The notes under the pieces: generated by a model | Seen by the model: the letters and a program-made list of their open reading frames with translations, nothing else | Database searches by the model: none | Told to the model about the DNA's origin: nothing | Shown: one piece after another, positions 1-55,769 of the stretch | How positions within the stretch are numbered: the stretch's first letter is position 1 | Layout: each line of letters begins with the position of its first letter | Virus record (IMG/VR): IMGVR_UViG_3300013137_000025 | Location: 1-55,769 of that record | Strand: one strand, 5' to 3' | Length of the DNA stretch: 55,769 bases | DNA from: a virus | Taxonomy: Duplodnaviria > Caudoviricetes | Position numbers and translations under genes: made by a program

Positions 1-157
1 CCCAGGACAGGTTCGCCCCGTACAGGGTCGCCCCGGACAGGTCCGCCCCGGACAGGTCCGCCCCGGACAGGTCCGCCCAAGACAGGTCCGCACGCACTCC
101 TCCGTGTTCGTTATTCAGCCACAGGGCATGCAGCCGAAGCACTTTATTGAGGTCCAT
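1..157 (-). CDS. Pentapeptide repeat protein (partial, runs off window start)
   Basis: Manual translation from ATG at 157: MDLNKVLRLHALWLNNEHGGVRADLSWADLSGADLSGADLSGATLYGANLSW; 15-bp tandem repeat at about 1-92 encodes A(D/N)Lxx repeats. Not in the ORF track. Confidence 0.85.
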   Translation of the reverse strand, partial: MDLNKVLRLHALWLNNEHGGVRADLSWADLSGADLSGADLSGATLYGANLSW

Positions 158-217
158 GAGCCTTAAGGTCCGAATTGTCCATGACGTGAACTCCTTTCTG
201 AAATTCAGAAACTTCTG

Positions 218-406
218 TCAATCCCTGGCGTGTATGAGGTCCTGGAAGTCATTGTGTCTTGCAAGCTCTCCCAACTCGACCTCCAGCTCCCGGAACTTGG
301 CCTTGTAGTAGGCCAGATCGCTGGTGAGGTCTGCAACCCTGAGTTCGAGGTCACAGACCTCCCTTGCACGCTGCATCAGCAGGCGCTCCAAGTGGGTTTC
401 ATTCAT
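218..406 (-). CDS. Hypothetical coiled-coil protein
   Basis: Start MNETHL at 406 overlaps stop of upstream gene; heptad-like LELRVADL...LEVELGEL. Confidence 0.6.
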   Translation of the reverse strand: MNETHLERLLMQRAREVCDLELRVADLTSDLAYYKAKFRELEVELGELARHNDFQDLIHARD

Positions 407-770
407 ATGCGGACTCCACGAATTTCCAGACTTCGGGGATGAATTGTAGGACCCGTCCCAGCACCACGTCTGGATACAAGTTGTGATACGTTTCTCCTTC
501 ATGGGTGAGGGACCACCGCAGGCCGTCGTATTCCAGGTCGAATACGATCGAAGTGGCCACCTTCACAGGACGTTTTTCCGTCCTGGCGACCCCTGTCGCC
601 CGTTGACACGCCTCTTTGTTGGCCAGTGGGCCAAGCAGGGTCAGATAGGACTCCTCTATCGACCATCCACCGGTGGGATGCTTGGCCACCCAGCCCCATG
701 ACATGCAGTCCGACTTGGGGTGGTACTCTATGTCGAATTCCACAGATACATCGAAGTGTCTCTTGATCAC
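399..770 (-). CDS. Hypothetical protein
   Basis: 123-aa ORF co-oriented and packed within the leftward array. Confidence 0.65.
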   Translation of the reverse strand: MIKRHFDVSVEFDIEYHPKSDCMSWGWVAKHPTGGWSIEESYLTLLGPLANKEACQRATGVARTEKRPVKVATSIVFDLEYDGLRWSLTHEGETYHNLYPDVVLGRVLQFIPEVWKFVESAYE

Positions 771-786
771 TGTAGCCGTCCGTTTT

Positions 787-1014
787 CTAAAGGTTGGAAT
801 TGTCCCCTCTGGCCTCTTCTAGGACACAGTCCACCAGATCGTCCGAATCCATCAATCCCCAATGCTCATGGCTTCCATCCGGCCGGTCGATGTTGACTGC
901 CACGTATCGGTATACGGGCAGAGCATTGAACTCATGGTCATCCGCCCTGGAGATAGTCACCTTATTTCCATTGGAGAAGGTGATTTCGATCCCGGTTTCG
1001 GTATTCTTGAACAT
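787..1014 (-). CDS. Hypothetical protein
   Basis: 75-aa ORF with AAGGAG RBS upstream. Confidence 0.7.
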   Translation of the reverse strand: MFKNTETGIEITFSNGNKVTISRADDHEFNALPVYRYVAVNIDRPDGSHEHWGLMDSDDLVDCVLEEARGDNSNL

Positions 1015-1137
1015 ACTGTCTCTCCTTCAAGAGTTAAGCCATCCCCAGATGGCCATGGTGATTTTCCACGCCTCTCTCCCGGATACCCAAAACAGGCACC
1101 CGATCATGACTCCAGGGTATTGCCTTCTTTCTGAATT

Positions 1138-1404
1138 TCAGAAACTGTCTTCGGGGATGACTTTCCCGAAGTAGAAATCGAGGAGACACCAGTCCTCGGT
1201 CTCGTCCACGGGGACCAGAGTGTCTCTCGACCCCCGGAATTGGGCGTCCCGGAATGCCTTCCAGGACCGAGACCGGGCCCGCTGGACGTCATTCCAGGCA
1301 TTGGGTACCCGGTTGATCCCATGCCTGACCTTCGGCTGGAACATCTCATCCCCCTCCAGGCTCCGATACCACTGTCTGGTTCCCCTCGGCCTACGCATCA
1401 CCAC
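1138..1404 (-). CDS. Hypothetical basic phage protein
   Basis: AAGGAG RBS right after palindrome 1415-1429; its TGA lies inside palindrome 1129-1143; PNAWND/RSWK motifs resemble a small phage family. Confidence 0.7.
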   Translation of the reverse strand: MVMRRPRGTRQWYRSLEGDEMFQPKVRHGINRVPNAWNDVQRARSRSWKAFRDAQFRGSRDTLVPVDETEDWCLLDFYFGKVIPEDSF

Positions 1405-1446
1405 ATCTCCTTGATTCTGAATTTCAGAAAATCTCTCCGGGAGAGA

Positions 1447-1638
1447 TTACGACACGTATGCCAAACCCAACTGCCTGGCGATCTGTCGCTTAGCTCCCCT
1501 CGTCAAAGATGTGTTGCGAAGCTGAGCACGAAGCTCCGACTCCCGAATTGCCCCGTAGTTAACAGGGACCGGCTTCCCGAAGACCCTGAACATTGGGTTC
1601 GGGATGCCCCTGGGTGAAGACCCCCAATCAATTCTCAT
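1447..1638 (-). CDS. Hypothetical protein
   Basis: 63-aa ORF overlapping the upstream gene end. Confidence 0.5.
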   Translation of the reverse strand: MRIDWGSSPRGIPNPMFRVFGKPVPVNYGAIRESELRAQLRNTSLTRGAKRQIARQLGLAYVS

Positions 1639-1840
1639 CGTCGTCCTCCATCAACCGAGGGAGTTCGATGATCAGAAACATGCCGCCCAGGATAGCCCCG
1701 ATCATGGACCCGAGGATCCACAATGGCCGGAGCATGGGATTCCAGGGCCAGATACCCAGGGCCCCCTCGAAGGCGGCTCCCAGGAACAGGGAGATCAATG
1801 CCCCGATCCCCACGGCTCGGGTGAGTCCAGAGAGTTTCAT
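1628..1840 (-). CDS. Small membrane protein (2 TM)
   Basis: Two hydrophobic segments and acidic tail; AGAAGG RBS after palindrome 1854-1868. Confidence 0.7.
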   Translation of the reverse strand: MKLSGLTRAVGIGALISLFLGAAFEGALGIWPWNPMLRPLWILGSMIGAILGGMFLIIELPRLMEDDDEN

Positions 1841-1862
1841 GTATCAACCTTCTTTCTGAATT

Positions 1863-2189
1863 TCAGAAATTCCTCACCAGTCCCATGCATCCTATCGGCC
1901 GACCCTTCTCGTCCCGAATTAACTCTCCGGGAGAGAACACATCCCCCCGGTTGGGGACCGCCAGTCTCACCTGGGTGGACACCACCCACCCCACCCCCTC
2001 CTTGGGCTCGGGAAGGAATTCCACCTCCCCCACCCTCTGGGTGAAGATGTCCACCGTCGTCCCAGTCGGAAACTCGACTAAGATGTTCTCCGTCTCCACC
2101 CGAGCCTCGACTCCCGAGGGAACCAACACCATCCGGCCCCGCTGGGAGTGAACCACAATCTCATGCTTCGTCAGGTTCACGAATTCCAT
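1863..2189 (-). CDS. NLTxH-family protein, putative Crn4-like ring nuclease
   Basis: N-terminal VNLTKH, PSG..AR, LPEP, VVS, RGD, RDEKGRPIGC; AGGAGG RBS; stop inside palindrome 1854-1868. Family link recalled, not searched. Confidence 0.55.
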   Translation of the reverse strand: MEFVNLTKHEIVVHSQRGRMVLVPSGVEARVETENILVEFPTGTTVDIFTQRVGEVEFLPEPKEGVGWVVSTQVRLAVPNRGDVFSPGELIRDEKGRPIGCMGLVRNF

Positions 2190-2354
2190 AAGTCCTCCTA
2201 TTTCAAATCCCGACCATCCCGATCAAGATTCCAAGGTTTGGAATAACTACCCATCACCCACGATACCCAGAGGGTTAGGGTAATAATTATTCGAGAACTT
2301 CGGAGATTCGGGGAATTAGTTTAATCCCCTGATGAATACCCCAAGGTAACGCAG

Positions 2355-2401
2355 GGAGGGCCCAAACTTCGAGCCCCCCCATTCTGACTGCTCGGTCAGA
2401 A
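2355..2401 (-). terminator. Possible terminator hairpins after the 2396-2581 gene
   Basis: TTCTGAC-N6-GTCAGAA inverted repeat (2382-2401) next to a GC-rich stem GGGGGCTCGAAGTTTGGGCCCTCC on minus strand; no clear U-tract. Confidence 0.35.
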
Positions 2402-2581
2402 GTTGACCAGGACACCCACGGCGTTCGGGTGGGCCTGGCGGTACTTCGCCCGGCTCGCCGCCCTCTTGGCCAACTTGGCCACCCGAGCCTTCTGCTCCTC
2501 TACCCGAGCCCTCTGCCTCGCCTCGAAGTCCGCCAACATCATGCTACGCAGCTGGGACAGCTTCCCATTGGCGTCCATCAT
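2396..2581 (-). CDS. Hypothetical basic helical protein
   Basis: GGAGG RBS after palindrome 2597-2611; Arg/Lys/Ala-rich. Confidence 0.7.
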   Translation of the reverse strand: MMDANGKLSQLRSMMLADFEARQRARVEEQKARVAKLAKRAASRAKYRQAHPNAVGVLVNF

Positions 2582-2703
2582 TCAACCCTCCACTTATTCT
2601 GAAATTCAGAATCTTGGCGTTCCCAAGTCCTTGAATTCCAGAGGTTTCCGACTTCCCCCCGGAGGGGGATTCACCCAGGAACCACCTGGGATCATCAGGC
2701 CGG

Positions 2704-2937
2704 TTAGAGGATCGAGGAATCAGGGAGGTTCGGCACCCCGAGAGCATACAGGGTATTCTGGCTCCTGGCGATCATGCAACCAGGAGTCTGATCACCGAAT
2801 TCCATGGCGACCAGGGGACTGGTGATTGCCCGGTGACCATCCGGGAGCCGGGGGTGGTCGTAAACGATCCCCTCCAGGCAGATCCCATGGTCCGGAAAGT
2901 TGATCGTGGACCACTTTTCCATCAATGCGATGACCAT
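2704..2937 (-). CDS. Conserved phage-type hypothetical protein
   Basis: LEGIVYDHPRLPDG..ITS..NTLYALG pattern; AGAGG RBS after palindrome 2950-2964. Confidence 0.7.
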   Translation of the reverse strand: MVIALMEKWSTINFPDHGICLEGIVYDHPRLPDGHRAITSPLVAMEFGDQTPGCMIARSQNTLYALGVPNLPDSSIL

Positions 2938-3016
2938 GGTAAGCCCTCTTTCTGAATTTCAGAATTACGGTCCAAGTGTATATTTCGGCTCCCCGACTAT
3001 CGGGGGTCCGTGGAGC

Positions 3017-3325
3017 AAGTGAATATTGATGCCCGAAAACCGGGGGGTTTATCGGACGAGTGGATAGGAAATGCACAGATGACGTATAATTGGGGGTTTT
3101 TGCCCCCAACCGAAGTGTATATTCCCCTTTCCTCCCGAATCGTCCTTCCTGAACCCCTTGGAACCTGGACTGGGACCACCGAAAAAGTGGATATTTCGAT
3201 GTTCCACAGTCGTTTCTGCATATTGCCCGATCTTGAACCCCCGAATTGTCGACCTTCGACGGCCCGAAGTGAATATCGATGCCCCAAAACACGGGGTTCT
3301 ATCGGGCACCTGGATAGGAAATGCA
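3017..3325 (+). repeat. Imperfect 59-bp direct repeat (3017-3075 and 3267-3325) with AAGTG(A/T/G)ATAT decamers
   Basis: Both copies begin AAGTGAATAT and end TGGATAGGAAATGCA; decamer also at 2974, 3113, 3185. Confidence 0.8.
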
Positions 3326-3444
3326 ATCCAGGAATATCTGGGGGCAATTCGCTCTGAATAAGCGAATCGAATTACCCCCGTGAAACATCACAGGAGATGC
3401 ACTAAGTTAGCCTCATCTCCTGATCCGGGGATTCCGAATTGTCC

Positions 3445-3612
3445 CTACTTTTCGAGAGAAACGAACACCCGAGCGCTGGAGACACCTTTCTCTTCCCGCC
3501 GAGAGGCGGCGAACTGCTCCGCCTCTTCCGACGACCGGAAATAGAATACCTGGTCATTGGTCCAATAGAAACTGATGACCACGACAAAGTCGAATTCGAA
3601 TTCGAACGTCAT
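3445..3612 (-). CDS. Hypothetical protein
   Basis: Start MTFEFEF at 3612 with GGAGG RBS after palindrome 3630-3644. Confidence 0.65.
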   Translation of the reverse strand: MTFEFEFDFVVVISFYWTNDQVFYFRSSEEAEQFAASRREEKGVSSARVFVSLEK

Positions 3613-3689
3613 TCTCACCCTCCACTTCTTTCTGAATTTCAGAATCTCCTGATCCACGGAATTATGGACCAGGGGAGCCCGAATTGCCC

Positions 3690-3875
3690 CTACCTGACCA
3701 CCACAGGACGGACATAGTCGTCATGGTCGACGACCAGCAGGCCGGGGGAGTAGACCGAGATCATCCGCAGGATCTTGTACCCGTCCTTGGGGAGGAACAT
3801 CGTCCCCAAGGGACCGGTGAATACATGAACGTCCAACCCCTTCTCGACCTTATCAAACTCGAAGATCATTGTCAC
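3690..3875 (-). CDS. Hypothetical protein
   Basis: AGGAGG RBS after palindrome 3887-3901. Confidence 0.7.
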   Translation of the reverse strand: MTMIFEFDKVEKGLDVHVFTGPLGTMFLPKDGYKILRMISVYSPGLLVVDHDDYVRPVVVR

Positions 3876-4286
3876 CCTCCTCTTCTTTCTGAATTTCAGA
3901 ATTATCTGGGCTCTCCAGAAGTTTCTGAATTTCAGAATTACCAGGCATTCCGAATTAGGCAGAGGTATCCCCCCCCGGTCCAGCCAGGGTGGACCCTATT
4001 CGGAATTACCCAAGGGGATTCGGATTCCGAATTATCCAGGTGATTATCCACCCGAATTACCCGGCATGTGAGCCCCCTATCGCCCCAGGTCACTTGGCGG
4101 TTCCAGGTCTTTACCTGGGGCAAGTCCGCCCGGTCGACATCGACCACAGACCGTATTCAGGATCCAATCCGGATCCGCATACGCATATCCATATCCACGT
4201 ATTCCGCATATTCGCATAAATGCAGACGCCTCGGATATCTCTGAAATTCAGAATATCCGAGGCGCCTGGCACGACTTTTGCCGCAG

Positions 4287-5294
<1,008 letters not shown>

Positions 5295-5403
5295 TGCGAC
5301 CAACTCCCGACTCGGTCCCACTGTCAACCTTCCTTGCTTTGGCCGGGTTCGCGCGCGGCAGTTTGCCGCTTGCCCCCCGACCTCCCTTACAACGTGTCCA
5401 CTA

Positions 5404-5432
5404 AAGATAAGCATTCGCCAGCCCCTTGTCAA
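5404..5432 (-). promoter_or_regulatory. Sigma70-type promoter for the leftward array
   Basis: TTGACA (5432-5427) - 17 nt - TATCTT (5409-5404). Confidence 0.7.
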
Positions 5433-5438
5433 GCCTCC

Positions 5439-5504
5439 CGGCGGCAGCCGGCGGCAACCCCAGCCGGCGGCAGCCGGCGGCAACCAGCGGCAGCCGGCGG
5501 CAGC
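5439..5504. repeat. Degenerate 9-10 bp tandem repeat (C)CGGCGGCAG
   Basis: About 6 units just upstream of the promoter. Confidence 0.7.
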
Positions 5505-6072
5505 GTTACCGAATTGCCGAATCCCCCAGCCCCCGTTCTTTCCGAATTCCGGAAAGACGAGAAACTTGGACCCCAGCCCTTGACAGATCCAGGTGGATGT
5601 AAAATCCAGATTTGGAAAAACGCTGTACGCTACCTCATCCTTTTGAAGTCGAAATCCGTACACCCCCTCCCCGAATTCTCGAATCCCCCAATCATGGTTT
5701 CCCCCCGGAATATCTGTTCCCCAATTCTCTTTCCCCGAATGTCTAATTCTCTATTCCTCTGGGGTTTCTAAATCTCTGAATTGCTGTGGGGTTATCTGGG
5801 TTATCTCTCCCTGGATTCTCTGGTTCCTTTTGGACGACATAGTTGTCCTTGGGTTCTATATTCCTCTTTGGATGGCCTCTGAATCGTCTTTACCTGTGTG
5901 GAGGGGTGACTGCTTCTGAACGCGAAGTTCTCTTTTTCGCGGGGATGATTTGATTATTGGTTCTCCTTTTTGGGAGGAGAAATTGGAAATTGGTAAACCG
6001 AGGGGGAATGTATTATGGATAGACATCGGTTACATGTGGTTTGGAGTTCACATTCCGGCCGGAGGGAGGGGA

Positions 6073-6477
6073 ATGGATGGGGATTGTGATGTGAAGGTAT
6101 GGATTGATTGGGAGTGGATGAGGATAGAGGTGTCGGGGGATGGGGATCGGCGGGTGGTGGTGTTTAGTGAGGCGTTTATGGAGAGGCTGAGGGGATGTGC
6201 GCAGCGCACCACGATGGTGGTATTGTCGAAGGTGTTGAAGTCATTGGGGGCTATGGGGATGATGGTGGATGATGTGGTGCAGTTGGATGAGTTATCGCGG
6301 TGGTATGGATTGGAGAGGGGGGAGGATGGGGAGTGGGATTGGGGGAAGGTGGCATGGGGGGATGATCGGGATTTGACGGTGTGGTGGTTTATGGATGGGG
6401 GGTTGGGGATGGCGGGGGTGGGCAAGGTATTGGGGTTATTGGACCGGGTAGTGAGGGAGATGGAGAAGGGGTTGTGA
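6073..6477 (+). CDS. Hypothetical protein
   Basis: ATG 6073 after GGAGG; first gene of the rightward block. Confidence 0.6.
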   Translation: MDGDCDVKVWIDWEWMRIEVSGDGDRRVVVFSEAFMERLRGCAQRTTMVVLSKVLKSLGAMGMMVDDVVQLDELSRWYGLERGEDGEWDWGKVAWGDDRDLTVWWFMDGGLGMAGVGKVLGLLDRVVREMEKGL

Positions 6478-7328
6478 GGGTGATTGTGGGGTTGAGTGGT
6501 GGAAAGGCGTCGGCGTGGTGTGCTGGGTGGGCGTTAAGGAACTTCCCCAAGGAAGGGGTAGTTTTCTATTTCAATGATACCAAGTGGGAGCACCGGGATC
6601 TGTATAGATTTATTGATGATCTGTCAAGATATTTTGATCATCCTATTACAGTGGATTCGGATGGAAGGAGTCCTGAGGATTTGTTTCGTGAATACAGAGT
6701 ATTGGCTAGTAGTAGGATGCCGTTTTGCACCAGGATTCTGAAGGCCCAGAGGCTTCAGGTATTTTATGAGGATGGGGATGTGTTAGTTTTCGGTATAGAT
6801 TCCAGGGAACCGGAGAGGGCGAAAAATCTGGAGAGAATTTATTCGATGGTGGCTATTAAAACCGGGAAGAAATGTCAGTTGAGGTTTCCCCTTATAGAGG
6901 AGCGGGTTACAAGGGATCAGGTGGATGAATTTATCAAGAGCACGGGCATCTTGGAGCCACAGATGTATCGATTGGGGTTCTTGCATAACAACTGCTCGGG
7001 TGGGTGTGTTAGGGCGGGGAAGAGACAATGGAAGATGCTGTATGAGAAGCTCCCCGAGGTATATGCTGAGAGGGAGAGGGTGGAGAGGGAGCTTGGTGAG
7101 TTGTTGGGGAAGAAGGTGTCTTTCTTAAGGGGAGAGACCTTAGAGGAGTTCAGGGGGAAGATTGAGAGAAAGTCCTTATCATCCTATTACTACGACGATA
7201 CGTGTAGTGGTAGGGAGTATTGGAAGCTGGTGAGCAGGTATGAGGCTGATAAGAAAAAGAAGGCGGCCCCTCGTCCAACCCGTGGGAAGAAGGGGTTTGT
7301 GCGTAGAAGATTTGGGATTGGGAAATAA
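6474..7328 (+). CDS. PAPS-reductase-like / adenine nucleotide alpha-hydrolase (PP-loop) protein
   Basis: GTG start overlapping upstream TGA; VIVGLSGGKAS PP-loop, CTRILK, FPL, HNNCSGGCVRAG Cys cluster. Confidence 0.8.
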   Translation: MRVIVGLSGGKASAWCAGWALRNFPKEGVVFYFNDTKWEHRDLYRFIDDLSRYFDHPITVDSDGRSPEDLFREYRVLASSRMPFCTRILKAQRLQVFYEDGDVLVFGIDSREPERAKNLERIYSMVAIKTGKKCQLRFPLIEERVTRDQVDEFIKSTGILEPQMYRLGFLHNNCSGGCVRAGKRQWKMLYEKLPEVYAERERVERELGELLGKKVSFLRGETLEEFRGKIERKSLSSYYYDDTCSGREYWKLVSRYEADKKKKAAPRPTRGKKGFVRRRFGIGK

Positions 7329-7339
7329 GGAGAGAGATA

Positions 7340-7666
7340 ATGCGCATAGGCGAGGTCGTGATGGCGTTGTTGGGGGGAGGGAAGAAGGCTGGGCCTCTGG
7401 AGGAAGTGGAGTCACCGCCCCCTGCTCCGGCCGTGGACGAGTTGACCTTGGTAATCCATCTGAGGAATGGCCTAAAGAGGACCTATACAGCACAGATAGG
7501 GAAAACTGACCAGAAGATTGAGGCGGATTTAAATGTTCATTATCCCCAGTTGTGGGAGGAGTTGGAGGGGAATGGGAAGTCGGTATTGTTTCAATACAAC
7601 GAAGGGGAGGATTGGTTTTTGAGGGAGGAGATTGTCCTCGTCACCCTGAATTTGAAGAGGGGGTGA
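7340..7666 (+). CDS. Hypothetical protein
   Basis: AAGGAG RBS; operonic. Confidence 0.7.
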   Translation: MRIGEVVMALLGGGKKAGPLEEVESPPPAPAVDELTLVIHLRNGLKRTYTAQIGKTDQKIEADLNVHYPQLWEELEGNGKSVLFQYNEGEDWFLREEIVLVTLNLKRG

Positions 7667-7670
7667 TGGA

Positions 7671-8090
7671 ATGAGTGATACGAAGAGGTATGTTCTTGTT
7701 TATGCTGGGTTGGATAAAAAGGGCAATGCCGACAACAGGTATTTTGTTGGCCAGAATCTCTACCTTGGCATAGCCAATATAACGGATAGCCTGGAGTTGG
7801 CCACTATCATGTCTCTTGAGGAAGCGGAGAAGGTCTGGGGTTTGATGGCGGCAAAGAAGGATTGGCAGATTTGGTCTATAAGGGACAGCATTGTTCTTTA
7901 CGAGGAGTCGGATAGGCACTTGCTTATGGAGAAGCGCAAGAGGCTATCGGAGGAGTTGATGTCGATAGATCTCCAGCTTAATAAGAACTCAGACGGGCAT
8001 GGGGAGCGCCCACAGATATCTCCTGAGAATATGAGAAAGATGATAAATACTACCAGTGTTACGACGGACCAGGCTGGGTCTGTGGAGTGA
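7671..8090 (+). CDS. Hypothetical protein
   Basis: 139-aa operonic ORF. Confidence 0.7.
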   Translation: MSDTKRYVLVYAGLDKKGNADNRYFVGQNLYLGIANITDSLELATIMSLEEAEKVWGLMAAKKDWQIWSIRDSIVLYEESDRHLLMEKRKRLSEELMSIDLQLNKNSDGHGERPQISPENMRKMINTTSVTTDQAGSVE

Positions 8091-8098
8091 GGAAATTC

Positions 8099-8239
8099 GG
8101 GATGGACCTGATAGTGGGACGCCACGAACGCGCCTGTTCGAATCGTCTAAGGTGAAACCTGTGCACAGCGGACGCCGTGTACTACGGTCGGGAGATCGGG
8201 GAGGAGCATGACCTCCGGCGGGTGTTTCAGGTCCATCCC
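8099..8239 (+). ncRNA. Candidate structured non-coding RNA, family unknown
   Basis: Intergenic; perfect 13-bp closing stem GGGATGGACCTGA/TCAGGTCCATCCC enclosing CGCC/GGCG and five hairpins, including a GGGA tetraloop. Confidence 0.65.
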
Positions 8240-8289
8240 ATTGGATCATATGGGAACTTTCACTCTCCAAGGGCTGGAAAGGAGTGGCG

Positions 8290-8703
8290 ATGAACCTATT
8301 CACTGCGGAATATTGGGCCAAACATTTTGAACGAATGGAATACGAAGATGGCATTTATCCCAGTGAATCGGACGCCATGATGATTGATGATGTAGCAATC
8401 TTGTATGTGGATCACCTTGGGATGATCCAAATGGAGGGGGCGCGGAGGGGGTCGTTTATCGTTCCCCTAAAGGGTTACCGTAAGGTGAGGGACCTGGAGG
8501 TAGCGATTTCCTTCCGGCCCTGTAAAGAGGGGTTTTGTGGCTCGATTTGGACTGTCGATACCCAAGGAATCGGGTTCTCCTTCCTTGTGCTAAGGGCCGG
8601 CAAGCCTTATGTTTATGGGGTGGCATTGGAGGGCAAGTATCTGGGCCCCATGAACGAAGACGAGGAGGAGGCTCTTGATGCACTCAATGAACGTAGAGGC
8701 TGA
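8290..8703 (+). CDS. Hypothetical protein
   Basis: AAGGAG RBS; ATG 8290. Confidence 0.7.
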   Translation: MNLFTAEYWAKHFERMEYEDGIYPSESDAMMIDDVAILYVDHLGMIQMEGARRGSFIVPLKGYRKVRDLEVAISFRPCKEGFCGSIWTVDTQGIGFSFLVLRAGKPYVYGVALEGKYLGPMNEDEEEALDALNERRG

Positions 8704-9079
8704 CGCTTCGAGTGATGGATGTCCCAGTGATGAAACAGGGGTTCTCTTGGATTTTCAGGATTCGTCTATCATGTTTGATGGAGAGCTTCTGGATGCTCTG
8801 GAGGCTGCTCCTGCTTGGGTCGCTGCGACGGTGGTTGGGGGAATCTCTGATCATTACGCAAGGATGCATATAGCTCGTGCCCAGGTTGATAGGATTCAGT
8901 CGATATTATGGAGGTTTGCTCACAAGTATCCGCATGAAATCCAGATACTGCTGGACTGGATGCGAAGAGGGTATGAGTATTCTGGAGATCCTTTTAGTGA
9001 TCTGAAGTTTCTTACTTCGTTTGCCCGATGGGTAGAAACAGAGGACATTATATTCAGGATTTTCAGCAAGGAGGACTGA
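8675..9079 (+). CDS. Hypothetical protein
   Basis: Operonic ORF; exact start uncertain. Confidence 0.65.
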   Translation: MMHSMNVEADASSDGCPSDETGVLLDFQDSSIMFDGELLDALEAAPAWVAATVVGGISDHYARMHIARAQVDRIQSILWRFAHKYPHEIQILLDWMRRGYEYSGDPFSDLKFLTSFARWVETEDIIFRIFSKED

Positions 9080-9083
9080 TTCC

Positions 9084-9581
9084 ATGAACACCCAAGACGA
9101 CGGGGGAATCCCTCACATAGATGTCCCGATTATCAATCGATACGAAGGGATGGTGATAGCCTACCTCAAGTCGGAGAATGGGGGTTGCTGCTATGTGGGG
9201 CTGCATCCTGAGATCCTCCAGGTATTGGACCGGGTGGGGAGCTATAGGGTGGCAGAGATATTCTGTTTGAAGGTGTTGGACGGCCTGTGTAAACACGGGG
9301 TTAAGTATATGGACGAGGTGAAATTCGAGTGGCCGGATGACATGGTGAACAATGTCGGGAAGGTGGGGGATCTTTCGGATTGGTTTCTTCCCAAGGCCCC
9401 TCGCACCTTCAACTACGAGCAGGAGGTTAAGAAGGCTATCTCCGAACTGTCTTATCTCGACACGATCATGGCTCAGTGGATGGTGTCCGGAATTGACTTG
9501 GAGGTGGACAGCAAGGTTAAGCATGGGATTGATGTCCTTCTGGCTCTCGATGTATTCTTTTCCAGAATCTCCCACCACTAA
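9084..9581 (+). CDS. Hypothetical protein
   Basis: AGGAGG RBS; 165 aa. Confidence 0.7.
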   Translation: MNTQDDGGIPHIDVPIINRYEGMVIAYLKSENGGCCYVGLHPEILQVLDRVGSYRVAEIFCLKVLDGLCKHGVKYMDEVKFEWPDDMVNNVGKVGDLSDWFLPKAPRTFNYEQEVKKAISELSYLDTIMAQWMVSGIDLEVDSKVKHGIDVLLALDVFFSRISHH

Positions 9582-9596
9582 CAAGAATTGAACGTC

Positions 9597-10253
9597 ATGG
9601 GCTGCGATATTCATGTCAATTACGAAGTCAAGATGGGGTCAGGTGGTTGGGAGAGAATCAATTGGGAGGATGAATTCATTCGGAAGATGAGGATTGACGA
9701 GGACGGAACCCAGTGGCCCGAGTGGGATTTTAATAAGATGGGGGAGAGCGTGTATTATATTTCGAGGAACTACTTCCTATTTTCCATCCTCGCAGATGTC
9801 CGTAATTACTGTGACATGGTGCCCATTTCTTCCCCACGCGGGCTTCCCAAAGACGTTTCCCAGGACACTCTTACCAAAAGCAAGGAGTTTGGGTGTGATG
9901 GCCATAGCCACTCCTGGTTGTCGCTTGAGGAGCTTCTTGCCTACGACTGGGATCGGACCGTGTTGCTTGACGGGGTCGTAAACGAAGAAGAATACCGGCA
10001 GTGGAAAGAGAAGGGGGCCCCCGAGTCCTACTGCGCCGGGGTGAGCGGAGGGAGGGTGTGCTTCGTCACCCAAGAAGAGATGGAGGATCTGGTGACAGGG
10101 GTAGTGGTCCCAGATCCCTATCTCTCCTACTACACATCCGTCGAGTGGGAGCACTCCTATCGCCAGTGTGTTGGCGAGAAGTTCTTTATCACCCTGAATC
10201 ACTTGTCCAATATACCGGGTTCCGTTCGGTTGGTCTTCTGGTTTGATTGCTGA
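9597..10253 (+). CDS. Conserved phage hypothetical protein (MGCDIH family)
   Basis: MGCDIH start, RNY.LF.ILADVRN, PRGLP.D, HSHSWL, RLVFWFD end. Confidence 0.8.
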   Translation: MGCDIHVNYEVKMGSGGWERINWEDEFIRKMRIDEDGTQWPEWDFNKMGESVYYISRNYFLFSILADVRNYCDMVPISSPRGLPKDVSQDTLTKSKEFGCDGHSHSWLSLEELLAYDWDRTVLLDGVVNEEEYRQWKEKGAPESYCAGVSGGRVCFVTQEEMEDLVTGVVVPDPYLSYYTSVEWEHSYRQCVGEKFFITLNHLSNIPGSVRLVFWFDC

Positions 10254-10327
10254 TAGGGCCTCCAGCGTATTATGTATATCTATAGCGGACACCGAGCGAG
10301 AAACCGCATGTATCCATACCTTTTGGC

Positions 10328-10954
10328 ATGGAGAATAGGGCGATGACAGCAAGTGAATGGGCAGCGAAGTTACATGGCCGGGAGTTCAAATTGTTCGGAG
10401 GATTCCTATCAGAAGATGAGTGTGCCCAAGCCGCTAAAGATGACGTGGTCATTATCTATGGTTATTCGGATGATCTGTTGGAACTGGAAGGAGCCGTGGA
10501 CGAGGAGTATGCCGCCTGGGGCGGGCTGAACGGCAGGGTGATTAGAGGGGTTCGCATCGACGCTATCTGGAGCCCCAAGTCCGTTGATGCCTCGTGGCTC
10601 ATCATCGCCCCTGGATTCTCCTTCGATATCATCGAAGGGAATGGAAGCCTGTTTTGCCGTGGATCCGTGGTTCCTGGAAAATTGTTTCGGTATCCCGATA
10701 ATCAAGAACCAGAATCCAGGGAGTGGAGAATTGTCTTCAATGGAGATGATGATTGTCCGTGTTACATGTTTATGTTTGTAGAAACCAGTAAAATGCCTGG
10801 CGATACCATGGAACGAAACGGAATGTTGATGACACCCCACGCATCAGATGTCACCACCCTTCGTCAGAGATTTGGCGACATGGAGAAGGCATTCAACAAA
10901 CCGGTCTTGGACGAGCGCGTAGTAAACCCCGTTTCCGCAGGAAACTACCCATGA
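10328..10954 (+). CDS. Conserved phage hypothetical protein
   Basis: VIIYGYSDDLLELEGAVDEE and FCRG motifs. Confidence 0.7.
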   Translation: MENRAMTASEWAAKLHGREFKLFGGFLSEDECAQAAKDDVVIIYGYSDDLLELEGAVDEEYAAWGGLNGRVIRGVRIDAIWSPKSVDASWLIIAPGFSFDIIEGNGSLFCRGSVVPGKLFRYPDNQEPESREWRIVFNGDDDCPCYMFMFVETSKMPGDTMERNGMLMTPHASDVTTLRQRFGDMEKAFNKPVLDERVVNPVSAGNYP

Positions 10955-11295
10955 AGGTCATCATAGCCGGAGGAAGAGACTTCGAGGGCGGCAAGAAACA
11001 CCGCAAGTGGCTCAAGGAACAACTGCAAGATTTGCAGGCCACCTACGTGCTGTCCGGGTGCGCCCGTGGTGCCGACGCCTTCGGGGAGGAGGTCGCACAG
11101 GAACTGAACATCCCTGTCGAGATCCACCCGGCCGCGTGGGCAGTACACGGACGGTCAGCAGGCCTCTTTCGCAACGAAGCCATGGCCCAACTTGCGGATG
11201 CCTGTATTCTGTTTCCCGGTGGTCGAGGAACCCAGGACATGGAATCCAGAGCCATCAAACACGAACTCGTCATCAGGAAGTGGGAGGAAAAGTGA
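10951..11295 (+). CDS. SLOG superfamily (DUF2493/YspA-like) protein
   Basis: MKVIIAGGRDF, SGCARGAD, AG..RN..M, GGRGT motifs. Confidence 0.85.
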   Translation: MKVIIAGGRDFEGGKKHRKWLKEQLQDLQATYVLSGCARGADAFGEEVAQELNIPVEIHPAAWAVHGRSAGLFRNEAMAQLADACILFPGGRGTQDMESRAIKHELVIRKWEEK

Positions 11296-11519
11296 TCAAG
11301 ATTCTCATCCCAGAAGGAGACCTGTGCCGCTCCAAGGAAACAGGAGAAGCCTGCACCTGTCTGCGCCACAAGAAGCACCCTCCCCACAAGGGAGGAGGCC
11401 CCACCCTCGTGGAATCCTATGCCTGTGACCTATTCCGAATTAGAGTTCCCTGTAAGGTGGACGTCGATGGGTTCCTGTGTATCTCCAAGAACCCGTATTG
11501 CTTTCGTTTCCAGCCATGA
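11292..11519 (+). CDS. Small Cys-rich hypothetical protein
   Basis: GTGA overlap start (MIKILIPEGDLC). Confidence 0.55.
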   Translation: MIKILIPEGDLCRSKETGEACTCLRHKKHPPHKGGGPTLVESYACDLFRIRVPCKVDVDGFLCISKNPYCFRFQP

Positions 11520-11815
11520 CCCAACCTGGCAATAAAAATGTCCACGTCGTAGAGTCTTGCTGCGCGTCCTGCAACGCCACAGGGATCATCCAAGATCACC
11601 GGGGAGACTGGGTGCTATGTCCCGCCTGCCAGGGCAGTGGGTCCGTCCTCGTGTTCGTAGAACCCTTCACAGGCCGTCGAGAGGTTACTGGCGTCGAGAA
11701 AGTGAAAGTCCTATACGGACAATTCCAAGCGGAGACAGGGGAATGGCTGGGGAAGGAAGTGGACTACCAGGAGTTCCTGTCGGGGAAGGCGATCAGATGC
11801 TCCCAGACCAGGTAA
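11516..11815 (+). CDS. DnaJ-type zinc-finger-like small protein
   Basis: CASCNATG and CPACQGSG (CxxCxGxG-like) motifs; ATGA overlap. Confidence 0.6.
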   Translation: MTQPGNKNVHVVESCCASCNATGIIQDHRGDWVLCPACQGSGSVLVFVEPFTGRREVTGVEKVKVLYGQFQAETGEWLGKEVDYQEFLSGKAIRCSQTR

Positions 11816-12018
11816 CCTGTTCCACATGCCAACACTACCAGCCAAAAAAACGCGGGGACCTGTGCAAGAAGAAGAAGGGGTCCCTGTTGCAGAATATCGG
11901 ATTCGGAATGTTTGCCGAAATCACCTACAGCGGTCTGGGGTTGTCGGAGGTTGACGAGGATGACCAAGGACAGGTGGTCGTCCTGAAAAACTGCCCCCTC
12001 TACCAACGAAAGGCCTGA
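11797..12018 (+). CDS. Small Cys-rich hypothetical protein
   Basis: CSTCQHY...C...CPLY. Confidence 0.55.
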   Translation: MLPDQVTCSTCQHYQPKKRGDLCKKKKGSLLQNIGFGMFAEITYSGLGLSEVDEDDQGQVVVLKNCPLYQRKA

Positions 12019-12020
12019 AC

Positions 12021-12290
12021 ATGAAGATCGAAGTCGTTCCCGAGAAAATCACCGTGAAACTGGGCGATACGTCTGTTAAGCTCACCCGCGATGAATGCTG
12101 GGACCTATACCATGCCCTCGAAAAGGAACTTGGAATCCAGATACTCCCCACTTATCCGAACAACCCGTGGTGGATAGAGATTCAAAACCCACCCCTCAAC
12201 CCATACATTATCTGGTCCTCTGATAACACGGGCTCTGTTGATCTTGATTCGCATATCAAGGTCAACTCCATCAAGTCCGATGCCCCATGA
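12021..12290 (+). CDS. Hypothetical protein
   Basis: Operonic 89-aa ORF. Confidence 0.65.
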   Translation: MKIEVVPEKITVKLGDTSVKLTRDECWDLYHALEKELGIQILPTYPNNPWWIEIQNPPLNPYIIWSSDNTGSVDLDSHIKVNSIKSDAP

Positions 12291-12886
12291 AGGAAGTAGA
12301 GGTGCTGACTCCATCAGCTATCCTTATGTGGGTTACTCCAGACCCAGAGTGGACCATTGAGCGGGCCGCCAGGGTGTGCTACGATTCCCTTGACAAGATC
12401 GGGGAACGTCCTCAAGTAAATGAAAAGATGCTGCGTAGACTCAGAGCCTCAGGGCACTTGTCTTGCTTCGAACAAGCATCAGCATCTTTCGAGATCATTT
12501 GCTCAAGGGCGTGCCACGTCCAGATCATCAGACATCGGACCATGTCTTACTTGGCCCAATCTCAGCGTTACGTGAAACTGGGAGGGTTCCTGCCCGTGTG
12601 CGTGGTAGACCCCATCACAGATGACGAGAGATCTTTCTATGAGCACTGCTACTATGAGTATCAACGTCGGATCGAGGTCGGGCAGAAGCCCGAGAGGGCC
12701 AGGGAGGTCCTGCCCAACTCCACGGCAACCAGAATGATCATGACGGGAAACTTCACTAACTGGAGGAGATTCTTGTCAGCCAGACTGGACCCCCATGCCC
12801 AAAGCGAAGTCCGGCTTGTTGCTGGACAAATAGCGTCTTCCTTGAAAAAGATCGCCCCCATAGTCTTCGAGGACGTGAATCCATGA
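12287..12886 (+). CDS. thyX: FAD-dependent thymidylate synthase
   Basis: ARVCY, GH.S.FE, RHRTMSYLAQSQRYV (RHRx7S motif), AREVLP, HAQ.E. Confidence 0.95.
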   Translation: MKEVEVLTPSAILMWVTPDPEWTIERAARVCYDSLDKIGERPQVNEKMLRRLRASGHLSCFEQASASFEIICSRACHVQIIRHRTMSYLAQSQRYVKLGGFLPVCVVDPITDDERSFYEHCYYEYQRRIEVGQKPERAREVLPNSTATRMIMTGNFTNWRRFLSARLDPHAQSEVRLVAGQIASSLKKIAPIVFEDVNP

Positions 12887-13077
12887 GCCACTGCGACGAG
12901 TGCCGTTACCTACAGTACATTCGCCAGTTGTCCGGTAACTACTACATCTGCGCCGTGCCCCTGCCTGAGTGGGTCGTGAGCCACTGGGATGCCCATCCTA
13001 ACGATCTCGACATCGTCATAGATCCCGATAACGGGGAAAACTGCGAGGCCTTCGAACCACTCAATTGGGACAACTGA
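12883..13077 (+). CDS. Small Cys-rich hypothetical protein
   Basis: CDECRY...C...C; ATGA overlap. Confidence 0.6.
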   Translation: MSHCDECRYLQYIRQLSGNYYICAVPLPEWVVSHWDAHPNDLDIVIDPDNGENCEAFEPLNWDN

Positions 13078-13083
13078 ACCAAA

Positions 13084-13132
13084 AGAAATGGGCGCCAATC
13101 CAATTCTCCGGACGAGCGCCCAATCTGTTTCT
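13084..13132. terminator. Possible bidirectional terminator between convergent blocks
   Basis: TGGGCGC/GCGCCCA stem flanked by AGAAA and TTTCT; large loop. Confidence 0.3.
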
Positions 13133-13142
13133 GCCCACCCGT

Positions 13143-13415
13143 TCACCTCTCCATCATCTCGTCCACCAATTCCCCCACCCGGCGCTTGTTCCTTTGAGCA
13201 ATAGCTTCATCGGTTTCAAGGACAGCCAATCTTTGGTCTATCTGGATGACTTGTTTCTGTAAGGCGAGAAAATTCCTTCCAGTGACCACCTGTTGACTGG
13301 TGATGAAGACAAGACACACTATGATTCCGATAATCGCAACCAGAGTTACTCCTATTAGCGTGCTGACGGTGACCATCTCTCTCGAACTCAGATGTCCCTC
13401 ACTCACCTCTGCCAC
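13143..13415 (-). CDS. Single-pass membrane protein with coiled coil
   Basis: LIGVTLVAIIGIIVCLVFI TM followed by IDQRLAVLE. Confidence 0.65.
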   Translation of the reverse strand: MAEVSEGHLSSREMVTVSTLIGVTLVAIIGIIVCLVFITSQQVVTGRNFLALQKQVIQIDQRLAVLETDEAIAQRNKRRVGELVDEMMER

Positions 13416-13764
13416 CTTCTCGTTTTACTTTCATGGCTTCATGCATCTTTGCCATCCTATCTCTCAGAACCTTTTTCTCTCCTTCTGTTAGCACCTTCTT
13501 GTTTTTGTCGCTTTTTAACGACATCAGTAATTTGCCACCACGGTAAGGAAACAGTGGACACTTATTAGACAAACAGGTCTTTTTTGGGTTTTCGTCCCAC
13601 CCCAAACACTCGACACAGAACAGCTTGATCGCCAAAGATCTACAATAATTATCGATTGTAACCGTTCCACCATCAGCGGATCTGATAACGTGTTTCATCA
13701 CCTCCTTTTCATCAACCTCCTCCTCCACTTTTTCCTCCACCTCAGGATCAGGATCGTTTTCCAT
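13399..13764 (-). CDS. Hypothetical Cys-motif protein
   Basis: AIKLFCVECLG...C...CPLFPYR. Confidence 0.7.
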   Translation of the reverse strand: MENDPDPEVEEKVEEEVDEKEVMKHVIRSADGGTVTIDNYCRSLAIKLFCVECLGWDENPKKTCLSNKCPLFPYRGGKLLMSLKSDKNKKVLTEGEKKVLRDRMAKMHEAMKVKREGGRGE

Positions 13765-13827
13765 GGTGGTCTCCCATAGAGATTGGGGCCTCAGGATGAT
13801 TGCCCGAGGCCCCCATGGCTCTTTCGC

Positions 13828-14184
13828 TCACCCCTGGCTTGCCGCTGCAAGACGCTGCTCCTTGGCGGCCCTGCGACCCTCGCTGATCCGCTTCCCACGA
13901 GCCTTGTCCTTCTCAGCCGAGACCCTCCACTCCTCCTCGGTAACCACCTTGAAGGAGATCAACGAATCCCGGCCCTTCACCTTGCGAGTCTTGACATAGA
14001 GCCCGCAATCCTTGCCGGCCTCGACCAGGGCAAGCTTGAACAACTTGGGATCCTCATCGTTCCCAAGGCTCAGAACACCATGGTTGTCGACCCCGACCGC
14101 AGCATCAAGGAATCGACGGGCCTCAGCGACAATGGGCTCGGGGGGACGGATGGGACCACGGGTGGTAGTGATCAAGGTGGCCAT
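13828..14184 (-). CDS. Hypothetical protein
   Basis: Start MATLITT with AGGAG RBS downstream of promoter. Confidence 0.7.
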   Translation of the reverse strand: MATLITTTRGPIRPPEPIVAEARRFLDAAVGVDNHGVLSLGNDEDPKLFKLALVEAGKDCGLYVKTRKVKGRDSLISFKVVTEEEWRVSAEKDKARGKRISEGRRAAKEQRLAAASQG

Positions 14185-14238
14185 TTTCTCTCTCCTCTTG
14201 GAAGTTTTCCGTGGCAGTCGTTCACTGCTCACTGTCCA

Positions 14239-14268
14239 ATAATATAACGCTTCCAAGCGGGATGTCAA
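14239..14268 (-). promoter_or_regulatory. Sigma70-type promoter
   Basis: TTGACA (14268-14263) with TATATT at 16 nt or TATTAT at 18 nt. Confidence 0.6.
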
Positions 14269-14276
14269 TAGCTGTT

Positions 14277-14498
14277 TCAATCCGTCTCACCCCATGGACC
14301 CAAAAAAAGAACGCCTCCCTGGGCACTCAGGACATAATCGGGATCGTCTTCCACGCTGATCACCAGATCGTCCCCATCATCAATTTCCCCAAGGGCGTTC
14401 TGCCTGGCCTCCTCTATACTGGACGCAGAGGATATCACCAAGAGACTCCGCTCACTTGAATCAATGCCATACCACACGCATACCACCGACCCGGCCAT
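14277..14498 (-). CDS. Hypothetical protein
   Basis: TAATG-coupled to recA. Confidence 0.65.
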   Translation of the reverse strand: MAGSVVCVWYGIDSSERSLLVISSASSIEEARQNALGEIDDGDDLVISVEDDPDYVLSAQGGVLFLGPWGETD

Positions 14499-15556
14499 TA
14501 TTCTTCACCCTCGATCCCTTCTATAACCTCGTTGTCTATGTGAATCTTATCTATCTTACCGACACACAATAGAATATCGTTCTTGAGTTCCTCCAAAATA
14601 TTCGGGTTTTCTGTCAGGTGCCTCTTGGCATCAGCCACTCCGTGGGCGTTCCAGGTGTCAGATTTGATCCACCCACCCTTCTTAGAAAGCAATCCACACT
14701 TAACGCCAAGGTCGATTATGTCACCCAGCTTATCGAACCCCACAGCATCATTGTCCGCAAACAATAGATCGACTTCGGCTTGACGGAAGGGGGCAGCCAG
14801 TTTGTTCTTGACAATCTTAATCCTGGTTTTCCTACCGACTACCGACTCCCCGTCCTTAATCTGCCCTATAGACCTGACATCCAATCTCATGGACGCCCAA
14901 AACGGTAAGGCCCGCCCCCCTGGAGTGGTCTCGGGATTCCCTCCATAAGGTCCTATATTTACCTTCGTCCTAAGTTGGTTGATAAACAGGACCGTGGTTC
15001 CGTGCTTGTTGGCCGGGCCAGCGATCTTGCGCATCGCCTGGGACATGAGGCGGGCCTGCAAGCCCATGTGGGAATCCCCCATCTCCCCCTCAACCTCAGC
15101 CCGTGGCACCAGCCCAGCCACGCTGTCGACCACGATAAGCCCCATCCCTCCACCCTTGCAAAGCTCTTCGACGATTTCTAAGGCCTGCTCTCCTCCATCG
15201 GGCTGGCTGATTAGGAGCCGGCCAATGTCCACGCCAATCTTGGGCGCCAACTCCACGTTGAGAGCGTGTTCGGCGTCGATAAAAGCGACCTCCAAGCCCT
15301 GGCGCTGGGCCTCGGCAACGACATAGAGGGCAAGGAGTGTTTTCCCAGAAGATTCCGGACCAGAAATCTCCACAATCCTCCCACGGGGGAAACCCGATAT
15401 TCCAGTTGCCAAATCGATTGACATAATTCCACATGGTATCACCTCCACCTTGACCTTGGGCGCATCGGACAGGCGCATGATAGCCCCTGCCCCAAACTGT
15501 TTCTCGATCTTAGCCAGAGAAGCTTTGACCTTCTCAGCATCACTCATCTCAACCAT
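14498..15556 (-). CDS. recA: Recombinase A
   Basis: IEKQFGAG, GPESSGKT Walker A, FIDAEHAL, VDSVA, QARLMSQAMRK, ETTPGGRAL, KNKLAAPF. Confidence 0.97.
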   Translation of the reverse strand: MVEMSDAEKVKASLAKIEKQFGAGAIMRLSDAPKVKVEVIPCGIMSIDLATGISGFPRGRIVEISGPESSGKTLLALYVVAEAQRQGLEVAFIDAEHALNVELAPKIGVDIGRLLISQPDGGEQALEIVEELCKGGGMGLIVVDSVAGLVPRAEVEGEMGDSHMGLQARLMSQAMRKIAGPANKHGTTVLFINQLRTKVNIGPYGGNPETTPGGRALPFWASMRLDVRSIGQIKDGESVVGRKTRIKIVKNKLAAPFRQAEVDLLFADNDAVGFDKLGDIIDLGVKCGLLSKKGGWIKSDTWNAHGVADAKRHLTENPNILEELKNDILLCVGKIDKIHIDNEVIEGIEGEE

Positions 15557-16202
15557 CAGATTCCTCTCTTCCATAGGGCGGCAATTCAAAAATGGTTATC
15601 GTGCCGCCACAAAAAGGATTGATCTCACAGGCCGCAATGATTGCCATGTCCATAGTTGTTCTGGTGTCGATCCTGGGAACCCCGATAGCAGGACTCAAGG
15701 ATCTATTATGCGCCATGATAGCCGAAAGAGCCCCCAGGGCACATTCTCTCCCGGAGCCAATGGCAGCCCCTTTCTCTCCCCTGCGCTCCATCACGAAATA
15801 GGCCCCGTCCACCTCGAACAACCTGGACCTGGTAGCAATAAGAATGGTTCCCCCTTGGTTTTCCGTTTCGTCATCCTGCCTCTCCATCCGGCCATTCTCT
15901 TTAAGAAGCGATTTGAAAGGCTGGATGATATCCTGTATAATGATCTTGACCACCTCGTCGTCATCAATGGTCGGTTCCCCATCCCCGGTTAACGCTTCCA
16001 TATCAGGATAGTCAATACCATACCTGAGTATCTGGCCGGAGGCAGCATTCCCTGAATACCCGACAAGCATACCGGTGCCCGTGTCCCACACCTTATACTG
16101 CCCCGGCATGGCGTCGTCCTTCACACCATTGTCTGAAATGAGACCATCGGCACCCAGAAACATGGTTCCGTCTTTCCCGACCAACCCCACCACACAGGTC
16201 AT
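15549..16202 (-). CDS. HslV/proteasome beta-like Ntn-hydrolase protease subunit
   Basis: N-terminal MTCVVG (catalytic Thr), GAD, K, GYSG, AIGSG..ALGAL. Confidence 0.8.
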   Translation of the reverse strand: MTCVVGLVGKDGTMFLGADGLISDNGVKDDAMPGQYKVWDTGTGMLVGYSGNAASGQILRYGIDYPDMEALTGDGEPTIDDDEVVKIIIQDIIQPFKSLLKENGRMERQDDETENQGGTILIATRSRLFEVDGAYFVMERRGEKGAAIGSGRECALGALSAIMAHNRSLSPAIGVPRIDTRTTMDMAIIAACEINPFCGGTITIFELPPYGREESDG

Positions 16203-16513
16203 ACCGAATCCTTTCGCCCAAAGACAGTCTTAGCCATCCGTGTCCACATGCTTTCGTAGGAGTCTCCACCCATGGCGGCTCCGGCTTGCCATGCAAGAAT
16301 CGCTCCCACAGATACAGGAATCCAAGTTTTCCTGTCTAAAAACGTGACACCGATTAGCACGAGGGGCGGGTAGAACGACGCCCACTTGACAAGGTGATAC
16401 GTCCACCATCCAACATTCGATTTTCTCTGGATGAGAGAATCTCTCCAGCCATCCAGAAACGACATGAGGATTAATCCAGTTCCAAGGACCGCCGTCCACA
16501 TGGGGCTATTCAT
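16199..16513 (-). CDS. Membrane protein
   Basis: Three hydrophobic segments. Confidence 0.65.
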   Translation of the reverse strand: MNSPMWTAVLGTGLILMSFLDGWRDSLIQRKSNVGWWTYHLVKWASFYPPLVLIGVTFLDRKTWIPVSVGAILAWQAGAAMGGDSYESMWTRMAKTVFGRKDSV

Positions 16514-17420
16514 CGACGATAACTCCCTGTGCGAGGGTGGTCTTATACCACTGCGGGAACCCTCTTACGCAACCCCGCTCAATCTGGGGCCACGCCCAGC
16601 GGAACAGGGCCTCTTTGATGGCCTCCTTCTCCTCCTCCTTAACATCTCTCTGGATTTCCTTGATCAAAGGACCAATGTCCTCCGGAGCACCTTCCAATTG
16701 CCCAGAATCTCTCTTATGTTCGATTGCCTTTCTCCATCGATTTTCATTCGCGTAGGTTTCAATCAGGATGCTCACCACGTCGTTCCTGTTAGGGTTATCT
16801 CTTTTCCATGTTTCGGCATGGGTTTCCTTAAACTCCTCCCTGACGAGCTTACCCATCAGGACCTTTCCTGTCTTCTCGTCAAATCTGTGGTAGTTTTTTA
16901 TCACCACCCCCTCTACCTTGATGTTCCCAAACCTGGAAGTCCTCTCGATAAACTCCTGCAATATATCGGGTTCCTCAAGAAACCCATTGAAGAAGACGGG
17001 GGCGAAATCCAACCCAAGCCTAACAGCCTCCTCCGTTACCTGGCCGGGAGCAAGCCAGTCCTGGGTTCCATATCCCACCTCGATGTCAAAAAGGGCTATG
17101 TGACCACTGGGCACTCGGTCGTAGGTCAATACGTTATGTCTCGGAGTCCGCAGGTATTCTCCTCGATACACCCACCCAGGCCTCATGGACCCGGCTATGC
17201 CCTTGATCGACTCAACCGCCTTGGTGAACATCTTTTCCGGTGCGTCTACATAGATCTCTGCACCCTTGGAGCGAATGGACAAAGCTCCCTCTTTATCTAC
17301 ACTGAACGAGATCTGAGATCCGTCAACCTTCTCGCTTATAACTACCGGATCGTTGAACAATTCTGCTATGGCTCGATGCCCGAGGTTGTGTATTTTGGGG
17401 TAAGATGCTATTTGCTCCAT
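16506..17420 (-). CDS. RNA ligase (Rnl2-like nucleotidyltransferase)
   Basis: YPKI, EKVDGS motif I, GEY, LFDI, EGVVIK, K motif V. Confidence 0.85.
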   Translation of the reverse strand: MEQIASYPKIHNLGHRAIAELFNDPVVISEKVDGSQISFSVDKEGALSIRSKGAEIYVDAPEKMFTKAVESIKGIAGSMRPGWVYRGEYLRTPRHNVLTYDRVPSGHIALFDIEVGYGTQDWLAPGQVTEEAVRLGLDFAPVFFNGFLEEPDILQEFIERTSRFGNIKVEGVVIKNYHRFDEKTGKVLMGKLVREEFKETHAETWKRDNPNRNDVVSILIETYANENRWRKAIEHKRDSGQLEGAPEDIGPLIKEIQRDVKEEEKEAIKEALFRWAWPQIERGCVRGFPQWYKTTLAQGVIVDE

Positions 17421-17546
17421 GTCTCCCTCTCTCCTGTTGTCCTCATTCGCCCATCACTCTTAACGATAATTCCTTGTTGTCGTTAAGAGCAACAACGCCT
17501 TAGTATTAGAGGTGTTGTAGTCCCCACAATCAAAGGAATTGGAAAC

Positions 17547-18086
17547 ATGGCGGAAGAGGAAGCAGAGACACAGACAGAAGCAATGCAAGAAGTAGAAACA
17601 AAAATGGCAGCCATTGAAAGATCGTCCGAATTCATGCAGGGGTATGTGTTTGGTCTGACGGACAATCTCACCAGACCAGCAGATTATCATGCCCACATGA
17701 TCACCATAAGAAATACCATGACCAAAATCGTCATGGACAATGAGTCCTTAAGAAACGAGCTTGCCTCCTGCAAGAAGCTGATTGACGAACTGGCCATGAG
17801 CGAAAGTGGCCTATGGTTAATGATTAACAAGCGGGAGAAAGAAGACATGGCTCCCATCGCAATAAAAATCACCTCAGACACCTTGATCCCTGCCGCCAAG
17901 GTGTTTGCGGCCATGACCACTTATTGGGAGGGTGTTATTGCGGATATCGTAGAAATATGCGGCGATATAGTCTTGACTTCAAAAGACGGAGACGTAACTC
18001 CTGTGCCCACCTCCTTGATAGGAGCTAAGATACTAACATCCCTGTCTCGGCGCATTGCTGATATGGAGGCCCAGAAAGAGGCTTGA
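17547..18086 (+). CDS. Hypothetical protein
   Basis: Isolated plus-strand 179-aa ORF with coiled coil. Confidence 0.65.
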   Translation: MAEEEAETQTEAMQEVETKMAAIERSSEFMQGYVFGLTDNLTRPADYHAHMITIRNTMTKIVMDNESLRNELASCKKLIDELAMSESGLWLMINKREKEDMAPIAIKITSDTLIPAAKVFAAMTTYWEGVIADIVEICGDIVLTSKDGDVTPVPTSLIGAKILTSLSRRIADMEAQKEA

Positions 18087-18089
18087 TGG

Positions 18090-18815
18090 CTATGCCAGCC
18101 TTCTCCCATCCTCATCCAACCACCGGTCTACAACAGACAGCCCAATAACGAAGAATAACTCGTTATAATCGTTGTCTATAACTTCGTCCCACTCTTGGTA
18201 GTCATCTAAATCAGTTTCCGATGGATGGCTATCATCCCGGCCGGTGGGTTCAAAAGGCTCACTGGAATTTATCCTGATTAAACGCCCATCATCTTGGGCT
18301 TTTACCCAGTAAGCCTCGTTTTTGAATCTAACATCTGCAACGATGATTCTTCTATCTATCATGGACGAGGAAGTTGTATTGCTCAATCTCTGAACCCTCT
18401 CGGCAGTTTTTTCGACCCAATAATTCATTCCGAAATGACATCTTCGGTATTCTGTCCCCCACCACTGTAACATCAGAGGGTCTTTCTTAACAGCCGCGTG
18501 GTTAATGTATGTTAGGAAGACGGCATCTCCAGACACACACCTACCAAAGACTCCCTTCCGGTCATTCTGAGTAGCTTCTGCATGCTTGAACCATTCCCCT
18601 ACCTTGCGGCACAACATGGGGGACGTGTAATGCAGTAGGTCTATGGTTACCCAGTCCCCGCTCCAATGGCTCGTGTGGGTTATGGTGTGAGCAAGCTGGA
18701 TCTCTTCGTATAGAGCATCCGCAAAGTGAACTACCGTGAAGTTGAAGTCGTCAGCAACAGCCTTGGCCAAACTGTCTTTGCCCCGGCGTGGTTTCCCACT
18801 GATTCCTATCAGCAC
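18090..18815 (-). CDS. Deoxynucleoside monophosphate kinase
   Basis: GISGKPRRGKD P-loop, FADAL, LQWWGTE, DVRFKNE, HPSETDLD. Confidence 0.9.
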   Translation of the reverse strand: MLIGISGKPRRGKDSLAKAVADDFNFTVVHFADALYEEIQLAHTITHTSHWSGDWVTIDLLHYTSPMLCRKVGEWFKHAEATQNDRKGVFGRCVSGDAVFLTYINHAAVKKDPLMLQWWGTEYRRCHFGMNYWVEKTAERVQRLSNTTSSSMIDRRIIVADVRFKNEAYWVKAQDDGRLIRINSSEPFEPTGRDDSHPSETDLDDYQEWDEVIDNDYNELFFVIGLSVVDRWLDEDGRRLA

Positions 18816-18861
18816 GAACCCCTCCTTTTTGCGTTTTTCTTAACAGTTGTTCCTTAGAGCT

Positions 18862-18949
18862 ACAGACAGCAACCGACCCCACCTGGGATTTCCAGATAGG
18901 GCCGGAAGGAATGGCTGCTGCTCCGCTACACACTGCTTAGGATTAAGCA
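18862..18949 (-). other. Long intergenic stem-loop (terminator, processing site or small RNA)
   Basis: 14-bp stem with G-U pairs on minus strand, outer CAGCAG/TTGCTG stem and second hairpin TGCTTA/TAAGCA. Confidence 0.5.
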
Positions 18950-18978
18950 TAGTTCGACTCATGGATCTCTGGCAACTC

Positions 18979-21900
18979 TTAATACGGGTTCATGGCTCTT
19001 ATTTTCACTGTCATCATCCCCGTATACTGAGGATTGAAGGACATTTCGGTAACATATCCAACCTCTTTGTGCTCCGAATCCCTCGGCAGCATCTCAGTAT
19101 CCTGAACCGTTACCACACTTCCAGGAAGAATCCACGGAACCATGTTGCACTGGATTTCGTAATTCCTCTTGGGATATTTCTCTTCCTCAACATCCCTTCG
19201 GACCGCCCACCTGGCATCGTCCTCGGAGAAGAAGGGGTTGTCCATCTTCACCGAAGAGTCTCTCTTGGAGTATTTCTTGATTGATGCCATATCGGTATAA
19301 GAATGACTGGTTGTCTTGTCGGAAACCAGAGATAGTCCAGGGGCGTTGATTCTTACAACGTCGCCTTGCTTGAATTTTGGTTCATAGCTTTCGTCACTAT
19401 TGAATTTGAAATTGGCATACACCCCTGTTCCCAGGGGGCCATCTCCACCAATCTGCATGAACTGTCCGTTTACGGGAACAAAGTCTGTTCCGACATCTGT
19501 TTCTGCACTGTTATCATCGTTTGGATCGGCCTTGTTTCCTTTGGGGAAATCGATGGTTGCTTTGTCTCCCACAACAAACAAGGTGCCAGTATATTCGCTT
19601 GGATAATTTTCAGACAGTCCAGCTTCTCCCTGTCTCAGATAGTAGACATTCCCATGCCTGAGAAGGGCAACAGTCTCTCCCGCTATGTGTGTCGACCTGG
19701 CTCCCCTCTCATGCATTGTTGTTCGTTGAACAAGAAGGCTATGAGCTTTCACTTCTACAATTCTACAGTATTCGTAGTTTATTCCTTCTGTGAAATTCCC
19801 TATGCATAGCTCCATTCCCTCTGAAAGCACTGCTCCGTTGGTCATTTCCCCAGATAGGTCCACCTCCGTATTATCGGTGTGAACCAGAGGAATCTCGTTT
19901 GTCGAATCATCTATATCTGAAGCTAACTTGCAATCCAATTCTAATCCAAGAGAACTAAACCTCAGGATATATCCAACCCTACCTTCTCCCCAAACCGTGT
20001 CAATGGTCTCCCTCTCTTCTGCTATGTCGTCTTGATTTTCTCCCTCAAGGCGTATGGCTGCTCCGTAGGTTACGGTGGCATCCATGTCCAGCGTGATGGA
20101 GGAGGAACTGGTGGTAACCGGATACATTACAGTAGACTCAATGGAACCATCTGTTGTCTCAAAAGTAAACACAGACCGCTTTTTCACGTATACTGTCTCA
20201 TCTCCATCCTTGTAGGCTGATGTGGCGGTTCGCCCTCCGCGAGAGCATGTAAGTTTTATCTTTCGGCTCGACATCAAGCCTCGAACCACCTCTATCTCGT
20301 GTCGGAATCCATCTTCTCCATACTTAGAATCCGGGCTGATTTCAAATGTTATCTCCACGGGTGGAAACACTGCCACGGATGAAGATCTACTACTTGCATT
20401 TATTATTTCCGAGAACCCCATATCAACATCTATAGATGCCACTCGATCGTTTTCTATATTACCAAAGGTATATTCCGACAAAGAATGTCTTGGCTTGGTT
20501 TTGAAGAAGAAATTCCCATCTGGGTAAAATCCATATATTGCATCGACCTTTTCAGCTAGGCATCCAATAGCTTCCCAAACAGACATCTCTCCAAAATCGG
20601 CAAGCTCTACTACGGCCGGGACCGTGTAGCTCCACTGCATCAGGGCAAAGCGTCCCTCAGCGAACTCTGGAATAGTGTAATTCTGAACAGGAGAAGATAT
20701 CCAGAACAATTGCATGCTTTTTTCTGCTACCGCTACATTGGATATCGAATAGGGTTCTTGCCTAAGAAAACCGAACTGCTCGACTGTGTCTCTTTCTGTT
20801 GTTATGGTGTAGGTGGGAGCCGCTCCAATCGTAACCTTCAAGCGCTGCATCATACCAGACTCAGCAGAAAAGTAGGTGAGCATATCTTCGTATGCAGACG
20901 TGTCTTCGTTATACATAGAAATCACCGACAGTCCATACAGACAAGAAGAAGAGATTTCAGCTATCAAACTCTCAGGAATAGATGTGCTCTCAGGAGTTGC
21001 GGAAAAGGGCAACGAAGTTACTATATACTTCACTCCAGTTTCAGCCATGTCATAAACATTACAATATATTACAAACGGCCTTCCGCTTATCACTTTGATT
21101 TCCGTGGGAAGCGAGTAGTAGGTAGCATACAAGGTGCTGGGAACTATTTCTGGGGACTCATCTACTTGTCCAAAATGATGAACCACGTCTGATCCCCATA
21201 CCTTTTTCCATATTTTATGCGACATTTTGTTGGAGTTACCAGAATGCAAGGTTCCTATCCAAATTGAATTATAAGTAGTGTCAATTGCTCCGCATACAGG
21301 GAAACCTTTCTCAACTTCAGATAATGCATCCCATGTCGTCCCCATGGATAGTTGGTATTCAGTTGCTATGTCTCCGTTTAATTCTACAACATAATATTTG
21401 AAATCGTAGTGTCCACTGTCCGCATCACAGACAATGTCTTTTTGTTCTGTTCCACCGTCAAACGCATACTTCGCATAGATCAGGGTTCCATAGGTCATCC
21501 AATCTGGATGGAACAACAAAAATCCTTCTTGACCATGGGTGAATCTTGATGGACCGAGTCCGTAAGCTGTAACATAGTCAGCACTTAGCCATGAGGTCGA
21601 AACAAATCCCCTCGTTACCAAACTCGATGTGGTAAAAGCGTCCCAGCCATATGTTTCTGGATCGCTTAGCCAAGCATGTTTTATATCATCTCCGTATGCA
21701 GTCTCTCCATCATCTGTTTCGTTTTTGAATACACCCTGTATTCTGTGTATTGCTCCTGGAGCCGTGGTAAAATTCTCGTTTACTACACATTGATCAAATA
21801 CAATGGGCCACGCCGGCCTTACTTTATCTGAATCGTCGAAAAGTCCCTGGAAGGCCCCTCCAGTAGCCGCTCTTTGCTTAGACGTAAAGAATTCACCAAA

Positions 21901-23391
21901 CAACACATCGGTTATAGGATCGTCAAACAAACTGAACACAGGTTGATCGCCATCATATCTAAACTTGAATATCTGCATTGTTACGCCTACCGTGCCCTTA
22001 CCAGGATTGGTCAGGGCTACTCCCCAGATCGGCCAAGTGCTATCATTGGGATTGACCCACAGCCGTCTGATATTGTATCCGCTGGGAAGAGCTTCTGTGG
22101 CACTTGTCAACCGGTAATACTCTCCGGTGGCTTGGTTGTATCTAAACAATTCATTGCCAACCCCAACATATACTCTGGTGATAGCCCACCTGAGACCGCT
22201 CTCGCTTTCAAACCCGTTAATCGGCTTGTCCAAAACAATCTCGTCATCACTGTAGCTTACCACCCCATAATGTCCAAAGTTCGTTTCAGAGCCACCGTCC
22301 CCACTATACATCTGCCTTGGTATAGACAAAACGTCGCCCTCAAAAATACCTAAGGAAGCCACAGAAGCCGATGCAGTTACCGTGGCCGATCCTGATACAA
22401 CGGACAGGGTTCCCACGGTAAGCTCGTGAACACAGATGACCCTGCACATTTTCACGCTTTCTCCATCCCATATAGAAGCAGCATCATACCCCCCGGCCAA
22501 GGCCCTTGAGTAATACTGTGTCGGAGGTCGGCCGGAGTAGGAAATGCCCCACCCCGTGGTGTCAGTCTTGGGAACAGGGTAATCCACAATAGTGTCAATG
22601 TCATATTCATCCGGGACGCCCCCATCAGAGTCTCTATATACTTGTTTGATCAACTCCTTCACCAAGAAGGTGACCGGTCGATTGATATGCCAATCCATCC
22701 CGTCCTTAACCTTCTTGGCTTCTTCTTCAGTGAGGGGATAATCAAGAGAGGTAACAGTCAGTTCCGTGGAGTGGGAATCCTGATGATTTGTACAGCTATC
22801 AATCAACATGACACCCAAGGTGATGGTCTGAGGAACCAAATCCTTGGTGGTCGTGAAGTTGGCTTTCAGGGCAATTCTTTTCCTATACAAAGAGTTCATC
22901 AATCGGTTCTGGGAATACTCAAATTCTGCCCGAGTAACCTGATCTCCAAGCCAATTCCAGTCTTCGTCGAACGAGGCATACAGAGATGGAGGGAATGGCT
23001 TTGACCAGAATCCATCCGAGTTGTCCAAGGTGATCGAGGAAACCTTCTGCCGGACCTCGCCATGAAGTCTCTCGCCGGTATAGGTGAGCGCCCCCACTTT
23101 GAGAAGCTGGTTTCTTCCCCCTATGTTGGTTCGGTCGCTGAAGTCTACCCAATTGTTATTGGCGTCTTGGATGAAGAACTTCAGTTCATAGGAGGAAATC
23201 TTGGATTCAATGGCCTGTGTCAGGCTCTTGTTCGGCAGCATGTCTTTACCCCTGATTACCACTCCATCCACAGTTAAGCTCCTGCTCGTGTACCCTCCGG
23301 CACCAAACAGGAGCTTCCCAGCACGATACCCCAACTGGACATAATCCCCGAACTTCTCTATCCCGAATCGAAACCACCCGAACTTAGGCAC
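18979..23391 (-). CDS. Large tail tip / baseplate hub-like protein
   Basis: 1470 aa beta-rich; hub-like segments (GFYPDGNFFFK, PGSVVTVQD) at the end of the tail module. Confidence 0.65.
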   Translation of the reverse strand: MPKFGWFRFGIEKFGDYVQLGYRAGKLLFGAGGYTSRSLTVDGVVIRGKDMLPNKSLTQAIESKISSYELKFFIQDANNNWVDFSDRTNIGGRNQLLKVGALTYTGERLHGEVRQKVSSITLDNSDGFWSKPFPPSLYASFDEDWNWLGDQVTRAEFEYSQNRLMNSLYRKRIALKANFTTTKDLVPQTITLGVMLIDSCTNHQDSHSTELTVTSLDYPLTEEEAKKVKDGMDWHINRPVTFLVKELIKQVYRDSDGGVPDEYDIDTIVDYPVPKTDTTGWGISYSGRPPTQYYSRALAGGYDAASIWDGESVKMCRVICVHELTVGTLSVVSGSATVTASASVASLGIFEGDVLSIPRQMYSGDGGSETNFGHYGVVSYSDDEIVLDKPINGFESESGLRWAITRVYVGVGNELFRYNQATGEYYRLTSATEALPSGYNIRRLWVNPNDSTWPIWGVALTNPGKGTVGVTMQIFKFRYDGDQPVFSLFDDPITDVLFGEFFTSKQRAATGGAFQGLFDDSDKVRPAWPIVFDQCVVNENFTTAPGAIHRIQGVFKNETDDGETAYGDDIKHAWLSDPETYGWDAFTTSSLVTRGFVSTSWLSADYVTAYGLGPSRFTHGQEGFLLFHPDWMTYGTLIYAKYAFDGGTEQKDIVCDADSGHYDFKYYVVELNGDIATEYQLSMGTTWDALSEVEKGFPVCGAIDTTYNSIWIGTLHSGNSNKMSHKIWKKVWGSDVVHHFGQVDESPEIVPSTLYATYYSLPTEIKVISGRPFVIYCNVYDMAETGVKYIVTSLPFSATPESTSIPESLIAEISSSCLYGLSVISMYNEDTSAYEDMLTYFSAESGMMQRLKVTIGAAPTYTITTERDTVEQFGFLRQEPYSISNVAVAEKSMQLFWISSPVQNYTIPEFAEGRFALMQWSYTVPAVVELADFGEMSVWEAIGCLAEKVDAIYGFYPDGNFFFKTKPRHSLSEYTFGNIENDRVASIDVDMGFSEIINASSRSSSVAVFPPVEITFEISPDSKYGEDGFRHEIEVVRGLMSSRKIKLTCSRGGRTATSAYKDGDETVYVKKRSVFTFETTDGSIESTVMYPVTTSSSSITLDMDATVTYGAAIRLEGENQDDIAEERETIDTVWGEGRVGYILRFSSLGLELDCKLASDIDDSTNEIPLVHTDNTEVDLSGEMTNGAVLSEGMELCIGNFTEGINYEYCRIVEVKAHSLLVQRTTMHERGARSTHIAGETVALLRHGNVYYLRQGEAGLSENYPSEYTGTLFVVGDKATIDFPKGNKADPNDDNSAETDVGTDFVPVNGQFMQIGGDGPLGTGVYANFKFNSDESYEPKFKQGDVVRINAPGLSLVSDKTTSHSYTDMASIKKYSKRDSSVKMDNPFFSEDDARWAVRRDVEEEKYPKRNYEIQCNMVPWILPGSVVTVQDTEMLPRDSEHKEVGYVTEMSFNPQYTGMMTVKIRAMNPY

Positions 23392-23394
23392 ACT

Positions 23395-23664
23395 TCACTC
23401 TACCTTGGGTTCTTGGGTTGTCAGGGTTCTCTCTTCCATGATCACTTTGGCGGCCTCGTTCATCAAGGTCTTCCCGACATCAAGCCCACCAGATACCCTG
23501 TCCATGGAAGATCGGACCTTAACCAATTCGCGATTAAGGGAGTCAATCATCCCGACAATCTGGGCCTCTCTTTTCGCGAGTTCATCGACATCAAATGACG
23601 AAGCTATCTTCTCCCAACGGGAGTAAATGTTGTTCACAAGATCTCTTTTGCTTTCATCGGACAT
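23395..23664 (-). CDS. Hypothetical coiled-coil protein
   Basis: Follows the fibre gene. Confidence 0.65.
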   Translation of the reverse strand: MSDESKRDLVNNIYSRWEKIASSFDVDELAKREAQIVGMIDSLNRELVKVRSSMDRVSGGLDVGKTLMNEAAKVIMEERTLTTQEPKVE

Positions 23665-23935
23665 CCCTTATCACCTCGCTCTGTTTAAGTTGTTGAGCCG
23701 ACATCTTTACCTTAGATGCCAGTTCAAGGTATTTGGACGAGACCTCGTTGACTTGCTCGTTGGTCAGAGAGATCGAGCCCAGCATCGCACTAACCACGTC
23801 ATCATATACATTTACCGACCCGGCCTTGATGAGCATCATATCACAGAATGCCATGGCACTGACAGCGTCTTTCATTAGGTCTGAAAGAATCAGCTTGGCC
23901 GTAGCCCAGTCTATATAGGAGTCTAACTCTGCCAT
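23654..23935 (-). CDS. Hypothetical protein
   Basis: Follows the fibre gene; possible fibre chaperone. Confidence 0.6.
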   Translation of the reverse strand: MAELDSYIDWATAKLILSDLMKDAVSAMAFCDMMLIKAGSVNVYDDVVSAMLGSISLTNEQVNEVSSKYLELASKVKMSAQQLKQSEVIRDVR

Positions 23936-23958
23936 GGTTTATGATAGTTCTTTATACT

Positions 23959-26205
23959 CTACGGAGCCAACTGTTCACAGTTTTCAAGTTTTCTTTCCAG
24001 TTCCTCCACTCTTTTAAGCAAGTCCTGGATGAGGATCGTGTTGGCCATGGTCATGTCTGAACTTTGGAACATCGTGGTGTCGCCTTCCACCCCATGCAGG
24101 ATGGTGCTGACGGGAGCGAAGTCCTGCGCTATAGGTCCTACATGGTTCCCCTCTCCATCCTCCTCCGTCTTCCAATCCCAGCGGGCGATGTCGAACTCCT
24201 CATAGGCCTCCCGCAGCGCCAGCACGACGGAGTCGAAGAGGGGGAGGATGTTCTTCTTCTTTGCCCTATCGCTACTCGTCGTGAAGGTAGCGCTTCCTGC
24301 GTTCAGCTTGGAGTAGGCCCCCGCCGCGTCATACACAGAGAAGTCGTAGGTGGAATCCATGTCCCCGGTGCTAAAGGCACCATTGGCGTGGAAGTAGAAG
24401 GCATATTGGGCGCCTCCCTTTGTAGTCAGGACTTGTGCCGTTGCCCCATCCTCCTCCGTCCCATCCACCAGCCAGTGGATGCCACCTACTAGCACAGAGT
24501 CTGTTCCCAGGAAATACTGCTCCCCATGGAGGAGGGAACCATTTGCGTAGCTGTCGCTGTTTCCCCACCTCTGTACCAAAGAACTGCTGGTCAGCTTATG
24601 GCTCTCCAGCTCCGCACCCGCTATCTCGGCCAAGTTCACCGGCCAATACAGGCAGCTAGGGGTCGCGGTAGTGGCGTAGCCATAGTTGCGCACCATAGCG
24701 CGCCCCGTTGGCGCTACCGTGAAGAGGTCCCCGTTCGGTTTCACCAAACTCCGTAGGGAATCATTTGTGACAATCGCCGTCCCTGCCCTTCCCGCCATGA
24801 CCAACTGCCCCGTGCTAGTACCTACGAAGCTAGGCGTACTAGCCTCCCTCATAACGAAGGCCGCAGTGGACCCTGTCCCCATGGTGAGGACGCAAGCCGC
24901 CCCGGCTATGGGGGAATCCATGAAGATCACGGGGCTGTTGTCCTGGATCTCAATCTCCCCTACTGCATCGTAGTCACTTCTATGACTCCCTACTGCTATC
25001 CGTGGGAAGCTGGGCACACCATACGTAGATTCTGCGCTGCGGTAGACAGTTATGATGGTGTCCTGCGGGGCATACGAGTCTGCGAGCATCAGCAAGGACA
25101 ACTTCTCCCCCGCGCCTGCCCACTCATACATATGCTCGTTGCTTGTTCCCCCCGTATCATAGAACCTCATTGATGGCCTTGCTCCATACATCTCCATAGA
25201 TTTCCGGGTGCGATCAAATCTAACTAAGGTGTCTCTACCTGTTTTCTCGTCATCGTCAAGATGGGTTGCTATATACATATTTCCAGCGTTAGAGTTAATT
25301 CCCCAAATCCTCTCCCCGGTCCCTTCACTTGTGTCATTCAGAAGAATGGATGGATGAGTATCACTAACTCGTATGTCACCACCAGATACTTCAAGTTTGT
25401 CAGAGGGCGACCCTGTGCTCCCGATCATAACATTGCCGGATCGAATGGCAGTATAAGAATGTCCAGATCCTGTGCTTGGAACCACTGTTAGGACGGTGTC
25501 AGAGATTGTTCCAGCACTGTTCATATCTGCAAGATACAGCTTCCCGCCATTCATCCCTAAGTCGTATCTTGCGTTGTTGTCGTGTATGGGAGGATCCTCA
25601 TACCACATGAGAAATGGGGATGCCCCAACAACAGCCAAGTATTCTCCGGCCACGACTCCATCATCCGCTATAATCTCACCTGGAGTTCTAAGGACACGTT
25701 CAGTGAAATAAAACGCAGTGTCTGTTATGGCCCCTAAGTCATTTCTTCCATGAACACCAAAGGTTCCATAACCTCCTCCCCCGCTTGTAAAGGCTGAGAT
25801 AGTCCACATCTTCTCGTTGGCAGGAGCATTGGTATCGATTAGGTAGATCAGAGGGTCGGTGTTCGATGTTACGATATCAGAGCTTGCTATAAAAGTTCCG
25901 TCCTCTGCCACCGTAAAAGCGTCTTGCCATCCCGAATTGTAAAATTGAAGTGAAAGAGAACTATCGGAATCGAGTTGCCCGAATCTCCAATATTCTGTGT
26001 CATCTATCAAAAACCTAATCTGAGATGTCTCGGCAATATCAAGTTTTGCGTAATTTTTGATTACCATAACTTTTCCAGAATCCACAGTGACACTGTCACC
26101 TCTGGTAATCGAAGAACTAACAGCCCAAAGAGTGTAATTTTCATTATTGGAAAATATCCATAATGTCGTTATTATAGATAATAATGCAATGGCTATTTTC
26201 TTCAT
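23959..26205 (-). CDS. Tail fibre with C-terminal intramolecular chaperone (peptidase S74-like)
   Basis: TSSDRAKKKNI, GPIAQD and terminal coiled coil; internal repeats; hydrophobic N-terminus. Confidence 0.8.
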   Translation of the reverse strand: MKKIAIALLSIITTLWIFSNNENYTLWAVSSSITRGDSVTVDSGKVMVIKNYAKLDIAETSQIRFLIDDTEYWRFGQLDSDSSLSLQFYNSGWQDAFTVAEDGTFIASSDIVTSNTDPLIYLIDTNAPANEKMWTISAFTSGGGGYGTFGVHGRNDLGAITDTAFYFTERVLRTPGEIIADDGVVAGEYLAVVGASPFLMWYEDPPIHDNNARYDLGMNGGKLYLADMNSAGTISDTVLTVVPSTGSGHSYTAIRSGNVMIGSTGSPSDKLEVSGGDIRVSDTHPSILLNDTSEGTGERIWGINSNAGNMYIATHLDDDEKTGRDTLVRFDRTRKSMEMYGARPSMRFYDTGGTSNEHMYEWAGAGEKLSLLMLADSYAPQDTIITVYRSAESTYGVPSFPRIAVGSHRSDYDAVGEIEIQDNSPVIFMDSPIAGAACVLTMGTGSTAAFVMREASTPSFVGTSTGQLVMAGRAGTAIVTNDSLRSLVKPNGDLFTVAPTGRAMVRNYGYATTATPSCLYWPVNLAEIAGAELESHKLTSSSLVQRWGNSDSYANGSLLHGEQYFLGTDSVLVGGIHWLVDGTEEDGATAQVLTTKGGAQYAFYFHANGAFSTGDMDSTYDFSVYDAAGAYSKLNAGSATFTTSSDRAKKKNILPLFDSVVLALREAYEEFDIARWDWKTEEDGEGNHVGPIAQDFAPVSTILHGVEGDTTMFQSSDMTMANTILIQDLLKRVEELERKLENCEQLAP

Positions 26206-26222
26206 TGGATTCCCCTTTTGGA

Positions 26223-29081
26223 TTACATTATTTGGTCAGCTATTGACCAAGGTATAATTTGTCCAGGTAATATAAACTGTATCTTTCCATCAGAAGCATG
26301 GACAGTCCCAACATACCCAACAACCTGAACACGATATCCGGCATTCGGAAGACTGAAACTGTAAGAGCCTGAAGACGAAGATAGGAACACTGGTGCTCCG
26401 GCCGAAACGCTACTTGTGTCTACGTCTGTTTTTTCGTAGGACACAAACACTTCTCCCTCAGCGCCTTCGGAGATAGCATCTGGAGCATATGCCATAGCAT
26501 ATTTTGTGGATCCATTAGTATTTCCGGCTATTGCTTTTGTGGCTATTTGCAATCCTCCGGAGGTTGTCCCTGAAAGCCATACGAGAGATCCGGCAGAAAT
26601 CCCTCCAGTTCCACCAACAACAGTTTTGCTCAGATTTCCATTTATTGTTCCTGATACCACTAGATCTCCAGCAATAGACCAATTCCCATTACTGCCAATC
26701 ATGTTAGTTTTGTTGTTTTGATCTATGATTCTGTAATGACTACTGTTTAGCCTTATTTTTAAGGCGCTAATGAAATCGTTGCTTGGGGATGCGCTGACAA
26801 CAAATAACGACCCATCTTGCTCGTCAGATGTTGGTACGGTTGCTGACAGTGGGGTAAAATTGACCTGTTCGGATAACCATAATCGCCCCCATTTTTGGGT
26901 GGAATATCCAAGATGTTGCGTAGAACCACTGCCTGGGACCAGATGTACATTAGCTCCCCCTATACTCATTGCTTTGTATGCACCTGATGCCGAATTTATA
27001 CCAACATAAAAATCCGTTGCACTGCTGAGATACATCTTAGGGGTGCTTCCAGAAGTGCTAGCCCCAACTCTAAATGTAAGACTATCTACCCCAAGAACCC
27101 CACCTAATGTGCCAACAATTTCATCTGAACCACCTGACAGATGTGTTGAATTGTGATCATCGGTTGCATATCCAGACATAGAAAACCCAATAAGATCATT
27201 ACCATTGAGATCGAGATCTTTTTGCATTGTGTAACTTGATCCGGTTCCATATAGAATGTCTGCTATGTGAACTCCGTCCACTTTATCGGCATCGAGATAG
27301 GTAACTTTTGTAACATTGGCCGCATAAAGACCCGTTATGGAAAATGGTGGCACCCCACTAACCCATGCCACAAAATTAGCATTAGATCCAGTGGTTGATG
27401 TAAATTGAGGACTTCCAGTAAATGAGGGAGATCCTATATACAGTCCACCAGAAATGATTGACGATGAAATGGTCTTATTTGTAAGAACCTGTGAACCAGA
27501 TGTGGTCACAATACTTGCATATGAAGATCCGTTTGTTGTCAATTGCCAACCTAATGATGAGTATTTTATTGCCGGAGAAGTGGAAACAGAACCTGTATAA
27601 GCTATGAACTTGTAATCAGACGGAAGTGGGCTTGCATATCCGATAGCAAAATAAGGCTCTTCTGAATATACATAATCACCAGACACCGCTTTCATCGCAG
27701 TATTCAAAGAGAGCGTATTGACAATCGGACTTGTGAGTGTTTTGTTGGTGAGCGTTTGCGTGCTGCTGGTGGTTGCTATATCGTAAAACGTTGAACCGTC
27801 ATTGGAAAGCTGCCAATCTCCTCCATCAAAAAACAAATTTGCCCAAGAATATCCAGAGCTATAAGCTCTAGCAACTCTAATGCCGCCTGTTGTACTCGAA
27901 CCTTCGTTGTGTCCGATACTAACATAATCATCCTCTACATTCATATCACCGGCGATGCTACCGAATTCTGCCGATCCGGTAACTGTTAAATCATCACCAA
28001 TATAGGCGTCTCCAGACAAAAACAAATCCTTCCATCTACAATCAGTAAATCCCAAAGAAATGGTTCCTGCTGTTGCGGGAGATACATTGTGTGAAAATTC
28101 GAATTTTCTGTCTGCTACCGCTGTATGTGGGTTTATTTTAACATAATGATCAGAGTTCCCAAATCTAAGTTCTATACTTACATCTTCATCGTCGTAATCA
28201 GAGTCAAGAGTAAAGGCTGTATTCATGGTTCCAGATGCATCGAGTGTTCCGCCCTCATGATCGTGGTCAGCTCTAGCCACTTGAGGAGAAACACCGTATA
28301 ATCCATCATACCCAGCAAACACACTGTCACCAGTATACAATGGAGGAACATCATCATGCCCATCATACAACATGCTTTTAGTTACAACATTATTTTGATT
28401 ATATCCTATGAAATCGAACCAGCTTCCTCCCGTATGCTGGAATTTCCATTTTACATCTGACTCATCCCACATGATTTTTGAAGAATCATTACCATCACCT
28501 CGATAGGCTTCAAATGTTACATCTTCTGGAGTCTCTGCATCCGCGTTTACACGAAGCGTATTACCATCAACTGTCAAAGTATCAACAGAAAGAGTTCCGC
28601 CAATAGTCACGTCATCGAATTCAGATGCTCCAGTTACAGATAGACCTCCTCCAATATCAACATCGCCTTCAACGTCAATATCTCTAACCCACAATTTGCT
28701 CCATTTATAGGTTGAATTCCCAAGATTGCTAGTGCCAGTAAAATCATAATTCACTATAAACCTATCTTCAGAAGCGTCCCATTGTATGGTCGCCCCACCA
28801 TACTGAGCTACGCCACGACTAAATACCAAAAATGAATCTTCTCCATCATTCGTCGTGTTATCGTCATTAATAGTCCAATTACCCTTACATCCAGATCCAG
28901 GAGTGGCCCCAAGTGTTTGGTATATCTTGGCTATCTGGTCATAGGCATGGGTCTCCCAGTAGGACGCATTGCAATTGGTCCCCAGAGGATCCGTTGCACT
29001 GGACGCATCTGTAATATCGGCAAGATTCGCAGGACCAGAATCACCTGATGACAGAGCATACCACTCAAGATAGGTGGCCAC
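26223..29081 (-). CDS. Tail fibre protein
   Basis: Gly/Ser/Thr-rich; TQTLTNKTL, LDADKVDG, LG....KW fibre repeats. Confidence 0.75.
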   Translation of the reverse strand: MATYLEWYALSSGDSGPANLADITDASSATDPLGTNCNASYWETHAYDQIAKIYQTLGATPGSGCKGNWTINDDNTTNDGEDSFLVFSRGVAQYGGATIQWDASEDRFIVNYDFTGTSNLGNSTYKWSKLWVRDIDVEGDVDIGGGLSVTGASEFDDVTIGGTLSVDTLTVDGNTLRVNADAETPEDVTFEAYRGDGNDSSKIMWDESDVKWKFQHTGGSWFDFIGYNQNNVVTKSMLYDGHDDVPPLYTGDSVFAGYDGLYGVSPQVARADHDHEGGTLDASGTMNTAFTLDSDYDDEDVSIELRFGNSDHYVKINPHTAVADRKFEFSHNVSPATAGTISLGFTDCRWKDLFLSGDAYIGDDLTVTGSAEFGSIAGDMNVEDDYVSIGHNEGSSTTGGIRVARAYSSGYSWANLFFDGGDWQLSNDGSTFYDIATTSSTQTLTNKTLTSPIVNTLSLNTAMKAVSGDYVYSEEPYFAIGYASPLPSDYKFIAYTGSVSTSPAIKYSSLGWQLTTNGSSYASIVTTSGSQVLTNKTISSSIISGGLYIGSPSFTGSPQFTSTTGSNANFVAWVSGVPPFSITGLYAANVTKVTYLDADKVDGVHIADILYGTGSSYTMQKDLDLNGNDLIGFSMSGYATDDHNSTHLSGGSDEIVGTLGGVLGVDSLTFRVGASTSGSTPKMYLSSATDFYVGINSASGAYKAMSIGGANVHLVPGSGSTQHLGYSTQKWGRLWLSEQVNFTPLSATVPTSDEQDGSLFVVSASPSNDFISALKIRLNSSHYRIIDQNNKTNMIGSNGNWSIAGDLVVSGTINGNLSKTVVGGTGGISAGSLVWLSGTTSGGLQIATKAIAGNTNGSTKYAMAYAPDAISEGAEGEVFVSYEKTDVDTSSVSAGAPVFLSSSSGSYSFSLPNAGYRVQVVGYVGTVHASDGKIQFILPGQIIPWSIADQIM

Positions 29082-30544
29082 TACGCCTCCTCAAACTCAA
29101 GGGTGAAAGTTGCCCTGTTGAGGCTCCAATGCCTAGATGCATTCTTAGTTATCCGAATCACTCCGACCATTACACTCGGAATTCCCTCAATCTTGGGCCG
29201 GAGAGCAATCATGTAACCTCGTTTTACCCAAGCTTCAAGTGTCCTCATGTCCTGATAGATAGCTACGTCAACATCCCGGAATTCCGCAGACAGGATGAAC
29301 TTGGGCCTCTCATAGACATCTGTCGTGATCTGTTTCAACGACCCATTGGCAAGCCTGTTCCTCTTCCATATTTCAACCGGCTGAACTTGTATCGTTTCAG
29401 GGTCAGGAAAATCGTCAATCATGTAATAGCCATTGGCTTCTTGGGAGGTTCCATGGGCATGTTCGATTACCACGTCGTCAACATCAAAAGCCGTGTTCTG
29501 GCCCTGCGTTAGCATTAGCCTAACTATCCATCGGTTTCCTCTATTATATGCTTGCTTTGATGTATCTTCGGCAGAAGAGAAGCTCCACTCGTTGTCGGTG
29601 TCCGTATTTGGATAAGCCGACACCAGCGCCTCCCGCTCAGTCCATCCGCTGGTTAGTGTCGTAGCTCCAAGCACCTGCCCCACTAAGAGCCCGTCGGTGT
29701 CAAAGCTTCCCAACTCAGCTGCCCCTAAAACAGTGTCAGCATCTCCTCTGGTGATATAGTCGCCAGTAGCATCAGCTATCCCTGCTTGGATGTAGGCACG
29801 CTGGTTTACAATGGGGAATCTATCAAAGCACTGCCCAAGTCTATAGCTGCACGAAAATCTCCACCTCCTGACACCTGGTATAAAGCTGTTTACATCGCCA
29901 ACTCTTTGTAGGTCTTGAGAAGAATTGCCAGCAGTGGAATTGTTGCAATACAGACGAACACCTCGCATGGATTCATAGGAATAATCATCAAGTCCCTGTA
30001 TTGCAGCATTAGCTGTTAACCATAACAAAGAATCTCTTTCATTATACCTTTTTATAGGACACACACCGAAGGTTTTATTGGATCCAAACGCAACGCTTCT
30101 AGCGCTCCATCCAAGCGGAACCGTCCTAATAAGAATCTGGTCCCCCACAGCATAGGTCGCTGTTGGGACCGTCATGTGAGTATTAGAGGCGTATTTCGTA
30201 AAAGCCGATATAGTATAACCTGAGATGGTTCTTATAGAAACCTTTTCAATTGTTCCATCATATGTCTCATCGGTTGAAGGTCCCAGTATCAATTCGCTTC
30301 CAAACAAAGCATCGGCCGGATTTGGCGTTCCTCCAGAAGTTGTGGGAAGCCATCCATGAAGATAAAACGGACTTAGCATGTAATCAGAACAAATGGATGA
30401 GTCTAAGGTTATGGCTGTATCCCAACTCGCCCCTGCTGCTATCCCATCGTATTGAACCCCGAACTTGGCGAACCGATCATAATTCTCGAATGAATCATAG
30501 AACGCAACAACACCAAGCTCCCAATTGTCTACCGAAGAACTCAT
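29081..30544 (-). CDS. Tail structural protein (distal-tail-like with carbohydrate-binding insert)
   Basis: Position in tail module; C-terminal TFTLEFEE beta-strand. Confidence 0.5.
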   Translation of the reverse strand: MSSSVDNWELGVVAFYDSFENYDRFAKFGVQYDGIAAGASWDTAITLDSSICSDYMLSPFYLHGWLPTTSGGTPNPADALFGSELILGPSTDETYDGTIEKVSIRTISGYTISAFTKYASNTHMTVPTATYAVGDQILIRTVPLGWSARSVAFGSNKTFGVCPIKRYNERDSLLWLTANAAIQGLDDYSYESMRGVRLYCNNSTAGNSSQDLQRVGDVNSFIPGVRRWRFSCSYRLGQCFDRFPIVNQRAYIQAGIADATGDYITRGDADTVLGAAELGSFDTDGLLVGQVLGATTLTSGWTEREALVSAYPNTDTDNEWSFSSAEDTSKQAYNRGNRWIVRLMLTQGQNTAFDVDDVVIEHAHGTSQEANGYYMIDDFPDPETIQVQPVEIWKRNRLANGSLKQITTDVYERPKFILSAEFRDVDVAIYQDMRTLEAWVKRGYMIALRPKIEGIPSVMVGVIRITKNASRHWSLNRATFTLEFEEA

Positions 30545-30560
30545 CCTTTGCCCTCGTTCC

Positions 30561-30920
30561 TCACTTCTCGGCCATCTTGGGTGTTATGGTCCCGAAAATC
30601 TTGGAGTGAGTCGCCTCGATCTTCGACTCAATGTTATACCTGGCAACATCCACTCCGGCCCTAGTTAGTTCCTTGACGCCATTTTGCATGACCCAAGTGA
30701 ACTTCTCCTTACCCTTCCCTTCCCCCTTGAACACAACCTCGGCCGACCGCACAAACCCATCGAGGGTCTGGCTGATCTTCTGTTCCTCCACTATAGATAG
30801 TTCGATTCCTATCTTTTTGAACCACCGGATCAAGGCGGGAATAGCAATTGCGGTAATAACAAGAGATATAATCGGAACAAGTAGTCCTGTTACCAGTTCG
30901 GAAAGGATTTCTTGCCACAT
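30561..30920 (-). CDS. Holin (LL-H-like)
   Basis: N-terminal TM then VRSAE..KGEGKGKEKF..IESKIEA. Confidence 0.7.
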   Translation of the reverse strand: MWQEILSELVTGLLVPIISLVITAIAIPALIRWFKKIGIELSIVEEQKISQTLDGFVRSAEVVFKGEGKGKEKFTWVMQNGVKELTRAGVDVARYNIESKIEATHSKIFGTITPKMAEK

Positions 30921-31051
30921 GGTATTATTCTCCTATTCTCCCAACGGCCACTTCTTCCTTCGTGTCTGCCAAAAAAGTTTCTGTAGCACCTCTACATTAC
31001 GCACCATTCCCCAATCTGCCCCACTTGCCCAGGCGAGCCATCGTCCACTCC

Positions 31052-31214
31052 TGGTTTACCGAACCTGACTAAACCACAAGTTCGGAAGGCTACCTTTCTT
31101 CGGCCATTTTTGACGCTTCAACGAGATTAGCCGCAAGCGGTCTTACAATCTCTCCACGCCCGTTTTTTACTTGGTCGGTGAACCCGCCCCCGCCCAAGAT
31201 ACTTAATACTTGCC
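31052..31214 (-). mobile_element. IS200/IS605-IS607-type tnpB 3'-end / omegaRNA-like remnant
   Basis: GCAAGTATTAA(G)TATCTTG (ASINIL-like), GGGCGTGGAGAGATTGTAAGACC and TCGTTGAAGCGTCAA resemble tnpB tails; downstream hairpin/pseudoknot; no tnpB ORF. Confidence 0.5.
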
Positions 31215-31251
31215 TTTTGATGTTTAGGTAGGTTTGTGGCGATAAAGTCAG

Positions 31252-31779
31252 TTATTCGGAAACTGTTCCCACCTCCTCTGCCGCCATCGCGGCCCTGAAA
31301 CTGCGGTAGCACTGCGCGACTGCCGCCACGTCGGCCCGATGCACCGTGTAGCGCCCCTCTCCCCTGCTGATGGCTCCCGATCCGGCCTCGGCGAGCGTAG
31401 CGCGCCACAGGCGCCGCGTGGCCGCGTCCCAGGCATCGTAGCCCACTATCACCATGTCCACGTAGAGAGGATCCCTGGAGGCTCCTGGGGAGCCTGGAGA
31501 CGCGACCTCGATGTCGAGCCCGGCGAGGGATGAGTCAGCGTCCACAGCGGCCTGGAACGCCATCGCCAGGGACTGAGACGCGAGGCTGTCGGCGCGGGCC
31601 ATGGCTGCTGCGGCTGCGGCCCGCTCCGCTGCGACCTCCACGGCAAGCTCGGCCTGGGCCTGGGCCAGCGCCACGGCGGCCGAGTCCTGTTCTGCCGCTA
31701 CCTCCGGGACCAGAAATGCCTGGGCCTGGGCCAGCAGAGGCGTTGCGAGTATCAGTACGACTACGATGAGCCTTGTCAT
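31252..31779 (-). CDS. Ala-rich protein with signal peptide
   Basis: MTRLIVVVLILATPLLAQAQA resembles a Sec signal with AxA site. Confidence 0.7.
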   Translation of the reverse strand: MTRLIVVVLILATPLLAQAQAFLVPEVAAEQDSAAVALAQAQAELAVEVAAERAAAAAAMARADSLASQSLAMAFQAAVDADSSLAGLDIEVASPGSPGASRDPLYVDMVIVGYDAWDAATRRLWRATLAEAGSGAISRGEGRYTVHRADVAAVAQCYRSFRAAMAAEEVGTVSE

Positions 31780-31793
31780 GTCTCTCCCCCGCG

Positions 31794-34700
31794 TTACGGG
31801 TTGCCTGCCTCTGTAGCGCCACTGCCGATGTCCTCAAGCGCGCCGTAGATCGTGCCGGTAATGCTGACGCCCGCCGCGCCGCTGGTAAGGTGGATGTTGC
31901 CGGTCACGTCACCCCCAACCACTCGGCTGGAGTCGCCAGCTGCGGTCAGAACCAGGGGCGTGCCGCCGGACGAAAACACCGGGCTGATGAGGCTGGCGCG
32001 TCCCGCCTCAATGCTGACACCCCGGTCGTCGGCGTCCGCGATCCGCAGATTGCTGGCGACGAAGAACCTCCCGGTCACGACCAGCCCGTCGTCGTCAGAG
32101 TCCCGCACCACCACATCCTCAGCCGTGCCGTGGGCGCCCTTCCACCTGATCGCGGGCTTGCCGCCACCAGCGCTGCCTGGCGCGGTGTAGGCGGTCAGCC
32201 CGGAGATGGTCACCGAGTCGCCCGTTACGGTCACCGCTGCGGTGTCCGTGCTGGAGGCGTTGCCGATCACCGTCCCTGGCCCGCTCCCCCGCAGCGTCAT
32301 GCCCACAGGCACGCTCGTAACGGGGTTCGGCAGGTAGCCCCGCGCGATCTCGACCACCCGCCGCCCGACGTTGCTCGCCGCGTCGATGGCGTCCTGCACG
32401 GTCCAGAAGTCTCCGCGCCCGGCAGAGTCCACCACGGCCGCCTCGCCAATCGTCGGCTGCTCGTAGTCGTAACGCGCCATGGCCAGGTCCACCAGGCGCG
32501 GGTCCGGGATCACCGACTTGAGCCCGGTCGAGCCACCGAACACGTAGCCGCCGCCCAGGCTATCGACCCCGGCGATGCGCCAGAAGTCGCCATCAGCCAG
32601 CGTGCCGCAGGACGCGCACGTATCCGTCTTGACCACGGCGCCCCACTTGTCGCGGATCTCAATGCTGTTCGGGTGGACGAGCATCACGTCGCCCGTCGTC
32701 TGGTTCACCTTGACGCGAGTGGTGTTGGCGGTCAGGAGCGTGTCGACGTATGGGCTCTGGATGAATCTTTGCATCCTGTCGTATTCATCACCCATTTGCT
32801 CGGCCGTCATCACGTATGGCAGGATCTTGAGGTTTGTCATTTCGCCAGCAAACGACAACTGCCATGAGCCACCCCACAGAGAGCCTATTGTAACAGGGGC
32901 TGCGGTGTTTTCCATTGCAGTGTATGACAGGTAGTCTCCGCTGGTGTCATCAACCCGACGTCCGTCAATGTAGATGGCAAACCCAGAGCTTGCAGCGTTG
33001 CCGCTATACGTGGCAACTACGTGCTTTAGCATCCCTCCGTAAGGATAGAATGTGTTCCATCGCCTACCAATGCGCGCCCCAGTGCTATTGTCCCATGCGT
33101 AGAACGACAACAGCCCGGAGCCATCGAGGTAAAACTCCCACTCCAGCATGTTAGGAGCGACGAGCTTGTCCACGATCACGCGGTTTGCTTCAAGCCCCGA
33201 CGACGGCTTTAGCCAAACCGAGATCGAGAAGGGGCGATCCACAGAGGCATTACCAAACGACAGACTGTCGTGGTCACTGACATAGATCCTGTCGCTCGTC
33301 CCGTTAAATGTCCAGTAATGTGACCCCGGCGCACTTGCGCTCGCCGTAAACGTCGGCAAGTCGCTGCTGTCTGCCCGCGTCTTTACAAGCCCGCGTCCAC
33401 TCACATCTGCCGTGCCGCCTCCAGCCCACGCCGCCATCACGTTCCCGTGCATGACCGGGGAGACGTAGCGGTTGTTGATCTCCTGCCTGCTCCCGTTCGT
33501 ATTGTCCCCCACCTTCAGGTCGCGGATCGTCAACCCGCCCATGCCACCGTACATGATGCGTGGCGCATCTTGGCCTGATCCAGACATGCCTGGCAGAAGT
33601 GCCAAGGCATGTCTCTCGGTCGGCACTCCACGAGTCGCCAGTTCCTGGTCCCAGGTCCACGAGTCGCCAGTAATGGCCAAGGCGCTTTCGCGCCAGGATA
33701 GTGTCGTGGTAGCGTAGACTCCGCCACGGTTAGCGCCAGAGGCACCCTCCCAAGTGATTGCCCCCACAGCCAAGACCGATGCGTCAGATGACACAGAAAC
33801 TGAGGTACCGAAATAGTCGCCATCTGCGGCATCAGCGGCCTCTATTACTGATCCGCGCTGCACCCAAGCGGACCCGCTCCAGTCGTAGATGTAGACTCCA
33901 CCTCGATCTTCGCCAGAAACACCTTCCCAAACGATTGCCCCCACAGCCAGGACCGAGGCGTCAGATGATAGGGAGACTGAGCGGCCGAACTGGTCGTCGT
34001 CTGCGGCATCATCAGCCTCTAGTACATCTCCGCGCTGTACCCAGGCGGACCCATTCCAGTCGTAGATGTAGACTCCACCTCGACCTGTGCCAGGGGCATC
34101 TTCCCAACCGTTTGCACCTACAGCCATGACTAAGGCGTCAGATGACACAGAAACCGACATACCGAACTGGTCGCCATCTGCGGCATCACCAGCCTCTATT
34201 ACTGCTCCGCGCTGTACCCAGGCGGAATCACTCCAGTCGTAGATGTAGACTCCGCCACGGTTAGCGCCAGGGGCATCTTCCCAACCGCATGCACCTACAG
34301 CCAGGACCGAGGCATCGGATGACAGGGAAATAGAGATACCGAAATAGTCGCCATCTGCGGCATCACCAGCCTCTATTACTGATCCGCGCTGCACCCAGGC
34401 GGAATCACTCCAGTCGTAGATGTAGACTCCACCTCGATCTTCGCCAGGGGCATCTTCCCAACCGCATGCACCTACAGCCAAGACCGAGGCGTCAGATGAC
34501 AGGGAAATGGAGGCGCCGAAATTGTCATCGTCTGCGGCATCATCAGCCTCTAGTACATCTCCGCGCTGTACCCAGGCGGACCCATTCCAGTCGTAGATGT
34601 AGACTCCACCTCGACCTGTGCCAGGGGAACCCTCCCAGCCTTGTGCCCCTACAGCTAAAACCGAGGCGTCAGATGACACAGAAACCGACATACAGAACTG

Positions 34701-35738
34701 GTCATTGTCTGCGGCATCAGCAGCTTCAAGTACTGTTGATGCAAGCGCCACAACCTGGTGGTCGTGCAACCCGCGCATGGCCATCGCACCGGTCGTGTTA
34801 CTGCGAGCAACGCGGGCTCCCGTAGCATCAAAGCCAAGCCACGTCAGACCGCCAGTCGTCGGCGTCACCGTGTATTGCAGCCGCCTGCCCAGCGCATCGA
34901 CGTGAAACGGCCACGGCGAGCGCATCGCTGCGACGGCGTTGACGGTGTTGTTGACGAGGGCGGGAGAGGAGGACATGAGCGTCCATCCAGCCGAAGAATT
35001 GCGAGCAGCCAAGGCCCCGTTGTAACGATAATGTCCGGCAGTAGTCCAGGCATTCACGGCATCAAAAAGCTCGTCGATGGCTAAGAAGCCCATGTTCGAC
35101 AAGCCGCCGGTAGTTATTACGCCATCATTCCATGCCACATCCGTTAAGCCAGCTACGCCAGAAATGATATTGTTAGAGCCAAACACGTACGACCTCACCG
35201 GCGTCACGCTCGGGTTCAGCGCATCGAGCCACCGCAGCGTATCGCCCGCCGTGCTGACGCCGAGGATGGCGAGATCGGGCACCCGCGTGCCGTCGGTGCG
35301 CCAGAGCGAGGTGTTCGTCTCGGCCGCTCGGAATGCGTCGTAGCTCCAGACCTGCGCCGGGTCGTGCAGGTTGACGGCGACCAGGCGCTTGACGCTGCTG
35401 GCGATGGTGGTATCGGTGAAGCGGAGACGCGCACCACTAACTCCAAGTCCACTATTCCCAAGCGCAACAAGGCTGCTAATCGCGGTTAAAGAATCAAGAT
35501 CTGTTCTTCCGGAGATTCTCGCCTTGGCTGTTGTTGTGGACGAGTCGGCGGGATTGCCAACTATAAGCTTCGTAGTGATGGCATTCCCGGTGATGAGGGA
35601 ATCGCCCTCGGTGGTCTTAAACCCGTAGGGAGCTATTACTGTTCTGGCCGTCAGTATGGACGTATCGGTGGCCAGCAACAATCCTCCCATGACTACAATT
35701 GCCCACCACCATCCAATCTTCTTAGCACGATCGATCAT
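31794..35738 (-). CDS. Receptor-binding/adhesin-like protein: FG-GAP-like propeller repeats, LamG/ConA-like domain, beta-helix C-terminus
   Basis: Six 59-aa FG.SVS.SSD..VLAVGA repeats; FSISVW..HVVATY..IYIDG LamG pattern; TVQDAIDAA..TLRGSG pectin-lyase-like start. Confidence 0.8.
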   Translation of the reverse strand: MIDRAKKIGWWWAIVVMGGLLLATDTSILTARTVIAPYGFKTTEGDSLITGNAITTKLIVGNPADSSTTTAKARISGRTDLDSLTAISSLVALGNSGLGVSGARLRFTDTTIASSVKRLVAVNLHDPAQVWSYDAFRAAETNTSLWRTDGTRVPDLAILGVSTAGDTLRWLDALNPSVTPVRSYVFGSNNIISGVAGLTDVAWNDGVITTGGLSNMGFLAIDELFDAVNAWTTAGHYRYNGALAARNSSAGWTLMSSSPALVNNTVNAVAAMRSPWPFHVDALGRRLQYTVTPTTGGLTWLGFDATGARVARSNTTGAMAMRGLHDHQVVALASTVLEAADAADNDQFCMSVSVSSDASVLAVGAQGWEGSPGTGRGGVYIYDWNGSAWVQRGDVLEADDAADDDNFGASISLSSDASVLAVGACGWEDAPGEDRGGVYIYDWSDSAWVQRGSVIEAGDAADGDYFGISISLSSDASVLAVGACGWEDAPGANRGGVYIYDWSDSAWVQRGAVIEAGDAADGDQFGMSVSVSSDALVMAVGANGWEDAPGTGRGGVYIYDWNGSAWVQRGDVLEADDAADDDQFGRSVSLSSDASVLAVGAIVWEGVSGEDRGGVYIYDWSGSAWVQRGSVIEAADAADGDYFGTSVSVSSDASVLAVGAITWEGASGANRGGVYATTTLSWRESALAITGDSWTWDQELATRGVPTERHALALLPGMSGSGQDAPRIMYGGMGGLTIRDLKVGDNTNGSRQEINNRYVSPVMHGNVMAAWAGGGTADVSGRGLVKTRADSSDLPTFTASASAPGSHYWTFNGTSDRIYVSDHDSLSFGNASVDRPFSISVWLKPSSGLEANRVIVDKLVAPNMLEWEFYLDGSGLLSFYAWDNSTGARIGRRWNTFYPYGGMLKHVVATYSGNAASSGFAIYIDGRRVDDTSGDYLSYTAMENTAAPVTIGSLWGGSWQLSFAGEMTNLKILPYVMTAEQMGDEYDRMQRFIQSPYVDTLLTANTTRVKVNQTTGDVMLVHPNSIEIRDKWGAVVKTDTCASCGTLADGDFWRIAGVDSLGGGYVFGGSTGLKSVIPDPRLVDLAMARYDYEQPTIGEAAVVDSAGRGDFWTVQDAIDAASNVGRRVVEIARGYLPNPVTSVPVGMTLRGSGPGTVIGNASSTDTAAVTVTGDSVTISGLTAYTAPGSAGGGKPAIRWKGAHGTAEDVVVRDSDDDGLVVTGRFFVASNLRIADADDRGVSIEAGRASLISPVFSSGGTPLVLTAAGDSSRVVGGDVTGNIHLTSGAAGVSITGTIYGALEDIGSGATEAGNP
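33715..34735. repeat. 177-bp tandem coding repeat, six units
   Basis: TCAGATGA-type anchor at 33784, 33961, 34138, 34315 (TCGGATGA), 34492, 34669. Confidence 0.9.
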
Positions 35739-35746
35739 TGTCCCCG

Positions 35747-36076
35747 TTACCTCTCGAAGGTTTGGAAACCGGCGAACTCATTCCCGTCTTGTTCGTCAGA
35801 AGGATCTGATCCCCACTTCCAACGAGGAACCTGATTGGTGACATCGGGCCAAATTCTGATATCGCCCCACCTCCCAGGCGCATCCCAAGTAACGCTCCCC
35901 CAAGGACCTGATCCTCCGGCCCCCAATCCGAAATAGGTTGATCCATCATTGGATGCTTGAATCTCGCCAGTTGCTGAATCATACTTGATTCTTGGATTAG
36001 AAGCTCCTGATCCAATATCAAGAATCACATGGATATCTTCATCCAAGCCATTTCCGGCAGCAAAGCTATAGGCCAT
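35747..36076 (-). CDS. Hypothetical virion protein
   Basis: TAATG-coupled in tail module. Confidence 0.65.
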   Translation of the reverse strand: MAYSFAAGNGLDEDIHVILDIGSGASNPRIKYDSATGEIQASNDGSTYFGLGAGGSGPWGSVTWDAPGRWGDIRIWPDVTNQVPRWKWGSDPSDEQDGNEFAGFQTFER

Positions 36077-38388
36077 TACCTAACCTCACCAGGGTAATAG
36101 TTCCCAGCCCTAATAACCCATGTGTAATTTCCCTCGGCTGGCTTATCGGCGTCGTTCACCTTGTATCTTGCCACGCCATCCTCGTAGGTATCTGGAACCC
36201 CTGAATTAGACATATCAGAGAAGTATGGAATCGAATCATCTGTTTCGCTTTCAACATGGACATCGACACTTCCGTCGTCATCAAGTCCAAATCCATGTAA
36301 TCCATATCGAATGGAATCAGGCAAAACATCAATTGCGTAGGCGTGCCTATCGGATCTTTGGGTTAAGGTGGCTATGGTTCCTGGTATATACTCCGGGAAA
36401 CCCGCTCCAGCTTCCGTGGCATCAAGGTGTGTTGGAAGAAACGTCGTGAAAGAGTCATAATAAGTTACGGCCATTTCACGATGCTGATAAGTTTCACTTG
36501 GATCTTCTCTAATCAATAATACAATTGATGCATCACCTCCAACGCCGTAAGAGCATTTATTTATGGTGCATCCAGTTTCAGATGATGCTGATACATAGAC
36601 AGCTTGGTCGCTTCCATCCATCACCTCCACTCTGGCGTTAGTTATCGAGGAGGGTATGGTTCTTCCTAAGTCATCCGTTGCAAGAGCCCCGCTTCCAAAC
36701 GTCAGAACCGTCTCTCCGGTTATGGTTAAAGTTTTCCAGTAGGTTTCGAAATCTTCAGCAGCGCCAGTGTATATCAGGAGGTCGACCTTACCGTCGGCGT
36801 CCCCGCCATAGGTTCTCTTGTATATTGTGAATCCAAATTGATCAATACTTGTTGGATCTATGTAAGATTGTCTATCTAACCTATTTAGAAATATGATTTT
36901 AGGATTAGTCAAAGATGCAGGAAGAGCGATCTCTTTATGATGATCAGTAAGATCGCTCCAAGCCACCTCTGTTCCCGTGATACTTGTTACATCAAGGCCT
37001 CTGACAAAATAAGTGATTCCATTAGCGCCGTTCTTTGTCGCCGGACTAGAATCAATCCTGTGGCTAAAGCGCCTATATTCATCCTCCGAACTCGGGTCTC
37101 CCACGGAGGTGGTAATGGTGTCGTGGTCGATTACCACCGTGTCATCATTAGTATATATCAACCGGAAATTAAAATGAATCCAGTCACTCCCAGGATCGCT
37201 TGGTATATACCAAGTAAACTCGGCTCCGTCCCAAGTATCAAAATAGGTATTAAACGGATCGATCAAAATGGGTGGGGCAGGAAGCATGTTTATGGAGATG
37301 GCGCTTGCCTGATGCCATTCTCCATCTGCTGTTCCATCATTGGCTCGCACGCGTATCAACACAGAGTCGTTAGCGTAGGCACTTGTTAGATCTGACGCAG
37401 AATTCCAAACAAATATACTCGTGCCTTCGGATAACCCGGACACTCCACTATGATCCGGATCGGTGTCAAGCGCACAACAGTCAAGCCATTCCTCTCCATC
37501 GTCAACACTATACTGCATATCCACAGAGAATTCTGTAACACTCTCGCAGTAAGTTGTTATTGTGTATACTATGTCTATAGGCGATCCATAAACAGAATCA
37601 GAAAGAGGGGCTGTGATATTGCATATTGGAAGCATGTCAACTTGAAACGGAGAAGACTCTTCCCATTCTCCGTATCCAAATCCACTATTAGCCCTAATCT
37701 TAATTTTGATCCCAACCTGACTATAATCTTCACCCAAATCAGCAACACTATCCCACACAAAAACCTGTCCACCTAAACCTAAATAAACAACCCCCGTATG
37801 ATCTGGATCAGAGGCGTCAGCAGTACACGAACTCCATGACTCGCCTCCATCCTCGCTATATTCAACCTCAACACTGAACAAAACATTTGTTTTCAAACAA
37901 GATATGACATACGATATGTCTACCGGCTCTCCAACAACTCCCCCATTAGGAGCAGATATGGAGATAGAAGGAAGTAAGTTTACAAAAAATGAATCACTTT
38001 CAATCCAATCATCATAATTTGCTCCGTCATATGATCGCAATCTCAAAACTACACTTCCATCATAGCCCTTTCCAACATCTTCTTCTGCGTCCCACATAAA
38101 CACGTGACCTGTCCCGTCATCATCAGCAGATAGCCCAATAAGTCCTTCGTGGGAGGAGCTACTAGAGTCTCCTGAACAAGTATAGAAATCTTCTCCGCTA
38201 TTTATACTGTATTCCATTTCGATAGAAACATCAGACAATCCAACATCTGACTCAAGTACATACAACACCGGAACAGGAGTTCCAAGTGTAACCCCTTCAG
38301 TTGGACTAGTAAACGAGGTGCTCTTCACATTGCTCTTATATACTTCTCTGGTTCTTGATTCGGATTGTCCCTGATAGGATATCAGCAT
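36076..38388 (-). CDS. Virion protein with three Ig/Fn3-like repeats
   Basis: Repeated EYS.DGGE.W..C, FVWD..DLG, IR.R..DG..G.W. Confidence 0.7.
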   Translation of the reverse strand: MLISYQGQSESRTREVYKSNVKSTSFTSPTEGVTLGTPVPVLYVLESDVGLSDVSIEMEYSINSGEDFYTCSGDSSSSSHEGLIGLSADDDGTGHVFMWDAEEDVGKGYDGSVVLRLRSYDGANYDDWIESDSFFVNLLPSISISAPNGGVVGEPVDISYVISCLKTNVLFSVEVEYSEDGGESWSSCTADASDPDHTGVVYLGLGGQVFVWDSVADLGEDYSQVGIKIKIRANSGFGYGEWEESSPFQVDMLPICNITAPLSDSVYGSPIDIVYTITTYCESVTEFSVDMQYSVDDGEEWLDCCALDTDPDHSGVSGLSEGTSIFVWNSASDLTSAYANDSVLIRVRANDGTADGEWHQASAISINMLPAPPILIDPFNTYFDTWDGAEFTWYIPSDPGSDWIHFNFRLIYTNDDTVVIDHDTITTSVGDPSSEDEYRRFSHRIDSSPATKNGANGITYFVRGLDVTSITGTEVAWSDLTDHHKEIALPASLTNPKIIFLNRLDRQSYIDPTSIDQFGFTIYKRTYGGDADGKVDLLIYTGAAEDFETYWKTLTITGETVLTFGSGALATDDLGRTIPSSITNARVEVMDGSDQAVYVSASSETGCTINKCSYGVGGDASIVLLIREDPSETYQHREMAVTYYDSFTTFLPTHLDATEAGAGFPEYIPGTIATLTQRSDRHAYAIDVLPDSIRYGLHGFGLDDDGSVDVHVESETDDSIPYFSDMSNSGVPDTYEDGVARYKVNDADKPAEGNYTWVIRAGNYYPGEVR

Positions 38389-38392
38389 GCCA

Positions 38393-41300
38393 TCACGCCG
38401 TCCCGTTGTAAGCCATCTCTTTTGCTACACTCTGGGCCACGCTCTTGGCCAAGGCCTCTGGACCATCTTGGCTCACGTAAACATCTCCCCCATTCGATAT
38501 ACTTATGGTAGGAGCTATGGTATATTGAGTTGGGCCACGGTTAATAGTAGTTCCAAAACTCCTCGATCTGCGAGCTTCTCGTTTCTTTTCGTCATCCCCA
38601 CCGAATCCATTAATCATCTGAGCAATTCCACCGATAATACCAGGTGCCGCCAGCGCAACTCCAACGGGACCACCCGCTGCCATCCCGGCCTGTATACTGG
38701 TTGCTATCTGCCCGGCCCCACTGATGAATCCATTCATGACTCGAAGTTCTTTGTCAAGGTTCATCCCCATCTTCCTCGCAGCTTTACTTATATTGCCAAA
38801 CTGTGATGTCCACGCTTGGCCAACCTCATTCATTCTGGTAATCCATTCAGTCTTATCCATGACATCATCAACTCTAAGCTGACGAGCCTCGGCTTTTTTA
38901 CCTCTCCCGGCTTTTTTGTTGATTGAGTCGAGTAGTGTTTGACCCTGTTTGTTCAACTGCCCTTCTTCACCACTTTGGAAGTCAGGATTAGCTCTTATTC
39001 TCGCCTCAAGATCCCCCCTTCTCTGATCTATGTTTCGCGAACTGATACTTGTTCTCATCTCAAGTGGCATCGATGATCCAAGCTCTTGACTCCACTCTGT
39101 CATTGTTGCCAGACTCTCTCTGGACTTCTCTATTACATTTCCAAGGTAGCCGATAATCATTTGGTTAAACTTTTCTTTGAACTCAAGAGTTAGTGTTGCT
39201 ATTTTTTCGTCCGAAAAATCTTCACTACTTCCAAGTTCAGCAGCTTTTATCTGTGTTTGTATATATTCGTCGCGACGTGCATTAAGACTGTCAACTGTTG
39301 CGACACCAACTCCAGAGTTTTTTGCAATTCCAATTTGCTCCTGCAATTTCAACTCGCTACTACTCAGTGCATTATTGGCCATTTCGTTATTCATTGGACT
39401 GACAATGGCTTGGTTGAGCTGTTCGTATCTTTGTAAAGTAAGGGCTATAGCCTCTTTGCTGTATTTGGATATTATTTCAAACCTTTCTGTTTCTGCTTTT
39501 GCAAGCTCTTCGGTGTGCTCCTTTTCTGCAATTGCTATGATTTCCCCGTTGCCGTTTGCGTTTTTCTTTGCTTCCGCCAGTTGCTGTTCGGCAAGAAGGA
39601 CAGCCATTTTGTATGACTCTTGCCCATATGTATCCAACTGACTTCCAAGCGTTTGATATATATTCCCCATCTCTGAAGCCGTAGCAGTGGATATGCTGCT
39701 TATTGTCTTAGATATGTCCCTTGCACTTTGACTGAAGTTAAATTCACTCGCAGCGATACCTTCTGGGGCATTTGGCGTAACAGCGGCCCCTGCCTGCGTG
39801 GCAAGGGTAGAAGTGGTAGCCGGGGCCGAGGCGACGGGGGCAGGGGCTGCGGGAGCCACAGGAGAAGAACTCGCTGCTATAGTTTCCGGAGCAGCTGGCG
39901 ACCCTGTCTCTGCGGCAGCCGGGGTCGGGGCGACGGAGGCAGCCGCCACGGTAGCCACAGGAGAAGAACTCGCTGCCACAGCTTCCGTATCAGCTGTCGG
40001 ATTATATGCATTCCGTATTGATTCTAACCTCTCATTCAGTCTTTCTGTCACCTGATCCAGAAGCGTGTGGGCATTAGGAAGGGTCCCAGCTTCCTCGAAC
40101 ATTTTAAGCAAAGTCATTTGTTGATACTCATCCGGATCCTTGCCTGTCAGCATGTCCCACGAAGCGCCACCATTCCGACCGAACATCGCTTCTATCTTCT
40201 TGACCCTCTGTTTGTCAGTATCATGTGCATCCATATCTATACCGGCAACGGATTTGTCATTAAGAAGCCGCAGGATTGCGTCAATATGTCTCCCGCCTTG
40301 GGTAGGACTGTTCCACCCAAAGTGTTCGTTGTTTAGTAAATAGTCTTGACTTACCCCACCCTCATTAGCAGCCATACTTAAAACTTGCTGGGCCTTGCGG
40401 TTTTCCGTATCAAACACAAGCCTTCCCCCAGCGTTTCCTAAAAACTCATTGGTATCCGGGTCTCTCTTGAACATCTCCCCTAAGTATGCAGTCCTTATTT
40501 CATCATCTCTCTTAATCCTGTCCTGAGTACTTTTATACTCAGCTATAAGAGTCTGATTCTCTGGAGAAGAAGATTTCACCCACAACTCGCGCCAATTCAC
40601 GGACTGGAGAGCTTGATTTAGAGCTTGATATGTCTCTGCGGCGGCCGGGGTCGAGGCGACGGAGGCAGCCGCCACGGGAGCCACAGGAGGAGAACTCGCT
40701 GCCAGAGTTTTCGGAGCAGCTGGCGACCCTGTCTCTGCGGCAGCCGGGGTCGGGGCGACGGAGGCAGCCGCCACGGGAGCCACAGGAGGAGAACTCGCTG
40801 CTATAGTTTTCGGAGCAGCTGACGACCCTGTCCCTACGGTGGCCGCAGATGGCAGCTTAAATGCCGCCTGTATTGATGCTCGAACTCTATCCGCCTCTCT
40901 CTGGGCCGAGGCTTGCTTGAGGAACAGTTCGATAAGGCGGTTTGTCAGGTCGATTTCTTTCTGGAGCAGGCTTAGTTTCTTTTGTCCGGCCTCTATTCGG
41001 AGTCTGTCTGATACAGACTCAATCTGTGCCTGTCGCTGCTCTTCGTTAGTGCGAAGCTGCGTCAGCATCAAAATGGTTCTATCAACCATTTCCACTTCTC
41101 TCAACCTACGCAATTCTGTTTCCGTTATACCCTCTCTACCCTCCTGTCTACTAACACTTGCAAGATGTCGTTCAAGGTCTCCAACGGTGACGCGATTCAT
41201 ATCATCTATCAATTTCCCGTCTTGTCCTCTCAATACGTTTCTAAGCTCTTGAAATTCATTTTCAATAACATCTTTTCTTGCGTCTGCCACTCTCTGTATT

Positions 41301-44300
41301 GCGGATATGTTTTCATTTATAAGCCGCTCTACGTTTATTGTTTCCACGCGGTTTTTGCTCACGGAACGCAGACTATTATTAAGCAATCTGTCTGCCTCAG
41401 CTTGAATTTGCTGAACCTTGGCACTGAGAATACGACCGTCCTGCTTTGCGTCAATTGCCTCTATCCCGAGGCGGTCCTGAGTGTGATATATATCTATGGC
41501 TTCATTATGTGCGTCACCTATTCCTGTTCCTTCGAAGTTTACTCCTGCCTGAGTCATTGAGGCTTTAATTGCAGCCATTCTCTTTTTGTGCTGTTCCATT
41601 GCATTGGCATATTCGCCATTAAATATTTCGATTCCCTCCTCTGCTATTCTATCAAAAATACCAGAAACATCACCAAGTCCCAACAAGTTCCCTCTTGTTA
41701 CCATGGCTGCATCAGATAACTCAAGAAGACTCTTGTTAAGAGCTTTGGCTTCAACCTCAGACAGAACGCTCTCCACAGTGACGGCTCTTTTCAATAAATC
41801 ACGAGCAAGCTCCGGGTTTTCTGCAATTGCTTTTTCTGTTATCTCTCTGTTCATTTCTCTGGCTTTTTTAAATAGCGGTCTCAATTCTTCGACCCACCTA
41901 TTTGCAATTATACTAATATCACTAATATTGTCACCGGCAGCTTCTATCAATCTTTTGTTACGATTTTGAATTTCGTCATATTCTCTTTGCAAAGAAGACA
42001 GGGAGTCTCCATACGTCGCCCTCATAGCTGCGTTTGAAATGGTGTGTCGACTATCAAACCTGTTACTACTTCTAGTAGCTTGGTTTCTCTTTTCAATAAC
42101 TGATTGCGAAGTGAGAGCAGTCAAAGGACTTCCATTAATTCCAGCGTTGCTTGCCTGCTCTAAAAGAAGTCTATCGGTTTTTCCCATTGCTTCCAATATA
42201 AGCAATTCGCCTAACTTAGCTGCGCCACCTATTGCACCTACAGCCCCCTTGAACAGCAGGGAGTTTGTTATCATCTCTCCAAAAGCCTTGTTCGCCCTCT
42301 CGACAGCCACGGCCATCTTGTCTACACTTCCGGCCGCTGTGTTAGACATGCGAGCAGCGTCACCTTGGAAAACGGTTGCCTCCTTGATAATTCCCTGAGT
42401 AATCAACATGACTTTTTGCTGCTCGGACATAGCCTCTGTGTTCAGCCCATAAAGAGCAGCCTGCTCTTTCAGGATGTTGGATATATTCTTTGTTATACCT
42501 GCGTTGTCCACCATTCTTGAAATCATGTTTTTAATACCATCCGTAGCACCGACAATAGCCTCGCCATATTCAAGGGTTCCTTGACGATTGAACGCAGCAG
42601 CATCTCTTAAAGCATTCAGTGTTTTGATGGATTGATCAAGACCAATTCCAGTAGACATCAAATTACGCAAAGCCTTCGTGGCATCGGTTAGCTTGAAGAT
42701 GCCATCCGAGGTGAGATTCGACACAGCTACATGCGTCTGTTCGGTGGATACATTGAACTTATGGCCCATACTTATGGTGCCCTGAATAGCCTCTTCGTAT
42801 TCAATGTAACTATTCATGGAATTCCTAATAGCATTTACCAATGGCCTGGTAGCAAAAGCAGCCAATAGGGCAAAGTTCCTGAATCTCGATATCGCAAGCC
42901 ATGCACCCTTGGCGGCATGAACAAGACGGAGCATGGCTTCGCTCTGTTCACCAAATACGCTATTGTATTTATCCGCAGCCTTAACGAGATCTTTCTCTTC
43001 TTCAGAAAGCGACTTATGAGTTCTGTGTCTGTCAATTACAACCTTCATAAGTCTTTTTTCTGCCATCGTAAGTTCGTCAAGAGATCTTACTTTTTGAGCT
43101 AAGGTTGATATGAGTTTCTTTTCACTCTCATTAAGTTCTACGTTCTGGCCAATCTGCTTTATTACAAGGTTTGTTTGCCTATTAATAGCATCTTTATCAC
43201 TTTTCTCTTTTGTTTTCCTCGCTGCTGAGTGTATTTTTTCTAAACGATTCTGATACTCTATATCAAGCGCCATCCTCCTTTCGGCAGCTTGCTGAAAAGT
43301 AATAAGCTCCTTGTCCCTAGCAGACGAGATTTCGTCAAGTCTGGCTTTATGGTACCTTTTCAATGCACCAACAGCTCTTGCTGTAACTTGGCCACTCCCC
43401 TCCGCAAGCGGAATAGCCTTCTCTGCTTCGGCCAAGGTTCTCTGTGTGTCTTCGACGTTATCAATAAGAGTTTGGTTGACTTTCTTGGCCTCAGCAACCC
43501 TCTGATTACTATGCTGCTTCTGGATAGCTGCGAGGCGATTGTTGGCCGCCGTCTCAACATTAGCCAGATCCGCCCCACCGCGCTTCGCAAGCTCAACCTG
43601 CTTATCGTGAAGCACCTGGGATGCCTTGATAGCATTCTGAACATTCTCGGACCGGGACTTCTCATCCGTAGACAAAGAGACAGCCTTTACCGCCTCTCGA
43701 TATCTCTCCCTCGCTACCTTGATCTCATCAACCAGTTCCTTGTTATCCCTCCTCGCAGCCTCCATCCTCCGGCGAGCCCCAGTTTCCTCAAGGGTGAGCA
43801 TCCGGCTTTGATGGGCTCGTTCGACAAGCTCTATTTGCCTCGCTGCTTGCTCCTGGGAGATCTTGCCATCCTTTGCAAGCGCCTCAAACATAGCCTTCCG
43901 TCTGTTGGCATAATCTTCAGAGGCCTGCCACCCAGCCAAAACAGCTTCGTCGCTACCATCTCTATGCCGAATCTCCTGGCTGGCAACGGTCAGCGTGCCT
44001 TTGGAGATATCACTCTCACGCCGGAGATTGTCTAATCTATTTCTATGTATACGATTATCAGATTGCTTTTGGGCAGCCTCAAATCTCGACAAAAATAGAA
44101 GCCGTTCGTTCTCAACTCTCTTTGCAAGCTCCTCATTTAGCGACTTCTGTGCTGCTGGTGTTATTTGCCCTCCTGTCTTAGCTTTTGTATAAACCCTCTT
44201 CATTAGTTTTTCATATTCGGTGAGACTTTCAAGTGTTGCCTTTCTGTCTTCGTCAGTTAATGTTCGAAGAGAAACGGCTGACGATTTCTTGAAAGAAGCG

Positions 44301-44740
44301 TAGGTAGCACCAGCCCTTTTTTCAAGCTCTATACGCTCTTTTTTACGTAACGCAAGCCGCTCGGCAATGTTCTTCTTCTGCTGCGCTTCTATTTTCCCGA
44401 CAGACCTCTCTGATGCATTTATTCCAGCGGTTAATGTTTTTATTTCTGATGACAATCCTTTAATTTCGTCTGCACTCTCTTTGGTGAGTCCCTGAGTAAG
44501 ACCAAATTCTTTCTTTAGCTCTTTTGCAGCCGCCGTTGCTTTAGTGATAGCTGCTGATAATTGGTCTCCATAAGTAGATATAGCTTCTACCTCACTATCT
44601 AATCCAGTTTCTTTTTCAAGTTTTCCGACTGTTACAATAAGCTCATCATACTTTTTCTTAAGCTCTGTCAAGGTTGCCAGCGCAGCCTGAGCCTCAAGAA
44701 CAAATCTCAAACTTGTGGTCGGATTAATTCCTTCTGCCAT
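38393..44740 (-). CDS. Tail tape measure protein
   Basis: 2115 aa, helical, follows chaperones; core AIVGATDGIKN..MVDNAGITKN. Confidence 0.92.
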   Translation of the reverse strand: MAEGINPTTSLRFVLEAQAALATLTELKKKYDELIVTVGKLEKETGLDSEVEAISTYGDQLSAAITKATAAAKELKKEFGLTQGLTKESADEIKGLSSEIKTLTAGINASERSVGKIEAQQKKNIAERLALRKKERIELEKRAGATYASFKKSSAVSLRTLTDEDRKATLESLTEYEKLMKRVYTKAKTGGQITPAAQKSLNEELAKRVENERLLFLSRFEAAQKQSDNRIHRNRLDNLRRESDISKGTLTVASQEIRHRDGSDEAVLAGWQASEDYANRRKAMFEALAKDGKISQEQAARQIELVERAHQSRMLTLEETGARRRMEAARRDNKELVDEIKVARERYREAVKAVSLSTDEKSRSENVQNAIKASQVLHDKQVELAKRGGADLANVETAANNRLAAIQKQHSNQRVAEAKKVNQTLIDNVEDTQRTLAEAEKAIPLAEGSGQVTARAVGALKRYHKARLDEISSARDKELITFQQAAERRMALDIEYQNRLEKIHSAARKTKEKSDKDAINRQTNLVIKQIGQNVELNESEKKLISTLAQKVRSLDELTMAEKRLMKVVIDRHRTHKSLSEEEKDLVKAADKYNSVFGEQSEAMLRLVHAAKGAWLAISRFRNFALLAAFATRPLVNAIRNSMNSYIEYEEAIQGTISMGHKFNVSTEQTHVAVSNLTSDGIFKLTDATKALRNLMSTGIGLDQSIKTLNALRDAAAFNRQGTLEYGEAIVGATDGIKNMISRMVDNAGITKNISNILKEQAALYGLNTEAMSEQQKVMLITQGIIKEATVFQGDAARMSNTAAGSVDKMAVAVERANKAFGEMITNSLLFKGAVGAIGGAAKLGELLILEAMGKTDRLLLEQASNAGINGSPLTALTSQSVIEKRNQATRSSNRFDSRHTISNAAMRATYGDSLSSLQREYDEIQNRNKRLIEAAGDNISDISIIANRWVEELRPLFKKAREMNREITEKAIAENPELARDLLKRAVTVESVLSEVEAKALNKSLLELSDAAMVTRGNLLGLGDVSGIFDRIAEEGIEIFNGEYANAMEQHKKRMAAIKASMTQAGVNFEGTGIGDAHNEAIDIYHTQDRLGIEAIDAKQDGRILSAKVQQIQAEADRLLNNSLRSVSKNRVETINVERLINENISAIQRVADARKDVIENEFQELRNVLRGQDGKLIDDMNRVTVGDLERHLASVSRQEGREGITETELRRLREVEMVDRTILMLTQLRTNEEQRQAQIESVSDRLRIEAGQKKLSLLQKEIDLTNRLIELFLKQASAQREADRVRASIQAAFKLPSAATVGTGSSAAPKTIAASSPPVAPVAAASVAPTPAAAETGSPAAPKTLAASSPPVAPVAAASVASTPAAAETYQALNQALQSVNWRELWVKSSSPENQTLIAEYKSTQDRIKRDDEIRTAYLGEMFKRDPDTNEFLGNAGGRLVFDTENRKAQQVLSMAANEGGVSQDYLLNNEHFGWNSPTQGGRHIDAILRLLNDKSVAGIDMDAHDTDKQRVKKIEAMFGRNGGASWDMLTGKDPDEYQQMTLLKMFEEAGTLPNAHTLLDQVTERLNERLESIRNAYNPTADTEAVAASSSPVATVAAASVAPTPAAAETGSPAAPETIAASSSPVAPAAPAPVASAPATTSTLATQAGAAVTPNAPEGIAASEFNFSQSARDISKTISSISTATASEMGNIYQTLGSQLDTYGQESYKMAVLLAEQQLAEAKKNANGNGEIIAIAEKEHTEELAKAETERFEIISKYSKEAIALTLQRYEQLNQAIVSPMNNEMANNALSSSELKLQEQIGIAKNSGVGVATVDSLNARRDEYIQTQIKAAELGSSEDFSDEKIATLTLEFKEKFNQMIIGYLGNVIEKSRESLATMTEWSQELGSSMPLEMRTSISSRNIDQRRGDLEARIRANPDFQSGEEGQLNKQGQTLLDSINKKAGRGKKAEARQLRVDDVMDKTEWITRMNEVGQAWTSQFGNISKAARKMGMNLDKELRVMNGFISGAGQIATSIQAGMAAGGPVGVALAAPGIIGGIAQMINGFGGDDEKKREARRSRSFGTTINRGPTQYTIAPTISISNGGDVYVSQDGPEALAKSVAQSVAKEMAYNGTA
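39820..40830. repeat. Four about 99-bp Ala/Pro/Ser/Thr repeats in two pairs inside the tape measure gene
   Basis: Pairs at about 39820-39985 and 40632-40830 (AAPKTIAASSPPVAPVAAASVAPTPAAAETGSP). Confidence 0.9.
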
Positions 44741-44745
44741 TCCAT

Positions 44746-45291
44746 TTACCTCTTCGAGTGCTCTTCTGCCTTGCGCTGAGCTTCTTCCATGGCGTTGCGC
44801 TCATACATATTTTTGGTGCCCCTAACAATCGCGAACGCCTCAAGAAGATCTGTTAATTCGATGTCGAACCCCAGGACTTGACTTCTAATCTCTGGATCAT
44901 TAATGTTTACGTGATATTGGGTAACCTCTGATTCCGCCTCGATCAGTTTTTCGGCAACCTCATCAACGAATGCCTCGATACACACCGGCTTGAAAGTAGT
45001 TGTCATGATTTGATAAGCGGAATATTCAGGAAGGGCAAGTTGTAGGTTCCACAATTCCATCAACAATCCATCTTCATCAAGTTCCCTATGCTCTACTACA
45101 GGATGTTTCGTGGCATCAAGCTGTTGACGTCCATTGTCGTCGAACCGGGGGATTGGAATCACGGGATCCCCCATGGTCTCCATGAGTTCTGGGTATCTGT
45201 AGCATACCCGTTTCTCAAACAACTTCTTCTTGTAGCATACAGCACAGGAGAAGTCCTTCATACGTGATGCCCGTTCGGTTTTCCACATCAC
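44746..45291 (-). CDS. Tail assembly chaperone, GT-type frameshift extension
   Basis: Lies in the -1 frame after the A8 run of the upstream gene with no intervening stop. Confidence 0.75.
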   Translation of the reverse strand: MMWKTERASRMKDFSCAVCYKKKLFEKRVCYRYPELMETMGDPVIPIPRFDDNGRQQLDATKHPVVEHRELDEDGLLMELWNLQLALPEYSAYQIMTTTFKPVCIEAFVDEVAEKLIEAESEVTQYHVNINDPEIRSQVLGFDIELTDLLEAFAIVRGTKNMYERNAMEEAQRKAEEHSKR

Positions 45292-45308
45292 GTACCAGGT
45301 TAACAGCT

Positions 45309-45740
45309 CTAGCTTTTTTTTAGCCCCGCAGTGAGTGTGACGGGGTCATTCACGGCATTCGCCAGTTCCATGAGAACTGAGTTGGGAAGATCTCTGGCAA
45401 CCTCGACCAGCAGTTCTGGGGTATCGATCACATCGATGAACCCCCTCTCATTAGCTCTCTCGAAAATGGCCGGGTGGGTCTCGTAGAAGTCGTCACTGAA
45501 GGAGTAATTCTCGATCTTCTTGCAGTAGTCCAGAAACGACTCCCTATCCGCCTTGTCCATAGCCAGAGGATCCATGTCTCCAGATCGATTGTCCCTCATG
45601 GCTCTGGAATACTTGATGCTTGACTTGTTTGCCCGTTCGTGATTGCGAGGAACCAGGTAGAAAACCGTCTGAAGCTCAGAGGCTTCCGCCCGATCCATCT
45701 CGCAGATGTACGGCTTAGGCTTGCTGCCAATCCCCTTCAT
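45309..45740 (-). CDS. Tail assembly chaperone (gpG-like)
   Basis: Between tube and tape measure genes; ends CTA AAA AAA AGC TAG. Confidence 0.8.
   Translation of the reverse strand: MKGIGSKPKPYICEMDRAEASELQTVFYLVPRNHERANKSSIKYSRAMRDNRSGDMDPLAMDKADRESFLDYCKKIENYSFSDDFYETHPAIFERANERGFIDVIDTPELLVEVARDLPNSVLMELANAVNDPVTLTAGLKKS
45314..45321 (-). promoter_or_regulatory. Programmed -1 frameshift slippery site A AAA AAA
   Basis: -1 slip reads KLELLTWYVMWKT into ORF 44746-45291. Confidence 0.75.
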
Positions 45741-45772
45741 TTTCTCTCTCCTTGCGTGAAGTTTATGTTGTG

Positions 45773-47104
45773 TTACGTGGGCCTTGTTCCGGCGTAGGTG
45801 AGACCAGTATGTTCATACCACTGCATCTTAAGGGCTTTCTGGACTACAGTGTTGCCTTCACGGATATCAGCCCCAGTGAAGTTGATGGTCAACATGGTTT
45901 CGTCGGCATTCTCATCAGGAACCCCCTTCAGGAGTGCCCCGATCCCAATATGAACATCACCTTCATTATGACTCGCGTCGTCTATGTCAACCATAGACCC
46001 CATAGTAGCTGTCGACACACCTGTTCCTGGGGCAACATTCCATGCATTGTCTGTTTGTGGGAACCAGAACAAATTGATCGGAAGCGGGATCACTGCTTCG
46101 GAGTCGTAGGAAAGCAAGTCCGCAAGATAGGTTCCCCCAACTGTCCCACTACCGTAAGGAATGCTAATGCTACCCTCGACCGTGTAACCACCCACAACAA
46201 ATCGACGCGGGGTTCGGCTGTTATACCGAACAGGAATCATATTAGCCGTTACCGTCAACTCGAAGTTGGTGGCTTCAACAGCGTAGTGAGCACTGACAGT
46301 ATCACTGGGAGTAGCCATGTATCCTATGGTAACAAAAGCATCCTGCCACATGAGCGGGTTTATCTCGGGATATTTTACCGAGATCGCCGTTCCTACGGAA
46401 TCAGTGATTCCTGTTGCTGGTCCAGAAGATCCGAACTCATTATGAAAATCATGAGTAGAATACTGCCTGCCCATGATATCAAAAGTGCACTTGAGAGGTT
46501 CGTTCTCTGAACCAGACAATACCATCCTGGTTACCACCCCATCAGAAATCACTTCTCCCAATGGGAAATCCTGAGTCTTGAATGCCGAAATGAAGTAGTA
46601 AGGAGTTGCGTCATCTTCGGCGTCCTGAAACTGGAATACCATGTTCTTCGTTGTGGCCCCGTCCTCAAACCCCCGCTGAAACAGTGCAGCCAAAAACGGA
46701 AGTGCTGTATGTCTCTCGAAGTCAAACTCGAACGAGGTAGTAGGGGCTATGATGCCCTTCAGGAAGTTGTACCCCGTACCAGCCGTGGGAACTGGGGTTC
46801 CAATGGCTTTGTTATATTCGTTGATTTCCTGCCCCATCTCAAACACAGGACGATTAGTGACAGGGACTCCAAACATCTCAGAGGTCCTCTTCCAATAATT
46901 GGTTCCATCCATCGCATACGGAAGAGGAATTCCAAGTGTTCCAGTGCCATCAGCACCAGTGCAGAACAAATCGCACCCATAGGTGGTCAAAACCCCTGCA
47001 TTGGTGACACTCGCAGCGGTGGCACTTGTATCAAACAAGTCGAGATCAAGACCCTCTCTTACAGCCACTCCATACATTTGGTTCCAAGGGACAACGACGC
47101 CCAT
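45773..47104 (-). CDS. Major tail tube protein, paralogue 2
   Basis: Position before chaperones; near-identical blocks with upstream paralogue. Confidence 0.75.
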   Translation of the reverse strand: MGVVVPWNQMYGVAVREGLDLDLFDTSATAASVTNAGVLTTYGCDLFCTGADGTGTLGIPLPYAMDGTNYWKRTSEMFGVPVTNRPVFEMGQEINEYNKAIGTPVPTAGTGYNFLKGIIAPTTSFEFDFERHTALPFLAALFQRGFEDGATTKNMVFQFQDAEDDATPYYFISAFKTQDFPLGEVISDGVVTRMVLSGSENEPLKCTFDIMGRQYSTHDFHNEFGSSGPATGITDSVGTAISVKYPEINPLMWQDAFVTIGYMATPSDTVSAHYAVEATNFELTVTANMIPVRYNSRTPRRFVVGGYTVEGSISIPYGSGTVGGTYLADLLSYDSEAVIPLPINLFWFPQTDNAWNVAPGTGVSTATMGSMVDIDDASHNEGDVHIGIGALLKGVPDENADETMLTINFTGADIREGNTVVQKALKMQWYEHTGLTYAGTRPT

Positions 47105-47131
47105 GATCCACGCTCCTGTTCTTTTAGGTTA

Positions 47132-48505
47132 TTACCTTGTGAAGTAGTCGTGAGCAACCGTGTCTAGCCAAGACAAGCGGAAAGCTTTGGCTGTCACCGT
47201 GTTGCCAGATCGAATGTCCGCTCCGGTGAAGTTGAGCGTGATCATGGTCTCATCAGCATTCTCGTCAGGGGCAGCCTTGGGCAACGCCCCAACTCCAATG
47301 TGCAAATCTCCAACAGCGTGATCTTCATCGCTTACACTTCCATACTGCATATTCCTCAAGTAGCCCATGTCCGTTGTGTCAATACTCGTTCCAGGTACCG
47401 TAGTCCCAACGGCTGTCAGAAGAGTCGAGCTACTGAGCCAGAATATATCAATCGGAATGGGCCTGATTACACTTGTGTTTTCCATAATCAACTCAGCCAA
47501 ATAAGTCCCCCCAACCGTGGTTGATCCATAGGGGAACGAAATACTTCCCTCTACAGTATACCCGGACACCACAAACCGTCTGGGCATTCTGCTATTGTTT
47601 CTAATCGGAACAAGATTAGCTGTAACCGTAATCTCAAAACTCGAAGCTTCGACAACAAGGTGACTTTGTATCGTGCTTTCGAGTGTGGCACCATCAAGAT
47701 AGTTACCAATGCACACTATGCAATCCTGAAACATCAAGGGGTTTATCTCGTTATATTCAATACCAATGTGATCATCTGCTGTCACAATTCCAAGAGCCGG
47801 GGCAGTCCCGGCTGTCCCAAATTCATTCGCAAAATCATGAGTGGAATACTGTCGGCCCAACAGATCAAAGGTACACTTGATGGGCTCATTTTCGGTTCCA
47901 GACAACACCATTCTGGTTACAATGGCGTCCGAAATGAGTTCGCCATAAGGAAAATCTTGAGTCTTGGCAACCGACAGGAACTCACTTGGAGTCGGAGCAG
48001 CGGCACTGGTGGGACACTGGAATAGATACTCCTGACCATCATACGCTACGAGTCCACCAACGTCGAACTTGGTAATTGATGCCCCTCTTTGGAATGTAGC
48101 AAACAAGAAAGGCATCGCGGTATACTTCTCGAAGTCAAACTCGAACGAGGTCGTCGGGCCAATACTCCCCTTCAGGAAGTTATAACCTGTTCCTGCTGTA
48201 GGTACGGGAGTGCCAATGGCCTTGCTATACTCATTAACTTCCTGTCCCATCTCAAACACAGGACGGTTAGTAACAGGAACTCCAAACACCTCGTCAGCAT
48301 GAGCCCAGCTTGTCCCTGTCGGTATCCCATAAGATCCAGCAGGAGTATCGGGGTCTCCAGGACAAAACAACCATCTACCTTGAGTACTAACAACTCCAGC
48401 ATTAGTGACAGTCGCCATGTCTGTCCCTGCGAGGTGCTCACTCAGGTCTACATTCCGGCGCAACGCAACCGCATACAGTTGATTCCAAGGGACTACGGTT
48501 CCCAT
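47132..48505 (-). CDS. Major tail tube protein, paralogue 1
   Basis: Shares FGVPVTNRPVFEMGQE..EY.KAIGTPVPTAGTGYNFLKG and PDENADETM with next gene. Confidence 0.75.
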   Translation of the reverse strand: MGTVVPWNQLYAVALRRNVDLSEHLAGTDMATVTNAGVVSTQGRWLFCPGDPDTPAGSYGIPTGTSWAHADEVFGVPVTNRPVFEMGQEVNEYSKAIGTPVPTAGTGYNFLKGSIGPTTSFEFDFEKYTAMPFLFATFQRGASITKFDVGGLVAYDGQEYLFQCPTSAAAPTPSEFLSVAKTQDFPYGELISDAIVTRMVLSGTENEPIKCTFDLLGRQYSTHDFANEFGTAGTAPALGIVTADDHIGIEYNEINPLMFQDCIVCIGNYLDGATLESTIQSHLVVEASSFEITVTANLVPIRNNSRMPRRFVVSGYTVEGSISFPYGSTTVGGTYLAELIMENTSVIRPIPIDIFWLSSSTLLTAVGTTVPGTSIDTTDMGYLRNMQYGSVSDEDHAVGDLHIGVGALPKAAPDENADETMITLNFTGADIRSGNTVTAKAFRLSWLDTVAHDYFTR

Positions 48506-48526
48506 AACGTCTGTTCCTTTCCGGTC

Positions 48527-49459
48527 TTAGCCGCCCTGTGCGTGATGGCTCTTTATGGTGATGGTTACCGTTGTCCGGTAGATGGGTTTCCCCCCCATCC
48601 GGTAAACATCAAATACGGTTTGTTCCAATGCGCTGAAGTAAGAGGTTCCCATCCAGTTCCCCTCTTCTTGGAGCGCATCTTTTACTGGTTCAAGAAGATC
48701 CAAATGAAAATCCATGGCCGTATCTTTTGCCGAACCCACCTGTGATTCGATATCAAGTTCCAAAATGTTGGTAACCACATCTATACCACGGATATCATGC
48801 GACTGAACTTCGTCCGTAGGTCTGATCAATATCCGTGGCCATACAGCATTGGGACCCCATTCCTCTGAGTCAATTACCCTTATGTTCGATAATGTTGTAG
48901 CTTTCTTTGTATATAGTTTGTTTTTTATGGCAGAAACAACATCCGTGGTTGGAGGATTGTCAACCATATCGGTAATTGGTTGATTGCCCATAGCAGGGAG
49001 CGACTCCCTGCTTATATAAGTTACCGGGAGAGAAACATTATATAAACCAGATCCATCTATAGGTTTCCCATTATTGTATTGTATTCCTCCAAATTCCATA
49101 GAGAGAGCGTGTTTCGCACCATCTGAATCCACGAGAAACTGATTCCCCCTTATAATATCAAGGCAACTCTCTATTATTGTCTTGGCCTGGTCAAACCCTA
49201 CCCTTCCTCTTGCATCGAAAGTCAGGGCATGGATATCTATAGTCCTTCCAACTACAGCCCTCCGGCTACTTCTGTAAGAAAGAACTTCTTCGCTCACCGG
49301 AACGATGGTGATACACGGGAAAATCGGCTGAACAGGTAAGATCCCTCGCTTAACCTGTCTAACACCAACAATGTCTCCACTTGCACGAGATGCGTCAAGC
49401 ATATCGCGAACAATCACTACAACATTTTTCATTGTTGTGCAGTGGTCTGTTGCACTCAT
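48527..49459 (-). CDS. Tail terminator-like protein (apparently two tandem domains)
   Basis: Position; repeated P.I.I.P..E motif (FPCITIVPVSE / WPRILIRPTDE). Confidence 0.55.
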   Translation of the reverse strand: MSATDHCTTMKNVVVIVRDMLDASRASGDIVGVRQVKRGILPVQPIFPCITIVPVSEEVLSYRSSRRAVVGRTIDIHALTFDARGRVGFDQAKTIIESCLDIIRGNQFLVDSDGAKHALSMEFGGIQYNNGKPIDGSGLYNVSLPVTYISRESLPAMGNQPITDMVDNPPTTDVVSAIKNKLYTKKATTLSNIRVIDSEEWGPNAVWPRILIRPTDEVQSHDIRGIDVVTNILELDIESQVGSAKDTAMDFHLDLLEPVKDALQEEGNWMGTSYFSALEQTVFDVYRMGGKPIYRTTVTITIKSHHAQGG

Positions 49460-49460
49460 G

Positions 49461-50126
49461 CTATTTCACCGTTCCAGCTGTCCTGATCTTAAACCAAGAT
49501 TTTCTCCTGCTATACTTATTTGCTGTACGCTTAGTGCTTGCCGATGCACTACTCATTCCGCCAACAACCCTCCTGCGAAGAGAGGCTGTATGCCTTGCAG
49601 CGGCAGACATGTTTATCATCGCTGATGTCATTACGATATCCATTATCAAATTCTTTTGATTATTGGTAAGAAAGAAGAATTCTCTTCCAGGGATCTTGAT
49701 GACGTTCCCATCACCAGTGTTTATACCTATCACGTCGCCAGTTGGTCTATTATGCATAATCCACTTCTTCATAGTCAAAGCGTCACTTCGTCCAGGTGTG
49801 ATTACATATGAGTTTTTATGAATTCGTATATTAAGGTTCTTTGTCGCGCTATCGAATAGCTTTCTTGTCCTTATAAGTCTCGGATCAGACGAAGGATAGC
49901 CTCCCATCTCACGATCTAAACGAGTAGTTTCAGCAAGTGGATCCCATGGCAATCCAAACGAATCAACTTTCTGATGGAAATTATATGCTATGGACTCCCT
50001 TACTATGCTCAATATTTGTTGACCAACCTTGTGCCCAGTTGGTCTTCCAAGTTGCTTTTTGAATTCCGTAAGAGCAGCCCCGATACCATCTGAAACACTT
50101 ACCTTCATTCCACGTTGAGACGCCAT
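49461..50126 (-). CDS. Virion morphogenesis / tail completion protein (Mu gpG-like)
   Basis: PWDPLAETT, LIRTRKL.DS, HN, IPGREF motifs. Confidence 0.8.
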   Translation of the reverse strand: MASQRGMKVSVSDGIGAALTEFKKQLGRPTGHKVGQQILSIVRESIAYNFHQKVDSFGLPWDPLAETTRLDREMGGYPSSDPRLIRTRKLFDSATKNLNIRIHKNSYVITPGRSDALTMKKWIMHNRPTGDVIGINTGDGNVIKIPGREFFFLTNNQKNLIMDIVMTSAMINMSAAARHTASLRRRVVGGMSSASASTKRTANKYSRRKSWFKIRTAGTVK

Positions 50127-50941
50127 TACCACGAAGGTCCATAAATAAAGTCTACATAAGTCCCTGCGGACGAGTCATCATATGATGTCCTTGCATTATC
50201 AGCATACTGGCTAATATCAATTCCATAAGAATCGATCTTATACTCGATCCCTTCCGGAGAGATGTCTCTGGTTGAGAAGGTTCCGAGCCGAAGTCCATCA
50301 TCGGCATACGGGCGCTGCATTCTTCGCAGTAGATCCATAGCCGCTGTATACATTCTCCTGCCTTCTGCTGCCATCTCCTCGGATACCCCCTCGAAAACCG
50401 ACATGATAGCTACTGCGGTAGATAGCTTGGCCGAGAGGGCCACTACCAGAGGATCGAATCGATACGTAGCGACATACAGCACGTCGTCTGCCACAGCAGC
50501 GCCAGACCAATTAGCGAGAGGGATATCAATCTGGGTGCAAGAAAAATTGGCTTTAGTATTTCCAGATCCCTTATCTCCAGACACTGTCCCATAAACGTTA
50601 TATCTTGAGGTATCAATGAATGTTATGGTCCACAATTCCGTAACAGCAGAAGTCGTTGGATTGATGTCAGACAAAGCAATATCACCAGAGTTTCTTACGG
50701 TTTCCCCTGTGGTTTCATCGGTATACGGATAGAGTTCCTGTGGAGGTCCGTTCCATACTCCATCCGAATTCAGAAAATCAGCTGTGCCATTGGGATAGGT
50801 ATTTCTAAGAGCTGAAATGATAATGGGGTCTTCTTTTTGGATGAACTGTATAATCCTCGAATTACTCCGCACCTGAGTAGTGATATACTCAGAAAGATTC
50901 CGAACATCCAGAGGGGTACACAGGTTCTCCCTGAGAGCCAT
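50126..50941 (-). CDS. Head-tail adaptor-like protein
   Basis: Start MALRENLCT with GAAGG RBS; position; helical N and C termini. Confidence 0.55.
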   Translation of the reverse strand: MALRENLCTPLDVRNLSEYITTQVRSNSRIIQFIQKEDPIIISALRNTYPNGTADFLNSDGVWNGPPQELYPYTDETTGETVRNSGDIALSDINPTTSAVTELWTITFIDTSRYNVYGTVSGDKGSGNTKANFSCTQIDIPLANWSGAAVADDVLYVATYRFDPLVVALSAKLSTAVAIMSVFEGVSEEMAAEGRRMYTAAMDLLRRMQRPYADDGLRLGTFSTRDISPEGIEYKIDSYGIDISQYADNARTSYDDSSAGTYVDFIYGPSW

Positions 50942-51104
50942 TCCTTCGCCTTCTTTTCTGTCGTTACTACAGAGCAACCGATTCGGCGTGATGCCGAGTG
51001 CGGTTAAATCAGGAAGGATTTTTTGGCACCAGGTATCAAGTACCTGGTAATTGGAGGGTGGCACCTTTCGATGCCACCCCTTTGCTACTCATCCTAACTA
51101 CCTA

Positions 51105-52040
51105 TCAAGTGGCCAGAGTACCCAGAAGCGGCCAAGGAGCATTCAGATGGTCGCCGCAAGTGATCTTGCAGTTTATGCCCAGTGCCGTGTTGGCATCAAT
51201 AACCCCAGCGCCAGCCTCTGTAGCGTTGGCGTCGGAGATCATCATGCAATCAACGATCTGGACATCGTCACTGTCGTCGTCGATGCACTCCCCCACAGCG
51301 CGAAGCACGCACCCACGGATCATGCTGCCCATGAGGGTGCCATTGGCGATCGTGATGCACTCTGTCGCCGTGATGTGGCAATTCTCGATGAGCAGATCAT
51401 GAGTAGCCGCAGTTCCCTCGATGCTGATGCCAACAGCAAAGATGTTAGACATCGAACCAGCACCCACGGTAATCAGGCAATCCTGGATGCGAACACCAGC
51501 GCAGTTGGTAATCTCAAGAACCTTACCAGTAGACCCGCCTGCCGCCGCTGTAAAGGTACAACCGATGAACGAAATACCATGGCATCCAGCCGGGATAGCA
51601 AATATATCATTCGTGGCATGTTCTTGCTGGAACCCGCAATTGAAGAACCGGCATCCAGTTGCACTTCCGGCCGTGGGTCGCGTTGCAGCGATGGTGTGGT
51701 ATCCGATGATCCGAGGGAAGGGATACAAGTCGGAGCCCACCCCGATTACATCGCACTTCTCGGGAAGGATCGTCAGGTCCTCATCGATCTCCTGATCCCC
51801 GCACACGAAGATCCGGTTCCGTCGCGCCCACCACCTGTTGGCGCTAAGAGCGATGCTTGTGTTGCTGGCTGTAATTGCCTCTTCCAGCGTGGCAAAGGCT
51901 TCGTCCCATGCCGTGCCATCACCAGAAGCAGAAGCGTTTCCGTCTACAAAATAATCCTGGGCACCGTAAGGATTGGGGAATACGACAACATCTGCCGTAA
52001 CTCGCGTTGTTTCTATTCCAGCGGGAAAATTGGTCGCCAC
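51105..52040 (-). CDS. Beta-helix (pectin-lyase-like) virion protein, possible head fibre
   Basis: YFVDG..GDGTAWDEAFATLEEAI and repeated I.NC.I strands. Confidence 0.7.
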   Translation of the reverse strand: MATNFPAGIETTRVTADVVVFPNPYGAQDYFVDGNASASGDGTAWDEAFATLEEAITASNTSIALSANRWWARRNRIFVCGDQEIDEDLTILPEKCDVIGVGSDLYPFPRIIGYHTIAATRPTAGSATGCRFFNCGFQQEHATNDIFAIPAGCHGISFIGCTFTAAAGGSTGKVLEITNCAGVRIQDCLITVGAGSMSNIFAVGISIEGTAATHDLLIENCHITATECITIANGTLMGSMIRGCVLRAVGECIDDDSDDVQIVDCMMISDANATEAGAGVIDANTALGINCKITCGDHLNAPWPLLGTLAT

Positions 52041-52054
52041 GTTCGGGCCTCCTT

Positions 52055-52369
52055 TTATTTGGCCATGCTCAGGACTTGCAATACGGTGTTAAGCGCAGTA
52101 ACTGCTGACACAACAATCAGCACGCCTTTTCCGATGCCTGTCCATTGATTGATTTTCTGTTCTATCTGCGCCATCCTGGCATCGTTCTTTGCCTCACAGG
52201 TCGCCTGCCTTGCGTCAAGCGTATTCAGTTGTTTAGTATATCCCTCTATCCTGCCAAGAAGCTGATGCAGGGAGCCGTGTATGGCAATTAGGAGGCTGTG
52301 GTCGCTGCTGCTCTGTTTACCGATCATATCTGCAATGGACTGCAACTCCCCTTCTTCGTTATCCATCAT
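52055..52369 (-). CDS. Coiled-coil protein with C-terminal TM (XhlA/holin-like architecture)
   Basis: Coiled coil then GVLIVVSAVTALNTVL. Confidence 0.55.
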   Translation of the reverse strand: MMDNEEGELQSIADMIGKQSSSDHSLLIAIHGSLHQLLGRIEGYTKQLNTLDARQATCEAKNDARMAQIEQKINQWTGIGKGVLIVVSAVTALNTVLQVLSMAK

Positions 52370-52637
52370 ATTGCACCCCAAAGGTGGCCCCCACTCCAGC
52401 CAGTGCCGACACGTAAACTCCCAGTGTTGCGTCTATGCCTCCCGGAAACGTCAACTGCACAGTATTGGTGTTTGCCTTAGCTATCGCGGATGCGATCTTA
52501 GCAGGAGTTCCGCTCCCATCAGCAGAATTGACAACCGTGATACTTGCATCAGCAGCAGCAGGCGTCACGTAGACACTAAACACCTTATGATGCCCAGCCC
52601 TGATTACCCCTGTCCCAATAGGATGCGATACCTGCAT
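52359..52637 (-). CDS. Hypothetical virion-associated protein
   Basis: GGAGG RBS; small beta-rich ORF after capsid gene. Confidence 0.65.
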   Translation of the reverse strand: MQVSHPIGTGVIRAGHHKVFSVYVTPAAADASITVVNSADGSGTPAKIASAIAKANTNTVQLTFPGGIDATLGVYVSALAGVGATFGVQYDG

Positions 52638-52758
52638 GCGAGCCAACCTCCCGTTACAACTGGGGCTCCCTCAAAGGATGATTAGTCCCGGAGAGAGGGG
52701 AGAGGGGGCCCCATGGGTTTTTGGTCGAGTATCCCCTCTGCCTTACTCAACCATACAA

Positions 52759-53922
52759 TTACCCAGCGTAGGCGTTGTAGATTACGAACCGGTAATCTTC
52801 GCACCCGACACCCAGCATCATGGAACTCCACCACGAACCAATGATGTCACGGCGAGGATCGCCCATGTCATCGTGAACCGTGCGCGGCTGCCAGACCCAC
52901 TGGAGGATCGTCTGGCGAGCGGGATCACCGTAATACCAAGCGGTTGTCGAGGGGAAGAATGGAGTCGTCACAACCTTGACCGAATTCTGGTAAATATTCC
53001 TATCTCTCTCTGCCGAACCGAGATCATACTCCTGAGCCACGAAGAACTGAATCAGGTCGTCGCGCATCAGGTCGTGACCGAACACCACCTTCGGGCGCGC
53101 AACGACATACTCACCCTTCTCGTCCTTCATGCCGGAGAGCAGCTTGCGCATCGCCTTGACGGTGCTGATGCTGGGCAACGAGGCGGTATACGAGTTGTCG
53201 TTCGCGTAGGTGTCCCACGAGGCGTGGGTGTCGGCATACATAGCCCGGCGAGTGCCGTTGATGACCAGGGCCTGGGAAGTCCCTGCAATATCGACCTCGG
53301 ACCATGCCGTGTCAGCAAGGCGGTAGGAAACGAACGTGGAAACCAGATTCCCGAGGTACTCACCATTCGCACGAGCGCGCTCGACCAACTTTCCGGTCTG
53401 GTCAAACAGGACCATCTCACGGGTCATCGAAACGCCCTTGCCGAACTTGAAGTTCGGGATGGTGATATACTTCTCGCCAATCTGGATCTCGCTGTAAGGG
53501 GCACCCTCTTCCGTGAACGACCCACGGTCACCAGAGGTGGTACCAGCGTAGGTCTCGACCGGACGTGTCGACTCGCGCTGGGTCACAAGCTGGAGGATGT
53601 CGTCGGTCGCAAGTTCGTACTCGCGCATAAAAGTAGCGTTGATCAGCGAGGTGGTAATGGTAGGGAAGGAACTGGAAACCATGGCCTCGCGCAGTTCCGA
53701 CACGCTGGACATTCGCACGTCCAGATTCGGGTTCTGCTCAAGCACCAGAGCCTGGAAGCTCTCCTGGATAGAAATATCCTCGGGCTTCACAGTTCCGTCG
53801 GCTACCCACTTGCGAACATCCTCAGCCACAGCGCGCTGAGCCGTCCGGATATCAGAATACGTGTTCTTGTGGGCTTCCAGCAGTGCCTTAACCGGACGCC
53901 CAACGCGACCCAGTGTGATCAT
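52759..53922 (-). CDS. Major capsid protein (HK97 fold, Mu gpT-like)
   Basis: EGAPYSEIQIGE, KFGKGVSMTREM, TAWY, GVGCEDYR; strong codon bias; position. Confidence 0.9.
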   Translation of the reverse strand: MITLGRVGRPVKALLEAHKNTYSDIRTAQRAVAEDVRKWVADGTVKPEDISIQESFQALVLEQNPNLDVRMSSVSELREAMVSSSFPTITTSLINATFMREYELATDDILQLVTQRESTRPVETYAGTTSGDRGSFTEEGAPYSEIQIGEKYITIPNFKFGKGVSMTREMVLFDQTGKLVERARANGEYLGNLVSTFVSYRLADTAWSEVDIAGTSQALVINGTRRAMYADTHASWDTYANDNSYTASLPSISTVKAMRKLLSGMKDEKGEYVVARPKVVFGHDLMRDDLIQFFVAQEYDLGSAERDRNIYQNSVKVVTTPFFPSTTAWYYGDPARQTILQWVWQPRTVHDDMGDPRRDIIGSWWSSMMLGVGCEDYRFVIYNAYAG

Positions 53923-53940
53923 TCCATTCTTCTCCGTATG

Positions 53941-54363
53941 TTAGGCGCTGACTGCGAACAGCTTAGCCAATGCCGGGACGTTGATGTAGACTCTGATCGA
54001 TGTCGAGGCAGAAGCATAATCCTTCGCAGCCCAAGCGATGGTATTGGCGCTGCCATCAGCAACAACAGTGTTCTTGGCTGTATACTTCAAAGCATCAAAG
54101 GCATTGTAGGTAGCAGACGTGGCTGCGCACTGGAGCATACCAACCAGCGCCAGGACAACCTGCTGGGGAACACGCTTGTCGGCATCATACTGATTCAGCA
54201 TGAACCCGGCAAATGTCGCATCCTCAGTATCCGCGTCCATCAACACCGCCACTCCACTCTCGAAGCTAACAAAGTCACCGCGCTCCAGGTCAACCGTGGA
54301 ACCGGGAACGGTCCACACGTCAGCCGGATTCGAGGGCTCCATCAGGACGACAGACTGTGCCAT
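53941..54363 (-). CDS. Head decoration / capsid cement protein
   Basis: 140 aa between scaffold and capsid genes; GDFV motif. Confidence 0.65.
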   Translation of the reverse strand: MAQSVVLMEPSNPADVWTVPGSTVDLERGDFVSFESGVAVLMDADTEDATFAGFMLNQYDADKRVPQQVVLALVGMLQCAATSATYNAFDALKYTAKNTVVADGSANTIAWAAKDYASASTSIRVYINVPALAKLFAVSA

Positions 54364-54391
54364 CTCTTTCTACTCCTCTTGTTTGGTTTGG

Positions 54392-55735
54392 TTATCGACC
54401 CAGGGCGTTCTGGAAAATCTTCTTGCGCTCGTCCTCAGCAATCTCTTTCTGGGACTCGCTTGTGGTTGCGTCGGTCGCGCCCATATCACGAACCGTGACA
54501 ATCTTCAGGCCCTTGCGTTCAGCGACAAGCGCCTCAATGGTGGCCCACTTCTCCTCACCAACATCGATCAGATTCTGCACAAAGGCATCCGTGCGAATCG
54601 AAGCATCGGTGATGTTCGCAGCAACATACTCCCGGACCTTCGCAGCGAAGGCGTCGGCCGCAGCCTTCGCCTCGAACTCGGCAACCTTCGCCTCAAGCTC
54701 GGAAATCTTCTCGGCATCCTTGGCCTTCTCGGCCGCAGCAGCCTCCTCAGCAGCCTCCTCAGCAGCCTTGCGACCCTCTGCAACCAAGGCCTCGGCCAGG
54801 TCGGGATGATCGCGCTTGAGCGTCTCCAGATCCATCTTCTTGTTCTCCTTTTCAGGTTCAACCGCTTGTGCGCTTTCCTTAGTCCTTCCCCAGCGTCCAC
54901 CGGCCGCAGGGATCATGACCACATCGACAGAATGCAGAGCAACCACCTCTTTCACAATTCGGCCGGTACGGCCTTCCATCTCACCCTCTTCCACTTTGGC
55001 GAATCCGTCAATCGAAACACCAAAAAGATGAAGGGCATTATTTTTTACTACATAATCAATTCGCTCCTTCAGAGCATCACCATCAGGATACTGGAAAATG
55101 TGAGCCGTACCAACAACAGCCTCAGTATCTACCAACTTCCCGGATTCGATAACAAGATTCCAATCACGAGGATCCCGCTGGTGATCTCCATGATTAAAAT
55201 ATCCGCAAACCTTGTTACTGGCAAGCCTGGCTATATCATCAACAGATTCCTGGGTATAATAATTACCATTCAGAGACCATCCCTTTTTGATAATCTGGAC
55301 AGGGACGGTATACCCTCCGGCCTCAGAAACCTTGAATTCCTCGGCCATCACAAACCCGACACCGTCTTCCTTTATGCGAAGCCCGGTAGACGTATCTACA
55401 GCAACGCTCTCTTTGGTTGTTTTGGTTTTCTCTGGATCGATACAGGCATCAGCCTTGCGCTTAGCCTTGTTTACCGCATTAGCGTGAAGCGGAAGGTTCT
55501 CATCATATTCATCGTCAGACTCTTTCCTATACCAGTAGATTTCATCATTGAAGGCCTGGATGTAATCTTCTCGTTTCCCAATTGGAAGAGCTTTTACATT
55601 ATCCGGAAGTCGAGGATCCTCGGTGCCCATATACATTTCTTTAACGGCAACCTCAACTTCCTCTCGTGTCCAAGAATGAGTTTCTCTGGCCGGGATGAAA
55701 GGCCTCCCAGAAGGATCAAAACAAACCTCAGCCAT
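54392..55735 (-). CDS. Prohead protease/scaffold with N-terminal ChaB-like segment
   Basis: GWSLNGNYY, FNH, GVSI, SVDVV..PAAGG protease motifs; MDLETLKRDHPDL scaffold; LPDNVKALP..YIQAFN ChaB-like. Confidence 0.85.
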   Translation of the reverse strand: MAEVCFDPSGRPFIPARETHSWTREEVEVAVKEMYMGTEDPRLPDNVKALPIGKREDYIQAFNDEIYWYRKESDDEYDENLPLHANAVNKAKRKADACIDPEKTKTTKESVAVDTSTGLRIKEDGVGFVMAEEFKVSEAGGYTVPVQIIKKGWSLNGNYYTQESVDDIARLASNKVCGYFNHGDHQRDPRDWNLVIESGKLVDTEAVVGTAHIFQYPDGDALKERIDYVVKNNALHLFGVSIDGFAKVEEGEMEGRTGRIVKEVVALHSVDVVMIPAAGGRWGRTKESAQAVEPEKENKKMDLETLKRDHPDLAEALVAEGRKAAEEAAEEAAAAEKAKDAEKISELEAKVAEFEAKAAADAFAAKVREYVAANITDASIRTDAFVQNLIDVGEEKWATIEALVAERKGLKIVTVRDMGATDATTSESQKEIAEDERKKIFQNALGR

Positions 55736-55769
55736 GGTGACGCCAGACTCTTCTATAAATACAGAAGCA

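Follow-up and report, generated by a model that had tools for sequence, protein, structure and literature searches.

A palindromic word before ribosome-binding sites in the small-gene block of a lake phage: a possible operator repeated at gene junctions

The window analysed here, a lake phage contig of 55,769 bases (55.8 kb) that makes up a whole record with an estimated completeness of 39%, carries a 15-bp palindrome that occurs far beyond chance, is restricted to a block of small genes and in most of its copies directly precedes a ribosome-binding site. The same palindrome also marks gene starts in three other phage contigs with 53–67% G+C. The explanation towards which we lean, tentatively, is that the palindrome represents an operator for a symmetric DNA-binding regulator, placed at a promoter and again at each gene junction.

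A palindrome restricted to one block of small genes

The usual form of the motif is TTCTGAA-A/T-TTCAGAA, a perfect 7-1-7 palindrome. A scan of the whole window with TTCTGAAWTTCAGAA gave nine exact matches (196, 1129, 1415, 1854, 2597, 2950, 3630, 3887, and 3923), and an exact match was present in none of 100 dinucleotide shuffles of the window. With up to two mismatches allowed, ten matches were obtained, compared to 0.13 expected from the shuffles (maximum 1), the tenth copy (4239–4253) bearing a single mismatch (first base C on the plus strand). All ten are confined to 196–4253 (4.1 kb) and the remaining 51 kb hold none at the same tolerance, with start-to-start spacings of 933, 286, 439, 743, 353, 680, 257, 36, and 316 bp; the original prediction of ten copies in 4.1 kb, 36 to 933 bp apart and with no exact copy noticed in the rest, is borne out over the whole contig, the ten being nine exact copies and one near copy. 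The looser core TCTG-N5-CAGA occurs 11 times in the window, i.e., in the ten copies and once within a coding region at 45668, against 1.2 occurrences expected from Markov simulations. The left end of the contig falls within the pentapeptide repeat, and the count of ten copies is therefore a lower bound.

Eight of the ten copies end 12–21 nt 5' of a minus-strand ATG (Table 1), directly 5' of a ribosome-binding site, with AGAAGG, GGAGG or AAGGAG lying between motif and ATG. This agrees with what had been noticed from the sequence, as does the use of the motif's own TGA as the stop codon of the preceding gene in two copies (ORFs 1138..1404 and 1863..2189). The claim of a further ORF stopping next to copy 3923 stands in part: ORF 3938..4147 does end there, but it sits in a leader that looks non-coding. 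Block genes that lack the motif overlap or closely follow the preceding gene, with the exception of 1863–2189, and the motif marks genes without translational coupling to the preceding gene. At copy 3630, a 50-nt stretch comprising motif, ribosome-binding site and first codons is 88% identical to 3853–3902, whereas the two genes concerned are otherwise unlike. None of the 13 short block genes matched a Pfam family above threshold. Similarly, the non-coding stretch at 2965..3444, whose direct repeats (3017–3075 and 3267–3325) are 83% identical, matched no Rfam family.

Table 1. Motif copies and associated elements of the window.
Feature	Position	Strand	Remarks
Motif copy, centre T on coding strand	196..210	-	13 nt 5' of an ATG opening a 12-codon frame only; 38 nt 5' of pentapeptide-repeat ORF 2–157
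Motif copy	1129..1143	-	Own TGA is the stop of gene 1138–1398 (ORF 1138..1404); 21 nt 5' of ATG of 26-codon ORF 1027–1107
Motif copy	1415..1429	-	Followed by AAGGAG, then ATG at 1398 (16 nt)
Motif copy	1854..1868	-	Own TGA is the stop of gene 1863–2189; 13 nt 5' of ATG of gene 1628–1840
Motif copy, centre T	2597..2611	-	15 nt 5' of ATG of gene 2396–2581
Motif copy	2950..2964	-	12 nt 5' of ATG of gene 2704–2937
Motif copy	3630..3644	-	17 nt 5' of ATG of gene 3445–3612
Motif copy	3887..3901	-	17 nt 5' of ATG of first small gene 3690–3869; abuts -10-like GATAAT, would overlie the predicted transcript start
Motif copy without gene behind it	3923..3937	-	36 nt upstream of copy 3887; the predicted promoter takes its -35-like hexamer, TTCAGA, from the 3' half of this copy
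Motif copy with one mismatch	4239..4253	-	Tip of long hairpin
Sigma70-like promoter match, block head	3901..3929	-	TTCAGA, 17 nt, GATAAT; 9/12; consensus match only
Strong hairpin	4223..4268	-	Arms 4223–4238 and 4253–4268; RNA fold -36.8 kcal/mol, z -7.3
Leader without convincing gene	3938..4222	-	AATTCGG-rich; second perfect 7-1-7 palindrome at 4018–4032
Small-gene block	2..3869	-	13 short genes (26–123 codons) and start of pentapeptide-repeat gene
Non-coding stretch within block	2965..3444	-	Two 59-nt direct repeats and several hairpins
300-codon ORF just upstream of block	4287..5189	-	N-terminus helix-turn-helix-like, then long Ala/Pro runs

Sigma70-like matches show no enrichment in the region (5 in 6.5 kb vs. 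2.9 expected). Only one of them touches motif copies, that at 3929–3901, which extends over copies 3923 and 3887, and no conserved upstream hexamers were recognized by eye before the other copies. The hairpin at 4223..4268, just behind the stop of ORF 4287–5189, looks like a terminator, although no U-run follows it. This ORF, referred to in the original prediction as the 4287–5294 protein, gave a match to Pfam HTH_26 below the cut-off (E 0.017), no homologues of it were found and its structure model is of low confidence; it may on these weak grounds be considered a candidate regulator of the block. The two giant proteins of the window (2115 and 1470 residues) showed no match to solved polymerases.

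The same word in other phage contigs

Copies aligned from the four records number 33, and all of them have TCTG and CAGA unchanged. The records differ in base composition (51, 53, 59, and 67% G+C), and the word is retained where surrounding sequence and genes differ. The central base on the coding strand is A in 25 of the 33 copies, T in 7 and C in 1, according to our own count on the alignment. In the metagenome locus L161, seven of eight copies end 9–16 nt 5' of an ATG. The 107-kb contig G002 harbors 13 copies with up to two mismatches, compared to 0.0 in 40 simulations, all within 2.7–16.7 kb. Eight of these lie 12–22 nt 5' of a start, in two the start ATG overlaps the last base of the motif, and a compound double site is found 5' of the first gene. 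Variation in G002 is limited to the inner five bases of the motif, where the variant AAAGT is seen four times and its complement never. Among the genes of this record, which is 83% complete, are those of an integrase and of small HTH proteins; the scan of 129 ORFs revealed neither an RNA polymerase nor a sigma family, and the giant protein is a tape measure.

A third contig, G003, presents two exact copies, at 6795 and 8396, in divergent intergenic regions either side of a CI-type repressor gene (7677–8330) with HTH_31/HTH_3 and Peptidase_S24 domains (S24 E 5e-9). The repressor's start codon is 66 nt away from one copy, and one copy lies between divergent genes whose starts are 1 and 12 nt away on opposite strands. 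Neither G002 nor L161 nor the window encodes a relative of this CI. The only proteins common to records are a PAPS-reductase-like protein (window and G002) and the pentapeptide-repeat protein (window and L161). The gene of the latter carries the motif in both, with spacers to the ATG that are unrelated in sequence and length.

Strain differences were seen in two contigs of one run. In one contig, a co-occurring minor strain carries the palindrome and its ribosome-binding site before a gene that in the window has another ribosome-binding site and no motif, the gene itself being unchanged. The second contig skips 904 bp. The two ends of the skip have no letters in common at the joint and are located near motif copies but not inside them, at distances of 3 nt and 15 nt.

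Operator, RNA element, promoter or recombination site

The palindrome may be a cis-regulatory word through which the small early or accessory genes of one block come under common control as a regulon. Its active form would most likely be double-stranded DNA, recognized sequence-specifically by a symmetric and probably dimeric regulator. The -35 region and the start region of the predicted promoter are overlain by the two copies at the head of the block, so that a protein bound there would stop initiation. At the further copies, each located after a stop codon and before the next ribosome-binding site, bound protein would block the elongating polymerase, which would prevent piecemeal expression through read-through or internal starts. 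With copies at the promoter and again at the junctions, the layout would combine an operator with stoperator-like sites. Fused as they are, word and ribosome-binding site would form a short portable homology patch, which genes could gain or lose through recombination.

Binding by a protein, action on DNA rather than RNA and repression are what we infer from the following observations. The copies are far more numerous than expected and confined to the block, they are placed at gene starts in separate records, and the word is constant (33/33) while its surroundings differ (51–67% G+C). The centres of half-sites separated by five bases are one helical turn apart, an arrangement known from many helix-turn-helix dimers; the half-sites of the motif are spaced in this way and G002 varies in the bases between them only. 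The -35-like hexamer is part of copy 3923 and the -10-like one adjoins copy 3887, an arrangement to which the double site of G002 is comparable. The G003 copies flank a CI-type repressor gene, and G002 has genes for an integrase and for small HTH proteins, with no polymerase or sigma family among its 129 scanned ORFs. On the other hand, no binder was found, no small protein is common to all four records, and the ORF neighbouring the block offers the sub-threshold match described above. A symmetric DNA site should be indifferent to strand, yet both the central base and the AAAGT variant show a preference; the copies may, however, share descent, and regions 5' of start codons are A-rich anyway. 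The fixed place directly 5' of the ribosome-binding site suits a role in RNA or translation at least as well, and longer, non-conserved complementary arms at two copies (window 4223–4268; G002 5839) suggest hairpin formation. Moreover, the promoter match is weak and of a kind not enriched in the region, and the 39%-complete window phage shows no sign of a temperate lifestyle.

An alternative that we consider rather unlikely places the element in the RNA: within the polycistronic message the word would fold as a small hairpin (5–6 pairs, 3–5 nt loop) immediately before the ribosome-binding site. A phage or host protein would recognize this hairpin, either as a translational operator or as a processing or stabilizing site that divides the message into units. 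T4 RegA and gene 43 protein act as translational regulators at their targets, and such an element would parallel, in palindromic form, the start-associated sequences of Cluster K mycobacteriophages. The position beside the ribosome-binding site in the window, in L161 and in most G002 copies, the presence of the motif on uncoupled genes and the coding-strand preference all agree with it, as do two changes in G002, one G-C and one G-U, that preserve pair 6–10, and two copies capping longer hairpins in which the outer arms are different in sequence but still complementary. However, lone hairpins are weak, seven single copies folding no better than shuffles (z -1.8 to +0.3), and the stem is invariant in sequence rather than covarying, with a structure count equal to that of shuffles (250/500). 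Copy 3923 extends over a -35 region with no gene behind it, the G003 copy between divergent starts could form a hairpin in only one of two messages, and no RNA-binding family was found. A decidedly less probable role is that of a promoter, or promoter core, for phage-directed machinery, be it a polymerase of the phage, a phage sigma-like factor or a modified form of the host polymerase; each marked gene would be its own transcription unit with a very short leader beginning at the ribosome-binding site. One copy per uncoupled gene and the short, constant spacing to the start codon (9–22 nt) would suit this, and an ATG follows the motif at once, without ribosome-binding site, in two G002 copies and one G003 copy, as in leaderless messages. 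Repeated promoter words before early genes are known in other phages, including T7 and those with PeSLs, as far as the cited portion of the source goes (PMC2839356). Against this role, a perfect palindrome would fire in both directions, the expected -10 stretch is the least conserved part in G002, the centre is AT-rich where the hairpin promoters of N4 have a GC-rich heptamer, and the 129 scanned ORFs of the 83%-complete G002 include no RNA polymerase or sigma family, its giant protein being a tape measure and those of the window matching no solved polymerase.

That the word is mainly a recombination site, either the target of a recombinase making integron-like cassettes or a selfish, spreading short palindrome, seems very improbable. 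The gene content around the shared pentapeptide-repeat gene is wholly different in the window and L161, the 50-nt stretch is repeated in two otherwise unlike genes, and the minor strain swaps in motif and ribosome-binding site, all of which are points in favour of such a site. But the gene stays where it is in the strain that differs, neither end of the 904-bp skip falls within a motif copy, and an attC-like bipartite structure is missing from the 15-bp site, with no integron integrase present; the one integrase gene of G002 is phage-type and located 12 kb away from the block. The strict placement before ribosome-binding sites and the exact conservation across 51–67% G+C argue for selection on an expression function. 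Homologous exchange at the patch of motif and ribosome-binding site, similar to that at T4-type PeSLs, is plausible as a side effect. Two interpretations had been offered at the outset: that of an operator or translation-start element fits the gene starts in four phage contigs, the two copies over the block-head promoter and the repressor flanks in G003, whereas that of integron-like cassettes found no support (no attC layout, no integron integrase, and a strain swap that moves no gene). As had been stated, no integrase is seen in the window. A further reading, which we regard as unlikely, is that palindrome and ribosome-binding site form a portable "plug" common to gene-unrelated freshwater and other phages 16 points apart in G+C; acquired by short-patch recombination, it would make a gene join a common regulon, in which a single, widely conserved factor acts at every junction. 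This factor might be a host protein or else a phage regulator that is exchanged promiscuously. If so, the word would be a cross-lineage regulatory code for early or accessory genes rather than a lineage-specific operator set.

Comparison with known systems

Integron attC sites are imperfect bipartite palindromes of about 60–140 bp, and the IntI integrase that reads them has its gene next to the array; this system is ruled against by the 15-bp perfect palindrome, the lack of an integrase in the window and the distant, phage-type integrase of G002. In phage lambda, OL and OR flank cI, and lambdoid operators, grouped in threes at two promoters, are palindromes of 15–17 bp around a central base. 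Similarly, the G003 copies, and only these, flank an HTH and S24 gene, but the window has one site before each of ten genes and not triplets.

The virion RNA polymerase of coliphage N4, a giant virion protein, uses three hairpin promoters with a GC-rich heptamer at their centre, as described in the cited part of the source (PMC4496689). The motif shares with these a short inverted repeat, a 3-nt loop and a location before early genes near one genome end; it differs by its centre GAAWTTC, and no such giant polymerase was found in the window or G002. The T4-type PeSLs are reported, in the portions cited, to combine a full sigma70 promoter with a G+C-rich terminator stem-loop before small orphan genes of a variable region, the repeats being points of homologous exchange (PMC2839356; PMC4122927). 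The order of stop codon, regulatory repeat, ribosome-binding site and start codon is alike. On the contrary, the -35/-10-like match is present at the block head only and not in each repeat, and no terminating stem-loop was found, the single strong hairpin being that at 4239.

Cluster O phages carry more than 30 copies of a 17-bp palindrome, TGTTCGG-N3-CCGAACA, denser at one genome end and given as of unknown function, with one third inside genes and no close link to translation starts in the cited part of the account (PMC4351075). The invariant inverted repeat with a variable centre is common to both systems, whereas eight of ten window copies directly precede a ribosome-binding site. Cluster K phages have 11–19 SAS/ESAS repeats, found only among non-structural genes a few bases before starts and sometimes holding the preceding stop; within the part of the source cited, their function is stated to be unknown and homologous genes keep or lack the SAS between relatives (PMC3203893). 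The SAS is asymmetric, contains the AGGAG ribosome-binding site and lies 3–7 bp before the start codon, and the ESAS has imperfect 17-bp arms with a variable spacer, according to the same portion (PMC3203893). Window copies likewise all lie in a block of small, non-structural genes, 8/10 before starts, but the site is a perfect 7-1-7 palindrome 9–22 nt from the start, followed by a variable ribosome-binding site, and the word is common to phages otherwise unrelated.

The stoperators of Cluster A mycobacteriophages, recognized by an L5 gp71-type repressor, are asymmetric 13-bp sites, bound by a monomer, orientation-dependent and spread genome-wide, and one repressor is understood to silence both initiation and elongation via many sites, as presented in the cited part of the source (PMC9283540). 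The window site differs in being palindromic, with only its central base strand-specific, in its restriction to one block and in abutting the ribosome-binding site; a repressor for it was not found, the CI-type repressor beside copies being particular to G003. As in Cluster A, as far as that portion of the source describes it, there are many copies of one short word, with one copy at the early promoter and the others in short gaps separating genes transcribed in the same direction, some of which touch stop codons (PMC9283540). This promoter-plus-junction layout is present here, with copies 3923 and 3887 over the promoter-like match and eight copies between stop and start codons.

The motif array and its gene block

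The 15-bp palindrome TTCTGAAWTTCAGAA has nine exact matches in the 55,769 bases of the window, which spans the complete IMG/VR virus record (linear, 39% complete), and a scan allowing up to two mismatches adds a tenth copy at 4239-4253 with one mismatch, against a chance expectation of 0 exact and 0.13 loose matches in dinucleotide shuffles of the window. The original prediction had counted ten copies, a total that stands although only nine are exact; its coordinates and spacings were recovered on rescanning, the scan of the whole record confirmed that copies are confined to 196-4253, and the motif's TGA is indeed the stop codon of the preceding gene in two cases. A start codon follows 12-21 nt past the end of eight copies, with a ribosome-binding site (RBS) beginning 0-5 nt after the motif. 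Among the five block genes devoid of a motif, four overlap or closely trail the preceding gene and the fifth (1863-2189), set off by a 206-nt gap, comes with an AGGAGG of its own. A 50-nt stretch comprising motif, RBS and first codons is 88% identical ahead of two otherwise unlike genes. When folded as RNA, seven single copies did not exceed shuffles in stability (z -1.8 to +0.3); the exceptions were the capped hairpin (4223-4268) and the tandem pair, in which the two copies can base-pair with each other. The exact motif strings were not found in the literature searched and, to our knowledge, none of the LexA types, CRP/FNR, Fur-family 7-1-7, CodY, Rex, ParB parS or NrdR boxes fits them.

All genes in 1-5663 lie on the minus strand and point to the left end of the contig. 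This end falls within a pentapeptide-repeat gene, where read depth from other organisms accumulates (108 at 2-182 compared to about 12 nearby, because repeats of many organisms pile up), and since the contig breaks inside this gene, the array is probably truncated. The same gene (2-182) exhibits two ATG GAC starts, 25 nt apart and in different frames; the first ATG opens only 12 codons, whereas the homologue on L161, another motif-bearing contig, reads through from it, and the double start may reflect a frameshift, a leader peptide or an error in assembly. The 13 short genes of the block have no Pfam family above threshold. The non-coding stretch among them harbors a 59-nt direct repeat in two copies (3017-3075 and 3267-3325) with 83% identity, and might encode small RNAs or hold promoter/terminator pairs. 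In the whole window, no Rfam match reached the gathering score and ARAGORN detected no tRNA gene. Sigma70-like matches are not enriched in the region (five found for 2.9 expected).

Features of the minus-strand gene block, in the direction of the genes where positions are given
Feature	Position or extent	Strand	Remarks
300-codon ORF	5189-4287	minus	good RBS, HTH-like N-terminus, long Ala/Pro runs
Strong hairpin	4268-4223	minus	directly behind the ORF stop; -36.8 kcal/mol as RNA, z -7.3; tip formed by the one-mismatch copy
Leader	about 285 nt after the hairpin	minus	rich in AATTCGG words
Tandem exact copies	36 nt apart	minus	follow the leader
Sigma70-like match (TTCAGA, 17 nt, GATAAT)		minus	9/12; -35 inside the first tandem copy, -10 abutting the second
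13 short genes, then the pentapeptide-repeat gene	26-123 codons (short genes)	minus
Non-coding stretch	2965-3444 (480 nt)		inside the block; several hairpins

A second word was noticed in the same region. The minus strand of the window contains 20 copies of AATTCGG and the plus strand two; of the 20, 13 fall within the leftmost 5.7 kb, frequently in the form (C/T)AATTCGG(A/G) right after stops or in the leader (for example at 4058, 4033, 3956, 3685, 3440, 3247, 1549 and 176), and AATTCGGAA is one base off the right half of the motif, AATTCAGAA. The leader also contains, at 4018-4032 between the capped hairpin and the tandem copies, a second perfect 7-1-7 palindrome, ATTCGGA-A-TCCGAAT, whose half-site differs from that of the main motif by one core base (TTCGGA against TTCTGA).

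Strain variation around the motif

The region is present in three lake-water DNA runs, the listed runs including no RNA run. Run contigs were compared with window 1-9000, and both differences found come from contigs of a single run, X1. In a minor contig (depth 4.3, compared to 8.3 for the window-like contig), the 12 bases at 2189-2200, which in the window hold the RBS and spacer of a 108-codon gene, are replaced by six other letters and a 22-base copy of 1847-1868, that is the motif followed by AGAAGGT; the gene itself is unmoved, so motif and RBS were gained or lost as a unit ahead of the same gene. In a second contig (depth 13.4), 2967 is joined to 3872, apparently bypassing two genes together with the non-coding stretch, and the ends of the joint fall outside motif copies, by 3 and 15 nt. 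Together with the 88% identical 50-nt stretch, these contigs of one run suggest short-patch homologous exchange at the motif and RBS module. The original prediction had also offered, as one of two alternatives, that each gene is an integron-like cassette. Breakpoint comparison did reveal a motif with its RBS swapped before one gene, but this gene stayed in place and the 904-bp skip ends outside the copies, and neither the X1 contigs nor the 50-nt repeat suggest site-specific cassette movement; a primary role of the motif in recombination appears very improbable to us.

The same word in other phage contigs

Scans of sequence collections for the motif with an RBS returned single chance-level matches except in three phage contigs, and no multi-copy locus was present in 185,579 species genomes, so that no prophage or host was found. 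L161, which like G003 is a fragment, corresponds to 6.4 kb within a metagenome contig of 22 kb (53% G+C) and carries eight copies, six of them exact, one with a single mismatch and one, located inside an ORF, with a central C. Seven of these eight copies end 9-16 nt ahead of an ATG, on the gene strand, and the gene before terminates at the motif's own TGA or at a TAA directly adjoining the motif. Its likeness to the window is limited to the pentapeptide-repeat gene, where both records carry the motif, with unrelated spacers up to the ATG. Three tRNA genes (Arg-TCT, Lys-TTT and Ile-TAT) stand in a row at 1776-2034 of L161, inside the motif-marked block and on the same strand as its genes.

G002, a 107-kb viral contig (67% G+C, 83% complete), represents a siphovirus-like temperate phage, with genes for a tape measure, an integrase and a terminase. 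When up to two mismatches are allowed, 13 copies are present, compared to 0.0 in 40 Markov simulations, all within 2.7-16.7 kb; the TCTG-N5-CAGA core is absent from the rest of the record. Eight copies lie 12-22 nt before a start codon, two have an ATG overlapping the last A of the motif, and the remaining three are farther from a start or have none nearby. A compound double site precedes the first gene. In this locus (L241), the gap between a leftward gene and the motif-marked rightward block holds, at 1800-2010, TGTATTACATC four times and GTTCTGAAC, which contains the half-site of the motif, three times, all as direct copies; the leftward gene has by eye a ribbon-helix-helix-like N-terminus and no Pfam match. 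At 8320-8336 and 9869-9885 of L241 the ATG comes directly after the motif (…CAGAATG), in a leaderless-like manner and with no RBS, as does the start codon at 6795-6813 of the G003 locus L035 (…CAGAACATG), and one of these three genes encodes a signal-peptide-like N-terminus.

Two exact copies are present in G003, a viral contig of 12.5 kb (59% G+C) that encodes an integrase, an excisionase-like HTH protein, an exonuclease and an annealing protein. Its 217-residue protein (L035 7677-8330, minus strand) combines HTH_31/HTH_3 and Peptidase_S24 domains and is a CI/LexA-type repressor, of which no relative was found in the window, L161 or G002. One copy (8396-8410) occupies the divergent gap between the start of this repressor (8330) and a rightward early operon (ATG at 8445), and the other (6795-6809) separates a leftward Cro-like gene of 77 residues from a rightward ORF. 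In lambdoid phages, the operators OL and OR flank cI, and the two copies of G003 hold equivalent positions around its CI-type gene. This layout, seen in one small contig, is the best hint that the motif may be a repressor operator.

Across the four records, TCTG and CAGA are invariant in all 33 aligned copies, the neighboring T, AA and T are kept in at least 90%, and the inner bases vary only in G002. The window shares a PAPS-reductase-like protein with G002 and the pentapeptide-repeat protein with L161, and the four records have no further proteins in common. Since the core is kept across records sharing so few proteins, the alignment indicates that selection acts on the word itself, which is thus no product of recent duplication in a single genome. 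Relatives of the window phage were scarce: INPHARED contained no close phage, pentapeptide repeats being the only match, and IMG/VR relatives of the PAPS-reductase-like protein were short and not syntenic. The motif is absent from the sole capsid relative, G001, whose overlap with the window is limited to 45.7-55.7 kb, and from eight phage loci (up to about 10 kb either side of the gene) with a homologue of the C-terminal domain of the L161 pentapeptide protein.

Mode of action and known systems

No motif binder was found. The ORF at 4287-5189, which had been listed as 4287-5663, has a sub-threshold Pfam match to HTH_26, no solved-structure relative and no homologue among proteins of 165-525 residues; its Atlas scores of at most 0.85 are leads only, and its single-sequence model reached a pLDDT of 59.6. 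Neither its N-terminus nor the 108-residue block protein has IMG/VR relatives. Ala/Pro repeats (AAAPAAAAP and similar) separate its possible N-terminal HTH from a helical C-terminal part. Elsewhere in the window, matches comprise a PAPS-reductase-like protein (6381-7328), ThyX (12287-12886), a full-length RecA (14498-15589) and, just below the Pfam cut-off, a dNMP-kinase-like protein (18090-18815). At 6001-8000 the GC skew rises to +0.49, far exceeding the values elsewhere in the window, and the plus-strand genes there are extremely G-rich, with Gly/Trp/Met-rich products.

We favor, at somewhat less than an even chance, a DNA operator for a symmetric regulator, because the half-sites are invariant and one helical turn apart around a tolerant center, because the block heads in the window and G002 carry double sites, and because the G003 copies flank a repressor gene. 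The lack of covariation (the paired fraction equals that of shuffles, 250/500) also favors it, as does the finding of no phage polymerase, no RNA polymerase or sigma family having turned up among the 129 G002 ORFs scanned. Copies at gene junctions would then act like stoperators by blocking elongation, so that the whole gene block would be silent or active together. What weakens the operator reading leaves some room for an element acting at the RNA level, either a translational operator or a processing site: the coding strand is favored (central A in 25 of 33 copies; AAAGT four times in G002, its complement never), the site is tightly tied to the RBS, two copies bear longer complementary arms and no binder was found. 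We consider such an RNA element rather unlikely.

A promoter for phage-directed machinery would account for the leaderless-looking starts of G002 and G003, but the palindromic form and variable center speak against it, and we regard it as improbable. An N4-like hairpin promoter, considered in view of the geometry of six pairs with a 3-nt loop and the presence of giant ORFs, was rejected as a reading of its own and retained only within this one. The 2115- and 1470-residue proteins of the window have no Pfam, PHROG or solved-structure match and the giant protein of G002 is a tape measure; the N4 promoter center is GC-rich (PMC4496689).

Should the operator or another reading lead to the protein that recognizes the word, the joint switching of orphan early-gene blocks and their recruitment of new genes would be explained, and a compact, transferable control element would be at hand. 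As the core is shared by four contigs, a single factor reading it in trans must be either widespread or readily exchanged, and the presence of the word on both sides of the CI-type repressor gene of G003 provides a concrete candidate protein.

Repeated words at phage gene starts have long been catalogued and their function is little understood, with the exception of stoperators; the start-associated sequences of Cluster K mycobacteriophages (SAS and ESAS) and the Cluster O palindromes are unexplained. The layout described here would work like that of Cluster A stoperators, but the motif lacks their defining asymmetry and orientation dependence (PMC9283540). Cluster K SAS are alike in place and in their unexplained function, whereas the present motif is symmetric and is not the RBS itself (PMC3203893). 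The 17-bp palindrome of Cluster O is alike in form, but of the two only the present motif is tied to gene starts (PMC4351075). PeSLs, the regulatory cassettes of T4-type phages, have the same order of stop, repeat, RBS and start in plastic regions of orphan genes, but they possess a promoter and a terminator, which the present motif is without (PMC2839356; PMC4122927); homologous exchange is reported for them, a pattern similar to that suggested for the motif and RBS here (PMC2839356). To these systems the present motif adds a perfect palindrome fused to the RBS and what would be, on current sequence comparisons, its unusual trait, an identical core in four phage contigs with next to nothing else in common and no other detectable kinship.

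Follow-up and report, generated by a model that had tools for sequence, protein, structure and literature searches.

A 141-nt unit closed by a perfect 13-bp inverted repeat in an intercistronic spacer of a lake-water phage: a possible working RNA or mobile-DNA relic

In phage T7, RNase III-type intercistronic sites place a stable helix between co-transcribed genes and outside the next Shine-Dalgarno (S-D) sequence. These sites are ~20-bp hairpins with an internal loop, and a helix of 13 bp would be a short one for a classical RNase III site. The element described here, which occupies positions 8099-8239 of the DNA that we analysed, may by analogy be set beside them, although its 13-bp helix closes a 115-nt multi-branch insert and is not used repeatedly elsewhere in that DNA. 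The element also recalls a retron msr-msd ncRNA, in that a perfect inverted repeat (a1/a2-like) closes a multi-hairpin RNA of ~140 nt. However, the ORFs next to it (137 aa and 134 aa) match nothing in Pfam or PHROG and no reverse transcriptase (RT) is adjacent; we rejected a retron because none of the 15 ORFs scanned from 4287 to 12886 has an RT domain. At the DNA level, the passages of PMC11602168 that we draw on describe prokaryotic MITEs as units of 50-800 bp whose terminal repeats span at least 10-15 bp, and report few of them in viral genomes. Compared with MITEs as described in those passages, the element is likewise non-coding and intergenic, with perfect 13-bp terminal inverted repeats (TIRs), and would likewise give a long-stemmed RNA if transcribed; it differs in being present as a single copy, with only a putative target-site duplication, no related copy in the genome, plasmid and virus collections searched and no partner transposase seen. 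Finally, the viral structured-RNA candidates that comparative screens yielded in PMC10690425, which we compared through its general account, and the phage motifs of Rfam share with the element an intergenic position, a structured appearance and a place on IMG/VR phage contigs. The candidates of PMC10690425, in that account, rest on covariation among homologues, whereas the element has none and matches 0 of 4227 Rfam models.

The window, by which we mean the whole stretch of DNA analysed, corresponds to one IMG/VR virus record (55,769 bp) from an uncultivated lake-water phage, and near-identical DNA is present in three lake-water metagenome runs. The record is estimated to be 39% complete, so that 61% of the phage genome is unseen. 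A domain and family scan of its ORFs returned a phage-like gene content (Table 1). The + strand gene block (5950-12886) is tightly packed. Since its other genes abut or overlap, and since a seeming gap at 12019-12286 contains a small ORF, the 199 nt at 8091-8289 form the only sizeable gap in the block. S-D-type ribosome-binding sites are in use in this phage, and the genes on both sides of the gap have them. The public gene call of the downstream ORFan starts at 8335 and gives 122 aa, 15 codons after the ATG at 8290; the S-D sequence at 8290 (AAGGAG, 5-nt spacer) is much better than that at 8335. Coding readings across the gap were considered and rejected: a 121-aa ORF on the - strand (7989-8354) and ORFs of 51 and 40 aa on the + strand all look non-coding. 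A 17-codon ORF begins at 8102, with GAGG in front of it.

Table 1. Genes, sequence features and predicted folds at and around the element
Feature	Position	Strand	Detail
PAPS-reductase-like gene	6381-7328	+	
Upstream ORFan gene	7671-8090	+	139 aa; stop TGA at 8088-8090
5' arm	8099-8111	+	GGGATGGACCTGA; starts 8 nt past the upstream stop codon
Inner 115 nt	8112-8226	+	G+C-rich; stability no better than shuffles
Predicted local hairpins of the inner part	8114-8125, 8150-8160, 8161-8182, 8185-8198, 8200-8216	+	
CGAAC; GTTCG	8125; 8136		
Helix P3	8130-8138 with 8217-8225	+	weak, G-U-rich; closes the inner junction
T-loop-like word	8136		GTTCGAATC
Hairpin word	8150		AGGTGAAACCT
GTGCAC; GTGTAC	8161; 8177		
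Hairpin word	8185		CGGTCGGGAGATCG
GGAGG; CCTCC	8200; 8212		
3' arm	8227-8239	+	TCAGGTCCATCCC; 13/13 Watson-Crick with the 5' arm, no G-U pair
Ordinary leader of downstream gene	8240-8289	+	
CACTC; GAGTG	8261; 8085 and 8282		
Downstream S-D (AGGAG); start codon ATG	8280-8284; 8290		
Downstream ORFan gene	8290-8703	+	137 aa from ATG 8290, with a good S-D
phrog_10141 protein	9588-10253	+	
SLOG-domain protein	10951-11295	+	
ThyX	12287-12886	+	
RecA/UvsX, HslV-like peptidase, RNA ligase, dNMP kinase, large structural genes		-	
Predicted fold, 149 nt	8095-8243	+	MFE -68.5 kcal/mol; z -3.5; 1/200 shuffles as stable
Predicted fold, 149 nt	8095-8243	-	MFE -59.2 kcal/mol; z -3.8; 0/200 shuffles as stable
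Predicted fold, 141 nt	8099-8239	+	MFE -67.0 kcal/mol; z -4.0; 0/300 shuffles as stable
Predicted fold, 141 nt	8099-8239	-	MFE -57.7 kcal/mol; z -3.7; 0/300 shuffles as stable

The gap contains the element, 141 nt closed by a perfect 13-bp inverted repeat. An earlier note on this DNA had reported the stem, which we confirm over its full length, and the other motifs that it listed are likewise present where it had placed them, give or take a few bases. The G+C content is 0.59 across the element and 0.43-0.50 in its flanks, and deleting 8099-8239 in silico leaves a normal spacer of 58 nt. The repeat is the only perfect one of at least 13 nt with a 3-300-nt spacer in the window. Windows simulated under a first-order Markov model (n=200) averaged 0.19 such repeats each, and at least one was present in 18% of these windows, so that a 13-bp repeat taken alone is unremarkable. 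Among 20,000 simulated 199-nt gaps of the same composition, by contrast, only 0.035% carried a 13-bp repeat (3.5e-4), and the repeat observed encloses precisely the DNA by which the one large gap exceeds an ordinary spacer. Short inverted repeats are generally over-represented in the window (9 observed vs 2.97 expected at 11 nt), and the other repeats of at least 11 nt are scattered through coding sequence. Two candidate relatives inside the window were rejected: the repeat at 2027-2280, considered as a paralogue, overlaps a real - strand gene, and a supposed second copy at 25927 (- strand) has only a 12-mer in common, beyond which the similarity does not extend. The perfect 13-bp repeat is the only listed feature that exceeds chance. 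We take the repeat to be real and 8099-8239 to be a discrete unit.

These frequencies bear directly on a neutral reading, according to which the gap is non-coding filler and the repeat, produced by chance or by a local duplication-inversion, has no function as DNA or as RNA. That nearly one simulated window in five has a repeat of this length is what such a reading would lead one to expect, and the window-wide excess of inverted repeats, the chance-level folding of the inner sequence and the orphan status of the element in every collection searched are all compatible with it. The placement is harder to accommodate given the conditional probability of 3.5e-4, and phage genomes would be expected only rarely to keep 140 bp of filler. 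Contigs from two other lake-water runs match the element without difference, one over its whole length and another up to position 8130 only; this is weak evidence against neutrality, because the contigs come from the same phage. We therefore regard a functionless origin as unlikely.

Predicted folding separates the stem from what it encloses. The earlier note had described a multi-hairpin RNA and had named a folding energy no better than that of shuffled controls as grounds for refuting it. Against such controls the full 141 nt stand out on both strands (Table 1), and the + strand MFE lies ~9 kcal/mol below that of the - strand; the inner hairpins do not stand out. On the + strand the inner 115 nt have an MFE of -43.3; shuffles give -40.5 +/- 3.3, and 60 of 300 reach the same stability (z -0.84). 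On the - strand z is -0.04. All of the stability signal over shuffles derives from the 13-bp clamp. Within the inner part, five of the nine pairs of helix P3 are G-U, and P3 competes with the CGAAC/GTTCG hairpin of the earlier note. A scan of the window in 150-nt folds (step 25, both strands) placed its most extreme values within 1-5700 of the - strand; the scanned segment nearest to the element, at 8101 (+), has a z of -1.7, the 25-nt step having missed the exact register. The multi-hairpin picture is thus mostly what any G+C-rich 115-mer yields once a long repeat closes it, and the locus illustrates how a single long inverted repeat makes a G+C-rich spacer resemble an elaborate multi-hairpin RNA.

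The inner ensemble on the + strand is nevertheless better defined than that of shuffles, with an MFE frequency of 0.169 (reached by 6 of 300) and an ensemble diversity of 9.1 (reached by 16 of 300). No such signal of definedness is seen for the inner ensemble of the - strand, where 99 of 300 shuffles reach the MFE frequency and 215 of 300 the diversity. This predicted + strand definedness is the sole hint of RNA-level order, the MFE structure making up 12-17% of the + strand ensemble.

The explanation that we tentatively prefer, while holding it with well under even confidence, is that 8099-8239 is a discrete insert in an ordinary 58-nt spacer that is co-transcribed and acts in cis as a clamp-closed RNA domain. 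The 141-bp unit sits between two co-oriented genes of the + strand block and would most likely be transcribed, on that strand, within a polycistronic mRNA. Because no sigma-70-like promoter or intrinsic terminator is predicted at 7342-8592 on the + strand, read-through is the simplest assumption. The G+C-rich 13-bp clamp would then give the element a compact, stable fold between the cistrons, with the S-D and ATG of the downstream gene staying outside the clamp. Such a domain might offer double-stranded RNA for processing of the RNase III kind, might protect the transcript by forming a stabilising barrier, or might insulate the two genes so that their translation is uncoupled. In weighing this explanation we count as established that the repeat exists, that it is not placed where it is by chance, that the fold is predicted to be stable and that no known family matches; the raised G+C content and the definedness specific to the + strand slightly favour a reading at the RNA level. 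Against it, a 13-bp stem free of G-U pairs and mismatches would seem more like a repeat acting at the DNA level than like a selected RNA helix. The element also has no homologue in the collections searched and no covariation, its inner hairpins are at chance level, more than half of P3 consists of G-U pairs, and neither the window expectation of 0.19 repeats nor the z of -1.7 in the 150-nt scan helps the case.

Almost as likely as a cis-acting RNA domain, though in itself still doubtful, is that the 141-142 bp are a MITE-like non-autonomous mobile element, or the relic of one, with 13-bp TIRs, tolerated in the spacer without an RNA function of its own. Both the length and the repeats fall within the prokaryotic MITE range as it is given in the passages of PMC11602168 cited above, and the element has the small non-coding body and the TIRs of at least 10-15 bp named there (141 bp, 13/13 pairs). 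Perfectly Watson-Crick arms, an inner sequence whose stability does not exceed that of shuffles on the + or the - strand, a G+C content that differs from that of the flanks, and the normal spacer with an intact S-D hairpin that removal leaves behind all speak for an inserted DNA unit. The trinucleotide ATT occurs on both sides, at 8095-8097 and 8240-8242, and might represent a target duplication of 3 bp on the assumption that the element starts at C8098. However, such a duplication would span just 3 bp and sit one base off at the left; compared with the 2-10 bp target-site duplication of MITEs, the flanks read ATTC and ATTG, which share ATT, and this abuts the repeat on the right only. MITEs are expected in several copies in the genome or in the host, whereas the window, which is 39% of the phage genome, contains a single one: a search for the arm sequence in its 55.8 kb gave three matches (2.39 expected), namely the two arms and one site with two mismatches. 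No transposase was found among the ORFs scanned, again within 39% of the genome, and the scarcity of viral MITEs in those passages of PMC11602168 also weighs against this reading.

Searches for further copies at the DNA level bear on the same question. A pattern requiring both 12-nt arms with a spacer of 100-130 nt had no match in IMG/VR and a single match in 185,579 species genomes. We rejected the latter, at 4190-4331 of a locus from a Rubrobacteraceae MAG, as an assembly artefact; it is a perfect 71+71-nt foldback at the end of the contig stretch examined, in which the last part of a CDS runs into the reverse complement of itself, and such assembly foldbacks automatically satisfy inverted-repeat pattern searches. 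A 26-mer DNA pattern scan gave no match, and a 16-mer from the junction gave four chance matches in which similarity did not go beyond the word. With blastn, queries of 2.5 kb and 199 nt found no match among phages, and plasmids gave four records matching over 47 nt inside an FtsZ gene (E 0.6), none of them full-length. Of 401 Actinomycetota genomes, a phylum chosen for convenience and not as a host, 12 gave matches of 21-38 nt, again none full-length. Should the element prove to be a MITE-like insert, it could help to identify the host when host genomes become available. A transcribed insert folds whatever its origin, so the RNA-level and DNA-level readings are not exclusive. The element is real but an orphan, and we conclude that a working RNA and a mobile-DNA relic are two close readings of it.

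A further possibility is suggested by the leader of the downstream gene. The earlier note had proposed that CACTC in this leader could pair either with GAGTG over the upstream stop codon or with GAGTG overlapping the next S-D sequence, and hence that the element might be part of a ribosome-binding-site switch. Both pairings can form, and folds forced into them are only 2 kcal/mol apart (-86.2 vs -88.2); they are, however, weak 5-nt complementarities of a kind expected by chance. In the predicted leader hairpin, CACUCUCC (8261-8268) pairs with GGA/AGGAGUG (8274-8286) and partly covers the S-D sequence, whose mean unpaired probability is 0.42. This hairpin is self-contained and forms identically with or without 8099-8239, so nothing ties the element to a switch at the ribosome-binding site. 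A scan of 8000-8300 for intrinsic terminators also found none, the stem being followed by AUUGGAUCAUAUGGG and no U-run. With neither a terminator nor an S-D hairpin that depends on the aptamer region, the locus lacks the expression platform of a riboswitch.

The earlier note had inferred a novel phage ncRNA or a riboswitch-like leader. We nonetheless considered, in this sense, that the element might work in trans as a small RNA, or might form a leader, riboswitch-like or protein-binding, through which the alternative CACUC pairings control the 137-aa gene. In favour are the real closing stem, the well-defined + strand fold, the partly sequestered S-D sequence and the small energy difference between the two forced pairings, which would suit a switch; one loop, GGGA at 8190-8193, is what we take to be a GNRA-type loop, and the lack of any known family leaves room for a novel RNA. 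Opposing this, no promoter or terminator is predicted at the borders of the element, the S-D hairpin is independent of it, its inner helices are not better than shuffles, and there is no homologue and hence no covariation. The proposed target is an ORFan without metabolic annotation, which is not a typical riboswitch target, and a riboswitch class limited to one phage would presumably be unprecedented. We consider a regulatory RNA of these kinds improbable.

The element does not belong to any RNA family that we searched. Rfam 15 (4227 models) gave no match at gathering score anywhere in the window and none at E<=10 in 7900-8500 on either strand, with 5S rRNA, riboswitches, ribozymes, YrlA/Y RNA and 6S included; this answers the check with Infernal that the earlier note had called for. 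The resemblances to 5S rRNA and to a T-loop that it had pointed out, already tentative there, fall away, since the words concerned have no supporting stems and match no model. In particular, a T-arm around GTTCGAATC was rejected because the flanking bases give at most two pairs. ARAGORN found no tRNA or tmRNA in the window, nor any at thresholds of 90% and 80%, and at 70% returned only three overlapping spurious calls. A hammerhead ribozyme has a core consensus of CUGANGA ... GAAA around three helices. The CUGAUAG-hairpin-GAAC arrangement of the element is only superficially alike, with the core G-A swapped and CUGA paired in the clamp, and we rejected this candidate, which likewise has no Rfam match.

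Relatives of the locus were sought through its proteins and through a covariance model, R1, built from the single element sequence. Neither the upstream nor the downstream flanking protein has a relative in IMG/VR, and against 5.8 bn proteins each finds only itself, making both ORFans. A HMMER search of 1.84 bn representatives with the downstream protein returned itself and one weak 26-residue match, and the ESM Atlas gave no usable lead for either protein. The phrog_10141 protein has no IMG/VR relative. Using RecA/UvsX as an anchor, we obtained 80 loci at 45-55% identity with 1.33 Mb around them, and R1, run on 81 sources including the window, matched the window itself only; it gave no match in 47 whole viral records. 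Over all loci searched, ~1.4 Mb in total, R1 detected no relative of the element. PAPS reductase relatives at 45-69% identity (three viral and nine metagenome loci) yielded only generic hairpins with R1, the best scoring 18.4 bits among the viral and 11.5 bits among the metagenome loci, and neither of the two loci compared by their ORFs shows synteny downstream. The region with the highest R1 score other than the window itself, at 4658-4763 of a viral locus, was considered as a homologue and rejected for its different architecture and lack of sequence similarity; this region is a nested hairpin, 10 bp around 12 bp, in a 210-nt gap of a contig whose PAPS reductase is 62% identical. With no homologue in any collection searched, the element offers no covariation. 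Nor do the metagenomes supply it, since the contigs from the runs are identical over the element wherever they cover it and so provide no variants for testing the pairing. The sequencing runs listed as containing the stretch are three lake-water DNA runs, with no RNA run among them.

We also considered, and judge very unlikely, that the multi-helix domain of ~141 nt belongs to a new class of phage structured RNA of which no other member has been sequenced. Cleavage at the clamp would release it from the polycistronic transcript, and it would then work in trans, for example by titrating a host RNA-binding or defence protein as a decoy or sponge. A functional RNA of whatever kind at this locus would represent a class without relatives among the 4227 Rfam models and billions of metagenomic sequences, and would hint at the extent of lineage-private RNA biology in rare phages.

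Several other sequence features of the window were observed. The word AATTCGGR is enriched, with 16 matches compared with 4.7 expected, a number that none of 100 shuffles reached; 11 of the 16 sites lie on the - strand in 1-5700, and one (8094-8101, +) adjoins the 5' arm of the inverted repeat. The sequence surrounding these sites is without extended conservation. A 15-bp palindrome, TTCTGAA(A/T)TTCAGAA, has 10 sites between 196 and 4253, in the left arm only (20 strand-wise matches vs 0.03 expected). At least one of them, near 197, lies directly upstream of the S-D sequence and ATG of a small - strand gene, and the palindrome is probably an operator or promoter motif of an early-gene block. 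At 5663-5950 the GC skew flips from -0.18 to +0.49 and the gene strand changes as well. This region is divergent, C/T-rich and non-coding, with repeated (G)AATTCTC-like words, and could contain an origin or act as a divergent promoter. Lastly, a very stable hairpin with 16-nt arms (94% complementary) lies at 4223-4268 on the - strand, just downstream of GGC/GGT/TCC/TGC repeats at the 3' end of a 458-aa ORF (4287-5663). A 276-nt fold of the 4100-4400 region on that strand has a z of -5.2, and the hairpin is probably a terminator beside a low-complexity coding repeat.
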